Positions 1 through 64,000 of a DNA stretch of 64,000 bases are shown here, piece by piece; position 1 is the stretch's first letter, and each line of letters starts with the position of its first letter. Under the pieces are notes generated by a model. That model was not told where the DNA came from. It did not search any database and worked only from the letters and a program-made list of their open reading frames with translations. Position numbers and translations under genes: made by a program. The stretch spans positions 10,664,001 to 10,728,000 of the forward strand of contig NC_087262.1 in NCBI RefSeq assembly GCF_037042905.1, given 5' to 3'. The DNA is from Lytechinus pictus (taxonomy: Eukaryota).

Positions 1-949
1 TTTCCATACACGCTTAATACTATTTTATACAAGCTTCTATTTTATAATTATGCAGAGGTGAAATTGATCTTGTACTCATACTTTGATTTGTATTTGATTT
101 ATATTTGTCATGGAAATGAAAATAAACTTCTTGAATCTTGAATGTGGAATATCGAAACAGAGGGTTAAATACACGGTTGGACCCACGATTTTCCAAGGGG
201 AGTGGCATTTTGGTTCAGAAAAATTCTGACAAGCAAGCAATTAAGCCAAATAAAAGAGAAGGGGAATTCACTTACGGGGGAAAAAAGGTTGGGGCATATT
301 TTCGCCCCCAGTGTAGAGTGAGATAAAGAACTTAACTTACCAATGGGATGTTTGAATTCTAAATTTGCCTGGTTTTCTTATTTAATAAACTTTATTGAGA
401 AAATACATACCGACATGTATTGATTTGTTTAAGTGTCACGTGATTTCTATTATGTGTCGTTCCCAATCAAGGCAGTCTTATTTCGATCCCTGATAATATA
501 TTATTCTCTTTAGGGGCCAAATACATTAAGTACTAACTATATTGTTGGATTTGAAAATTTAAAGAAATGCTTATGTTGAACTTGCGCATTAATGGTCAGC
601 TCCACTGAATCACACACCAATGATAGCTTCATCCATATTCTTATTTTTATAACAATATGATTCATTGGTTACATAATACAATTATAAACAGATGAAAATA
701 ATATATTCAGTGATATCAAATCGTATGATTTTTTATTCAATTCATATATAAAAATATGTCAAATTCATATGAATACAATATATACGACTCCTCGGTCGAA
801 TATTCGAGCCGTGCAATCAAAACGGATTAATTTGTTAATCCATCGATTTGTTTCACCACCGTATGGCACTATGTTTGGGTCTTCTGTGGCTTGTTGAGAT
901 TTCCGTGGACTTCAATGTATATGTTTATGTACATTCACACTGGCAAAAC

Positions 950-1136
950 GGTGACATTTGCTCCGGTCTTGATATCTCAGATTGCATAGGGTTAGAGTTC
1001 GGGATTGTAATAGAGTTTGGGGTTCAGAATAACGTAAAGATTAGGATTTATGGAGTTTTGGAGGTTAGGTTATGTTTGGCCTAACGTGCAGATTTTCCAT
1101 CGGATCTATGATCGCCGCAGCAATTGTCATGGAACC
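950..1136. mobile_element. Short non-autonomous DNA element with 8-bp TSD (inverted copy at ~43009-43205)
   Basis: Flanked by GGCAAAAC (942-949 and 1137-1144); ends ggtgacatttgctcc...gcaattgtcatggaacc. The reverse complement is found at 43009-43205. Confidence 0.65.
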
Positions 1137-1164
1137 GGCAAAACCTACTTCAGACTGACCAAAG

Positions 1165-1500
1165 TTTTCAGCTTATTAGGCACTTTTCGCTCAACAACGT
1201 ACAGAGGATACAAGAACAGAGTAAATGTATTGAAAATGCCCGTTAAATGACAAAAAAAAAACAGCTGGGATCTTTGTCGAAAGTTGGTGAGCCAGAGCTG
1301 AGGAAGCAATTAGTCCTATTAAGTTTCATAGCTGACGAAAAACAGTAAATATGTCGTCCCTCCAGGATCAAGGATTAAACCGATGGTTTGGTTCACCAAT
1401 TTCGACAAAGACTTATTTGTTGTTATTTGTCATGACGAGCATTAGACATAAAATTTTCTCTTTTCTTGAATCCTCCGTATGTCGCTGATCAGAAGCTCCG
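1165..1500. mobile_element. Old palindromic MITE-like family, copy in GST1 3' region (others ~3800-4375, ~17030-17680, ~27795-28080)
   Basis: Shared blocks attgaaaatg(c/t)ccgt..aatgac, gctgacgaa and ttgaatcctccgta, with imperfect inverted arms. Boundaries approximate. Confidence 0.6.
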
Positions 1501-1562
1501 TAACACCAATGCCACACCAACGGTTGCTTTCGTGACTGTAACATGAGAAGTCTTTGATCTAT

Positions 1563-4500
1563 CTAAGAATCTGTGACGGGCCGCGATGCAATGTAAGCCT
1601 TGAGAGGACCTTCCTCCTTGAAGAACTTGTAGAAGGCACTCAGCTGAGGGTAGGCATCGAGGACGCCCTCTATAGCATACTTGCTGTTAGTCATCATATC
1701 CAGCATGTTGAAGACGTGGATATCAGCCAGTGAGAGCTGTCGTCATAAAGTGGAGGAAAAATGAATAAAAGTCACTGAAATGCATGAGGTGAATGTTTTT
1801 AGAGTACCAAAGTAATGCCCCACACCAACGAAACCGACTCCGTACCGACCGATGGTAGGCCATGTCATTGAAAATAACGCGATACAGATCGATTTGGCCA
1901 ATCTGGGCTCCGTAACCATGGTAACACAAAAGTTGGCGATAAATCGTTATATGAACTGGCCTATCAGGATCATCGTTGTAAGTGCAATTTGCTCAATAGA
2001 CTGGCTAGGAACCAATCAGAATTGTTCTTTCATAATTAGCGATTAATTTGCTAACCTGTGTGTTACGGGCCCCTGAAGTCGGTTTCGATGGTGCGACTGC
2101 ATGTGACAGCAGTGTTTCCGTCTTTTGTGGCCGTAGCCATGGTTTCACACCGGACATCTTTGCACCGGGCATGTATCAACGGATCAGACAAAACGATGCT
2201 GGGAAGACACAGCGTCATACATAGTAGACTTTGGAGTGGACAGTGAAAATGTCACGGTGATCCACACTGTTGAAGTGCTCAAACTTAACGGTTTAAATAT
2301 GATTTAAAAGTTTATTCCATAATGTGGCCCACTTTGAGACACTGTGTTCTTTGCAAGCAGGGAAGGACCTGTATTTTCCTAATATACATAATAAGATTCA
2401 TCGCAACAATTATAATCATTGGCACTAAAGGACCTATCTCGCCAAAGGAGACGTCTTTGTGGTCTTCAGACAAAGTCACAGGCGCTTTGCACGACAGTAG
2501 CGGTGACATTGATGCAAAGACTCCAAGAATCGCTGCGACGTCTCGGAGATGTCGAAGTGACGTCAAGTCAAGCTTTTATGCTTGAGACGTCGCAGAGCTA
2601 GAGGTTTCCTTATTATCAATGTAGATGTCTCAAATACGTCTCATCAGTCTTTCTGGTCTCCTGCAGGTCTCCGGGGCGGCTCTGACAGATCTCTGACACA
2701 TCGCAGAGACATTACCGGGACGTAAAAGTAGTATAGCCACCGTGACTGATGGAGATGTCTCTCAGAGACATCATAAAGCCTGGAAAGGTCTTTGACAATC
2801 GAGCATGTATGGTCTTCTAGCGACTCCACGTAGACTCCAGAAACATCACCGAGACGTCGCTACACCTAAGAAAAAATCTCCAAAACTTTACAGCGACTAT
2901 ATACTTTGAGACTTCGCAAGAACATCCTCGCGACTGTCGGTCAAAATACTTTTCACCTTGTCTGGAGACGTCGCAGAGACGTCTCCCTTGGTGAGACAGC
3001 TAGGGCATGTAGGGGGGGGGGGTGGAGGCCAAAGCAAATAATAAAAAAAGTTCAATGGGAAATGTTGTTTTCTTCACCATTACCTTATTTCCTCCAAAAT
3101 TCTTCCCGCCTGCTGCTTGGATGAGTTGATCAAGATAAGAAAAGTAGGGTTTGGACGTCTTTTCCACAAACTCTTTCTTCTGCTCAGCCTGAAACGAGAA
3201 ATTAACAAAAACGAATTACGGCGTCCACAATTCCACAGCGGTATCTTTATGATTTGATTTGAAAAAAATTGTAAATTTCATTTAATATGAACACCCCACA
3301 ACCCGTAAAATCTTAAAAACCAAGCTCTGAATTTGGTATGAAATTATGAAAATATGAAAATAATAAAGCCATGTCTACTGCCAGCCTCCCTATAAGAATA
3401 AAAGTGAATTCAATTCCATATCAGAGTGAAGTGATAGTAAAACCTTGACATCGACCGCGATCTAAAGCCGACTTTGGACTTTACTCTAACCACGGGTTTG
3501 CAGTAGGTCAGATTTTTTATTGTAATTTCATAGCATTAATCCAAACTTTTGAAAAATATATTTTAAGGTTTTTATTATAAATCATCAATCATTAATCCAA
3601 ACTTCATATTAGACAATTTCACTTTTTGAAAGCTTTCATTTTTCAGGCAAAATGTTATTCGATCGGATCGTAGTCGGATCGCATATTGTGCAGCGAATTT
3701 GATCAGCTCTACTGCGGTCACATCGACAAAACCGACAGATTGTACGTGAATTGGAAATATCGCATTAATAATTGTGGTCGGTTTCGGAACCGGTTTCACC
3801 GGTAAGACCAGAAATTTTCACTCCGCAACGTACGGATGGCTCAAGAACACAGTATATGTATTGAAAATGTCCGTAAAATGACAAAGAATAGCTGGAAGGT
3901 TTTTGTCGAAAAATTGTCTTTGTCGAAAATTGATGAGCCGGAACAGCAGTTTTGCAGTTTCGGAGCTGACGAAAAATAGCAAATAGGCTCTGTCGTTTGT
4001 CCAGAGTCGGGAACGAAATTGCTATTTTGATTCACGAAGACTTCTCGGAGGTTCTTTGTCATGAAGAGCATTATTTGACAATACATTGGGTGATTTCAAG
4101 TTCGGTGTTGACCTACTGGTGTTGGTGTTAGGTCAATTATTACACAAATATAACACCACACATAAAGCGAAGATGGTCCTGAAAAGTCACTCACTTGTTT
4201 ATGAGATGTCAATAATTTGATCTGGATCAGTTTTACAAACTCAGAATAGATTTTGGAGCTAGGGGAAGCAATCCAAATTCCAACACTAACACCAACACCA
4301 AGGCCAACACCGGATTTGAAATCACCCATTGTATCTGCCTTGAATCCTCCGTACACCGCGTAGCAGAAACTTTCCAGTGAGGCATATGAATGCAGATTTT
4401 TATCCTTTCCCTACCTTCTTCTCTTCAGATTGTCCTACGTAGACGTGATGTAACTTAAGCTCGATGTCGCCCATGGTTTCGAGGACGATGTCGATCTGAG

Positions 4501-7500
4501 CTCCTTCTAAGTTATTAGCTCCATAAAAATCTATAACAAGACAGTATATCGAGAATGAGATTGGTACGAGCACTATAATGGCTATACTGCATTTTTCGTT
4601 TATTTTATGAACACTGTTGGAAATTGTTGTTTGAAACAATTGAAATGTTATTTCAGTGAAGATGATTTTGCATGTGAATTCAAGCTTTTTGTTTCAAAAT
4701 ACAAAGACCTAAGTAATTTCAAACATAATTTACGGTCGATTAAGGAATTATAATGTAGAATCCTCTTTTGCCAGTTTTTAATCGCGAAAAAAGGCGAAAA
4801 ATCTCACAAATGCTCTTAAGGTTAATGAAGCCCTGTACTCGTTTTGGGAATATTCAGGATGTCAGATCTCCATGATCTTTGAGTGGTTTCACTTCCGGTT
4901 GAGTAAAAAAAAAATTCACCGAAAATACACTTCCTTAATGGATAGAAAAATGAAGCCAAAAAGAGAGAGAGAAAAAGGGGGCGGGGGGAGAGGCAGATAT
5001 CTTGAGGTATTGGAATCCGCTTACCTAACTCCCTGGCCAGATACCTGCAAATGGCGTTACTCTGCGGAATCACCTTGTCGTCAATCATCAAAACGGGAGC
5101 TTGTCCAGTGGGAAACACTGCATCGGGAAGAAATCAAGCAAATAATGTCGATCACTAAATCTCTAAAAGGTCGACGATAACCAGTTAAGCCTTCTTGTCG
5201 TCATGGATTTGAGAGGGAACAACAAAATCAAAATAATTGGGAGCGGCCGCCCCCCTCCCTGCTGCCACCCCCTCCGCCGCCCCCATGGTGCCGCTCCCGG
5301 GGACCGTTGTCAGATCTGACATCTTTCCTTGATTATGATTGGCTGAGGTAACTGTCGGATAAAATAGGATTTAAAACATCCGACAATTCTTTCATGAAAC
5401 TCTCCCCTGATTACATATTTGGGAATTATCCCTAGTTTCATCCAATAACGGAAATGAGTGACAATATTTAATAACTCGATTTGAAAGATTGAGAGTGATA
5501 GGAAGAGATAGAGATAACAAGGAGAAGAAGATACACATGATGGACGGAAAGGTTAAAGTTTGCACGATACATTATTTTAGATGCATATTCGATACTGGAA
5601 GAAACTTTTGGTGTGGAATCGTGCTACTTAATGGGAACAAGTGCAAAAATTATTTAAGAAAATACACCTTTTGTTGAAGATTGCATCCATAAATACCAGT
5701 TTGCACCCTGAGAGATTTGTACCTTTTAGCATGTCAAGAGTGAATGTATTTTTGCGCCCAAGAGGTGTAATGTTGCAACTTCCCCAGGGGTACACTTCCG
5801 CACCCTAAATGGTGCGAAATGTAGCTAGCTGCACCCTGAAATGTGGAAAAGCGCATTGGGTTAAAGGTACAAAATTGAATCTGTTTTCTAAGTGTCTATA
5901 ATTTACTAATAACAGATTATGTTTAACGAGGGTTGAGGAGAGAGCTTTAATACAAGTTCATATACAAAATCGTAAATATAATAACACAGGGTGACATTAT
6001 CGCCTGTCTCCTTTGCTTATTGACTTTGTGCATGTCACTTTCTAAGAATTTTGTGCATGTCACTTTCTAAGAACACAAATTCAAATCTCAAAATACCAAC
6101 TTTTATGGCAATTGTGATTAGATGTATGTGGTTGATCAGTTTTCCTTTTTCTAGGTTCAACTTTATTTATTTTATTTATTTATTTATTTATTTATTTCTG
6201 ATATTTTGACAGGGTAGCCCATTCACCAATAAGTAGTGGTCTTCCATGGGGCCCTGAATAACAATAAACATATTTACAAAATGCATAACGTATGTACAGA
6301 ATGTTACAGCATTAAGATTCACATTAGGATTTGAATGTAAAACGAAACATTAACAAACTTAGCAACAAACAAAACGCAGACGGGCACTCGTTTGACGTAT
6401 AATAAAATATCAATAAATCAAATTAATTAAGAAGGATATCTTGAAAATACTGATAATATACACCAAATCATCAAGGTCATGCTAACACAAAATAAGCACA
6501 ACAGTGGATGTTCCGCAAGTTATTTATAAATTACAAGTTCTTTTAAACATTATTTTAAATGAAATGACAGAAGGAGCTGTTCTAATTGAATTATCAAGCT
6601 TATTCCATTCAAATATTGAAGATACGATTGGACTACACTTATAACAATCAGTGCGAAACTTGGGCACGCGTAAATATCCACTGTCTCTCTGTCTGGTATG
6701 ATGTTCATGTACATCATTTGGATTGGTTAAGTTTACCTGAAGGTAAGAAGGTGCTAAATTATGAACACATTTAAATATCATCAAAACGCGACTGAGCTCA
6801 AATCGTTTGTCTAGTGTCATCCATTTAAGACTTGTGAACAAATCAGCCGACGGTGTGTCGTATGTCTTGTTCAATATAATTCTTGCAGCCCTCTTCTGAA
6901 TTTTTTGCAGTTTAGTTGTATGGGATTGAAATCTATTCGACCATACAGCAGAACAGTAATCAAATCTTGGCAACACTAAACTGTTATAAAGCAACTTTAA
7001 GGACTTCACAGGCAAAGAACTTTTCGCACTCGTTATTATGCCAATGCTTTTCTGAGTAAGTTTACATACATTTTCAATTTGTTTTGACCATTTCAGTTCT
7101 TCATCTATCAAAACTCCTAAGCATTTGGTGAATTGAACTCTATTTATCAAATCACCGTTTAACGAAATCATGAAAGAATCTATTTTCCTGAGATTAGCAC
7201 GAGAACCTATTATCATGACACAATTTTTTTCAGTGTTGAGGACGAGCTGATTATCTTTAATCCCTGCCATGACCTTGTTTAATGCAACAGTTAATTTTTC
7301 TTCCAAAACTGTCGCATCATTCGCACTGACGGTAAGTGTCGTGTCGTCAGCGTACATATATATATCTATAATACCTTCATGAATACATTCAGGTAAACTA
7401 TTAACATATATTGAAAATAAAAGGGGACCTAGAATTGACCCTAGTGGCACGCCTAATTTGACGATTGAAGGGTGCGATTTGGCTCCTTTGAATTGTGTCA

Positions 7501-9984
7501 CTTGTTGTCGATTAAATAAATATGATTTGAACCAAGTGATAGTCCTCTTACTACAACCAATGCAAGTTAATTTATTTAAAAGCAGCTCATGGTCCGCGGT
7601 ATCAAAGGCCTTCCGAAGATCTATGAACGCAACTCCAGAAATTAAATTGTTATCAATGTTTAACGACCACTGATTTACAAGTTTTGCAAGGGCAGTAGTT
7701 GTTGAATGCATAGGCCGAAAACCAGATTGATTTGGGTGTAATAAATCATTCACGTCCAAGAATTCACTTAGCTGTTGGTGAACAGCCCTTTCTAAAATTT
7801 TACTAACGATTGGTAATATAGAAATTGGGCGGTAATTATTCAACGAAGACATATCACCAGATTTAAATATTGGTACTACCCGAGCCTTTTTCCATTCACG
7901 AGGAACAACTCCAGTAGTAAGGGATTTGTTAATAATATCACAAAGGGACTCTGCGATAATATTTTTTGTCATCTTTAAAAGTTTGCAGCTGACATGATCT
8001 TCCCCAGTTGATTTATCTATACTCAGATTATCAATCTGTTTCAAAACAAAATCTCTAGTAATCAACTCTAGCTCAAATTGAGAGTGAATTGAACCAACAT
8101 TTGTATCATCTTCTACTTGAACTCTCTGTTGAGACGTATCCCTTTGCAGGTCCTTAGTAATATTAGTAGCATTTGAAATGAAAAATTCATTAAATCCTTC
8201 AGCAATATTTGCATTGCCCGACACATCTGTTCCATCTACGTTTATGGTGTTGGGAGAAATAGGTAATGACTTGGGCACAAGTTCTCTCAAACATCTCCAC
8301 ATTTTCTTACTATTGTTTTGATTTTGTGAAATCTGGTTAGCATTATATTCTTTTTTACTTTTTCTCATGAGATGAATAACTTTATTTTTCAGAAATTTGT
8401 ATGTGTCCCAAATATCATTATTTTTGTTAACTTTAGCTGTTTTTAGAACCTTATCACGTTCCTTCATTAGCTTGACGACCCCGTCAGATATCCAAGGACA
8501 AGCTTTTTTTCTTATCCGCTTTTTACAAAAGAGAATGATGATATGATGACATGAAACTCGGTAAAGAAAACAATCTAAAGTAGGCCTACTGAATAAGAAA
8601 TTCAAAAAGTAGCTTCGTCATTGGTTTGCGTATTTATTATTGAGCAAACACTTCAATATCAAATTTATTCACTGTGTTTTTTTTAGCAAACGACAAATAG
8701 ACCCTGGTAATTGAGAGTGAACTTTGGACCGAGTTCAGTTGACAATTTAGAATATTTGAAATGACGAACTCTTCCGAAAGGGATGGCAAAAGAAAACAGC
8801 AAGGCCTATACACACATTATTTTGCACCCTTCAAATTCCAAATTGGAGGCTCTTTAGGGGCGAAATTATTTACAGGTACAGGTTGCTACTTAATTTTACA
8901 CCATAAAGGGTGCAGAATTGTGCCTTTTAACATGGGCCAGGGAAGCGGGGGTGCTGCTGAAACATCGATCCACAAGATTTTTTTTTCTGGGGGTGTACTG
9001 CGCCCCCTGGAAATTAGGTTGGTACGCTATAATGTAGAGATTTTACCCAAATCACATTCACAACATTCACTTGGAAGCAAACCCCATTTTTGTCAGTCAA
9101 ACCTTTTAAACAAACCAGCACACTCTCTTTAAAAAAAATCATTCCCAGGCCCAAGCCCCTTAGAAATGGTTTATTTTATTGCACCCTTTTGAATTTTCAC
9201 ACCCTTTAGCATGTTAGGTGTGAAGATCGAGTACAACATGCAGGGTTGCATACTCTCACCTTTTTTAAACGTATTATACTTGTAGATCATCCATTGGCCT
9301 AGATCCGTGACGTCATATTATTCAAGTTGGAGGGGGGGGGGTGATAGAATAGATCACCCTCCCTCAACAATATAGGTTCACCGCTTGGATTCACGCCAGT
9401 GGCATCATCACCATCATCATCACTACCCCCCCCCCCTCATACCATCATACACCATCACCATACATTATACCGCCGCACCACCNNNNNNNNNNNNNNNNNN
9501 NNNNNNNNNNNNNNNNNNNNNNNNNNNNNNNNNNNNNNNNNNNNNNNNNNNNNNNNNNNNNNNNNNNNNNNNNNNNNNNNNNNNNNNNNNNNNNNNNNNN
9601 NNNNNNNNNNNNNNNNNNNNNNNNNNNNNNNGTCGTCGTCATCGACCATCGAATTGTCATCATCACAATCATCATCACCACCGTGACCACCACCATCGTC
9701 AGCATATCATCATCGTCCTCATTATCACCATCATGGTCGTCGTCGTCGTCGTCATCATCATCATCACACAGCACCATCATCATCTGCTCATCATGATAAT
9801 CACCTTATTGTTTAAAGGGGTTTCAATAATCTAAAAACTCACTTTCTTTATTGGTCTTTCGCTGCGGCCATTCCTCGTGTTTAAAACGGTCATCGACAAA
9901 GTTGATACCCCTAAGAGTAAACATCATACGGGCAGGCTCGGCACGACCACGGGCATCAAAGTAGATCAGTTTATAGTTGGGCAT
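1563..9984 (-). CDS. Sigma-class glutathione S-transferase, paralog 1 (5 exons, 209 aa)
   Basis: Exons 9984-9843, 5117-5025, 4530-4415, 3188-3084, 1736-1563, all GT-AG, phases 1,1,0,0, total 630 nt. Protein MPNYKLIYFDARGRAEPARMMF...EEWPQRK...FPTGQAPVL...PQSNAICRYLARE...YGANNLEGAQID...SLADIHVF...YIASRPVTDS*. Catalytic Tyr, RGRAE, cis-Pro loop, QS motif, N-capping box and terminal RP are all present. Confidence 0.95.
1905..2072. mobile_element. Palindromic MITE (relative at ~34706-34832)
   Basis: Termini gggctccgtaac.../...gtgttacgggccc; the same termini occur at 34706-34832. Confidence 0.55.
2433..2999. mobile_element. MITE with GAGACGTC-rich arms in GST1 intron 4
   Basis: Imperfect TIRs cctatctcgccaaaggagacgtct / agacgtctcccttggtgagacag. 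Confidence 0.55.
6162..8530 (-). mobile_element. 5'-truncated non-LTR retrotransposon (CR1/L2-group LINE) in GST1 intron 1; RT ORF remnant 6524-8605
   Basis: ORF motifs PW, NYRPISILP, QSGFR..HST, DLRKAFD, GVP(L)GSILGPLLF, YADD, LGV..D..LKW; no endonuclease domain. 3' UTR has a stem-loop-like end and an (AAAT)n tail at ~6162-6197. Confidence 0.93.
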
Positions 9985-10383
9985 GGTGATGATTGAAGAT
10001 GGTATATGACTATCTATGCAGAGAGAATGTAATGCTTGGATTCCGTTTTCCTCGATTCGATTTGAAAGCAGATCTTAAAAGGCGAGATAAACGAGAAATG
10101 AAGTCTTAAACGAGTCAACTTGCCGGGTTAACTTGGTTTTTATGAAAATCATAAACACTGGTCACAAGTACAATGTCACGGTGGTGAATAAATTATTTCG
10201 GGTGTATTGTCTTGAACCCTCACGATTTTGATCTATATTCCTATATGGTCGGTCTTTGCCAAAGTTTTCCTACCGATACTCCACAATACATGCAATACGT
10301 ACGCGCCTAGGGTCTATCTATGTGCATGACCCTTTTAACCTTTAAACGTGTTGAGCAAATATTAATCTACAGACACAGACCTG

Positions 10384-10554
10384 GGGGCCGTTTCATAAAG
10401 CTGTTCGTAAGATAAGAGCGACTGTAAGAACGACTGGTGAACCTTTCTTACGCGCTGAACCATCGCCAATGAATATACCATTTACCACAAGAAAGGATCA
10501 CCAGTCGCTCTTAAAGTCGCTCTTAACTTACGAACAGCTTTATGAAACACCCAC
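10384..10554. mobile_element. Palindromic PIF/Harbinger-like MITE upstream of GST1
   Basis: Arms tttcataaagctgttcgtaag / cttacgaacagctttatgaaa; near-identical copy at 41907-42077. Confidence 0.75.
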
Positions 10555-10632
10555 CCGGCCTTTTGTATAGTGCATATGATTTATGATTGGTGTCTTCGAA
10601 TGGGTTCTTCATTTCGTACAGTCTAGGAGTTC

Positions 10633-10896
10633 GCCTTGACCATTCATTCATTTCATTTCATTTATTTCACCTTCATGTATAGAAACACTAAAAAACATAT
10701 ATTTACATTACAATGTGTACAATTGAATAAGGCAGTTGAACCAGTCTTCATGGTCGTGAATAATTTGCCTGGACCATTTATTCATTTCATTTCATTTATT
10801 TCACCTTCATGTATAGAAACACTAAAAAACATATATTTACATTGCAATGTGTAAAATTGAATAAGGCAGTTGAACTAGTCTTCATGGTCGTGAATA
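10633..10896. repeat. ~133-bp direct tandem duplication
   Basis: gaccatt.attcatttcatttcatttatttcaccttcatgtatagaaacac...gtcttcatggtcgtgaataa occurs twice. Confidence 0.85.
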
Positions 10897-10935
10897 AAAG
10901 TAAATACAGTCTAACCAAAAGAAACACTTATTATT

Positions 10936-11901
10936 CCCGGGGGGGGGCAGTCAAATACACACGCGTGACCAAGGAATTTCCAAACAAGTTTTTCGCGGGC
11001 TTTATTTACACATTTTGGGCCCTAAAGAAATTGTCGCCAAAATATGACCTCGGTGAAAAAGCTTAGGGAAAAACCATACACGTTTGGCTAGTCTTAAAAA
11101 AAGGCTTTGGGAAAAAACATACCCTAAATACGTTTGACCCCGCGATTGACAATTGACCAGTCTTTCAAAACTACCCTTTTTCTTAAAAATCTGTGTTTTT
11201 GATGCCCTTAAAGGGATGGTCCGGGCTGAAAATATTTATATCTTAATACATAGAGTAGAATTCACTGAGCAAAATGCTGAAAAATTCATCAAAATCGGAT
11301 AACAAATAATAAAGTTATTGAAGTTTAATGTTTAGCAATATTTTGTGAAAACAGTCGTCATGAATATTCATTATGTGGGCTGATGATGTCACATCTCCAC
11401 TTTCCGTTTTCTTATGTTATTACATAAAATCATAATTTTTCGTTATCTCATACTTGTGTGAATAATATGTCTCCCTTATAATGTAATAAGTTGCAGCAAT
11501 AAATATCTAATGAACTAAATCAGTTGTCAATCCAATATTTCTAGTTCTTGGAGGAAAACATTTGAATAAACCTAATTTCATATAATAAAATACAAAAGAA
11601 CAAGTGGGGGTGTGACATCATCAGCCCACCTAATGAATATTCATGACGACTGTTTTCACAAAATATTGCTAAACTTTAATATTCAATAACTTTGTTATTT
11701 GTTATCCGATTTTGATGAAATTTTCGGCATTTTGCTCAGTGAATTCTTCTCTAGTTATTAGACTATAAATATTTTCAGCCCGGACCATCCCTTTAACGAG
11801 TCCACGCGCGGACCGCGTCCGAAACTGAAAAAACACCCCTTTAAACGCGTATTTTGGTCAAGCGTGTGTACAGCAATATATTTGACTGCCCCCCCCCCCC
11901 C
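10936..11901. mobile_element. Poly-G/poly-C-terminal MITE hosting a nested TTAA MITE
   Basis: TIRs cccggg(G)ncagtcaaata / tatttgactg(C)n. Confidence 0.7.
11212..11792. mobile_element. TTAA-specific (Kolobok-like) MITE
   Basis: TTAA TSD on both sides; TIR agggatggtccgggctgaaaatatttat; long internal palindrome; second copy at 57997-58589. Confidence 0.85.
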
Positions 11902-12913
11902 TTTCCCCTCTTTCTCTTGTCCAATTTCCGAAGATGCAATATATCGATCGTTTGAAATTTGATAACTTTTTCCCTCATTTGCCTCAATGATGGACTGTTT
12001 TCGTTGACGAAAACCATGCTTTTACAAAGTGAAATATTATAAAAGCACGAGCGTGTATGTTTTATATCTGCTTTCTTCTTTTTTCTAGTTTTTTTTTCGT
12101 CCCTTGAAAGTGGCACATACGAGGCACAATTCACATTTCCCCCTAAAAACACTCTAAATGAGAAGGATTTAAGGTAAATCCAGATTAGCTGTAGTTAGTG
12201 ACCATTTACATTCTCGATTTAGTTTGAATCCTAAAGATTCATTAAATCCTTTGAGATTCAAAAATGAAAATATGAATGTTTAGGTTTCAAAGTAAATCCT
12301 GAGTTAGGAACCAATCAAACTCTTGATCCAGTTTGAATCCTAAATATTCATTAACAGACGTGTTAGATTTTAAAATTAATCTTGAGAATTCTAACTTAAT
12401 CCAGATTTGATTGGTCCATAACTACATCCACGTGGGTTTACTTTAACTCCTTGCAATTTTGACGGTACGCCACTCGGCACTTTAATGGTAGATAACCATA
12501 GTGAGGCAGTAACTAGATTTTTTTATTTCCTTCCATTATAAAATATAACACAAATAAATGTGACATAATCTTACAATGACGCACATACATCAAAAGTAGT
12601 TCATATCAATTTGCACACAAAATGATAGAATTGTATTATTAATATTATCAATATAATCATAAGCATCATGTTTTTCAATAAGCCGAATGGATTTGAATTT
12701 TCATTTCAATTTCTATGTCCAGAACTACGTACTTAGTAATGAACAGATACCACGTAAGGCATGTTGGATTATCCGTTGACTTAAAAGGATATAAATTCTA
12801 TCTACATAAATAAGAGTAACATTTTACGAGCAAAACACTCAAAATCCGATATAAAATAATTAATGCCTGAGGTTATTGATTTTCGAAAAAAAAAAAATTG
12901 GGGGGGGGGGGGG

Positions 12914-15900
12914 TGTTGCACCCACAAATGTAATAACGCCCACAAATGTAATAACGCCCACAAATGTAAAACACTTTACCCACAAATGTAATAACGCCCA
13001 CAAATGTAATAACACTTTACCCACAAATGTAATAATTTTTGATCGCCCACAAATGTAATAATGACTTTACCCACAAATGTAATAAATTTGAAGGGATTTT
13101 TGGCGAATCCGTTCTAAACTGAAATCCTATAGTAATGCGTTCATATAGCACAAAAGTGTAAAGTCTTTTTTCCAGACCCGATTAATTCAAAAATTATAAT
13201 ATGATTTAAAGTCTTTTTTTCCAGACCTGGTTGTTTCAAAAATTATAATATAAGTCCAAAGTCTTTTTTTCCAGACACGGTTATCTAAAAAAAAAATAAT
13301 AAATCCAAACTAGGATACGATAATGATATTCCAGTGGAATGAAAATGAGAATCGAGCTTAGTCTTTTCTCCAGACCCAGTTAATTAAAACTGATGGAATT
13401 AATGTCTTTGTTGTTGTTTGAACTTACACGGTGCGCTTTGTGAATATATGCGCTAAGAGTAAATTGAGAATCAAGCGTAGTCTTTCTCCACACCCGGTTA
13501 CTTAAAACTAAAAACTACATCCTTATAGTAATGCGTTCATATAGCACAAAAGTGCAAAGTCTTTTTTCCAGACCTGGTTAATTAAATATTTATGATATAA
13601 GTCTAAATTAAGTCTTTTTTCAAGACCCGGTTGTTTAAAAAATTATAATGTAAGTCCAAAGTCTTTTTCCAGACCCGGTTGTTTCAAACATTACAACATA
13701 AGTCCAAAGTCTTTTTTCCAGACCCAGTTATTTCAAAAATTGTAATATAAGTCCAAACTAAGATACCATAATGATATTCCAGTGGAATAAGAATAAAAAT
13801 CGAGCTTAGTCTTTTCTCCAAACCCTGTTATTCGAAAATTATAAATAACAATATAACAACAACAAAAACAGTATAAAGACCCCATAATCCTATTAATGCT
13901 GGATAACATGGACATATAGCATAGTCTTTCAGCCAGACCCAGTTTTTTTTTTAAATAACGCTAACAGTAATAATAAGAAAATTCCAAATCTAAGACCAAA
14001 CAATCCTTCAACCTAAGAACCTGTCTTAAAAAGAGGTTTAGAGCATTGTCTTTATTCCAGACCTAATCATTAACAAAATTACCCCAAAAAAATCTTCTAA
14101 CGTAAGACTATATCATATTCTTATTCTTCTGGAATAACACGAGTTTTAAAACGTACTCTTTTCACCAGACCCGGTTATTTAAAAAAAATGAATTAAAAAA
14201 ACTTAAACAGTTCAAATCTAAGACCAATCTTCAAAAGTTACACCCTTACTGGGTGTAACTGGGTGTAAAAATATGTATTTACCCCGCACACAGTTTTTTT
14301 TTTAAATAATACTAAGACCCTTACAAAACATTGTAATAATGCATGGGTAAAGCAAACATCCTTTCTCCAGACTTGGTTATTATTTGAAGAAAAAAAAAAG
14401 TTTTTACAAATATTCTAAAATGAATACCCAATAATCTAATTACTGTGGAATAACATGAAGATCGATTGTAGACTTTCCTCCAGACACAGTTATTTCAAGA
14501 ATAAAAAAGCAATAAAACCCATCCCCAACAACGAATCTATAAGAACAAACAATCCTCCAAATTAAGACCATGTAGAAAAGCACATGTTTAGAGCGTTGTC
14601 TTTATTCCAGACCCAGTCATTTAAAAAATAATTCAAACAGTCTTAAAAACACAAGACTTTGTCATATTCTTATTCCTGTGGAATAACACGAGTATTATGC
14701 ATAGTCTTTCGTCTAGACCCGGTTATTTAAAAAACAAAGAAATATTGAGAAAAAAAACTAAGACCAAATTTCAAAATTAAGCCCAGTTAAAATGCTTGGG
14801 TTTAGAGTGTTGTCTGTACCCCACATCCAGTTTTCTGAAAAAATACAAATTAAGCGAAACTTTAATCTTAAGACTTAACCCCAGCATCTTCTAAACTATT
14901 AAAACCCTGTGATAAAGCATACCACAAAAACGACAAATTAATCATAGGCGTAAATGTTCATATCTGAATGATACGCACCTTAAAACCCAAGATAACAATA
15001 ACAACGTTATTCTACATCAATGATATTGTGGGGTCTTTGTTGATATAGTTTTTTTTTATTGTTTCTTATTATTTCCTATTTTGAAATAACTAAGTCTGGA
15101 GCAAAGACTACACCATAGGTCTTTGTTTTGTTGTTTTAGTTTTGACTTATATTATAATTTTTAAAGCAACCGGATCTGGAAAAAAGACTTTGAAATTATA
15201 TTATAATTTTTGAAACAACCGGGTCTGGAAAAAAGACTTTGAACTTACAGTATAATTTTTTAAACAACCGGGTCTGGAAAAAAGACATTGGACTTATAAT
15301 AATTTTTGAATTAACCGGGTCTGAAAAAAAGACTTTGCACATTTGTGCTTTACGAACACATTACTATAGGGTTTTAGTTTTAGTTACCGGGTCTGGAGAA
15401 AAGACTATGCTTGATTCTCAATTTACCCTTAGCGCATATATTCACAATATGCGCCGTATTTAAGTGAAAACAACAACAAAGACACTAATTCCACCAGTTT
15501 TACTTAACTGGGTCTGGAAAAAGACTAAGCTCGATTCTCATTTTTATTCCACTGGAATATCATTATCATATCTTAGTTTGGACTTATATTATAATTTTTG
15601 AAATAACCGGGTCTGGAAAAAAGACTTTGGACTTATATTATATTATAATTTTTTTTAACAACCGGGTCTGGAAAAAAGACTTTGAACTTATATTATAATT
15701 TTTGAAACAACCGGGTCTGGAAAAAGACTTTGGACTTATACTATAATTTTTTAAACAACCAGGTCTGGAAAAAAGACTTTGAACTTATATTATAATTTTT
15801 TTAACAACTGGGTCTGGAAAAATAGACTTTGGACTTATATTATAATTTTTTAAACAACTTGGTCTGGAAAAAAGACTTTGAACTTATATTATAATTATTG

Positions 15901-16207
15901 AAACAACCGGGTCTGGAAGAAAAGACTTTGGATTATATTATACTTTCTTTATTAACCGGGTCTGGAGATAAAGACTTTGCACTTTTGTGCTATATGAGCG
16001 TATTACTATAGGATTTCAGTTTAGAACGGATTCGCCAAAAATCCCTTCAAATTTATTACATTTGTGGGTAAAGTCATTATTACATTTGTGGGCGATCAAA
16101 ATTATTACATTTGTGGGTAAAGTGTTATTACATTTGTGGGTAAAGTGTTATTACATTTGTGGGCGTTATTACATTTGTGGGCGATTATTACATTTGTGGG
16201 TGTAACA
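12914..16207. mobile_element. 3.3-kb foldback-type non-autonomous DNA transposon with ~1-kb modular inverted arms
   Basis: Termini TGTTGCACCCAC / GTGGGTGTAACA. Outer tandem (cccacaaatgtaata) units and inner ~50-bp (agtcttttttccagacccggtt) units are mirrored at both ends. Inserted in a G run; no coding capacity. Confidence 0.9.
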
Positions 16208-16587
16208 GGGGGGGGGGGACACAGGTATGATGAATGCCGTTATTTCTTTTGTCTTATGTTATTACATGAAATTATACATTTCATACAATGTATTTAAAAC
16301 ATCTCTATTTGTATTGAAAAACAGTTTCAAAAATGATTATCTTACACAGTTATTACAGTAAATCAGAAGTCAATCCTATTTTTTTCAGTCTTAGAGGGAA
16401 AAATTGATTTTATAAATCCATATAATGATATAAAAAGTAGGGATATATGACATAACCAGCTATCGCATTGGATATTTATGAGGGCGTGGTTCATCAAAAA
16501 TAATGCAAGCGTTTGAAAGGTCATAACTTGATTAAATATTTCTTGTTCAAATTTGATGAAATTTTCAGTGTTTTGTATCTGTATTAG

Positions 16588-16872
16588 GCCTGTGAGAACA
16601 CAATATCTCACAGTGTGATCACAGTGTTTAGTTGACTATGTGAAAATATTAGTCACACTGTTATAATGTTAAAATTCAACAGTGTGAAGATATTTTCACA
16701 CCACACTGGAGACCTCGACTGTTCACATCGTGTTTACATGGTCGACTATGTGAACATGACTGTGGACACACTGCTGAAATTCTCTTAAATGTGAAGGTGA
16801 TTTCACATTGTGTTCCACACTGTGAACATACTGTGGAACACACTGTGGGACACTGCGTTCTTTCCAGTAGGG
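16588..16872. mobile_element. Degenerate MITE with cacagtgtg/cacactgtg subrepeats
   Basis: Mirror-image subrepeats in the two halves. Confidence 0.45.
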
Positions 16873-17174
16873 AGAGTACCCCTTTTAAATACCTCAGTCA
16901 CACTGGCCAAACCGAACCCAGATTACCAATGCCACACCAATGGTCCGTTTACAGTAGGTTACGTCGATGTGACTGTGGCCGCGTAGCAAGTCCACGATCT
17001 ATCTAACAAGGTGTTTTAGCTCCACTGCGCATGACGGATTCAAGAACATAGAAAATGTATTGTCGATCGAAAATTGTTGTGACGAAACTGCAGTTTCGTC
17101 ACAGACTCTGGACAAACGACATATTTGCCCTCTTCGTCAGCTCCGAACGCTTCTGTTTCAATTCATCGATATGT

Positions 17175-17540
17175 GGAGAAGCCTAGGTGTAGTGGTTCTG
17201 ACTCTCGCCTTGTAAACAGAGGGTCGTGTGTTCGAATCCCACCGCTGTCTGGCGTCCTTTGGCAAGGCGTTAATCCACACTTTGCCACTCCCGACCCAGG
17301 TGCTGAATGGGTACCCGGTAGAATGTGAAAGTCATTGCAGCTTGTCCAGTACTGTGTGCGCCTCACTGGCGACTGACTGGAATACTCCCCAGGGAGTGGA
17401 GGATGCGTACACATTGTGTGCGGGAATGACTGATTGAATCCGACGACCAGGGTAATAATACATCTTTAAAGCGCTTAGACACGCCGTTCCGATGTATTAA
17501 GCTAATTATAAAGCGCTATAGAAAATCGGAATATTATTAT
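17175..17540 (+). mobile_element. Full-length tRNA-derived SINE
   Basis: A box (gtgtagtgg), B box (gttcgaatccc), central ttggcaaggc...acccaggtg..aatgggtacc domain, and aagcgctata...(tat)n tail. It interrupts an older MITE just 3' of GST2. Confidence 0.85.
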
Positions 17541-17700
17541 TTTTCGTAAAAGACCTCCTAGCTCTTTGTTTGTTTGTTTGATTTATTTTTTTGGTCATTT
17601 GAAGGGCATTTTCAATACATTTACTGTATTCTCATCCCGTCTTGCGTGGACTGGTGGAAAAGCGAAAACTGCCTGTTGTGGCATAACAAGTCCACAATAT

Positions 17701-20700
17701 CTAATAATCTGCGGCGGGCCGCGATGCAATGTAAGATTTGAGTGGGCCCTCCTCTTTGAAATACTTATAGAAGGCTCGCAGATCAGGGTAATCATCAAGG
17801 ACGCCCTCTATACCTCGAGCGCTGTCAGTAAACATTTCGAGCATGGTGAAGACGTGGATGTCGGCGAGTGAGATCTGTCAACATAAAAAGTCACTTTAAA
17901 TGCATAAGGCGAGTTTCCATACCGTATCCCCCCTAAAACCCCAACAGCCCCTGGTTGTTAAACATTTATTAATTCATTCATTTATTTCTGCTTTCGTTCG
18001 GGAGCCAGGGCAGTCTCTTCAGTAAGCCTAATGCTAGAAAGCGCTGTATGTATAACAATCATGATACATTGTATATGATCAGTGAAAGTAATCCGAATGA
18101 ATTCAGTTGAAAACAACATGCTTTGTGAGAGAAATGATGTTGGAAATCAAATCTTTATGAACACGTTGGTAACAAATTATATATGGGCGGGTCGTGGTCT
18201 AGTGGTTCTGACTCTTGCCTTTCAAACAGAAGGTCTTGGGTCCGAATCCAAGCTATGGCTTGTTTTCCTTCAGCAAAAAATGTATCGACACTGTGCTGCA
18301 CTCAATACTCCATCAAAATAAAAAGAAGTCGATAGTGATGATAATAATGGAATGAAATGAATGAAGCATAGCACAATAAACCAAAAACAGAGAGGAATGT
18401 TATTATTTATTTTTTTTATTGCATTACCTTGTTTCCTACAAAATTCTTCCCTCCTGCCTTTTTTATAAGTTGGTCAAGGTAAGAAATGTAGGGCTTGGAT
18501 GTCTTTTCCGCAAATTCTTTCTTCAGCCTAGCCTGAAAAATAGAAATTTAAAAAGCAAAATAATCTAAATATCATGAAGCGACGACCGGAGTGACAATAT
18601 ATATAGATCCGATTTTTGGGAAAGTTGTAATTGCATTTGATATGAACACTCCGACCTGTAAAATCTTAGGTCTAAATAAAAAATACTGAATAGTGGTATG
18701 AATACTACCATCGGAAATTTTAGGCTACTGCGAGTCTCTCTGTAAGAAAAAAAGTGAAGTAAAATCAAAATCTGAGTGACGCGATAACACTTATTCCAAA
18801 CTTCTTGCATTAGTTACATAAGATAATTTCATTTTTTAACTTTGATATTTAATGTCAAATGTGATATGTTAAAAAAATAGGTTGATGTCGAATGTTTAAG
18901 ACATTGCTCTGATAAGATAAGCGCATAAACTGGATGAAATAACTACCGTATTCATGGTTATGGATAAGAGCTAACTACAGTCACATCATCGAAACCGGCT
19001 CCACCAATCGGATGTCATTTGAAATGATCAATTGATTCGGTCGATCCGGGCCCCGTCTTACAAAGAGTTACGATTCATAAATCAATCTCACCAGTATAGA
19101 AATCCATCCATACCATATTTTATTCTACAGGAAATCTGCACAATCTCCTATATACTAATAAACAAAAAGAATCACATCGAATTTTTGAAGATAATGATGA
19201 ATGTACGCATATTCGTAATGTGTGGAAAATATTTCGAACAAACTTGCATTTTAGCTGTTGATGTTGCTGGCCGCCCATATTTGTGATTGATCGGATCAAT
19301 CGGCGCAACTCTCTGTAAGACAGGGCCTCGGAGTCCAGGGGGGGGGGGGGCGGTTGTGGCATTAAAGTGGATCTAATTGTGGCAAGTATTCTGAAATCAG
19401 GTTTAATTTAAACTCTGGTCTAAAGTTGTGGCTTAACTATGGATGGCCAACCGTGACACAAATCTATAGCAGTACAAGTTCGATTTTGCAGCTCATTTAA
19501 CAATGATATCATTCATAACCGTCATAAAACAATACCTAAAATTGTCTTTTTTTCGCATGATGAAAGACCAAAGAAAACATGCGAAATATACAATGTACAC
19601 AGAGTTTTGACGCTTTCGGCTTTCCATAGCACCAAGTTGGACTATGGCCTAAGTTAGACCGGACTTCAAATGCTAGGTCCTATACCATTACCACATACCA
19701 TCTCATCCTCAGGAGGGTGGTGTGCATAGATGAGAGTAGCCTTTAGCTCGAGGTCGTTCATGGTTTCGAGGACGATATCAATCTCAGTTCGTTCGAAGTC
19801 GTTTGCTCCATAAAGATCTAAAGCAAGGCAGTATGTCGACAATTAGACTAATGCGGACATTGTAAAAAAAAATGGAGATTTTGCAGGAAAAAAATACAGG
19901 CTCATTTTGTAAATTGTTATGACAGGAATTTTTCTGCAATGTAAAACAGAAGATATATTTTCGAAAAAGGGGAAATTCATACAGGAAATTTATAAGGCTT
20001 CATATCTCATAAACAAAGTTTCTGTAATTTTACACATTGTAAGAATAAATGTGTTCTCGAGACTCTGCTGCAGGAACTTAATTCTCCGTTTTTAAGAGAA
20101 ATTTTTGATATGGATGTAACTCACTTTTAGACTGTTATGGACAAATGGAATTACACTGAATTTGAACTAAAACTGACAATCAATTAGACTGCATTATAAT
20201 GCAGATTAGAATTCGATTACATTGTAGATGATGACTGATGTGTAAACATCTTGGCTTTGTTGAAAAGAAATGTTATCGACCACGTGATAGGATTTTTTTT
20301 TTAAATATATGATGAAATAAAAATGATTGATAGAAATCAAAGTTACTGCAGTGTTGAGAGACGAGTTGTTGAGAGATGTAGAGAGATGAGTAGGTTGGGA
20401 GAAAGTCAGAGAAATGTGTTCACTTCTGAGTGAACATTTCCTCCCATTTTTAGCATGGTAAGAGAAGGGGGGGGGTGATTGAAAAAAAAGTATGATAAAA
20501 GTTCAATGAGAGCGTCATTGTAAAGCAACGAGGTAGAGAAAGAGACGCAGAGAGAGAGAGGGGGGAGTGGTAGACAGGCATATAACATATGGAACTCGCT
20601 TACCAAACTTTCTGGCTAGGTACCTATTAATGGCTTTACTCTGTGGTATCACCCTGTCGTCCACCATCAAAACGGGAGCTTGTCCGATGGGAAAGGCTGC

Positions 20701-22575
20701 GAGAATAAATCAAGCAAATTGATATGACTTAACATAATAGTAGTACCGACCTGACCAAGGGCGGATCCAGGATTTTCCAAAAGGGGGGCACATTTTCCAG
20801 AGAAAAAAATTGACAAGCAAAAAAAAAAAAAAAAAAAAACCCTAAGGTCTTCACTTTCAAAAGGGGGCTCACTTGTGTTTTAGCGGCAGGTTTATATTTA
20901 CAAATTTTAATTGTGCCTCTCAAAAGGTGGGAGGGGCACGGGCAGGCTGTGACCCCCCCCCCCCCCAGATCGGCCAGTGGACCTGACCATTATTTCTAGT
21001 CATATCTAAAAAAAATTTAAAGCTTGTCCAATGGGGGGAAATGGGAAAATAAACGGATTAATGACTAGTTTATTCTCCTTATTGCCACACTTTTAAAAAT
21101 ATTCAAAATGTAAAAGAAATATATATTTTTGAATATTATTTCAAAATGACTAGTATAGTAGTCAGAAGGTTGAAAATTTCTTATCATTTTGTATTGTCAG
21201 AAATGACCAAGTGCTAGTCAATTTTTAATAGAAGAACAAATGTGACTAACATAATAGTAACCCCTAGTCAGATATGAGTAAGTTCTAGTCAAATAGTCAA
21301 ATCTGAAAAGAAAATATTCAAATATGACTTACATAAAAGTAACACTTAGCTGACTCTAGTCCCTTCAACTCGTCATATTTAACAAGTGGTTTGTATAGAG
21401 TGCACAGTTTTGAGAGCGAAAATAAAAGGAAAATTGAAAAAGAAACAATTCGCCCTCATCTCTCCAGTGATCCCTATATAATTTCAGCAAAAAAGGGCAC
21501 CAAACAAGGAATTATCTGAAGGGTTCAAAATTTCTGCACATAAAATTTCAAAGACACCCAAGATGACTCTCATTTGCATGGTACTTTAGGCATGTCACTT
21601 TTAAGAAAACAAATTGAAAATCTCAAAATACCGAGACCATTGTTTGGAGGGGGAGTGCGATTTTTCTGATATTTGTAATGCATAATCAGGATAATTTCAT
21701 TTCTCTCTTGTACGGTCAACTTTAAGATGATGAAGAAATGGGTAAGGAGGACATAGTCCCACGTGTACCGCATCAGTGTTTTAAAAAGTAGCGTTGCCAT
21801 TGACTATTTTATACTATTCGATCTCTGATAACAAATATTTGAATATCATGTTTACTCACTGTGTATTAACAATATGTACCAAGACACAGGTAAATAAACG
21901 ACTGTATAGATCAAGTTACTTTACAGAATGTACTTTGGACCGACTTCAGGTGAAAAAAAATCACTGTATGAACGTGAGAGACGCCCCCATCCCGGGTCCC
22001 TACTCCTACCAACAATAATACAAATATGATAATGATAATAATGATAAAATCGGGATTTTACAAGGGCATTGCCTACAACCTTTTGGAAATTTTGCAAAAT
22101 AGATGACAATATAATTGATTGTTACACGAAGCATAATTTATGAAAGGACTCGACTGTGAATGTCTAAATCAAGAATCAGGTCATGCAGGTTGTCGTCCCT
22201 TTGAACGTACGTCTTACACTAGAAAGAGGGAATACTCCCATTAAACGGTCAGCTAGGGCCACTCGATCCCCCGGGGCAGTTCAGGTGATCACAAAATAAA
22301 TATAAAAAGAAGAAAAAAGGGGAAAGACTGAAACCTGAAGGTTAGTTCATTAGTTACGTTAAAAAACCCTAGCCATCACAAGCAATCATTACGAATCAAT
22401 AGCTGGGATCAATACATTGTAACTTTAACTCACTTTCCGTGTCGGGCTTCCGCTGTGGCCATTCGGCGACTTCGAAACGCTCATCGACGAACTCGCAACC
22501 ACCCAGGGCAAGCAACATGCGGGCCGTCTCGGCGCGACCACGAACATTAAAGTAGATCAATTTATAACTGGGCAT
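17701..22575 (-). CDS. Sigma-class glutathione S-transferase, paralog 2 (5 exons, 210 aa)
   Basis: Exons 22575-22434, 20696-20604, 19817-19699, 18532-18428, 17874-17701; GT-AG; 633 nt. MPSYKLIYFNVRGRAETARML...EWPQRK...FPIGQAPVL...PQSKAINRYLARKF...SLADIHVF...YIASRPAADY*. Closest to paralog 1 (exons 4-5, 5'UTR and intron patches are alignable). Confidence 0.95.
18185..18305 (+). mobile_element. Truncated tRNA-derived SINE in GST2 intron 4
   Basis: ggtctagtggttctgactcttgcc...gtccgaatcc head followed by a SINE body fragment. Confidence 0.65.
19049..19327. mobile_element. MITE in GST2 intron 3
   Basis: TIRs ggccccgtcttacaaagagtt / aactctctgtaagacagggcc. Confidence 0.65.
20756..20979. mobile_element. 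hAT-like MITE, 8-bp TSD
   Basis: TSD GACCTGAC at 20748-20755 and 20980-20987; CA...TG termini. Confidence 0.8.
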
Positions 22576-22685
22576 GATGATGTCGATGGCAGTATCTTAT
22601 GGGCAGAGTAAAATGAGACTTGGATTTCTGCCCGGTTTTCGAGATTCGATTCGTGAGATGTGGGGAGCTGTTCTCTGACGTAAAG

Positions 22686-22692
22686 TTTTATA
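22686..22692 (-). promoter_or_regulatory. Candidate TATA box of GST2
   Basis: TATAAAA on the - strand ~110 nt upstream of the ATG; the paralogous GST1 position has CATAAAA (~10138-10144). Confidence 0.45.
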
Positions 22693-23344
22693 CAAGTCTT
22701 CTCGTGAAAAGCACTGACCACAAAGCTATTACGTAATGATGACCCAACACTGACACCTATGACGCGTGTGTTACAGTACACATTCGACATTGATCTTGGA
22801 CTATGATCAGTCGATTGCCGAAACAATATGAGTATTAATACTAAATTTTGTATTCACGTGGATTGGTTGCAATCGTCTCTGATTCTTTAAAAGGGGAAGT
22901 TATTAACCCTTACATAATGTTCATTGTAACAATAGCAGAAAAAAATATGAAAATTATTGGTGAACATTTAACAAAAAATAGAATTCAGCCAGTTCTAATT
23001 TTATCTGGTGATATCAGAGATGGAGAGAACATGTGTGTGGAGGACCGTAGGGGGTGATCAAAGCCCGGGATCAAAGACCTCCTTGGAGTTTGTGAACTTT
23101 AATTGTCAATAAAATTTATAAGCTCAGTCCTTCAGTCACTATGACTTATACTATCTTAGACGTAAAATGTGTCAATGTATTTGGTCATACTATGGTTGGT
23201 GTTGGTGTTACGCAACAGAAGGAACAGGAAGCTAGTGTGACGAGAGTTCGTAGACAAGAGTCACAGAAACAGAAGTCTACCATGTCTACGGAGGGTTTAA
23301 TTAAGTGCCTGCGAGTTAAGAAGATGGGAAGATGGGTTAAATGA

Positions 23345-23650
23345 CAAGATGACGAGTTGTTGGAACTCGGAAAGTAGACTTGTTCGGGACAAGAAGAGAA
23401 AGATGACGAGTTGTTAAAACTCGGCAAGACGACTTCAAAGTGTTTAGGACGAGAAGCACGGATGACGAGTTGTTGGAACTTGGAAGTAGACTTCTTTGGA
23501 ACAAGAAGAGAAAGATGACGAGTTGTTAAAACTCGGCAAGACGACTTCAAAGTGTTTAGGACGAGAAGCACGGATGACGAGTTGTTGGAACTTGGAAGTA
23601 GACTTCTTTGGAACAAGAAGGCAAGATGACGAGTTGGTGAAACTTGACAA
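23345..23650. repeat. Tandem repeat, ~115-bp unit built from two gatgacgagttgtt-headed subunits
   Basis: gatgacgagttg occurs six times with two alternating spacers. Confidence 0.8.
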
Positions 23651-24551
23651 ACCGGGTAGTGTGGAACTCAAAATGTGAACTTATTGTTTTGTATAGGTGA
23701 CAAGATAGTTGTTAGAAACACTCCTGCTCATCATTTACTCGTACTGCAAGTGCAAGTGATTGATTAATGTAAATTTTGTTGTTTGTTTAGTTCATTTCTG
23801 CAATAAATCTATGTATTAAACTTGCATTTTCGGAGACGGGGAGACAGGCCCCCCCCTAAATTTTTAAAGTTGGTGGACACAATAAGGCCATCCAAAAATA
23901 TTTGTTTGGACATCTTGCATTTCGATTAATTTATTTAATGACAATTGGATCTGCCTTAATCTTTTTCTTCATGTCAAACAATGCTCAAAATGTTCCATTT
24001 CATAAGACGAACGAACAGTGAGCAATGGATTGATATGGCGTGCGATTAGAAACGAAGACGACGGAATATATCGGGTGTTCTTGTACGTTTGTGTCATCGT
24101 GTTGCTTCGTTAAGGGTTCTTTCGAGATCGGCCCCGGACTTTGGCAAAAGCGCGATGAGGGACTATGCGCGACAATAACACACGAACTAAAAAAGAGATG
24201 CGAATTCAAACAGATGACCAACGATTTTTCAATTCGTCGGGAAATTTTTTAATGTTCAAAATTTCCGCGCGAATTCGAATAATCGCAGCTGTTAGTTCAG
24301 GAGGCGTACGAACCCAAACACGAAGGGTAAATATGATTTACTATCAGTTACCATTGAAGACGACTTTTAAAAAAAAATGGCTTTCGCCAGCCATCGCAAG
24401 GCATATTTCAGGCGATTCGGTTAGGTGTGAGGGGGCCTTTAATAACAATATAAAACTTCAAATCGAGCTTTCCGCTCGCATTTGCAAAGTGAAAACTATC
24501 AAAAAATGCGGAGGGGCGATTTTTCATGCCCGTTGATAAAATGCAATACAT

Positions 24552-24558
<7 letters not shown>

Positions 24559-24628
<70 letters not shown>
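24559..24628. repeat. (TA)n microsatellite
   Basis: Perfect TA run. Confidence 0.95.
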
Positions 24629-24632
<4 letters not shown>

Positions 24633-24840
24633 TATAAAAACAATAATCAACATTAAATGAAGATGACGATAATATAACAATGCTACAACCACTACTCCTC
24701 CTCCTACTACACTACTTCTACTACTACTACTACTACTTCTTCCACTACTTCAAGTCTACAACCACTACTACTACTTCTACTTCCGCTATGTCGATATCTA
24801 CTGCTGATGCTACTATACTGCCACTCCATCTACCACTATA

Positions 24841-25826
24841 CAGTGCGTATCAAAAAAAAGTTTACACTTTGAAAAAGCCCTGGAAATTAAAAAATATACA
24901 ACATGTGGGTAATTTTTTCACATATAATCTTGGGTTTGGGTCTCATCTATCCAATGAAAGTAAAAGTTTTGACAGAATGTAACACTTGAGTGAGCACTGT
25001 CCATTTTTGTAAAGCTCGCAGAAATCTGTTTGCGCAGAAGTGCTCGTTTATATGCTGTGTCAAGCGGAAGGGCGAAATCAAACTTACCATGCGAAACATT
25101 TTTCATACATTTCCCTTGCACTTTTAGTCAATTGAAATAAAACGGAAACATTCAAGCAATTTCTAACAATTTTGCAACCCAAATTAAAATTTCAACACTT
25201 AGTAAACACAACCTTTACCTTTTTGTGCCAGCTGGATCTGAGGACATAACTGAATCTGAACAAAAGTTTATATCAGACATCTCTAGCATTTTTTCACCAA
25301 GTTTTTATCACTTAAAGTGGGTTTACCTTTCATTTTTCATTTAATACTTGTTTCTCCACACTTTTCCCAAGCTTGACAATGATTAACAAAATGAAAATCA
25401 AGCCTAAGCCATTTTATGTAAATCACACCTCGGTGTAAAGCAAATATCGTCACGATGGCCTTGGTGTGTGGGGGAGTGGGGTGGGGCGCAATGCACTCCC
25501 CGAAGTGGTTTGGGCAAGGAAACAAGTTAAAAAAAGGTAAAGGATATTTTCAAATCAATTTTACTAGCTAAATTCCACATGCTATTCATGATTAAGGTCT
25601 AGTTTTATTCGCATAACTATTTCAAAGTTCTGCGCAAATCATTTTTCACTAACTTTTCAAAAGTAAGTGGTGCTCACTCAAGCGGAAATATTTTTCGACA
25701 GTTATAACGTCATTTGCTTAAATGGATCTGTACCTATGTTAAAATGTGGAAAAATCTTCAGGATATTACAAATGTATAATTTTACAGGATTGTTTCTAAG
25801 TGTAACCTTTTTTTTGATACGCACTG
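24841..25826. mobile_element. Tc1/mariner-like non-autonomous element
   Basis: TA TSD; TIR cagtgcgtatcaaaaaaaag / cttttttttgatacgcactg. Confidence 0.85.
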
Positions 25827-26207
25827 TATAGGCCTACGACTCACCGCCGCCGCCACCACCATCACCACCATGACTATACCAATTCTACTATTACTATTGC
25901 ACCTTTTCCTCTTGNNNNNNNNNNNNNNNNNNNNNNNNNNNNNNNNNNNNNNNNNNNNNNNNNNNNNNNNNNNNNNNNNNNNNNNNNNNNNNNNNNNNNN
26001 NNNNNNNNNNNNNNNNNNNNNNNNNNNNNNNNNNNNNNNNNNNNNNNNNNNNNNNNNNNNNNNNNNNNNNNNNNNNNNNNNNNNNNNNNNNNNNNNNNNN
26101 NNNNNTCCACCACTATTCACTACATCTACTGCTGCTGCTACTACCACTTTTGACTTCCATGCACGCTACTACTACATTATTGAATCTAATCCTACTCGAC
26201 TTTTACC

Positions 26208-26749
26208 CCCGGGGGGGGGGGGGCACTCAGTATATAATGCATAGTGGGTATGTGCCGCGGAGGGGACCCCCATTTTTACACTCAAATTTCCGTTCCAAGG
26301 CATAGCATTTTTGTCTTATTGAGAAAAAGAACAAAGAAAGCCGCTCCAAGGCATAGCATTTCCTTCTTATCGAGAAAAAAGAAGAAAGAAATCCGCTCCA
26401 AAGCTTCGCATATTTTTCGTTACGCCGTTCCGGTCGCATTGATCTGCTACAATTTTGGTGAAAAGCGGCCGTAGAGCGCTTTTCGACCATCGCCTAAGCG
26501 CGAGCGCACCCGGCGGAGGCCGCGCTAGCTGCGTCATGCACGATATTGCCCGTTCCATAGGGATGCATACGCACTCACAGAGATACGGAGATGCGTTCCG
26601 AGGACCCCCGTTTTCACAAACATTTGTAGTTCCGAAGCCCGTTCCGAGGACCCTCCTTTTTACGATAAGCCCGCTCCAAGGCCACGGTTTTTTGCCTCGC
26701 CCGCGGCACACCCCTACCAATTTTTTGGTCGAGTGCCCCCCCCCCCGGG
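26208..26749. mobile_element. CCCGGG(G)n-terminal MITE with 8-bp TSD, ~470 bp upstream of GST3
   Basis: TSD CTTTTACC (26200-26207, 26750-26757); inverted copy at 53617-54175. Confidence 0.85.
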
Positions 26750-27222
26750 CTTTTACCGTTGAATAGGTGATCAAATACTGTAATCAAGATAAAAGGAGAA
26801 AAAATACATCCTGCCCCCAACACACACCCAATTCCACTCGGATGCCTTGTGTGAATCTAGTACCTATGGTACATGGTCTGAAGTACAAGACTATAAGCAA
26901 ATATACAATGCCAACGTCAATATCGCAGAACACATGCACTTGACAAAGGGCGAAAATATAAATAGAAAAATGCAAGTCATCGCTGTATGATTATGAACGC
27001 TTTAGTGGAGATCGAGTTATTATAGCGGTGCAGTGGCGCGCGTCTACCCTGTCTACGTTGCGTGGATGAAATAGATCGTCTGCTCCTCGATCTGTTCAAC
27101 ACACTGCACGTAGCCGAAGCTTCGCTTTCCAGGGTTAGAAAAGTGTCCTCCTAGACCATTTTAAAGCATTTCGCTGTCATAAGGAGACCAAACAGGGAAC
27201 CACAAGAAGAAACTAGTCCACC

Positions 27223-30200
27223 ATGCCTTCTTATAAGTTGATGTACTGGAACAGCCGAGGTCGAGCAGAGTCGGCTCGGATGCTTTTTACCCTGGCTGGC
27301 GTCGCGTTCGAAGATTACAGGTTCAAGGAAGGAGAGTGGCCCGAACTGAAAGGCAAAAAAGAATGTAAGTAGGCCTATAACCCCCTATAACTGCAAGTAG
27401 AGCTTGTACATGTATATGTAGTTGAAATTATCCACTCGCAAAAGATTTTAAAAATGGATGTGTTGTACAGACCATTTGTAGATCTGTCATATTTTGCTAC
27501 ATTATTTTTATCTAAGAAAGCTAAGGGTGCATGGGGGTGTGGCGTGGGCGGGTTCTGGGAGGGGTTGTAGGCCTAACGTATGGTTAAACGTGTAAGGTAA
27601 ACAAGAGTCAAACGGATTGCATTGACAACTTCTTTTGAGTTAAATCTAAGATCCGCCCCTATTATATTACATGTGAATTCTCAAAGGCTAACTGCTAACT
27701 CTCCCTCAAACTGGCAACTAGCCTTGAAGTCCAGTTAGTATAATTATGATGTGAGCAGTACGGCTTGGATTTGAGACTAGGGAGTTATTGCAACCACTAC
27801 GCCGACGCTTTCTGGAACGTAGAGAATCTATTGTCAAATGCCCTTCATGACAATGGGGGACTTTGTCGAGGGTCGGTGAATAGAAACAACCGTTTAATTC
27901 GTCCGTGACTCTCGAAAAACGACAGATTTGTAATTTTACCTCGGCTCCAAATCTTTGGACGATCTCGATCTGCCGTGGTTCACCAATTTTCGACAGTGAC
28001 CTCTCAGCTGTTCATTCGTAGTTTGACGGGCATTTTCAATAGATTCTCAATGTTCCAGAAACCGTCTGGTCTGCGTAGTGGCTGCGAACAGTGGCGCACG
28101 CAGGAGGGGGGGGGGTTACAGGGGTTCAGACCTCCCCTTTAAATTTTTTTGATACCCCCTAACATTTTTTTGAAGACTTTTTTCTGCTTGTTATTTTTTT
28201 GAGGTACAAAACGACGTAAAATTTGTAGTCAAGACCCTTTTTTTATCCAGCTTACCCCCCCCCCCCTTAAAAAAATCCTGCGTACGCTACTGGCTGCGAA
28301 AACTCGTTAATATCCGGTGCTGACAGGGACCTCTGATTGATCATCAATTTGATACTCATAATATACCATCAAAATGTGCATCTCGCCTCCTTTACCGTTT
28401 TCCAACTTTACCTGTATCATATTCCGAAATATGATTGGCACTAAAGTAGTAAAAAAATTGAATAAGAATAACAAACCGACAGCCCAATATACCAGTCATG
28501 TGTCCCGTTTTATAAAGACATTTTTATAATAATAAATACACAATTTATATTATAAATTTACTATTACTTATATCAGCCAATAGGATTGAAGGTTTTCATG
28601 CAGTATAGTTATCAATAGTTATCGCTAATTTGTTATTATAACAAAGTTTTAGGAAACGGGTAGTAACCTTGATTTGCATTTGTATGGATAAGTATTTTGT
28701 TCAACTATAGTCTCGACCTGGAGACAAAGGAGAGTGATTGGATGATATTTAAAGGTCAAGTCTACCCAAGCAAAATGTTGATTTGAATAAATAGAGAAAA
28801 ATCAAACGAGAATAATTTCATCAAAATCGGAGGTTGAATAAGAAAGTTATGACATTTTAAAGTTTCGCTTATTTTTCACAAAACGGTGATATGCACGACT
28901 CGGTGTCATGCAAATGAGTCAATCGATGATGTCCATCACTCCCTGTTTCTTTTGTTTTTTATTGTTTGAATCATACAATATTTCATTTCTTACAGATTTG
29001 ACCAAAGGGACCGACTTGACTGAACCATATAGTATAAGCAATGCTCATTCCACATGTTCAGGGAGGAATTAATCACTGTGTCACTTGACAATAAAGAGAA
29101 AATTAGAATATTTCATACAATAAAATACAAAAGAAATAGTGAGTGGATGACGTCATCAGTCTCCTCATTTGCATACCAACCTGTATGTGCATATAACTGT
29201 TTTGTGAAATTAAGCGAAATTTTAAAATGTCAGATCTTTCTTATTTTACATCCGATTTTGATGAAATTTTCAGTGTTGTGCTTGTTGGATTTTCTCTTTT
29301 TATTCAAATCAATTTTTGGTTGGGATGAACTTGTCTTTTAAGAAGATTTTTCTTGATGCCTTATTGTATTTTATGTCATAATGATAATGTTCATCTCTTG
29401 ATTTATATTTGATTTAAATATATGAACTTGTTATTTATGTTTTCTACAGTCTTGAAGTCTTCACGATGTTGCCTCTAGTATACATGCTGTACTTACAGTA
29501 CCAGTACACGTTGAAAGCTTTACATTATTTTAAATTTCATTCACAATTTTATAAGAAATATTACACACTCTAAGAAAGGATTGGTCAAAATAACCCATCT
29601 CATGGTTGATATGTGTCCGACAGATGAAAATTGGTCAAAATTAACGAATTTTAAGCAATAATTTGGTTGATTCAATGACCATTTTTTCTTGGTCGGACCA
29701 AGGAGATATCAAGTGATATCTCCTTGGTCCGACACATATTTAACAAGAGAATAGTCATTTTAACCAATCCTTTTTTTTATACTTTTATCATTCTGTTCAC
29801 TTGTTANNNNNNNNNNNNNNNNNNNNNNNNNNNNNNNNNNNNNNNNNNNNNNNNNNNNNNNNNNNNNNNNNNNNNNNNNNNNNNNNNNNNNNNNNNNNNN
29901 NNNNNNNNNNNNNNNNNNNNNNNNNNNNNNNNNNNNNNNNNNNNNTCTGTCAATCCGTCAACTATATATTCCTTATCTTATATTATCTTTATATATCTGT
30001 CTGTCTGTATTTCTTTCTTCTTTTTCTTCTTCTTCTTCTCCTCATCCTCCTTCTTTTCCCTATCCGTTCTCTCTCTCTCCCCCTCCCAATCTCCCCTTCT
30101 CTCTATCTATCATCATGGCAGTGTTTCCTCTTGGTCAAGCTCCCTCGTTGATCATTGACGGCAAGGCCCTTCCCCACAGCAAGGCTATCAACAGACATCT

Positions 30201-32258
30201 TGCTCGGGAATTTAGTAAGTACTTCTTTTTTTCGAATAATGGCTCATGTCACTTGCACACAGATGGGGGTGGGGCTTGGGCGGCAAGTTGACATAACCTC
30301 ACAATATGACGACAAGAACGAAATGAAATGTTACATATTTTACGCTTGAAACTGACCGTGTAAGCATCTATGTCCCCAATGAATTGGATTCCATCAATAT
30401 TGGCACTGGCGGATCCAGGGGGGGGGGGGGCACCGCCGGCCCGTGCGCCCCCCCCCCCCACTTGAGAAACAATATTAAAATTTGTAATGTAAAAATGCCA
30501 TTAAAACAGAAGTGTGCCCCCCCCCCCCCTTGAAAGTGAAGACCTTTTTTTTCTTTTGCTTTTCATAATTTTTCGGGGACGAAAGATTGGTTAAAACCTA
30601 TTTGGGGGGGGGGGGCTTGTCAAATTCCATGTACTGGTTTTCATTTGCTTTATTGATATCTTTTTGACTCACAGAGCTGTACGGAGACGACAACGAACAG
30701 AGAAGGCAAGTCGACGTCATCAGCGAGACCGTTGACGACATCGTCTCAAAGATCATTCCCATTCACATGGAGAAGGATGAAGCCAAGAAGGTATAATAAC
30801 AAGTCATTAGAAATAAAGAATAATTCGTCATTGAAAATGTTATTGTTATGGAAATTGTGAGCCACATTTCCCGGGCTTTGAATTACGAGGCGCAGGAGTC
30901 GAGCACTACAGCTCTTTCGGGGGGGGGGTCCATGATACAGCAAAATTTGGGAAACGCCGCGGAAATCAACGATGGCGGTGGATTTAGATTCTGCGCATGC
31001 TAATTCCGAAAATTTCTGAAGTCAGAAGGAATGAGCGTGCGCAGATCTTACATCTTCAACACATACGTGTGGAAGTTTGATTGGAAGTTTGTGCACGTAG
31101 TATTGTCTGTAAACATTTCCTATGAGTAATCATTCCTTCATTTACTATTTACATTGGCTTTGTCCATGTTGTTTTTTTATCATTATCTGCAGAAAGAGCT
31201 GTTGGGAGAATTGAACGAGAAAACGAAGCCTTTTCTCACTTTTCTAAGTGATAATGCTGGCGAAAGATTTTTCGTTGGAAATAAGGTAATTGTCATCATG
31301 AACAACATGTATCCTCAATAATGTTCTGATCTGTTGGTATATTGTCCTAAGTAATTTGTGTAGCTGTTGGTGCCCAGTATCTTGGGAGTGCTTCATAAAT
31401 AGAAAGGAATCTCTAGTCAAGTAAAATAGTCGGTGATTTCACGGACTAATTTGCACTGATTTATTGCATTCGTATGATCATCTCTGCCATTTTATCTGTT
31501 GAAATCGGTTTTGTAGCTCATTGTTTAAAAAGGGCCCCCTGTAGTCCAAAAAGGTCGGGTCCAGTTTACCCGGGCGACGCTTTCTGAAAATTATCAGTCG
31601 AAATTCGTGTCCAATGTACCCGATGATTTGTGAGAAGTGTAAGCCAAAGGGTCGGGTGAACTAGACCCTGAACTTTCAGAAACTAAGGGGGCGCCCTTTT
31701 CTCGAATGGTCGGGTAATGCGATTGCCCGACCGGACGCGATAATCCGATGTGATAATACAAGCCTTTTAATTTTGGTTCATTTTGTGGATATAGAACAAT
31801 GCCCTGTGCGTACTACAGACTACACTACACTACAGACCCCACCCCAAAAAATGATAATAATAATACAAAAATAAAGCTAAATTCTTCATATAAATTTAAA
31901 CTCAAATTTGTCATTGATTTGCGTTCAATTCTTGGAATTTATAATATTTTTGTACTTACCTTGGCTTTCTATTTGACCTAAGTCCTTCATGTCCTTGCAA
32001 AGCCCCATAAGTCGACCAATCTAAATCATAATGTACTGTATGTAAAATCCGACTGAAGGTTGTTCTCTCTTATTTTGTCCAAAATTTACACAGGAGACAC
32101 TCGCTGACGTCATCGTCTTCTGGTTGTTGGATTTCCTTGTACCCATGGCTCCATCGGTGCTGACCGATTATCCTCGGCTGGGGAAGTTCTACAATGGCAT
32201 CAAGGATAACTCCAAACTCACAGAATACCTTAAAAACCGCCCAGTCACCCAAAATTAG
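27223..32258 (+). CDS. Sigma-class glutathione S-transferase, paralog 3 (5 exons, 202 aa)
   Basis: Exons 27223-27364, 30122-30214, 30675-30790, 31193-31285, 32094-32258; GT-AG; 609 nt; Kozak-like ccaccATG. MPSYKLMYWNSRGRAESARMLF...EWPELK...FPLGQAPSL...PHSKAINRHLAREF...TLADVIVF...YLKNRPVTQN*. Confidence 0.95.
28089..28292. mobile_element. hAT-like MITE, 8-bp TSD
   Basis: TSD GCTGCGAA; TIR cagtggcgcacgcagg / cctgcgtacgctactg. Confidence 0.85.
28753..29337. mobile_element. TTAA-specific (Kolobok-like) MITE in GST3 intron 1
   Basis: ttaa|aggtcaagt...acttgtctt|ttaa; the internal ttcatcaaaatcgg / ccgattttgatgaa mirror is shared with the 11212 family. Confidence 0.7.
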
Positions 32259-33287
32259 CCCATAGGATTTTGTGCTGGATGATGACACTCTACTTTGTTT
32301 CACAGAATACCTTGAAAAAAAAATAACAACACCATAATACCCCCCCCCCCCCCCGTCGCACAAAATCACGGAACTTTGTTTTTCTTTCAAACTAATTATC
32401 TTATGCTGCATGTATAGAATTTTATGCCGGGTGCATCTATTTTTTATTTATTTTTTTGTTTCACTGAATATCTTAAAAACCGCCCCGTTACACAAAATTA
32501 GCATGGGATTTTTAGAAATGGAAATGCTATTCTTTGGTTGGGCCGATGCAACTCGTCTGTATGAATGAATTAAAAACTGCCTGTCCCACAAAATTAGTGT
32601 GTTAGGGGACGCTTTTAATAAACTTGTACAAAAACGTAATAAACTACTGTCTGATTGTGATTTTCATTTAGTCACCGCCCCCAACTGTCAAAACCTTTCC
32701 GCGGCTCGTGGAGCAGTAGTGATATTTTCCGGCTTTGTGTTCATATTTGTATTTTTGTGATGTAAAAGCAGTTTTCACTTTTACTTCTTTTTCTTCTGAT
32801 ATCCTAAAATTTAGATGTACGTGATTATGGTGTACAAATTGAACTTCGGGAAATCAGATTCGGAATTTGAATTGAAATCGGAAGGTATATTTAACAGTAG
32901 TACGTTCGTTAGAACTGGCGTCCAAGCTCTTTCGACATTTAGGAACAATGCTTATGTGTATAGGAATTGTAAATTTCCACCTGTTAGAAAGTAAACAATC
33001 TGTTTTCTTGTATGTAAAATTGGTTTACGTTCCTCAATAAAACAACGTATGGAGGTCTAAAGAATTGAAGAGAAAATCATTATTAAAGGCTTTTAAAAGA
33101 CTTGTGAGTTTTCGAATCCTGTTCCATGTGAAAGTGAGTGTCTTTTATGTGTGGGTGTATTTATGTTGAAATTAAATGGATGAATGAATAAAGAATTAAA
33201 TTGACAAAAATAAATGAATTACCAAATTAATAAATAAATGATTATGCTATAGATCCATCATTTTGGCCTTAAATGCAGGGGACAACA

Positions 33288-33412
33288 GGCAAGATGGCTC
33301 AGTGGTAGAACGCCTGTCTCATGGACGCAAGGTCTTCGGTACGATCCCCGGCCGAGTCATTAGACTTTGAAAATGAGACCTTCTGTCATAACCTAGCCAG
33401 GCGCTTGACATA
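33288..33412 (+). mobile_element. tRNA-derived SINE fragment
   Basis: tggctcagtggtaga A box, degenerate B box ggtacgatccc, then a non-tRNA body. Confidence 0.6.
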
Positions 33413-33480
33413 TTTATAACTGAAGATGGTAATAACAACGTATCTAATGCAGAATATCGGCTAATAATATAGTGGCTACC

Positions 33481-33677
33481 CAGGGCCTGGGGTGCCGAGA
33501 GTAAATTTGACCCCAAAAAAGGGGGTATCAACACAAAATGTTGGTAATTATCCTTACATTTCTCCAATTTGCAACACCCACCAGACTTCCAGGGGTGCTG
33601 CCTATGGAGAATAATACACGCAGCACCCCCCAGGGAAAATCTTGGGGGTGCTTCAGCACGCTTCCCAGGGCCATATG
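33481..33677. mobile_element. hAT-like MITE, 8-bp TSD
   Basis: TSD TGGCTACC on both sides; a related element lies at ~8931-9155. Confidence 0.7.
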
Positions 33678-35736
33678 TGGCTACCATGTAGTTAACAAGT
33701 AGACAAGGAATATGATTACCAGTGGCGGAATGAGCCAAAAATTTAGAGGGGTTTAGATATGGCATATAGAAAAAAGGCTACGAAAGAGCAAGGCGAGCAA
33801 CCAAAAAATTGACATTTTTATACAAAAATATTTTTTTATATTTAAATTTTGGCATAATAATCATAATATCACACTTTCCCCTTTCTTCTTTTTCCTTTTT
33901 TTTTTTTGGGGGGGGGGGCATGGCCCCTCAAGCTCCCTACCCCCATCTTTACACCAGTGATAGTGATTATTATCATTATTATTGGGGTGTACAAACTATT
34001 TATAATCGCAACAGCATTTCTGCTGAATTAAGGCATATTTTTCCGCGAATTCATGAAGTTCAAACATGATGCTGAAGGCATTGTACATTAATTTCTACTG
34101 AGAATAACGCGCAGAGAAACACTTGTTCACTCTAACGACAACTATATTTTTCGTCATATTGTTTCGTATTAAATTAGCTTTATTGATTTGTCTGTTGTAT
34201 CTTTAAATAATTCTTAGTTCAACAAAGCTATATAAGTTGGGGAAAATAATTTGATATACAGCAATTCTATGCATTGTGGGAAAAACAATATTATTTTTAT
34301 TTTCATTACATATCATTTATTTCCATATCCAACAATCAAATGTAATCTTATTAGCATAGTATGCATTGTAAAATAATGTAAAGCATTAAAATCTATTCAA
34401 CAATGAGTTCATAATGTACTATATGCAGTTTATATAACAGGTAACGGTTTGGTACGGAGGGGACTGCTAAAAAGCCAGGCTTCTAGATTGCAATCCCCTA
34501 TAACTGTATTTAAAAATATTGCTTTTAATATATATATGGAATAAACGTTGATGGGCGAAACCATTCCAATCCATTTCCAAAAACTTCAAAAATCATATCA
34601 CTATTAATAAGTAAGGCACTTTTTTTTCATATTATGCAAAAATTTGTTGCAATTATCGAAGGATCCCATGATCTTTTTGTTTTCCAAAAAATAAATGTTG
34701 GCCACGGGCCCGTAACACAAAGCTTAGCAATGATCGTAGAACATTTTTCTACGATTGATTTCATTGACTACAATGTACAATCAATCGTGAAAATCAAGCG
34801 TACGATCAATCGCTAACCTTTGTGTTACGAGACACAGAATGAGGGCCTATTGGACACCATATTTGATTCCCTTCTAACATTTTTTTACGAAAATTGATTC
34901 GTAGGTGTTCTGCTTTGAGCTATAAGAGCAATTCTCACGGCCTAAATACTAAACGATCGAAACCCACCTTCCTAATATTGACGCCTCAATTCTTGAACAT
35001 TCCGGAATTATATGCTTTAAATCACGTACCTATTTTTGTTTCATGGGGGCTGCATAGTTTGAAGTTCAAGACTACACATGCCAACGTCAACACTGCTCTT
35101 CACAGCGAGAAAAAGATATATATAATTATGATAATAATTGAGAAAATGCAAGTCATTGCGTTTTATAGTTGTGATTGTCCTCATATCCGATCGAAAGAGG
35201 GGTGGCATGTTAACTGGGTTGACGGGCCTGGTTTCCGTCGCTTATATTCATGATAATGATCTTTAGTAGAGCTATAGACATAGGCCTATATAATATCATG
35301 TTTATATAAACTTATATACACTCTATAAAAAAATCAGTCGAAAATGACTAGTTAATAGGATCAGCTGGGTGCAACTGTTATTCTAGTCATATTTGACTAT
35401 TTTCTAGTCGTATTGTACTAGAACAGAGTTATTTCTAACTAGAATATATTATGTCAGAAATGTGACTAGCATATCAGTTGCAACCAGCTGACTACTTGTC
35501 TATAGTCAGTTTGACTGATTTGTTTAAGAGTAATATACCACAAAAACTGGTATTGATTGGTGTACAGCAAGGACCACTCCGGCTCTGCTCATGTTACTGT
35601 GGTGTTAGTTTCAAAACCTATGGCTGATCTTTGGTCCCATGGCATTTGCTCTGGCGAGAGTTGCTCTGCTGTAAATTCCACACGCTGATGGAATGACCAA
35701 ATTCAACGCTGGATTTAAAAATATACCATATACCAA

Positions 35737-36539
35737 GGGTGCGTTTATCCGCCACTTTTTTACCCTAGAATCATGATCTGAATCATGATTCAAATCACGA
35801 TTCTGCAGAATCACGATTGCGTTTAGTCGAAATTGAATATAATCATGATTAGAATCACAAACATGAAACACGAAAAAAGGGGCGTTTGGAAAGACGTTTC
35901 TGCAGAATCACGTACGAAAATGTTCGAATAAACGATATCGTGATTACAATCATGATTATATGACCTCACTGTTGCGTCGGGCTACTTTCGGTTAATTGCC
36001 AAGCTCAAGGCGCTCATTGTATGTGCATGATTATGTACTACGCATGCATTTCTTGTCATGTTCAAGTTCTGTGTTGGTCATCGCATCGTCCACTACTTTT
36101 CATTTTTTGGTCATGTCTTCAAGTTCTAGTAAATGAATTAACTGGACAGACAATGATCTCAGTTGTTGTTGAGTATACAGTATCAATATCAAATTGGATC
36201 TACGCTGAAATTCACTTCCGAACACCATTTTGGATAAATTAACAAGATGAATAGAAGCATATGGACCCTATATGATAGAAGTAAACAAAATGAGGTATAG
36301 ACTGAATTCTGGAAGCAAAATATTTTTCGAGAGCCGAAACACTTGCGAAAAACTTCCTCTGTCAAACTGCGCACTAGTGATGCGCACTGGATTGGCCCGA
36401 ATCTGAGGAAAAACAGCATTGGAATGAAGGTCGTCTAAACGCTGATTCTGTGATATTGTGATTCATGTTTGTGTTTTGAATCATGATTCAAATCATGATT
36501 CAAATCATGATTCTGGCTTGAGGTCGCATAAACGCAGCC
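35737..36539. mobile_element. PIF/Harbinger-like MITE with aatcatgatt subrepeats
   Basis: TIR gggtgcgtttat / ataaacgcagcc; 3-bp TSD CAA. Confidence 0.7.
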
Positions 36540-36608
36540 CAAGCATAACCATGCTACTAGCTCCACGCTCAATGTACGAACCTAATATAAAACCACATTG
36601 CAATCCTA

Positions 36609-36900
36609 CACTGTTAAAAAAAACTGATTTTACAAAAAAAGAGAAGATTTTGCAGAAAGCAATAACAAAATCATTCTGTAAATTCATCATTTTTTTGCAA
36701 TTTAACAGAACAGGTCTGTTTAAAAAGGGAAAAAGGGTGTTTTATTAAAGGAAATTTGTAAGGTTCCATACACCAGATATCACTTTCCTGTAATTTTACA
36801 TGATATAATGTAAGATTACGCAATCTGGTAAGATTACAGGTGTTCTCGAGACCCTGCTGCAGGAACTTCTTTTATTTTAAGGATAAATTTTCTAACAGTG
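36609..36900. mobile_element. CACTG-terminal MITE (relative at ~19858-20110)
   Basis: cactgttaaaaa / ttttctaacagtg; shared internal gtgttctcgagac.ctgctgcaggaactt. Confidence 0.6.
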
Positions 36901-37932
36901 TAGCCCTAACCCTATATCTTAGACGAAATAAAGCCCGGAGCAATAGTCGTCGGAGCAAATGTCGTGTCACCAATTTGATACACCCTTGATTATTATTTTT
37001 ACACTCTTTGGTGTTATATGTGCAATCTCTATAAGATGTAATTTTGACACATCAAGGTGTGGTCCTATAGGGACGACAACTGGTGTCAGTTTTAACACTG
37101 GTGTAAGTTTTTACACTAGGGTTTTACAAGCTATTGTGATATTCTGCTATAAAATCATTCGTATGAATTCAAAATCACGATAGTCATGATGAAGTGGGGA
37201 GAGGCAGTTGCCTCTGACATAAAACCGTAATTTTCTATTTGCGTCGTATAAACACGTACCTTGGATTTTTATTGCTCTGATCTGTTACAGTATTTGACCC
37301 TCATGCATTAGACATTGGACTTCACCTCGCTGAGCGCTATCGTCTAGTCTTGATGCCTAGGCGTTTTCATCATGCAAGTGAATACGAACTGTCTTCTGAA
37401 GCAGAATTATGCCACACTGTAAATTTTTAAATTCGATCAGGGTATATACATGTAGGTACTTAATTGAATCAAGCTCTACACTTTTAAAACAAAGTAGAAA
37501 TAATATAGTCAGCAGGGGGCAATTAGGGACGTCATTCCATTTTTCTTTTCTTTTTTTTTGAGGGGGAGGGCAAAAGTAAAAAAATCAAAAAAAATTCTAC
37601 CCGCTCGAATTATAATACAGAATTTTCCATGCAAAGCTCGCCGAAGAAAAATACTATTTGTATGTTTAATAGCATTTTTATGCCAAGTTTAATGGTGTTA
37701 TCATGTTAATAGTGCTTTTTAAAACATGATATTTGCATTGCAAATTATTATTGTTTTTATTTGAACATAGTTGTCAAGTGCGAAATGAAATCTATAAAGA
37801 ATATTCTACAAAGCATTTTGTTGGAGATGACCAGGATAGTCGATGCATGCCTTTGTTTTATGGTCTGAATAAAAAGACTAGGAGTCACATACTTGTGTAC
37901 ATAAACTTGAACTGGGAGGAGAGAGCGACTGG

Positions 37933-37939
37933 TATAAAA
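37933..37939 (+). promoter_or_regulatory. Candidate TATA box of GST4
   Basis: TATAAAA 165 nt upstream of the ATG. Confidence 0.45.
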
Positions 37940-38097
37940 TCGATAAAAACAAACAATACAGAAATGCAGACTGAAGTGTTGAAGACTGTGGCCTTGCTGT
38001 TTGAATACTGAGGTATCGCGCCGTTGTCATACACTTGCGTTGTCTCACCCGTGGTCATTGACGTCGAACATCCAGGACATCGAGAAGATCAGACGCC

Positions 38098-41000
38098 ATG
38101 TCGGAGCATACCTACAAGCTGATGTACTTCAATACGACGGGGCGCGCCGAGGCTGCCCGAATGCTCTTTGCGCTCAAGGGCGTTGAGTTCGAGGATTACA
38201 GGTTTAAGGAAGGGGAGTGGCCAGAAATAAAGAATGATAAGAAAGGTAAAGATATATATATATATTATATATATGTATCTCCTTATATTTTTCAGACGCT
38301 TCTGACGAAGTCTCAATTAAAAGACGAAAGCTAAAGCAAATAATGGTGTCCTGCGTCATCTGTTGAGTTGGCCTCGCCTCATCTCATTATGTTTAATATT
38401 CACAACTCAACAGCGATTGGTAGAAGTAAACTTATCATCACTCTATATTATATATATATATATATATATAGATATATATACATATTCCGAGCAGAATCGA
38501 TTCAGGAGTAAAGTGAATTATTCATCGCTGTTTAGTTGCTTGCAGTACATGAATATAATAGGTACAGATAATCACAATTCTTTCCTTTTCGAAGAATGAT
38601 AATAACTCGAATGCATTGACAGATGCCAATTATAAATGACTTTATTTCCATTTTTAGGGGTCCTTCCCCTTCATCAGGGAAAACGTTTAAGTGAAACATT
38701 GTAAATAATTCGAACGAGTTGCATGCAATGCACTTTTCTGCTCTGCGTAGAGTATATTGATAGTTGGCGTGACGGGGGCGTGGCAGAGGTGTGGCAAGTT
38801 ACGCTCTGCGGAGCAACCTCGATACAAAGTCAAATGAAGCATTTGGTAGCTTATCATCATCGATGCCAATGTGTGCACATGTTGATATTATCTTTTCCTC
38901 TTGGAAAGACTGGGATGGGATGGTTTTTAACCAATGAGATTTTAACCAATATAGTCGACTAAAAATTGTTTCCTTTTTTTTAACAGTATTTCCACTTGGT
39001 CAGTGTCCAGTTTTACTCATTGACGGAAAGCCCTTGCCACAATGTAAAGCCATAATCCGACATCTCGCCAGGGAGTTTGGTACGTTAGATCTACTCCATA
39101 TGTTGTTCTGATCATGTTTATTGTTTGATCTATCTTTTATTTATTTTTTATTCATTTTTTCGTTTCTAATTTTATTTTGCCTTTTAATATTATTTTTGTT
39201 ATAATGCTGTTTTTATGGATTTTCTTTTATTTTGTTTTCATTTCATTAAATTGTTTGTGTTCATCTTGTTTTGTATTTCCTTTTATTGATTCATTTTTTA
39301 AACTCTACTTTCATCCCGACCCGGTACTTTCCCTGTTTAATAGCCATCTAGCGACGCCCCCCCCCCCCCCCCCCCTCTTGAGTTTCTCATGAGAGCGTTA
39401 AAATTGTTAGTCTAAATTGAAATCGCAAGATATATACGGTATTCACTTGTGGCGTATTTTCGTGAGGGCAACTGTCCCATCTGTCCCGGCCGACCCCCCC
39501 CCCCGCTTCTTTGAATTTCCTACGCGTCTTATTCCCCCCCCCCCCCGAATAAATTCTGCGTACGGCCATGCTTCAAACACGTGTAACTTGTCTCCAATTT
39601 TACGACGCTAGGTTTCTACGGTGCAAACAATGCCGAGGCTGCAGAAATAGACATCGTTGGCGAAACGGTGGATGACATCGTCGCTAAAGCCTTGCCCGCT
39701 GCCTTTGAGAAGGATGCAGAGAAAAAGGTATTAAGAGAAGATCGTCAGCCGTGTCTCCGTTGTAAACTTTGCGGCGATTTCATTATATTTTTACATAGGG
39801 AAAAGGCCCAAAGGGGGAGAGAAAAGGCGACACTGTCCCGTAGGTTTTTGTTCAAAACCCCAAATTCGAGGGGACCGTCGTACAACCCCAATTTTTATTT
39901 TTCATGTTCAATCCTAAACAAATTATAGGAAAGGGGATCAAGACATTAGATTACAATGAATAGAATAGATGAAACCAGTCCAATTGTATTAAAGAGGGCA
40001 CAATTTCATTGTAACAACTGAAGGGGCTGACGGGTATATAAATTTTAGACCAATTCGTAGTTGAACCCAAAATATGGCATGGTGGGTTAATATTGAGAAA
40101 CACACGCTTTCATTCGGCGGGTTCATTTGTTTAGAACCAGGCCGCCATGACACCATGGCAACTGACGTCATCGCTTCGGTACTCTATTGACAGAGGGGCA
40201 CTAGCGTACCTAAGGGCGGGCAGGGGGCAGATTGCCCCCCTGACGACTTTTTTTTTTGCGTACGTTCTTGGCTTTGTTTGCTTGTCAAATTTCTTTTGTG
40301 CTGAGAAATCCTTTATTTGTCGTTGAAGACCTTTTTTTCCCTTTTTTTTTGCTTGTCAAAAATGTTCGCGGACGAAATATCCTCCAAAAAATTTGCCCCC
40401 CTTCTGGAAAATCCTAGGTACGCCAGTGCAGAGGGGGATAAAGAACAAAAAAGAGAGGGTGAGAGAGAGAGGGGGGTTACAGGGGCTTGGGGACGATTTT
40501 TAAAGAGGGTGCTGGTTTGTTAACAAGCACCCCCCCCCAAAAAAAAAAGGGGGTGACTTTGATTTCTTTAAAATGACAACCACTCCATAATGAAAGGGGA
40601 TTTTGTTCAGAAAAGCACACCCGTTACCCAGGCCCATGGAGAGAGAGAGGGAGATGAATGATATATGCCATAATTTATTATATGAAATAAAAAAAAATCA
40701 TATTCATTCTTGATATTATTCAGTGAGGCGAAACATGAAAGGACTTCTCTTTGGTTGTGCAAAAATGAATACTTAAAAAATGTTGTGATACAAATTGAAT
40801 GATATTTTGATATTTTTTTTAACAGATATTTTTTAAAAATGTTTCTCCAACCCATTTTATTTTTTCCAAAATTTAGAAGACAGTGATTGAGGATTTCAGG
40901 GACAACACTTCCAAGCCGTTTCTTCCTTACCTCAACGATATGATAGAAAGAGCAGGAGGACGATTTTTCGTTGGAAACACGGTATGTGTCAAGTTACGTT

Positions 41001-42441
41001 TAAAAGGTATAGTCAGAATCGGGGGCCGCGGATGCGGGGGGGGGGGCTGGGAGGCTTCAGCCCCCCACTTTTTTCCAAAACCATGTACAAAAATGCAAAG
41101 ATGACCATAGGATTGTGATTTTTCGCATGGTCAGCCCCCCCCCCCTCACTTTGAAAACCGTTCCGCGGCCCCTGAGAATGGGGGGAGGGGTCCATAAAAT
41201 TCACTCTTTCACAACGCATTATAATTATCGAGTAACAATTTCCGTCCATGTTAACGCCTATATTAAGTTTCGGTATGTTCGAAAATGATTTATTTGCATA
41301 GTTTGAATTCAGTGTAAGATAATTTCAGAGTATAATCTTCGAATGATTTTATCTCTCTGATAGAGAGAGAGAGGGGGTGCCAAGATTCTTAACAATGATA
41401 TTCAATTTTTTTACAAAGATGGTACTTCAGTATAATTTACAATTGTGGTAACACAAATATAACCAAAAAAAATTCGACAATAAAGATATTCACATCATTG
41501 AACTTAAAATCACTAGCGGAAGACGGATTATTATTGTAAGTAATCATTGCTGATCCTCTATACCAATATTATGCTTTAGACAGATTTTGATAATTAAAAG
41601 TTTGGTGTTGACATAGTGTCATGTATATAGCTCAATAACAACACCAACAACACAATCTTGAATTAGGACTGGTGTATTCGACCCCCCCCCCCCCTCCCCT
41701 CCTCCGCTCAATTTTTTTTTTCTCTCTCTCTCAATCATGTTGAATATGGACAAAAAAATATGTATTAAAAACAAACATTTCGCTTCTGAATACCTGTATT
41801 TCCTCAACGTTTTTATAAGGTTATTCAAAATTCCTCACTTTGTAATATTAGGCCTATGTTATGCAGGGTGCGCTGGGAAAACAGTTCATAATGTTTATAA
41901 GAGCTGGGGGCCGTTTCATAAAGCTGTTCGTAAGATAAGAGCGACTTTAAGAGCGACTGGAGAACCTTTCTTACGCGCTAAATCATCTCCAATGAACATA
42001 CCATTTACCACAAGAAAGGATCACCAGTCGTTCTTAAAGTCGCTCTTAACTTACGAATAGCTTTATGAATCACCCACCTGGAGTGGCTACCCTGGGAGAA
42101 TAGTAATAATAATGATTATTACTATTATTATTGCTATTATTATTATTATTATCATCATTAAATGTTGTTATTATTATTATTATAATTTTTATTATTATTA
42201 TTATCATTGTTATTATTCTATTTTCATCATCATCATCATAATTATTATTATCATTATTGCATCATTAATACAGGAATCAGTAGCTGACATCACCGTCTTT
42301 TGTCTACTGGACTTCATATTCTCTATGCTGGACAACGCAAGAGAGACGTACCCTGCCTTGGCGAAGTTCCACGACGGTATTACGGAGAACTCCCGGCTCA
42401 GCGAATACATCAAAAGCCGCCCTCCCGTGCCCGGAATGTAG
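38098..42441 (+). CDS. Sigma-class glutathione S-transferase, paralog 4 (5 exons, 209 aa)
   Basis: Exons 38098-38245, 38987-39079, 39612-39727, 40877-40981, 42274-42441; GT-AG; 630 nt. MSEHTYKLMYFNTTGRAEAARMLF...EWPEIK...FPLGQCPVL...PQCKAIIRHLAREF...SVADITVF...YIKSRPPVPGM*. Confidence 0.95.
40199..40428. mobile_element. hAT-like MITE, 8-bp TSD
   Basis: TSD CAGAGGGG; TIR cactagcgtaccta / taggtacgccagtg. Confidence 0.85.
41020..41174. mobile_element. CAGGGGCC-terminal MITE with 5-bp TSD
   Basis: TSD AGAAT; inverted copy at 49983-50158 with TSD CAATA. Confidence 0.8.
41907..42077. mobile_element. Palindromic PIF/Harbinger-like MITE in GST4 intron 4
   Basis: 3-bp TSD CTG; near-identical to 10384-10554. 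Confidence 0.8.
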
Positions 42442-42496
42442 ACAAAACGGGATTCACGATTTACGACGGTATCTCTGGGAACGGTAGCCCGGATTG

Positions 42497-42880
42497 TGAA
42501 TTGCCAATTCGTCTTCTGCCAACTCGTCCACTCACCACATGATCTACCTCCATCTAGTTTAATGCCATTCCGTCCATCAAAATTTCGTCTAATAACAATG
42601 GTCCACTAACCATTTGGTCCAATCATCACTTCGGCTAATCACCACTTCGTCTATGACCATTTCATCTCTTAACCAGTTGGTCTAATATCCATTTTATGTT
42701 CATTTTTTTGCCCAATTAAACATTTAGTCCTATTAGACCAAATGCATGGTATATGGAATAAATTGCTACTGGACATATGGTGATTGGACGAAATGGCAGA
42801 TAGACCATGCTTTGTGGATAGTGGACGAACTGATGGTAGACCAAAATGATAGTAGACGAATTGGCATAAGACGAAACAAA
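42497..42880. mobile_element. Inverted-repeat element with short subrepeats just 3' of the GST4 stop
   Basis: tgccaattcgtct...tgccaactcgtcca mirrored by tggacgaactg...tagacgaattggca. Confidence 0.6.
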
Positions 42881-43863
42881 TAACACGCGAGAACGATTCT
42901 GCATTCCCACGTCCTATTTTTCACGACATTATTATGTGCCAAATTAGAGAACAAGCATGGGTCATACGATTTACGAGGGCATGCTGTGAAACCACCTTTA
43001 TGACAATGGGTTCCATGACATTTGCTCCGGCGACAGTTGCTCCGATGGAAAATCTGCACATTCAGCCAAACATAAACTAACGTGCAACAGTAAATAAACC
43101 CTACTTATTATATTTCACATTGTTCTGAACCAAAAACTCTATTACGATCCCAACACTAACCCTTTCTCTCTAAGATATTAAGACAGGATGAAATGTCTTG
43201 TCACCGGGAGTGATGACACCACCCCCCCCCCCTTTTTTTTCAAGTCAAAATTTTTGGGGAAAATGCACCGGTCACCTTTAGATAAATCCTGGATCTGCGC
43301 CTGAACTCGTGATTGTTGACTAGTGAGATTAAAAAAAAAATCCCCATTCATTTAATAGTAATGTGTTTTCTATAAAATTTATAACATGTGAGTATGAACA
43401 TAACTTGACAGATGCAGTTCGAGTATATCATGATTGAAACGTGATCTGTGTAAAACGATATAGAATTATAAATGATTATAGGTGATAATAAATGGAAGTT
43501 ACGATAACATGGTTTGTTTTGTGTTGACCTATTATTTTTTAAATCATACTTATTTTAAGTGTCAATAATAGGGATCATAGTGTAGCAATAAAGGAAATAA
43601 TATTATTTATTCATAGGCCAGCTCTTCAAGAAGTCATCAATGATTAACCAAAAAGCATTACACATTAATGGCAACTCTATAGTACGTCTCAAGTACATAT
43701 GATGTGCTATAGCACATCAAATGTACTATAAATACTAGTATACTAGTATTTATATAATGCTTTACATTATTCATGCATTCATTTCATCATTTTTATTCAT
43801 TAATTTGTAAATAATCATATATATGTACATGTGAAATTAAAAATTGATCCACATTATGATGTA

Positions 43864-44717
43864 GGGGAGAGCGGGGTAAGTTGTGACACTTTTTGCATTT
43901 TGCATGTTAGAATTGATATGACTAATAATACTGTAGAAATATAAAGTATCTAGACTTTAGATTTGATTCTTGGGAAATATTTTTCACCGATATATAACTT
44001 TCTACCCCCACACTGAAAGTCATTGTGACCTTTGAAAAAAACGATGTCAAATGGCTCAACTTACCCCATCTGTGGGGTAAATTCTGCCACATTCTGGGGT
44101 AAGTTGAGCCACAAAAACTATGTTCAAAATGTATGCTTGAAGAACTAGCATGTCAATTTTTTATTTAAAGTCTTTTCAGTTGCTAATTCTCTATAAATAC
44201 TAACAACCTCTAAAAGTAAAAGAACTGTCATGTGAATTTGCTCATTTCGGCCTCCTCAATGGCTTTTTAAGGTTTTTGTTATTATTAAACATTACCATAA
44301 GAATTTCTATGGCTCAACTTGCCCCATGTTGGCTGGCTCAAATTACCCCAGTCCGAACTTAATGCGATATTTTCACATCCACACATTTCTTATGCATCCA
44401 TCATGTAAAAGACTATGACAAGAATGAGAATCAATACCTGGACTAACAATATTGTTCTTATTTCTTTATTATATTTAAAGACGTGTGCGGGTAAAAAGAA
44501 CTTTTCTATTTCACACCCGTTTTTACTTTTTTGGCTGAATTTTTTTTTTCCTTTAAAAAATTACTTTTTGTTTCAAAGTTGAAAACAATGTGGTGGGTTT
44601 AAGGGTTATGTAATGGGTCATCAATACATGACACCACCACAATGTCTGACTCATTCATTATTGGCCTGGGGGTGGTGGCTCAACTTGCCCCTATGCTCAA
44701 CTTACCCCGCCTTCCCC
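43864..44717. mobile_element. TA-flanked MITE (Tc1/mariner/pogo-like); partial second copy 53115-54198
   Basis: TIR ggggagagcggggtaagttg / caacttaccccgccttcccc with TA on both sides. Confidence 0.8.
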
Positions 44718-44929
44718 TACTCAATGCAAGTGGGTTAAATTGGTACTTGGCAGGAATTAATTCCTTTAAATTCTTGTGCTCTGTAAAAGGCTACGATTGG
44801 CTGAAGACGGGGAAATATAGACTTTAGAAGTGCACACATGTATATATAGAAGTTGTTTCATAATCTGACATCCGCTACACAACGATCATGTATTATTATT
44901 TTTATTTGTATTATTATCATTATTATAAT

Positions 44930-44963
44930 TAGTAGTAGTAGTAGCAGCAGCAGCAGCAGCAGC

Positions 44964-44994
<31 letters not shown>

Positions 44995-45115
44995 ATAGTA
45001 GAAGTAGTAGTAGTAGTATAGTAGTAGTAGTAGTAGTAGTAGTAGTAATAGTAGTAGTAGTAGTATTAGTACTAGTATAGTAGTAGTAGTAGTAGTAATA
45101 GTAGTTGTAGTAGTA
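44930..45115. repeat. (AGT)n/(AGC)n microsatellite running into an assembly gap
   Basis: Direct observation. Confidence 0.95.
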
Positions 45116-45253
45116 NNNNNNNNNNNNNNNNNNNNNNNNNNNNNNNNNNNNNNNNNNNNNNNNNNNNNNNNNNNNNNNNNNNNNNNNNNNNNNNNNNNNN
45201 NNNNNNNNNNNNNNNNNNNNNNNNNNNNNNNNNNNNNNNNNNNATTATCATTA

Positions 45254-45461
45254 CACTCTTAGAAATGCTGGGCAACATACTGTCCACACAACAATTGGTT
45301 AAAACTTTTTCCAATTCTGGGTAGTTTTAAACCAATAATGTCATGAATGTGTGCTTTGGGTGAAAACTACACAGTATTGGTTGAAGACTATACCCGGAGT
45401 TGGATATATTTTTTTAAACAATTGTTGTGTGGACAGTATGTTGCCCAACATTTTAAGAGTG
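45254..45461. mobile_element. CACTC-terminal palindromic MITE (duplicate ~54846-55044)
   Basis: cactcttagaaatgctgggcaacatactgtccacacaacaattg mirrored at the other end. Confidence 0.75.
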
Positions 45462-46125
45462 TATTATTATAAATATTATTACTATTACTATTATTATTAT
45501 CATCATCATCATTTATTTATTTATTTATTCATTCATTCATTTATTTAATTATTTATTTATCATAATACAGGTATATTTATTCAGGTACAAAAGATCAGCG
45601 AAAGGATTTTTTCATCAATGGCCTGATGAAAACAGAATCACGATTATAACAAATAACATCAATATCATACATGAAAGTAAAATCAAATTATGAATCATTA
45701 TCGAGGCAGTGCTTAGTAACACAAATAACAAATATTTTTTACGTAAGTGCTTACACGACAGTGTATAAAATGTTACAGTTATCACAACGGAAAAATATAG
45801 ATAAAAACTACACTACACTTATAAAAATAACTGAAATGAAAGTAAAGAAATGAAATAGGGGCGCTATAGTAACTAAAAATTTGAGTGAAACAATTCCTAT
45901 AAAGCACGCGTATTATTTTTATTATCATTATTCATTATTATTATCATCATCATCTTCATTATCATCTGGATTATCAGTTGGTTCTTTTTTTTTTTATCTC
46001 AACCAATACGAGTAGTATGTATTTTTCCTTGTAATTTTGCTAACAAATTTATCAAATTTGAACAAAACGACGTTCAAAATGAAAGCTATATCGCTGTGAA
46101 CCTAGAACAGAAACGAATAAACTGT

Positions 46126-47466
46126 TCACATCGAGGAGAAGAGATATTTCTTCTCCCATTCCTCACATTTCCCTTTGGCTATCGCGTCTTTTTCCAATTG
46201 AATATCATGTCTCTTTGCTGCCACAAAGCATTTTATGAACTCAGGACCAAGGGCTTCAGTGATGACTTCGTCTTCTAGCAAAGCTTCAACTGCTTCTTCC
46301 ATAGTTGCAGGTAGCCTCTTGGTTCCTTCTGGAACATACTTGTCCTGGTATGCATCGCCCTCAATGCCTTCTGGAAGCGGAAGTTTCTTGATAATACCAT
46401 CTATTCCTGCTGCAATGGTTGCAGCCATGCTGATATACGGATTGCACGCACTTGCACCTATCCGATTCTCGATATAGGCACTTCTCTCTCCATCGGTTTT
46501 GACTCGGATGGCACAGGTTCGGTTGTCAGGTCCCCATGTTGCGTTCCAAGGGGCAGCAGAATTCACTTGAAACCTCTTGAGGCAGTTTGGCGTGGGTGCC
46601 ATGAAGATTGCGATGGCTCTGGCGTGGGCAACAAGACCGGCAACCCAGTACTGCCCAATGTCGGACAAACTGGTAGGACTGGATGCGTCGTAAAGCTTCG
46701 GGATCTTACCGTCAGCATCCCAAAGCGAGTGGCAGTAGTGCGCGGATGAACCGAATTTATCTATCCATGGTTTAGACATGAACGAAGCGATGTATCCGTG
46801 CTGAAGTGCGATTTCCTTGATTCCCAGTTTGAATGTGTGAGCTGTATCTGCAGCCTTAATCCCAAACTCTGGACGGAAGGTGATCTCCAACTGTCCTTCC
46901 CCGGATTCACATCCAAAACACTCAATATCAACACCAGCCTTTGGAAGATCTGTAATAACTTGCTGGAAAAAGGCATCGTACATCGACGAACAAACTGTTG
47001 ATAAACAGAATGTGTCCGAATCCATGGGCTTCATAGTTTCTTTGTTGACGAGATAAAATTCGAACTCATGGGCTGACCAAAGAGTCAGGTCCAGCTCTTT
47101 CAAACGCTCAAGTTGTCGTTTGGCAACAACCCTTGGGTATCCGGGAACCTTCTGGCCGTTGTATTCCCCCTCGAGCAAGACTCTGGCCGTGTCGGTACAC
47201 CATGGTATAATCTGGAAGGTCTCTAGGTCAGGAAACGCCTTGCAGTCAGCATAATGAATCTCTTCACCATAGCCGGTGTTCTTGATAGGTACACCCCTAG
47301 GATCGAATGCTAAGAAGACAAGGCACATGTTGACCCCATTGGTAGCCATTTTCTCGAAATGTTTGACCGGAATAGATCGACAATGTGGTACTCCATAGTT
47401 ATTCGATTGTTCAAATCGGACAGTCTTGATGCCATTCTCCTTCAAAGATTTCAAAATCTTTTCCAT
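46126..47466 (-). CDS. Class-I glutamine synthetase-like (lengsin-like) protein, copy A, 446 aa; probable gamma-glutamyl-amine ligase
   Basis: Uninterrupted ORF with GS-I motifs: VRFE, PDLETF..IPW, HEFEFY, E..EGQLE, FMSKP...GSSAH.CHSLW, KRF, WG.DNRT..IR, YIENR, NPY. A splice acceptor 27 nt upstream of the ATG (47494-47496) indicates a 5'UTR intron. Confidence 0.92.
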   Translation of the reverse strand: MEKILKSLKENGIKTVRFEQSNNYGVPHCRSIPVKHFEKMATNGVNMCLVFLAFDPRGVPIKNTGYGEEIHYADCKAFPDLETFQIIPWCTDTARVLLEGEYNGQKVPGYPRVVAKRQLERLKELDLTLWSAHEFEFYLVNKETMKPMDSDTFCLSTVCSSMYDAFFQQVITDLPKAGVDIECFGCESGEGQLEITFRPEFGIKAADTAHTFKLGIKEIALQHGYIASFMSKPWIDKFGSSAHYCHSLWDADGKIPKLYDASSPTSLSDIGQYWVAGLVAHARAIAIFMAPTPNCLKRFQVNSAAPWNATWGPDNRTCAIRVKTDGERSAYIENRIGASACNPYISMAATIAAGIDGIIKKLPLPEGIEGDAYQDKYVPEGTKRLPATMEEAVEALLEDEVITEALGPEFIKCFVAAKRHDIQLEKDAIAKGKCEEWEKKYLFSSM

Positions 47467-48412
47467 GCTTGTTCCAGAAGTCTCTAAATTAATCTGTGAA
47501 AAAATTGAGTTTATGAATGATTAAGGCGGTACAAAATATCTATTTCCAATTTGTGCCAAATGATAACCTTTTCGCTTTGGCGGTAGTCAAATGTGAAGAC
47601 ACTCAAATTAAAAATTTATTCTTATTGGCAAACGCTTGTTCGTATATTTTCGATATAGGAAATTGACAATCCTGATGGTATACTAGGGGCACCTCTAAAG
47701 GTGTTACTTTGCACCTCTAAGTACCTTTTAGACGTAGCTTTACAAGGAAAGAAAGAGGCAGAATCAGTGGCGTACCGTGGGTCATGGTATTGGGGCCGGG
47801 GCACTAGCAAAAATTTTGAGTCACTTGTTGAGCGCGCTTCGCGCGCTCAATTGCCAAGTATACTGACTTAATAGAGGCATTTTAAGGACAGTGCCATTAA
47901 ACGGATATGTATCTCACTGATTAAAAAAATGCGAGCGCGAAGCGCGAGCTGAAAATTTTTGGTATTCAGACCTAAAAAGGGAAATTATAAGCAATTTTTT
48001 GTAAAACGTACCTTTCTCGCTAAACAAACAGTGCGAGCGCGAAGCGTGAGCTGAAATTTTTGTATATATTGACCCCAAACAGGGACATTTTAAGGACTGT
48101 ATTTTAGGAATCCATTAAGAGTATACATATTTCACCATAGTCATCTAATGCGAGTGCCAAGCGCTTGCTGATTTTGTTAGAATGACATCTAAACACATGA
48201 AGCACTTGTAGTCTTTGTAATCATGATGAACATACGCATCTCACTCAATCAAATATTGCGAGCGCGAAGCGCGAGCTGAAAATTAAGGAAATTCAGACCT
48301 GTAGAGGGGCATTATAATAAGGCTTGTTTGTATGAATTCACTAAGACCATACGTATTTCACTAACCAAATGATGCGAGCGCGAAGCGCGAGCTGAATTTT
48401 TATATATATATA

Positions 48413-50505
48413 CACAACAAAAAAAGTAAGTCCCCCTTAAACAAACATCAATAATTTCCGAACCAATGCGAGTTTTTAATATATTTTTTCATCGGCGTGT
48501 AGATAATTTCATAAGCTACCCGCTGAGTAAATGTTATGGACGTATTTTACGTCATGCTTCAGTGAGCACCGTCAGAAGGCAAGAGTGTCACTTTTCAAAA
48601 GTCACAAGCCAAATATCATGACTTTGATTCCATTTTATTGGAACTAAATCCACATTTTCATCATGAAAAATAGTCAGAAAGCTTGTAAAAGGTACTTTCT
48701 AAAAGACGATACAACTTTTTGGCTAAATTTCACGGTTTGAATAAACACAAGTCCAAATTTGCTATAATTTGATTTTTTACACATTTCTATCAATAAAAAT
48801 AATAAAATATGATGACATCTATTTTTGGGAAGAGTATCTTAAAAAATATTCATCGTTTCACGGTTCAATGAACATTTATTGAAAACACAAAATACGATTT
48901 TCAAATATCATAGGCAAGCATTGTTTCATTTTGGTAACTGAAAATGATCTTTTCTCAACTTTTTCGTTAGGTTCATGACCAATTAACATGCTTCAATGAT
49001 TCAAAGGCATTTCATTAAACATTCACGCTTGAATGAACATGTGGAATGTGATTAGCTCTTTTTTACGTTATTGGAAAAAATGCAATTTGTAACTATGGAT
49101 ATCTGTCACAAACCTCCTTGCATAGTTCATTTGATTTGATTTTATGAAAATCCCGATGTTCGATGCATCAGTGAGCACACAATATTCGAAAATTATGCAA
49201 ATGAGAAGAAAGTTCAAGGCCTTGGCCCCACTCTGTGTCGTATCGAATGGTTATTTTGGTGGGCGCGCCTTTTGGATGTGTTACTCTGAAGCCATGTGCG
49301 AAGTTTCATGAAATAACTGTTGGCAGAAGTAACAAAAACCGTCCATGAAACAAACCCTCATTTAATATTTGTTAAAATTTTGACTTCCTCTCTCATAGAC
49401 TTGTGTACATTATTGGTGCATATGTTTAAGAATAGGTTGCCCCTTATTCAATATGGTGGAAGTTTTTTTTCAAGGCTGTCTTTAGCAATGTCATTTGGCA
49501 GTAATGTTTATCAACCTATGGGCAGAATTATGTGCAAAAATGAAATCGATTTGTTTATTTATGGATGAGTGAGCATGCATCAAAGTGGGAAAATTGGTAT
49601 TTTCAATGTCACAGACTCATTGTAAAGGGTAAAAAAGTGAATATTGGGGGCAAATTCGGTTTCAAATGAGACTCTAATTGCTGTTGTTTTTATCATCCAT
49701 CATTTCTATCACCACACACTTTCCGAACTTTAAATAGTTTCATGGTTGAGCGAGCACATTCGAAAACTTAGGAATGAATACTCTTTATACTGCATACATG
49801 TATTGTTTTCCTAACAATTTCTCATGATCAGTTTAATTTATGGACAAATCGGTGGTGGATCCAGAATTTTAAAATGGGGGAGGGGCCTATAATCGGGGCA
49901 GCCACCAACATTCAAATTTTAACATGATCTAACAAGTTGTAGATGATACTACCATAAACCCCTATGATGATACGTCACAATACAGGGGCCGCGGAACGGT
50001 TTTCAAAGTGGGGAGGGGGGACTGAGCCAAAAGTGGGGGGGGGGGGTGACCATGCAAAAAATCACAATCGTATGGTCATTTTTACATTTTTGTACATGCT
50101 TTTGGAAAAATGGGGGGGGGGGGGGGCTGGAGCCCCCCCCCCTCTTCCGCGGCCCCTGCAATACATTGTGCTCACTCAACTATGAACATACGATATCAAA
50201 ATTGTGTGTGGAGTGCCTAAATGATGGATAGTAAAACAGCATAACACCATAAAATTCACCTAAAAGCAACTGTTGCCCAACTTTGTATTTGCACAATCTG
50301 AAAAACGACTCTGGTGACTTTAAAAAATTGTCATTTTTAATTCAATCTTTAATTTCTCATGCATGACTCAACCGATCAATTTCATTTTTCCCCAGGAGTT
50401 GCTTAATGAGTGTAAAAAACCACCTACGAAATATCATATCTCAAAATAATTCCGTTCAAAAGTTACAGCAATTTGATTTATGGGGGACTTACTTTTTTCG
50501 TTGTG
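48413..50505. mobile_element. 2.1-kb TA-flanked (Tc1/mariner-like) element nested in the hAT element
   Basis: TIR cacaacaaaaaaagtaagtccccc / gggggacttacttttttcgttgtg; TA TSD. Confidence 0.85.
49983..50158. mobile_element. CAGGGGCC-terminal MITE, 5-bp TSD, third nesting level
   Basis: TIR caggggccgcggaa / ttccgcggcccctg; TSD CAATA. Confidence 0.85.
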
Positions 50506-51990
50506 TATAGATCAGAAAAAAATGACATTTTAAGGACTGATTTTAGGAATTCATGAAGAGCAGACATATCTCACTAATCCACTAATGTGAACGTAAGCAC
50601 GGATAGGCGGAAGTAGTCATGAAAAAGAAACATATGTCACTACATAAAACAATAATAGCATGAAGTGCAACGAGATATATTTGGTTTATATTGACTTGAA
50701 AACGGGAGGTAGCATAATAACATAACATAATAATTTCTTCTTTCCCACTACGTTTCTTTTCCTTTCTCCCTCCTTTTCTCCTCTTTCTCCCCGTTTTTTT
50801 TTGGCCAGCCGATTGGGGGGGGCACGTGCCCCCATGCCCCCCCCCCCCGTAGTTACGTCGCTGGGCAGAATTCAATTGCACCCGTAAAAAAAGGCCCAGT
50901 AATCACGAGGATGACATTGCTAGATGGGCCTAGTCGGACCTTTCACATGTTTTATATCTAAAGAGCCCAACTTTCTTTTGAAAGAGCATCATTCGCAAAT
51001 AACGTTATCTCGATATTGAGGTACATCTACGGAAAAAATGAAAATATCTAGACTTACCTAGACGAAAATGAAGGCCTATAATGATTTAAGAACCGAGTCT
51101 ACATTGCACTCTGGCGAAGTCGAAAATGTCCGTATACCAACTATTAATGCAATCATAATGGTCTAGGCGGTAAAACAGGTTGGGAAGGGGTGGCCCCCTC
51201 GATGAATTTTCTTTTTTTCAACTTGAAAAAAAAAACCTGAGAAAAGAGAAAGAAGTGCACCAAACAGCGAGGACTTGATTGAGCCATATTACCTGTCTGG
51301 TGATTCAAATGAGACAAAAATAGAGTTATGTCCAGGTCGTCCCCCTTCTAAAACAACCCTGGTGCTGCCCCTGATCCTGCCGAAAGATCTACCATATAGA
51401 ACTTTGAACCTGCTTTATTTTGCTCGGTCATGTGATTATAGAATGGCGCAATTTTCTCTTTCACAATTGAGAGGTGTAGTGTGCTCTGTTTAAGTTTCCT
51501 AATTTCAATATTTGATTGAGCTGCACGAAAGGAACTGGTGGGCACGCATCCTGCCCCATCCCTTCCTTTCGCTGTCTCTGTCTGTTTGTTTGCCCCCCCC
51601 CCTGTCGCCTTGTTACATTTGAGTTTAACCATGGATCCTTCTAGAACGAAGAGGATCCATGATAAATGGATTCTGATAACATGAAAGGCGAATCCTGCAC
51701 TGTAAAAAGTGTGGTGTTAAAACTAACACCAGTTGGTGTTAATAGAGGACCACACCCCAAGGTGTTAAAATTGCACCCTAGATATTGAACATAACACCAA
51801 AGAGTGTACAAGTAACATCCAGAGGTGTTGTAATAACACCTATAGGTGTTAAACTAACACTGTCAATTTAACACCGGAGTAAAATAACCGGTGTGAGTAC
51901 ACCGGTTAACACCACAGTTTTTGCTGTGTGGGTACTCACAGTCATAAAGCCGGTAAAAGTGGCAGGGGTAGAATTGGAAGAGGCAAATAT

Positions 51991-52765
51991 GGCAGAGGTA
52001 AAAATGACAGATATAAAACTGGTAGAGGTAAAAATGACAGATATAAAACTGGTAGAGGTAAAAATGACAGATATAAAACTGGTAGAGGTAAAAATGACAG
52101 ATATAAAACTGGTAGAGGTAAAAATGACAGATATAAAACTGGTAGAGGTAAAAATGACAGATATAAAACTAATAGAGGTTAAAATGACAGATATAAAACT
52201 GGTAGAGGTAAAAATGACAGATATAAAACTGGTAGAGGTAAAAATGACAGATATAAAACTGGTAGAGGTAAAAATGACAGATATAAGACTGGTAGGGGTG
52301 AAAATGACAGATATAAAACTGGTAGAGGTAAAAATGACAGATATAAAACTGGTAGAGGTAAAAATGACAGATATAAAACTGGTAGAGGTCAAAATGACAG
52401 ATATAAAACTGGTAGAGGTAAAAATGACAGATATAAAACTGGTAGAGGTAAAAATGACAGATATTAAACTGGTAGAGGTAAAAATGACAGATATAAAACT
52501 GGTAGAGGTAAAAATGACAGATATAAAACTGGTAGAGGTAAAAATGACAGATATAAAACTGGTAGAGGTAAAAATGACAGATATACAACTGGTAGAGGTA
52601 AAAATGACAGATATAAAACTTGAAGAGGTAAACATGACAAATATAAAACTGGTAGAGGTAAAAATGACAGATATAAAATTGGTAGAGGTGAAAATGACAG
52701 ATATAAAACTGGTAGAGGTAAAAATGACAGATATAAAACTGGTAGAGGTAAAAATGGAAGAGGTG
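51991..52765. repeat. 30-bp minisatellite (ggtagaggtaaaaatgacagatataaaact) x ~25
   Basis: Highly homogeneous tandem array; the unit is a dimer of two related 15-mers. Confidence 0.97.
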
Positions 52766-53616
52766 TAACTCGCAGTGTTAAAAATGGCAGAGGTAATTAT
52801 GGCATGGAAGGATAAAAGAAATGCCAGCTGTAAAAATACCAGAGGTAAAATTGCAAGATGTAATAATGGCAGAGGTAAAATAAGAGGCAAATATGAGAGA
52901 GGTAAACATGACTAGATACGTGAAAGTCCGGGGTTCGATCCCGGCACTAAATGCCCTTGATTGCATTTAAGCGACAGTGCACTTTTATCCTAAATTCAAA
53001 TAAATGGAAGTGACATCACACTTAAAATGTTAGGCAACATACTGTCCTCTGTGTTGGGTAATGTATGTTGGTAAAATATATATATATTCTAGGCAGTTAT
53101 TATCTAATTGAGCAAATTCTCTATAAATACAACGTCTAAAAGTAAAAGAACTGTCATGTTCATTTCGGCCTCCTCAATGGCTTTTTAAGATTTCTTTTTT
53201 TTTAATTATTAAACGTTACCATAAGAATTTCTATGGCTCAACTTGCCCCATGTTGGCTGGCTCAAATTACCCCAGTCCGAACTTAATGCGATATTTTCAC
53301 ATCCACACATTTCTTATGCATCCATCATGTAAAAGACTATGACAAGAATGAGAATCCATACCTGGACTAACAATATTGTTCTTATTTCTTTATTATATTT
53401 AAAGACGTGTGCGGGTGAAAAGAACTTATCTATTTCAATTTTTTTTCCCTTTAATAAATTACTTTTTGTTTCAAAGTTGAAAACAATGTGGTGGGGTTAA
53501 GGGTTATGTAATGGGTCATCAATACATGACACCACCACAATGTCTGACTCATTCATTATTGGCCTGGGGTAATGGCTCAACTTGCCCCTATGCTCAACTT
53601 ACCCCTATGCTCAACA

Positions 53617-54175
53617 CCCGGGGGGGGGGGGCACTCGACCAAAAAAGTGGTAGGGGTGTGCCGCGGGCGAGACAAAAAACGGGGGCCTTGGAGCGGGCTT
53701 ATTGTAAAAAGGAGGGTCCTCGGAACGGGCTTCGGAACTACAATTTTGTGAAAACGGGGGTCCTTGGAACGGATCGCCAGCGTGCGAGTACGTGCGTATG
53801 TACCCCTATGGAACGGGCATGCGTGCATGATGCAGCTATACGCGGCCTCCGCTGGGTGCGCTAGCGCAGAGACGATGGTCGGACAGCGCTCGGCGGCCGC
53901 TTTTCACCAAAATTGCAGCAGATCAATGCGACCGGAACGGCGTAACGAAAAATATGCGAAGCTTTGGAGCGGATTTCTTTCTTCTTTTTTTCTCGATAAG
54001 AACAAAGTGCTATATGCCTTGGAGCGGCTTTCTTTGTTTTTTGTCTCGATAAGACAAAAATGCTATGCCTTGGAACGAAAATTTGAGTGTGAAAATGGGG
54101 GTCCCCTCCGCGGCACATACCCACTATGCATTATATACTGAGTGCCCCCCCCCCCCCGGCCCCCCCCCCCCCGGG
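53617..54175. mobile_element. CCCGGG(G)n-terminal MITE, unit B only
   Basis: Reverse complement of 26208-26749; flanks gctcaaca / gctcaact; absent at the paralogous site ~44695. Confidence 0.85.
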
Positions 54176-55705
54176 GCTCAACTTACCCCACCTTCCCCTA
54201 CTCAATGCAAGTGGGTTAAATTGGTACTTGGCAGGAATTAATTCCCTTAAATTATTGTGCTCTGTAAAAGGCAACGATTGGCTGAAGACGGGGAAATATA
54301 GACTATAGAAGTGCATACATGTATATATAGACGTTGTTTAATAATCTGACATCCGCTACACAACGATCATGTATCATTATTTTTATTTGTATTATTNNNN
54401 NNNNNNNNNNNNNNNNNNNNNNNNNNNNNNNNNNNNNNNNNNNNNNNNNNNNNNNNNNNNNNNNNNNNNNNNNNNNNNNNNNNNNNNNNNNNNNNNNNNN
54501 NNNNNNNNNNNNNNNNNNNNNNNNNNNNNNNNNNNNNNNNNNNNNNNNNNNNNNNNNNNNNNNNNNNNNNNNNNNNNNNNNNNNNNNNNNNNNNNNNNNN
54601 NNNNNNNNNNNNNNNNNNNNNNNNNNNNNNNNNNNNNNNNNNNNNNNNNNNNNNNNNNNNNNNNNNNNNNNNNNNNNNNNNNNNNNNNNNNNNNNNNNNN
54701 NNNNNNNNNNNNNNNNNNNNNNNNNNNNNNNNNNNNNNNNNNNNNNNNNNNNNNNNNNNNNNNNNNNNNNNNNNNNNNNNNNNNNNNNNNNNNNNNNNNN
54801 NNNNNNNNNNNNNNNNNNNNNNNNNNNNNNNNNNNATTATTTTTACACTCTCAGAAATGTTGGGCAACATACTGTCCACACAACAATTGGTTAAAACTTT
54901 TTCCAATTCTGTGTAGTTTTAAACCAATAATGTCATGAATGTGTGCTTTGGGTGAAAACTACACAGTATATTGGTTGAAGACTATACCCGGAGTTTTTTA
55001 ACAATTGTTGTGTGGACAGTATGTTGCCCAACATTTTAAGAGTGTATTATTATCAATATTGTTACTATTACTATTATCATTATTATTATCATCATCATTT
55101 ATTTATTTATTTATTCATTTATTTAATTATTTATTTATCATAGTACAGGTATATTTATTCAGGTACAAAAGATCAGCGAAAGGATTTTTTCATCAATGGC
55201 CTGATGAAAACAGAATCACGATTACAACAAATAACATCAATATCATACATGAAAGTAAAATCAAATTATGACTCATTATCTAGGCAGTGCTTAGTAACAC
55301 AAATAACAAATATTTTTTACGTAAGTGTTTACATGACAGTGTATAAAATGTTACAGTTATCACAACGGAAAAATATAGATATAAACTACACTACACTTAT
55401 GAAAATCACTGAAATGAAAGTAATGAAATACAATAGGGGCGCTATAGTAACTAAAAATTTGATTGAAACAATTCCTATAAAGCACGCGTATTATTTTTAT
55501 TATCATTATTCATTATTATTATCATCATCATCTTCATTATCATCTGGATTATCAGTTGGTTCTTGTTTTTTTTTTAAATCTCAACCAATACGAGTAGTAT
55601 GTATTTTTCTTTGTAATTTTGCTAACAAATTTATCAAATTTGAACAAAACGACGTTCATAATGAGAGTTATATCGCTGTGAACCTAGAACAGAAACGAAT
55701 ACAGT

Positions 55706-57052
55706 TCACATCGAGGAGAAAAGATATTTCTTCTCCCATTCCTCACATTTCCCTTTGGCTATCGCGTCTTTTTCCAATTGAATATCATGTCTCTTTGCTG
55801 CCACAAAGCATTTTATGAACTCGGGACCAAGGGCTTCAGTGATGACTTCGTCTTCTAGCAAAGCTTCAACTGCTTCTTCCATAGTTGCAGGTAGCCTCTT
55901 GGTTCCTTCTGGAACATACTTGTCCTGGTATGCATCGCCCTCACCGTCAATGCCTTCTGGAAGCGGAAGTTTCTTGATGATACCATCTATTCCTGCTGCA
56001 ATGGTTGCAGCCATGCTGATATACGGATTGCACGCACTTGCACCTATCCGATTCTCGATATAGGCACTTCTCTCTCCATCTGTTTTGACCCGGATGGCAC
56101 AGGTTCGGTTGTCAGGTCCCCATGTTGCGTTCCAAGGGGCAGCAGAATTCACTTGAAACCTCTTGAGGCAGTTTGGCGTGGGTGCCATGAAGATTGCGAT
56201 GGCTCTGGCGTGGGCAACAAGACCGGCAACCCAGTACTGCCCAATGTCGGACAAACTGGTAGGACTGGATGCGTCGTAAAGCTTCGGGATCTTACCGTCA
56301 GCATCCCAAAGCGAGTGGCAGTAGTGCGCGGATGAACCGAATTTATCTAGCCATGGTTTAGACATGAACGAAGCGATGTATCCGTGCTTAAGTGCGATTT
56401 CCTTGATTCCCAGTTTGAATGTGTGAGCTGTATCTGCAGCCTTAATCCCAAACTCTGGATGGAAGGTGATCTCCAACTGTCCTTCCCCGGCTTCACATCC
56501 AAAACACTCAATATCAACACCAGCCTTTGGAAGATCTGTAATAACTTGCTGGAAAAAGGCATCGTACATCGACAAACAAACTGTTGATAAACAGAATGTG
56601 TCCGAATCCATGGGCTTCATAGTTTCTTTGTTGACGAGATAAAATTCGAACTCATGGGCTGACCAAAGAGACAGGTCCAGCTCTTTCAAACGCTCAAGTT
56701 GTCGTTTGGCAACAACCCTTGGGTATCCGGGCACCTTCTGGCCGTTGTATTCCCCCTCGAGCAAGACTCTAGCCGTGTCGGTACACCATGGTAGAATCTG
56801 GAAGGTCTCGAGGTCAGGAAACGCCTTGCAGTCAGCATAGTGGATCTCTTCACCATAGCCGGTGTTCTTTATAGGTACACCCCTAGGATCGAATGCTAAG
56901 AAGGCAAGGCACATGTTGACTCCATTGGTAGCCATTTTCTCGAAATGTTTGACCGGAATAGATCGACAATGGGGTACTCCATAGATATTCGATTGTTCAA
57001 ATCGAACAGTCTTGATGCCATTCTCCTTCAAAGATTTCAAAATCTTTTCCAT
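55706..57052 (-). CDS. Class-I glutamine synthetase-like (lengsin-like) protein, copy B, 448 aa
   Basis: Near-identical to copy A: 9 aa substitutions plus a 2-aa insertion by my count. Same acceptor 27 nt upstream of the ATG (57080-57082). Confidence 0.92.
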   Translation of the reverse strand: MEKILKSLKENGIKTVRFEQSNIYGVPHCRSIPVKHFEKMATNGVNMCLAFLAFDPRGVPIKNTGYGEEIHYADCKAFPDLETFQILPWCTDTARVLLEGEYNGQKVPGYPRVVAKRQLERLKELDLSLWSAHEFEFYLVNKETMKPMDSDTFCLSTVCLSMYDAFFQQVITDLPKAGVDIECFGCEAGEGQLEITFHPEFGIKAADTAHTFKLGIKEIALKHGYIASFMSKPWLDKFGSSAHYCHSLWDADGKIPKLYDASSPTSLSDIGQYWVAGLVAHARAIAIFMAPTPNCLKRFQVNSAAPWNATWGPDNRTCAIRVKTDGERSAYIENRIGASACNPYISMAATIAAGIDGIIKKLPLPEGIDGEGDAYQDKYVPEGTKRLPATMEEAVEALLEDEVITEALGPEFIKCFVAAKRHDIQLEKDAIAKGKCEEWEKKYLFSSM

Positions 57053-57273
57053 GATTGTTCCAGAAGTCTCTAAATTAATCTGGGAAAAAAATATTTAAGT
57101 TTAGGAATGATTAAGGCGGTACAAAATATATATTTCCAATGTGTGCTAAATGCTAACTTTTTCGCTTTGGCGGTAGTTAAACGTGAAGAAACTCAAATTA
57201 AAAATTTATTCTTATTGGCAAACGCTTGTTCGTATATTTTCCATATAGGAAATTGACAATCCTGATGGTATAC

Positions 57274-57830
57274 GTGTAGTCTTATATATAACTATTTAGT
57301 TATGATTTATTTAATCAACTTGTTTTACATTGTTTCATCATATTTTGTTGTTTGCGTGAAAGTTTGATGTCAAACTTATTGTAATTTTTCATATCTTAGG
57401 TTTTAAGATTCATGAATCTTGTATTAGTTACGATGCATTTAGCGCTACTTAAAAACTGATTATTAGTGTAATTCTCATATGTAACTTAGAAGTAATGATC
57501 ATTTACTCAACATGTTTTACAATTATTTTAATCATATTTTGTGGACTGCGTAAGTGTTTTTCATGGCAAACTTATTTTTTTTTGTCTTTTTATATATTAA
57601 GTTTTACAATTCATCGTGTAAATTTAGTTGTCTAGACTTAATTGATGTAGTTTGTAGATTTCTATAGGTGTTTTTTCATAGATGTACATTGTCTTCAATT
57701 ACTGATGTAAGGACCCCATTGGAAATAAGCCATCTCGGCTTTCATGGGTAATCCTGTCAAGGTATACACTTCTGTTTATATTTCCTTGTACTTGTTCATA
57801 GTTACCTGACAAATAAAATCAATCAATCAA
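57274..57830 (+). mobile_element. LINE 3'-UTR fragment (CR1/L2-like), GS-like copy B intron only
   Basis: 3' end ggaccccattggaaataag...tgggtaatcctgtcaa resembles the 3' end of the 6162-8530 LINE; aataaa(atca)n tail; short atac duplication; empty site in copy A at ~47680. Confidence 0.7.
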
Positions 57831-57996
57831 TACTGGGGGTACCTCTAAAGGTGTTACTTTGCACCTCTAAGTGCATTTTGGGCGTAGCTTTACAAGACAA
57901 TAAAGGGGCAGAATTGAACTGCACCGGCCCGTAAAAGATGCCCCCAGTAATCATTGCTAGATGTGCCTAGTCGGACCTTTTACATGTATATCTTAA

Positions 57997-58589
57997 AGGG
58001 ATGGTTCGGGCTGAAAGTATTTATAGCTTAATAAATATAGTAAAATTCACTGAGCAAAATGCCGAAAATTTCATCAAAATCGGATAACATATAACAAAGT
58101 TATTGAATTTTAAAGTTTAGCAATATTTTGTGAAAACAGTTGTCATGAATATTCAATAGGTGGGCTGATGATGTCACATCTCCACTTGTTCTTTTGTATT
58201 TTATTACATGAAATAAGGTTTATTCATTTTTTTTCCTCCAAGAACTAGAAAAATTGGATTGACAACTGATTTAGTGCATTATATATTTATTGCTGCAACT
58301 TATCTCATTATAAGGGAAACATATTATTCACACAAGTATGAAATAATGAAAAAATTATGATTTTATGTAATAACATAGGAAAACGGAAAGTGGGGATGTG
58401 ACATCATCAGCCCAACTACATGACCTATAATGAATATTCACGACGACTGTTTTCACAAAATATTGCTAAACTTTAAACTTCAATAACTTTATTATTTGTT
58501 ATCCGATTTTGATGAAATTTTCGGCATTTTGCTCAGTGAATTCTACTCTATGTGTTAGGATATCAATATTTTCAACCCGGACCATCCCT
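57997..58589. mobile_element. TTAA-specific (Kolobok-like) MITE, copy B intron only
   Basis: TTAA TSDs; same family as 11212-11792; empty site in copy A at ~50958. Confidence 0.85.
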
Positions 58590-61540
58590 TTAAGTGCGCA
58601 ACATTATTTTCAAAGAGCACCATTCACAAGTAACCTTATCTCGACATTTAGGTACATCAACGGAAAAAAGGGACAATATCTAGACTTACCTAGACGAAGA
58701 TGAAGCCCTATAATGATTTAAGAACCGAAGACTTTATGAAGAACCGAGTCTACAATGCACTCTGGCGAAGTCGAAAATGTCCGTATACCAACTATTAATG
58801 CAATCATAATGGTCTAGACAAGAGGCGGTAAAACAGGTTGGGAAGGGGTGGCCCCCTCGATGAATTGTCTTCTTTTTTTCAACTTGAAAAAAAGCCTGAG
58901 AAAAGAGAAAGAAGTGCACCAAACAGCGAGGACTTGATTGAGCCATATTACCTGTCTGGTGATTCAACTGAGAAGAAAATAGAGTTATATCCAGGTCGTC
59001 CCCCTTCTAAAACAACCCTGGTGCCGCCCCTGATCCTGCCGAAAGATCTACCATATAGAACTTCGAACCTGCTTTGTTTGCTTGGTCATGTGATTATAGA
59101 TTGACGCAATTCTCCCTTTCACAGTATTTTAAGAGGTGTAGTGAGCTCTGTTTAAGTTTCCTGATTTCAATATTTGATTAAGCTGCATGAAAGGAACTGG
59201 TGGGCACCCATCCTGCCCCCCCTTCCTCTCTCTCTCTGTCTGTTTGCCTGCTCCCCCCCCCCCCCCACATTTCTCAACTTGTTACATATGAGTTAAACCA
59301 TGAATCCTTCTATATAGAACGAAGAAGATCCATGATAAATGGATTATGATAACAAAGGCGAATACTGCACTGAAAGAAAAGGTGGTGTTAAAACTTACAC
59401 CAGTTGGTGTTGATAGAGGACCACGCCCTGATGTGATAAAATTACACCCTAGAGATTGAACATAACACCAAAGAGTGTATAAGTAACATCCAAAGGTGTT
59501 GTAATAACACCTATATGTATTAAACTAACACTGTCAATTTAACACCGGAGTAAAATAACTGGTGTGGTCCTCTATGTACACCGTTAACACCACAGTTTTT
59601 GCTGCGTAAACCCGGTATTAGTGTCAGAGGTAAAATTGGAAGAGGAAAAAATGGCAGAGGTAAAAACTGGCAGAGATAAAATGGAAGGGGTAAAACTGGC
59701 AAAATTAAAAATGGCAGAGCTACTTATGGCATGCAAGGATAAAAAAAAATACCAGCAGTAAAAATACCGGAGGTAAATTGCCAGAGGTGATAATGGCAGG
59801 GGTAAAATAAGAGGCAAAAATGACTAGATACGTGAAAGTCCGAGGTTCGATCCCCATCCAAGGCACTAAATGCCCTTCTTGATTGCATTTAATCGGCAGT
59901 GCTCTTTTATCCTAAATTCTAGTAAATGGAAGTGACATACGCAATTCTTCGTGACTATGTATGCACTTTTTTTAAACAAACAAATATATACATGGATTTT
60001 CATTTACTATGCAAACTAACATGTTTTTTTTAACGTAACAGAGTTTCTAAGCAACCAATTAATTATTTTTAAAAGGGCAATCAGAAACACTCGATGCAGT
60101 AAACTAACACATTTTCATGAATTTATTTTCATTAAGATGATGTTTTACACATGCTTTCGGTATTGCTGACAAAATATCTTCGACAGCTGGCAAACAGTAG
60201 CTTTATGCGTGTATGGCTACAAAAAATTGTTTTTTTAAATTTTTTTGGGTTGAGTTAGCCAATTAAGACCGTAACGGAGCAAACTTTACAGATGCTACGG
60301 GACACCAGATCTGAGCTTCTTCGACTTTATTGAGGTTTGCCAAAACCAACAAAATGAAAGGAGTAACAAAACAACAACCCCAAAGTCAGAGGCTACTGGT
60401 GGTTACACACCACCTACATCACCCTGGATACCACAAAGGAGTACCAGCTTCTACATTATCAAAATCTCGATGAGGATCAAATGAGTCGGACCAGATCAGC
60501 CCTTTCCCAGGCCTGCTTCGATTGCAGTCCGACCTGCACCAGAACCAGGACGTGCAATAATCTACCTAACGTAAAATGCCAACAAGCAGTGGAGTCACGG
60601 AACCACCCCAAAAAATATCATTCCGCTAAGGATTTGTTAAACTTTGAAACGGCCAATATGAAAAGAATTAAGTATATATATTGTTTTCACTCAATAATAC
60701 GAGAAAACAAATCCTTAAAATCCTTTAAAATACATAACAAGGATTAGAAAATAACTAGAATTATATTTTTCGAGTGTACATACATCGATCATCCTAACCC
60801 TATCTAGTGATCCGGCCGATCAAGAGAATTCCAAACACCTGTACGAAAATAATATGCAAATTAGGCACATTCTTCTCAAGTAACCTAAATGAAAATTCCA
60901 CTTTCCGACAGTTTCCCCGCTTGAAAATCAATCGACCCGAATGATTTGCTTCAAACCAATGATATAAAAATATATACAATAAATTACACTATTTTCTGTA
61001 CATGGTCCAATTTGTTTCTTCTATACACACTCTGTTACAATTCTTGTCAGTGTAAACAATACATTTTGTGTAGACAGCTTGGATACAGTAAAACTGAATG
61101 AACTATATATTACTCACTCAAAAAAGGAATGTTCTGAAAGCAATCGAAATGTTCAGACTTTTTTTTCTTTTTTTTTCTTTTAAAAAAATCTAATTCAATA
61201 TCCTTTTCTTCAAATTTCTTCCCCGCTTGAGTCGTTGTATTATCTCCAAAAGAAATTTTGTGGATTTTTTTTTTTTTTTCAGAATAGTTACTCTTTTCAC
61301 AAGAAAAAAAATGATGTTGAGAATAAATGCAAATTTAATCCTACAAGTCTCAACTCTGACACCAACTCTTTCTTTCTGCTTGAGTAACACAGCAAATATC
61401 AACTTCTGGAAAAAAAAAACAATTTCATCTCGTCTCAAGGATAAATATATATAACAAAAATTGCCACTGAATCAACTGGAAAATCCAATTGAAATCGACG
61501 GAGGGAGTATACAATCAAAATCGAGGAACTACTTCATCAC

Positions 61541-62255
61541 TCAACTGGGCAATCCAGTTAAAGCCGACGTAGGAAGTCTACCTGGATTTCTATGAACTCC
61601 TCTAGTACTCCGCGTTGATCTACGAAGTGGTGTTGGTTCGACATCAACTCTTGGTGCATTAAAGTCCTCATCATACGTAATAACATATGGATATTCATCA
61701 TCTTCTGAATCTGAGGTATATCGAATAACATCCGCTCCTTCATTCTCATCGATACTTGAATATTCAATTCCTTGTTGATCTTCGGGAAGAACATCATCTA
61801 GATCATCAGCTTCATCTCGTGGATCTAGAATGAGGTGTCTCCTATTTACCCACTTGCTTTCACCACCCGTTGCAGGTCGTATCTCATAGACATCATCTTC
61901 AGCATTCTTACTTTCTATCACATAGGCTGTATGATAGAATTTATGAGCTAACTTGTGTCTTTTGGTGAAAGCTTGTCTTCTTAGTAACACTCTATTGCCA
62001 ATACTAAGCATATCCTCTGGGACATAGTCTTTGTGCCGCTCTTCTTCCTTTCTGGCAGCTGCTTGGAGTCTGGATGTGACTACATCACATGCTCGCTTCA
62101 TCAACTTTGCTTGCTTCTCTGTGTACTCTTCATTCTAATCTTGTTCTACATTGCTTAGCAGATGATCAACTGGGATTAGAGGTTCTCGGCCAAACATTAA
62201 CAAGTATGGCGTTACTCTAGTCACACGATGTGGGGTGGAATTATACACATGTAGT
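61541..62255 (-). mobile_element. Ty3/Gypsy LTR-retrotransposon pol remnant (integrase C-terminal part)
   Basis: In frame upstream of the listed ORF: HVYNSTPHRVTRVTPYLLMFGREPLIPVD, then an in-frame TAG. The ORF continues with GNRVLLR...HKLA...VYEI...VNRRHL and an LRRSTR tail typical of Gypsy integrase ends. Confidence 0.85.
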
Positions 62256-62449
62256 ATATTGTAAAATTCTCTTAGCATTGTATAGAAAGAGAATTGTTAT
62301 CTCATTTGAGGGGGAATGTTGAATTGCATGTGATTACGCAACATGCTGTTGTTGCTATGTTAGGTGGAAGGGAGATTTCGGGTTAGCTTTCATTCGCGGT
62401 CATCACACCATACAGGGCAGTAGCATATTTTTCGCTCTTAACTACATAA

Positions 62450-64000
62450 TGGATACAAATCGGAGTTTAGTAACTCCAACCCCAATGCAGCGTTGGTGAA
62501 TCTGGACTTTGTTGATATAGTCCTAGATTCTAAATTGGAAAAGCTGAAAAGCGAATATTTTTATTATCTGAAGAATCCAGCATGCAGCTCGACGCTGCAG
62601 TGAATGGTGCTAAGACAACCTCTAAAACATTTAAGAAAAAGGCTGTCAGCGCCAATTCGATCTCAACGAAGATGGATGTGGAAATATCGAAGAAATCCCC
62701 AAATTTATCGATAACGGAAAGTTCCAGCGTTCTCAGAGAAGCGGAGATGCACTTCAGGGAGGAAACAAACCATAAGATTGGAAAGATAAGTATCGAAAAT
62801 ACTTGTTTATCATTTGGAAAAGATTACGAGACTAAATCTTCCATGTTGAATTTAGAATCTGTCGGGGCTTTAGGCCTTTTGAAACGATGTAAATTACTGG
62901 TATGATAATTTTAATCCACCGACATTTTGTGAAAGACATCTGAAATCATGGTTATGTTATCCGTTCAATTAACATGATTAAGACCCTGACACCTAGGGCA
63001 TATTTAAAAAATAACAGATCTAGCCTAAATCATTCAGATTTCGTTGTAAAAGCTATCGAAAAGCTCCTAGAAACGGAAAATATAAAGGAGCATTTTTCTC
63101 CACCACTGATGTTGTTAATCCGTTAACGGTATCGGAAGGAAAGAAACTTCGACTTGTGTTAGACTTAAGACACGTAACCAATTCACACATAAGTTCAAAT
63201 AAGAGGAACTTCGAATTTTGGCGGACATGTTTTCACGTGATTTCTTTTTCTTCACTTTCGATTTGGAATCCGGTTATTACCATACTGAACCACATCAGAT
63301 GTAAATATTCTTAGGTTTTAGATGGGAATTTGGGGAGTTTGGCACCCGTTACTTTGCATTTTCTGTTTTACCATTCAAAAGGTCTCAATACAGCTAGTCA
63401 TTGTTTCACGAAAATGCTGAGGCCATTAGTCACAAGATGGCGTTCTATGGGCCATAGCGCAATTCTTTATATCGACACGGAATTTCAAGTCATTCCGATA
63501 GGTATCTGCTCTCGCTGCAAGTCAGAAAAGATTTTGGCTTGTCAGGACTTAAAGTCAGCTAGCGAGTCTAAAAGCCTTTTTACTCCCCCAACAATCGGGT
63601 CAATGGTTAGGCTTGCTGATTTATACAGTTTCTATGCAATTTTCCCTACCAGAGAAAAGATACAGAAAACACAAGATTCCATCAGTCATCTTTTGACTGC
63701 CCCCACCCAATTTGTCTCTGTTCGAGAAATTGCACGCACTGCTGGTTTAATCATTTTAGAATTCGAAGCCATTAATTGGGTCCCTCGCCAGGCTTTTCTC
63801 AATACACATGTGCATGACTGTGGAGTCACGTGATTCCTGGTCAGGTGGAGTTTTGTTGTCCGCAGGTACTAAGGTCGAACTTTAATTTTGGCACAACTTG
63901 GTTTCCGTCAATGCTACTTCAGCAGTATAATTAGTCGCTAGCGGTTCGGGTTACGGGGGCTTTTTCAGTAAAATTCAACGATTCACTCTTTTCTATAGTC
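62450..64000 (+). mobile_element. Degenerate DIRS/Ngaro-like (tyrosine-recombinase) retrotransposon RT/RNase H remnant
   Basis: Fragments across frameshifts: KNNRSSLNHSDFVVKAIEKLL, VVNPLTVSEGKKLRLVLDLRHV, FTFDLESGYYH, FLGFRW, FSVLPF/GLNTASHCFTKMLRPLVTRWR...LYID, ASGSGYGG. Runs off the window; left boundary approximate. Confidence 0.8.

What the first reader, a model, noticed from the sequence alone, without database searches (positions are those of the whole stretch)
46126..47466. Lengsin-like proteins look like active gamma-glutamyl-amine ligases, not glutamine synthetases
Seen, by manual motif alignment to enterobacterial GlnA: metal ligands E134, E136, E187, E194, H243, E333 and arginines R298, R316, R321, R335 are retained. 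The ammonium-site elements are replaced: the E327 flap (GYEAP) is NSAAP, the D50 loop (FDGSS) is MCLVF, the Y179 region is FCLS, and N264 is F238. Known: this loss pattern characterises GS-like enzymes acting on organic amines; vertebrate lengsin is catalytically inactive; invertebrates are reported to inactivate biogenic amines by ATP-dependent gamma-glutamylation (gamma-glutamylhistamine synthase activity). Inference: these genes are candidates for that kind of activity.
Basis: partly seen in the sequence, partly recalled or inferred. Interest (0 to 1): 0.78.

Follow-up and report, generated by a model that had tools for sequence, protein, structure and literature searches.

The report
Sea-urchin lengsin-like amine-ligase candidates
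Two tandem sea-urchin genes of the lengsin (class I glutamine-synthetase) family keep every catalytic residue but lack the ammonium site, so they are probably working enzymes that join glutamate to an unidentified organic amine rather than making glutamine.

Summary
The ORF at 46126-47466(-), 446 aa, has a 98%-identical tandem copy at 55706-57052(-). Both are GS class I proteins in a sea urchin, most likely Lytechinus pictus.

Retained:
- All six metal ligands and the four arginines.

Lost or changed:
- The flap Glu is Ala304.
- The strict Asp50' column is Cys48, followed by a 12-residue loop insertion shared with E. coli PuuA.
- Asn264 is Phe238.
- I checked these columns against a GmaS homologue that reproduces the published GmaS residues.

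Caveat: an Asp (D55), kept in 88% of relatives and present in PuuA, lies in the inserted loop. Pairwise HMM alignments to true GS place it on Asp50.

Supporting evidence:
- Vertebrate lengsins have lost most catalytic residues; these genes have not.
- dN/dS between the two copies is 0.17.
- Transcript-like contigs cover the gene, and one continues past a splice acceptor.
- The best characterised structural matches are organic-amine ligases (NpaA1, AtdA1, IpuC, GmaS).
- The genome also has a canonical GSII gene.
- About 20 intact paralogues keep the catalytic core and vary at the amine-site positions.

The "active amine ligase, not GS" reading is therefore the best-supported one, but no activity was measured and the substrate is unknown. 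The biogenic-amine link is untested. Two other first-reader notes in this scan make the same suggestion for paralogues elsewhere in this genome.

The parts
46126..47466 (-). Coding sequence of lengsin-like GS class I protein, copy 1 (446 aa, one coding exon)
   Evidence: ORF. Pfam Gln-synt_C 2.4e-85. AlphaFold model mean pLDDT 93.5.
55706..57052 (-). Coding sequence of tandem copy 2 (448 aa; 98% identical; two extra codons, Asp-Gly, in the loop after residue 368)
   Evidence: dN/dS against copy 1 is 0.17, from 14 synonymous and 9 non-synonymous codon differences.
47248..47334 (-). Residues 45-73: beta-3 ending in C48 (strict Asp50' column), then a loop 12 residues longer than in GlnA that contains the conserved D55. 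It aligns with the PuuA loop.
   Evidence: Comparable long N-terminal loop (V68'-M81') in NpaA1: PMC11335346.
47059..47067 (-). E134-F-E136, metal ligands (GlnA E129, E131)
46885..46908 (-). E187...E194, metal ligands (GlnA E212, E220). G185 sits in the column of the GmaS amine base Asp177.
46726..46755 (-). F238-G239...H243-Y-C245-H-S247: N264 replaced by Phe, H269 kept, H271 replaced by Cys, S273 kept
46549..46575 (-). R298 (GlnA R321) and the flap N302-S-A304-A-P306. The flap Glu327 is replaced by Ala.
46462..46521 (-). R316, R321, E333, R335 (GlnA R339, R344, E357, R359)
47494..47510 (-). Pyrimidine tract plus CAG, a likely 3' splice site 27-29 nt upstream of the ATG. The 5' UTR is probably spliced.
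   Evidence: Sequence. Contigs of runs X1 and X15 both stop matching at 47495. The X15 contig carries 87 further letters that do not lie on the adjacent DNA (table 8).
45854..46125 (-). Probable 3' UTR
   Evidence: The X15 contig covers 45854-47253 and the X1 contig covers 46008-47495.
45244..47683 (.). Duplicated block, 96% identical to 54836-57273: a tandem segmental duplication carrying the two genes
   Evidence: blastn of the two halves of the window.

Best explanation
The two genes encode working ATP-dependent ligases of the GS class I fold. They would activate glutamate to gamma-glutamyl phosphate as GS does, then pass the gamma-glutamyl group to an organic amine (or another nitrogen nucleophile bulkier than ammonium) instead of ammonia.

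Shown here:
- The metal, ATP-phosphate and glutamate-binding residues are kept.
- The flap Glu and the strict Asp50' position are lost.
- A long loop from the N-terminal domain is inserted at the place where, in GS-type oligomers, the neighbouring subunit closes the ammonium pocket.
- The genes are under purifying selection.
- Transcript-like contigs cover the gene.

Inferred:
- That the enzyme is active.
- That the second substrate is an amine.
- That D55' or E194 acts as the base.

The family has about 20 intact paralogues in this genome, with an invariant core and variable pocket positions. That pattern suggests a set of enzymes with different amine substrates. Which amine this pair uses is unknown.
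For: - All ten catalytic residues are kept in both copies and in the S. purpuratus orthologue.
- Five vertebrate lengsins in the same alignment have lost the equivalents of E129, E212, H269, R339 and R344, and four of the five also R359.
- The column of the flap Glu is never Glu in 109 relatives: mostly Phe, Ala here.
- The Asp50' column is Cys/Pro/Tyr/Leu/Ser.
- The alignment columns are checked against a GmaS homologue that reproduces the published Ala48', Trp300 and Asp177 positions (PMC7948447).
- The same two losses and an extra N-terminal loop are described for organic-amine ligases (PMC11335346).
- Foldseek PDB top hit is NpaA1, the 1-naphthylamine ligase (TM 0.92), followed by GmaS.
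- In Swiss-Prot models, after the lengsins come IpuC (TM 0.90, rmsd 1.9), AtdA1 (TM 0.92) and GmaS.
- dN/dS is 0.17 for the tandem pair and 0.13-0.16 for three other close paralogue pairs.
- Contigs of 1.4-1.5 kb from two studies cover the gene and stop at a splice acceptor.
- A canonical GSII gene exists elsewhere in the genome.
- Among 12 intact paralogues the catalytic positions have zero entropy. The loop 45-66, residues 141-170, 236-238 and 299-307 are the most variable.
- A eukaryotic precedent exists: the plant GSI-like protein CsTSI makes theanine (PMC9909507 abstract).
Against: - No enzymatic data exist for any animal lengsin-like protein that I could find.
- The proteins are not in the bacterial PuuA clade in the tree.
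- They score below the curated cut-offs of the PuuA-type and GmaS-type models.
- The GmaS amine-site residues Q175/D177/N188 are C183/G185/T196 here, so the amine site cannot be copied from a solved enzyme.
- D55 could act as an Asp50' substitute.
- True archaeal GS score nearly as well as the amine ligases by sequence and by fold.
- Two raw RNA runs of the species, about 6% of each read, had no read on the gene.
Confidence: 0.6

Rival explanations
1. They are real glutamine synthetases that use ammonium, with D55 of the inserted loop standing in for Asp50' and another residue replacing the flap Glu.
For: Pairwise HMM alignments put F-D55-P-R-G on FDGSS of true GS. D55 is conserved in 96 of 109 relatives. 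Archaeal GS are close by sequence and fold.
Against: - The flap Glu is absent from the whole family.
- By secondary structure and by the GmaS calibration, D55 lies seven residues past the strict Asp50' column (C48), inside the inserted loop.
- PuuA, an amine ligase, has the same Asp.
- The TIGR00653 score of 229 is far below its cut-off of 429, and its best stretch covers only the C-terminal half.
- The genome has a canonical GSII gene.
- About 20 paralogues with differing pocket residues are hard to explain for a single small substrate.
Confidence: 0.07
2. They are non-catalytic proteins with a structural, binding or regulatory role, like vertebrate lens lengsin.
For: - They belong to the same animal clade as vertebrate lengsin (best Swiss-Prot fold matches).
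- Loss of catalysis has happened repeatedly in the family. Paralogues L017 and L020 and their S. purpuratus orthologues lack several metal ligands.
Against: - All ten catalytic residues are kept in both copies and in the orthologue 85% identical to them.
- These positions are invariant across 12 intact paralogues that are otherwise only 38-68% identical to this pair.
- dN/dS is 0.17.
Confidence: 0.12
3. They are active ligases of this fold but with different chemistry: another carboxylate than glutamate, or a nucleophile that is not a simple amine (an amino acid, peptide, hydrazine or hydroxylamine).
For: - N264 is Phe and H271 is Cys.
- The window pair has an unusual F153/A304 combination where most relatives have N or Q with F.
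- Some paralogues have lost the glutamate-binding Arg (R298 is M or S in L023, L025, L026, L028). This shows the acid site can change within the family.
Against: - In this pair R298, E136, G239, H243 and R335 are all kept.
- PuuA, which uses glutamate, also lacks N264: it has Ala there.
- H271 is Asn or Cys in many relatives and, from my own knowledge, Asn in Bacillus-type GS.
Confidence: 0.15

Closest known systems
Vertebrate lengsin (LGSN), the lens protein
   Same: Same animal branch of GS class I in the tree, SH-aLRT 92. Best Swiss-Prot fold matches, E about 1e-41, 32-34% identity. NCBI names the urchin genes 'lengsin-like'.
   Different: Vertebrate lengsins carry a long N-terminal extension and have lost most of the metal and arginine residues. 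They are reported to be inactive (PMC2667176 citing Wyatt 2006 and Grassi 2006). The urchin proteins have no extension and keep all of these residues.
Bacterial glutamate-organic amine ligases ('GoaS': NpaA1, AtdA1, IpuC, PuuA)
   Same: - Fold, TM 0.90-0.92.
- Kept ATP, metal and glutamate residues.
- Flap Glu replaced by a hydrophobic residue.
- Asp50' lost.
- Extra N-terminal loop at the same place; it aligns residue by residue with the PuuA loop, including an Asp (PMC11335346).
   Different: Only 26-31% identity. PuuA lies in a separate clade. The NF045547 score of 224 is against a cut-off of 650. The genes sit in an animal genome with no catabolic operon.
Gamma-glutamylmethylamide synthetase (GmaS)
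   Same: Fold. Same two losses: Ala48' and Trp300 in GmaS (PMC7948447).
   Different: The GmaS amine-site residues Q175, D177 and N188 are C183, G185 and T196 here. The TIGR03105 score of 234 is against a cut-off of 470.
Plant GSI-like theanine synthetase CsTSI
   Same: A eukaryotic GS class I-like protein shown to ligate glutamate to an organic amine, ethylamine (PMC9909507 abstract).
   Different: Not compared by sequence here. It is a plant lineage; from my own knowledge, other plant and fungal GSI-like proteins (NodGS, FluG) carry an extra N-terminal domain.
Gamma-glutamylamine synthetase activity of gastropod nervous tissue (gamma-glutamyl-histamine, -dopamine, -serotonin)
   Same: An ATP-dependent glutamate-amine ligation would be the same reaction type. 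Gastropods carry lengsin-like genes: the Biomphalaria and Pomacea proteins keep all ten catalytic residues, while several Haliotis paralogues have lost R298 or other positions.
   Different: It is an activity known only biochemically (cited in PMC6454038 and PMC4472778). I found no gene assigned to it and no report of it in echinoderms.

Membership tests
GS superfamily, class I fold (Pfam Gln-synt_C) | Significant match to the catalytic-domain profile, and a GS-like fold | tested here: met
   PF00120 E=2.4e-85 over residues 110-430. Model pLDDT 93.5. TM 0.85-0.92 to solved GS-type structures.
True glutamine synthetase (EC 6.3.1.2, GlnA type I) | Flap glutamate (E327 in S. typhimurium numbering) | tested here: not met
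   A304 lies in that column. No Glu there in 109 relatives.
True glutamine synthetase (EC 6.3.1.2, GlnA type I) | Asp50' at the end of beta-3 of the N-terminal domain | tested here: inconclusive
   The strict column is C48. A conserved D55 seven residues later is placed on Asp50 by pairwise HMM alignments. Coordinates of an oligomer model are needed to decide.
True glutamine synthetase (EC 6.3.1.2, GlnA type I) | Score above the curated cut-off of the GlnA equivalog model | tested here: not met
   TIGR00653 scores 228.7 bits against a cut-off of 429.
Animal lengsin family | Groups with vertebrate lengsin to the exclusion of bacterial GS-like proteins | tested here: met
   A 37-row deuterostome clade includes three vertebrate lengsins, SH-aLRT 92. 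The sister clade holds annelid and copepod 'lengsin'. The tree was a quick search with no bootstrap.
Animal lengsin family | Loss of catalytic residues and an N-terminal extension, the features of the lens protein itself | tested here: not met
   All catalytic residues are kept and there is no extension.
Glutamate-organic amine ligases (GoaS/PuuA type) | Kept ATP, metal and glutamate residues together with loss of the flap Glu and Asp50' | tested here: met
   Criterion taken from PMC11335346.
Glutamate-organic amine ligases (GoaS/PuuA type) | Additional N-terminal loop ('motif 15') lining the neighbour's pocket | tested here: inconclusive
   The loop from C48 to D74 is 12 residues longer than in GlnA and aligns with the PuuA loop. 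The motif itself was not available to score, and its position in the oligomer was not modelled.
Glutamate-organic amine ligases (GoaS/PuuA type) | Membership of the bacterial clade, or a score above the PuuA equivalog cut-off | tested here: not met
   NF045547 scores 224 against 650. PuuA lies in a distant clade.
Glutamate-organic amine ligases (GoaS/PuuA type) | Measured amine-dependent, ammonium-independent ligase activity | not testable with these tools
   Needs a recombinant enzyme assay.
GmaS (TIGR03105) | Amine-site residues Gln175, Asp177 and Asn188, and the curated cut-off | tested here: not met
   C183, G185 and T196 lie in those columns. The score is 234.3 against 469.6.

The most novel reading that the evidence does not exclude
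The animal lengsin family (echinoderms, hemichordates, annelids, gastropods, probably copepods) is a family of working gamma-glutamyl-amine ligases. It includes the enzyme behind the gamma-glutamyl conjugation of histamine, dopamine and serotonin described in invertebrate nervous tissue since the 1980s, for which I found no assigned gene. Its expansion to about 20 genes in sea urchins is a conjugation system for endogenous or dietary amines. Vertebrate lens lengsin would be its last, inactivated remnant.
Probability: 0.25. Interest if true: 0.8.

Novelty: new member of a known kind. Interest (0 to 1): 0.55.

Why it matters
GS-like enzymes that ligate glutamate to organic amines are established in bacteria and, with theanine synthetase, in one plant. 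I found none described in animals.

Gamma-glutamyl conjugation of biogenic amines is a documented inactivation route in gastropods, and in the papers I could search no gene is assigned to it. This work shows three things:
- The animal lengsin family outside vertebrates keeps a complete catalytic core.
- It carries the amine-ligase signature.
- It is present in gastropods as well as in urchins.

That turns an old biochemical observation into a testable gene candidate. The size of the urchin family, and the way variation concentrates at the putative amine site, also suggest an unrecognised conjugation system.

L. pictus is, from my own knowledge, a sea urchin in which knock-out lines can be raised, so the hypothesis can also be tested in vivo.

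The genes themselves are already annotated as 'lengsin-like'. Their presence in sea urchins has been known since 2006 (Wyatt et al., from memory; the paper could not be opened). What is new is the functional reading.

Tried and rejected
- **Gene neighbourhoods of the nearest bacterial relatives**. One relative is followed by an AMP-binding enzyme. The other lies near an amino-acid permease. There is no consistent partner, so no substrate clue.
- **Raw RNA reads.** Two 2026 runs of the species gave no read on the gene in about 6% samples. This is uninformative about silence, because contig runs from two other studies hold it.
- **Wyatt et al. 2006 (PMC1868402).** It could not be opened by PMC id or DOI, so what that paper says about the urchin genes is from memory only.
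- **Canonical GS in the representative search.** None of the 150 best representatives that are single-domain proteins carries FDGSS plus GYEAP/GFEAP. I therefore could not build a canonical GS profile for a profile-profile test of the Asp50 column. The GmaS calibration replaced it.
- **NCBIfam scores.** They do not discriminate: 234, 229 and 224 bits for the GmaS, GlnA and PuuA models, all far below their cut-offs.
- **Horizontal transfer from bacteria.** I considered this as the source of the single-exon coding sequences and rejected it as the simplest reading. The genes sit inside an animal clade with vertebrate lengsin, the 5' UTR appears spliced, and some paralogues need an upstream exon.
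- **No complex prediction was run.** It would have returned scores rather than the coordinates needed to place D55.

Full report
**What is there**

- The window is animal DNA. It has about 37% G+C, a reverse-transcriptase ORF, microsatellites and assembly gaps.
- The ORF at 46126-47466 on the minus strand encodes 446 residues from ATG to stop.
- A second ORF at 55706-57052(-) encodes 448 residues, with 437 of 448 identical.
- The two lie in a duplicated block, 45244-47683 against 54836-57273, that is 96% identical.
- The nearest named protein is 'lengsin-like' of Strongylocentrotus purpuratus, at 85% identity.
- Paralogues fetched from the window's own genome are 100% and 99.8% identical to proteins named 'lengsin-like [Lytechinus pictus]'. 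The genome is therefore very probably L. pictus.

**Family and fold**

- Pfam gives Gln-synt_C at E=2.4e-85.
- NCBIfam gives similar scores for the GmaS-type (234 bits), GlnA (229) and PuuA-type (224) models. All are far below their cut-offs.
- An AlphaFold model built on 45 relatives has mean pLDDT 93.5.
- Against solved structures the best match is NpaA1, the 1-naphthylamine-glutamate ligase (TM 0.92). GmaS follows, then archaeal GS.
- Against Swiss-Prot models the order is: mammalian lengsins, IpuC (glutamate-isopropylamine ligase, TM 0.90, rmsd 1.9), a Dictyostelium type-1 GS, AtdA1 (gamma-glutamylanilide synthase, TM 0.92), GmaS, then archaeal GS.

**Check of the residues**

I fetched E. 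coli GlnA and PuuA and aligned them with both window proteins and 109 relatives.

Retained:
- Metal ligands E134, E136, E187, E194, H243, E333.
- Arginines R298, R316, R321, R335.

Replaced:
- The flap Glu327 column holds A304.
- N264 is F238.
- H271 is C245.
- Y179 falls on C154 by MAFFT or T152 by pairwise HMM.

The Asp50' column holds C48. The evidence for that column is:
- MAFFT places it there.
- The model's strand 45-48 ends at C48.
- HMMER alignment of PuuA to B. subtilis GS puts Asp50 on PuuA Pro71, which is the same column.

As an independent check I added a GmaS homologue. It shows Ala, Trp and Q-x-D-x-E...E-x-N in exactly the columns that the GmaS crystal-structure paper assigns to Asp50' (Ala48'), the flap Glu (Trp300) and the amine site (Gln175, Asp177, Glu179, Glu186, Asn188) (PMC7948447). 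The columns are therefore trustworthy.

One caveat remains. After C48 the protein has a loop 12 residues longer than GlnA. In it D55 is conserved in 96 of 109 relatives and aligns with an Asp of PuuA. Pairwise HMM alignments to true GS place F-D55-P-R-G on FDGSS. Whether D55' reaches the neighbour's active site cannot be decided without coordinates of an oligomer.

**Comparison with inactive lengsin**

- Five vertebrate lengsins in the same alignment have T/S, S/A, V/L/N, N and N/S in the columns of E129, E212, H269, R339 and R344; four of the five also have K for R359. This fits their reported lack of activity.
- The window pair, its S. purpuratus orthologue and most paralogues keep everything.
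- Two L. pictus paralogues (L017, L020) and their S. purpuratus orthologues have lost several ligands.
- Four others (L023, L025, L026, L028) have lost the R321 equivalent.

**Is the gene alive?**

- dN/dS between the tandem copies is 0.17. Three other close paralogue pairs give 0.13-0.16.
- Contig runs from two studies of the same species hold a 1.4-1.5 kb piece that covers the ORF. They have no coverage of the unique DNA just upstream.
- Both stop matching at 47495, next to a pyrimidine tract plus CAG.
- One contig continues for 87 letters that are not the adjacent DNA. That is what a spliced 5' UTR would give.
- The X1 contig mixes variants of copy 1 and copy 2.
- Two raw RNA runs, about 6% of each read, had no read on the gene. 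Expression is therefore not general.

**Is a GS needed from this family?**

No. Exons of a canonical GSII gene lie on another contig. One exon matches human and other GSII structures at E=1e-41.

**The family**

- The genome holds at least 25 loci. About 20 have a full open frame, mostly as one coding exon.
- In a quick maximum-likelihood tree the urchin, other echinoderm and hemichordate proteins form one clade with vertebrate lengsins (SH-aLRT 92).
- The sister clade contains annelid and copepod proteins.
- Vitrella, Balamuthia and cyanobacterial proteins lie outside.
- PuuA and GlnA are distant.
- Among 12 intact L. pictus paralogues the catalytic positions never vary. The loop 45-66, residues 141-170, 236-238 and the flap 299-307 are the most variable parts.
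- The window pair and its S. purpuratus orthologue have a rare F153/A304 combination where most relatives have N or Q with F.

**The biogenic-amine idea**

- Gamma-glutamyl conjugation of monoamines is described as taking over the role of monoamine oxidase in Aplysia and other gastropods. A gamma-glutamylhistamine synthetase activity is cited for Aplysia.
- A search with an annelid family member found lengsin-like proteins in Haliotis, Pomacea and Biomphalaria. The Biomphalaria and Pomacea proteins keep all ten catalytic residues, several Haliotis paralogues have lost R298 or other positions, and none has Glu at the flap position.
- No held paper mentions lengsin together with sea urchins, and none of the 13 that mention it with gamma-glutamyl addresses amine conjugation.
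- This keeps the idea alive for the family. It says nothing specific about this urchin pair, and I found no report of gamma-glutamyl amines in echinoderms.

**Verdict**

- The reading 'active glutamate-amine ligase, not GS' is the best explanation, at about 0.6.
- The reading rests on a residue signature that two structure papers treat as diagnostic, and on fold similarity, selection and family pattern.
- It is not proof of activity. The proteins are not members of the bacterial PuuA/GoaS or GmaS clades.
- The genes are already annotated; the functional hypothesis is what is new.
- Two other first-reader notes of this scan make the same suggestion for paralogues elsewhere in this genome. They are not independent evidence.

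Noticed in passing
G000 loci L003-L032: The genome has at least 25 lengsin-like loci. Many are in local clusters (C5 near 35.1-35.2 Mb, C5 48.7 Mb, C8 33.4 Mb, C3 64.55 Mb, C19 8.9 Mb). Most have the coding sequence in one exon. Several are truncated or carry stops (L015/L027, L019, L022, L024).
   Followed up: partly
L017 (G000:C20:9112569-9113900) and L020 (G000:C12:14301738-14303063): Two paralogues have lost several metal ligands (E134 to K or V, E187 to G or L, E194 to G or R, H243 to Y in L020). Their S. purpuratus orthologues (P0066, P0091) share the same changes. These look like conserved pseudoenzymes that arose independently of vertebrate lengsin.
   Followed up: partly
L023, L025, L026, L028: A divergent subgroup keeps the metal ligands but has Met or Ser in place of the glutamate-binding Arg (R298 column) and Ser in place of Q192. 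It may use a different acid substrate. dN/dS for L023/L025 is 0.37.
   Followed up: partly
window 46555-46557 and 47008-47010 (codons A304 and F153): The window pair and its S. purpuratus orthologue have F153 with A304, where most relatives have N or Q with F. This looks like a swap of bulk across the pocket, specific to this sub-lineage.
   Followed up: partly
G000:C15, about 4633800-4635600, minus strand (L058): Exons of a canonical eukaryotic GSII glutamine synthetase. One exon matches mammalian GS structures at E=1e-41.
   Followed up: yes
window 51990-52756: A 30-bp minisatellite, 25.6 copies, 95% matches. It gives long open frames on both strands that are almost certainly not genes.
   Followed up: partly
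window 6524-8605, minus strand: A 693-aa ORF with a reverse-transcriptase domain (RVT_1, E=7e-35), probably a non-LTR retrotransposon.
   Followed up: partly
window 47870-48650: Repeats with very high depth (hundreds to thousands) in the contig runs, and with reads in the raw RNA runs. These are transcribed dispersed repeats just upstream of copy 1.
   Followed up: no
run X1 contig on window 46008-47495: The contig carries the 6-base insertion and 15 of the 29 base differences of copy 2, the copy-1 base at the other 14 sites, and 4 changes of its own. It could be an allele, gene conversion between the copies, or a chimeric assembly.
   Followed up: partly
proteins P0121 (4424 aa) and P0182 (2757 aa): Giant proteins with up to six GS-like stretches. 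Unlike every single-domain relative in the list, they carry FDGSS and GFEAP motifs. Their origin is unknown.
   Followed up: no
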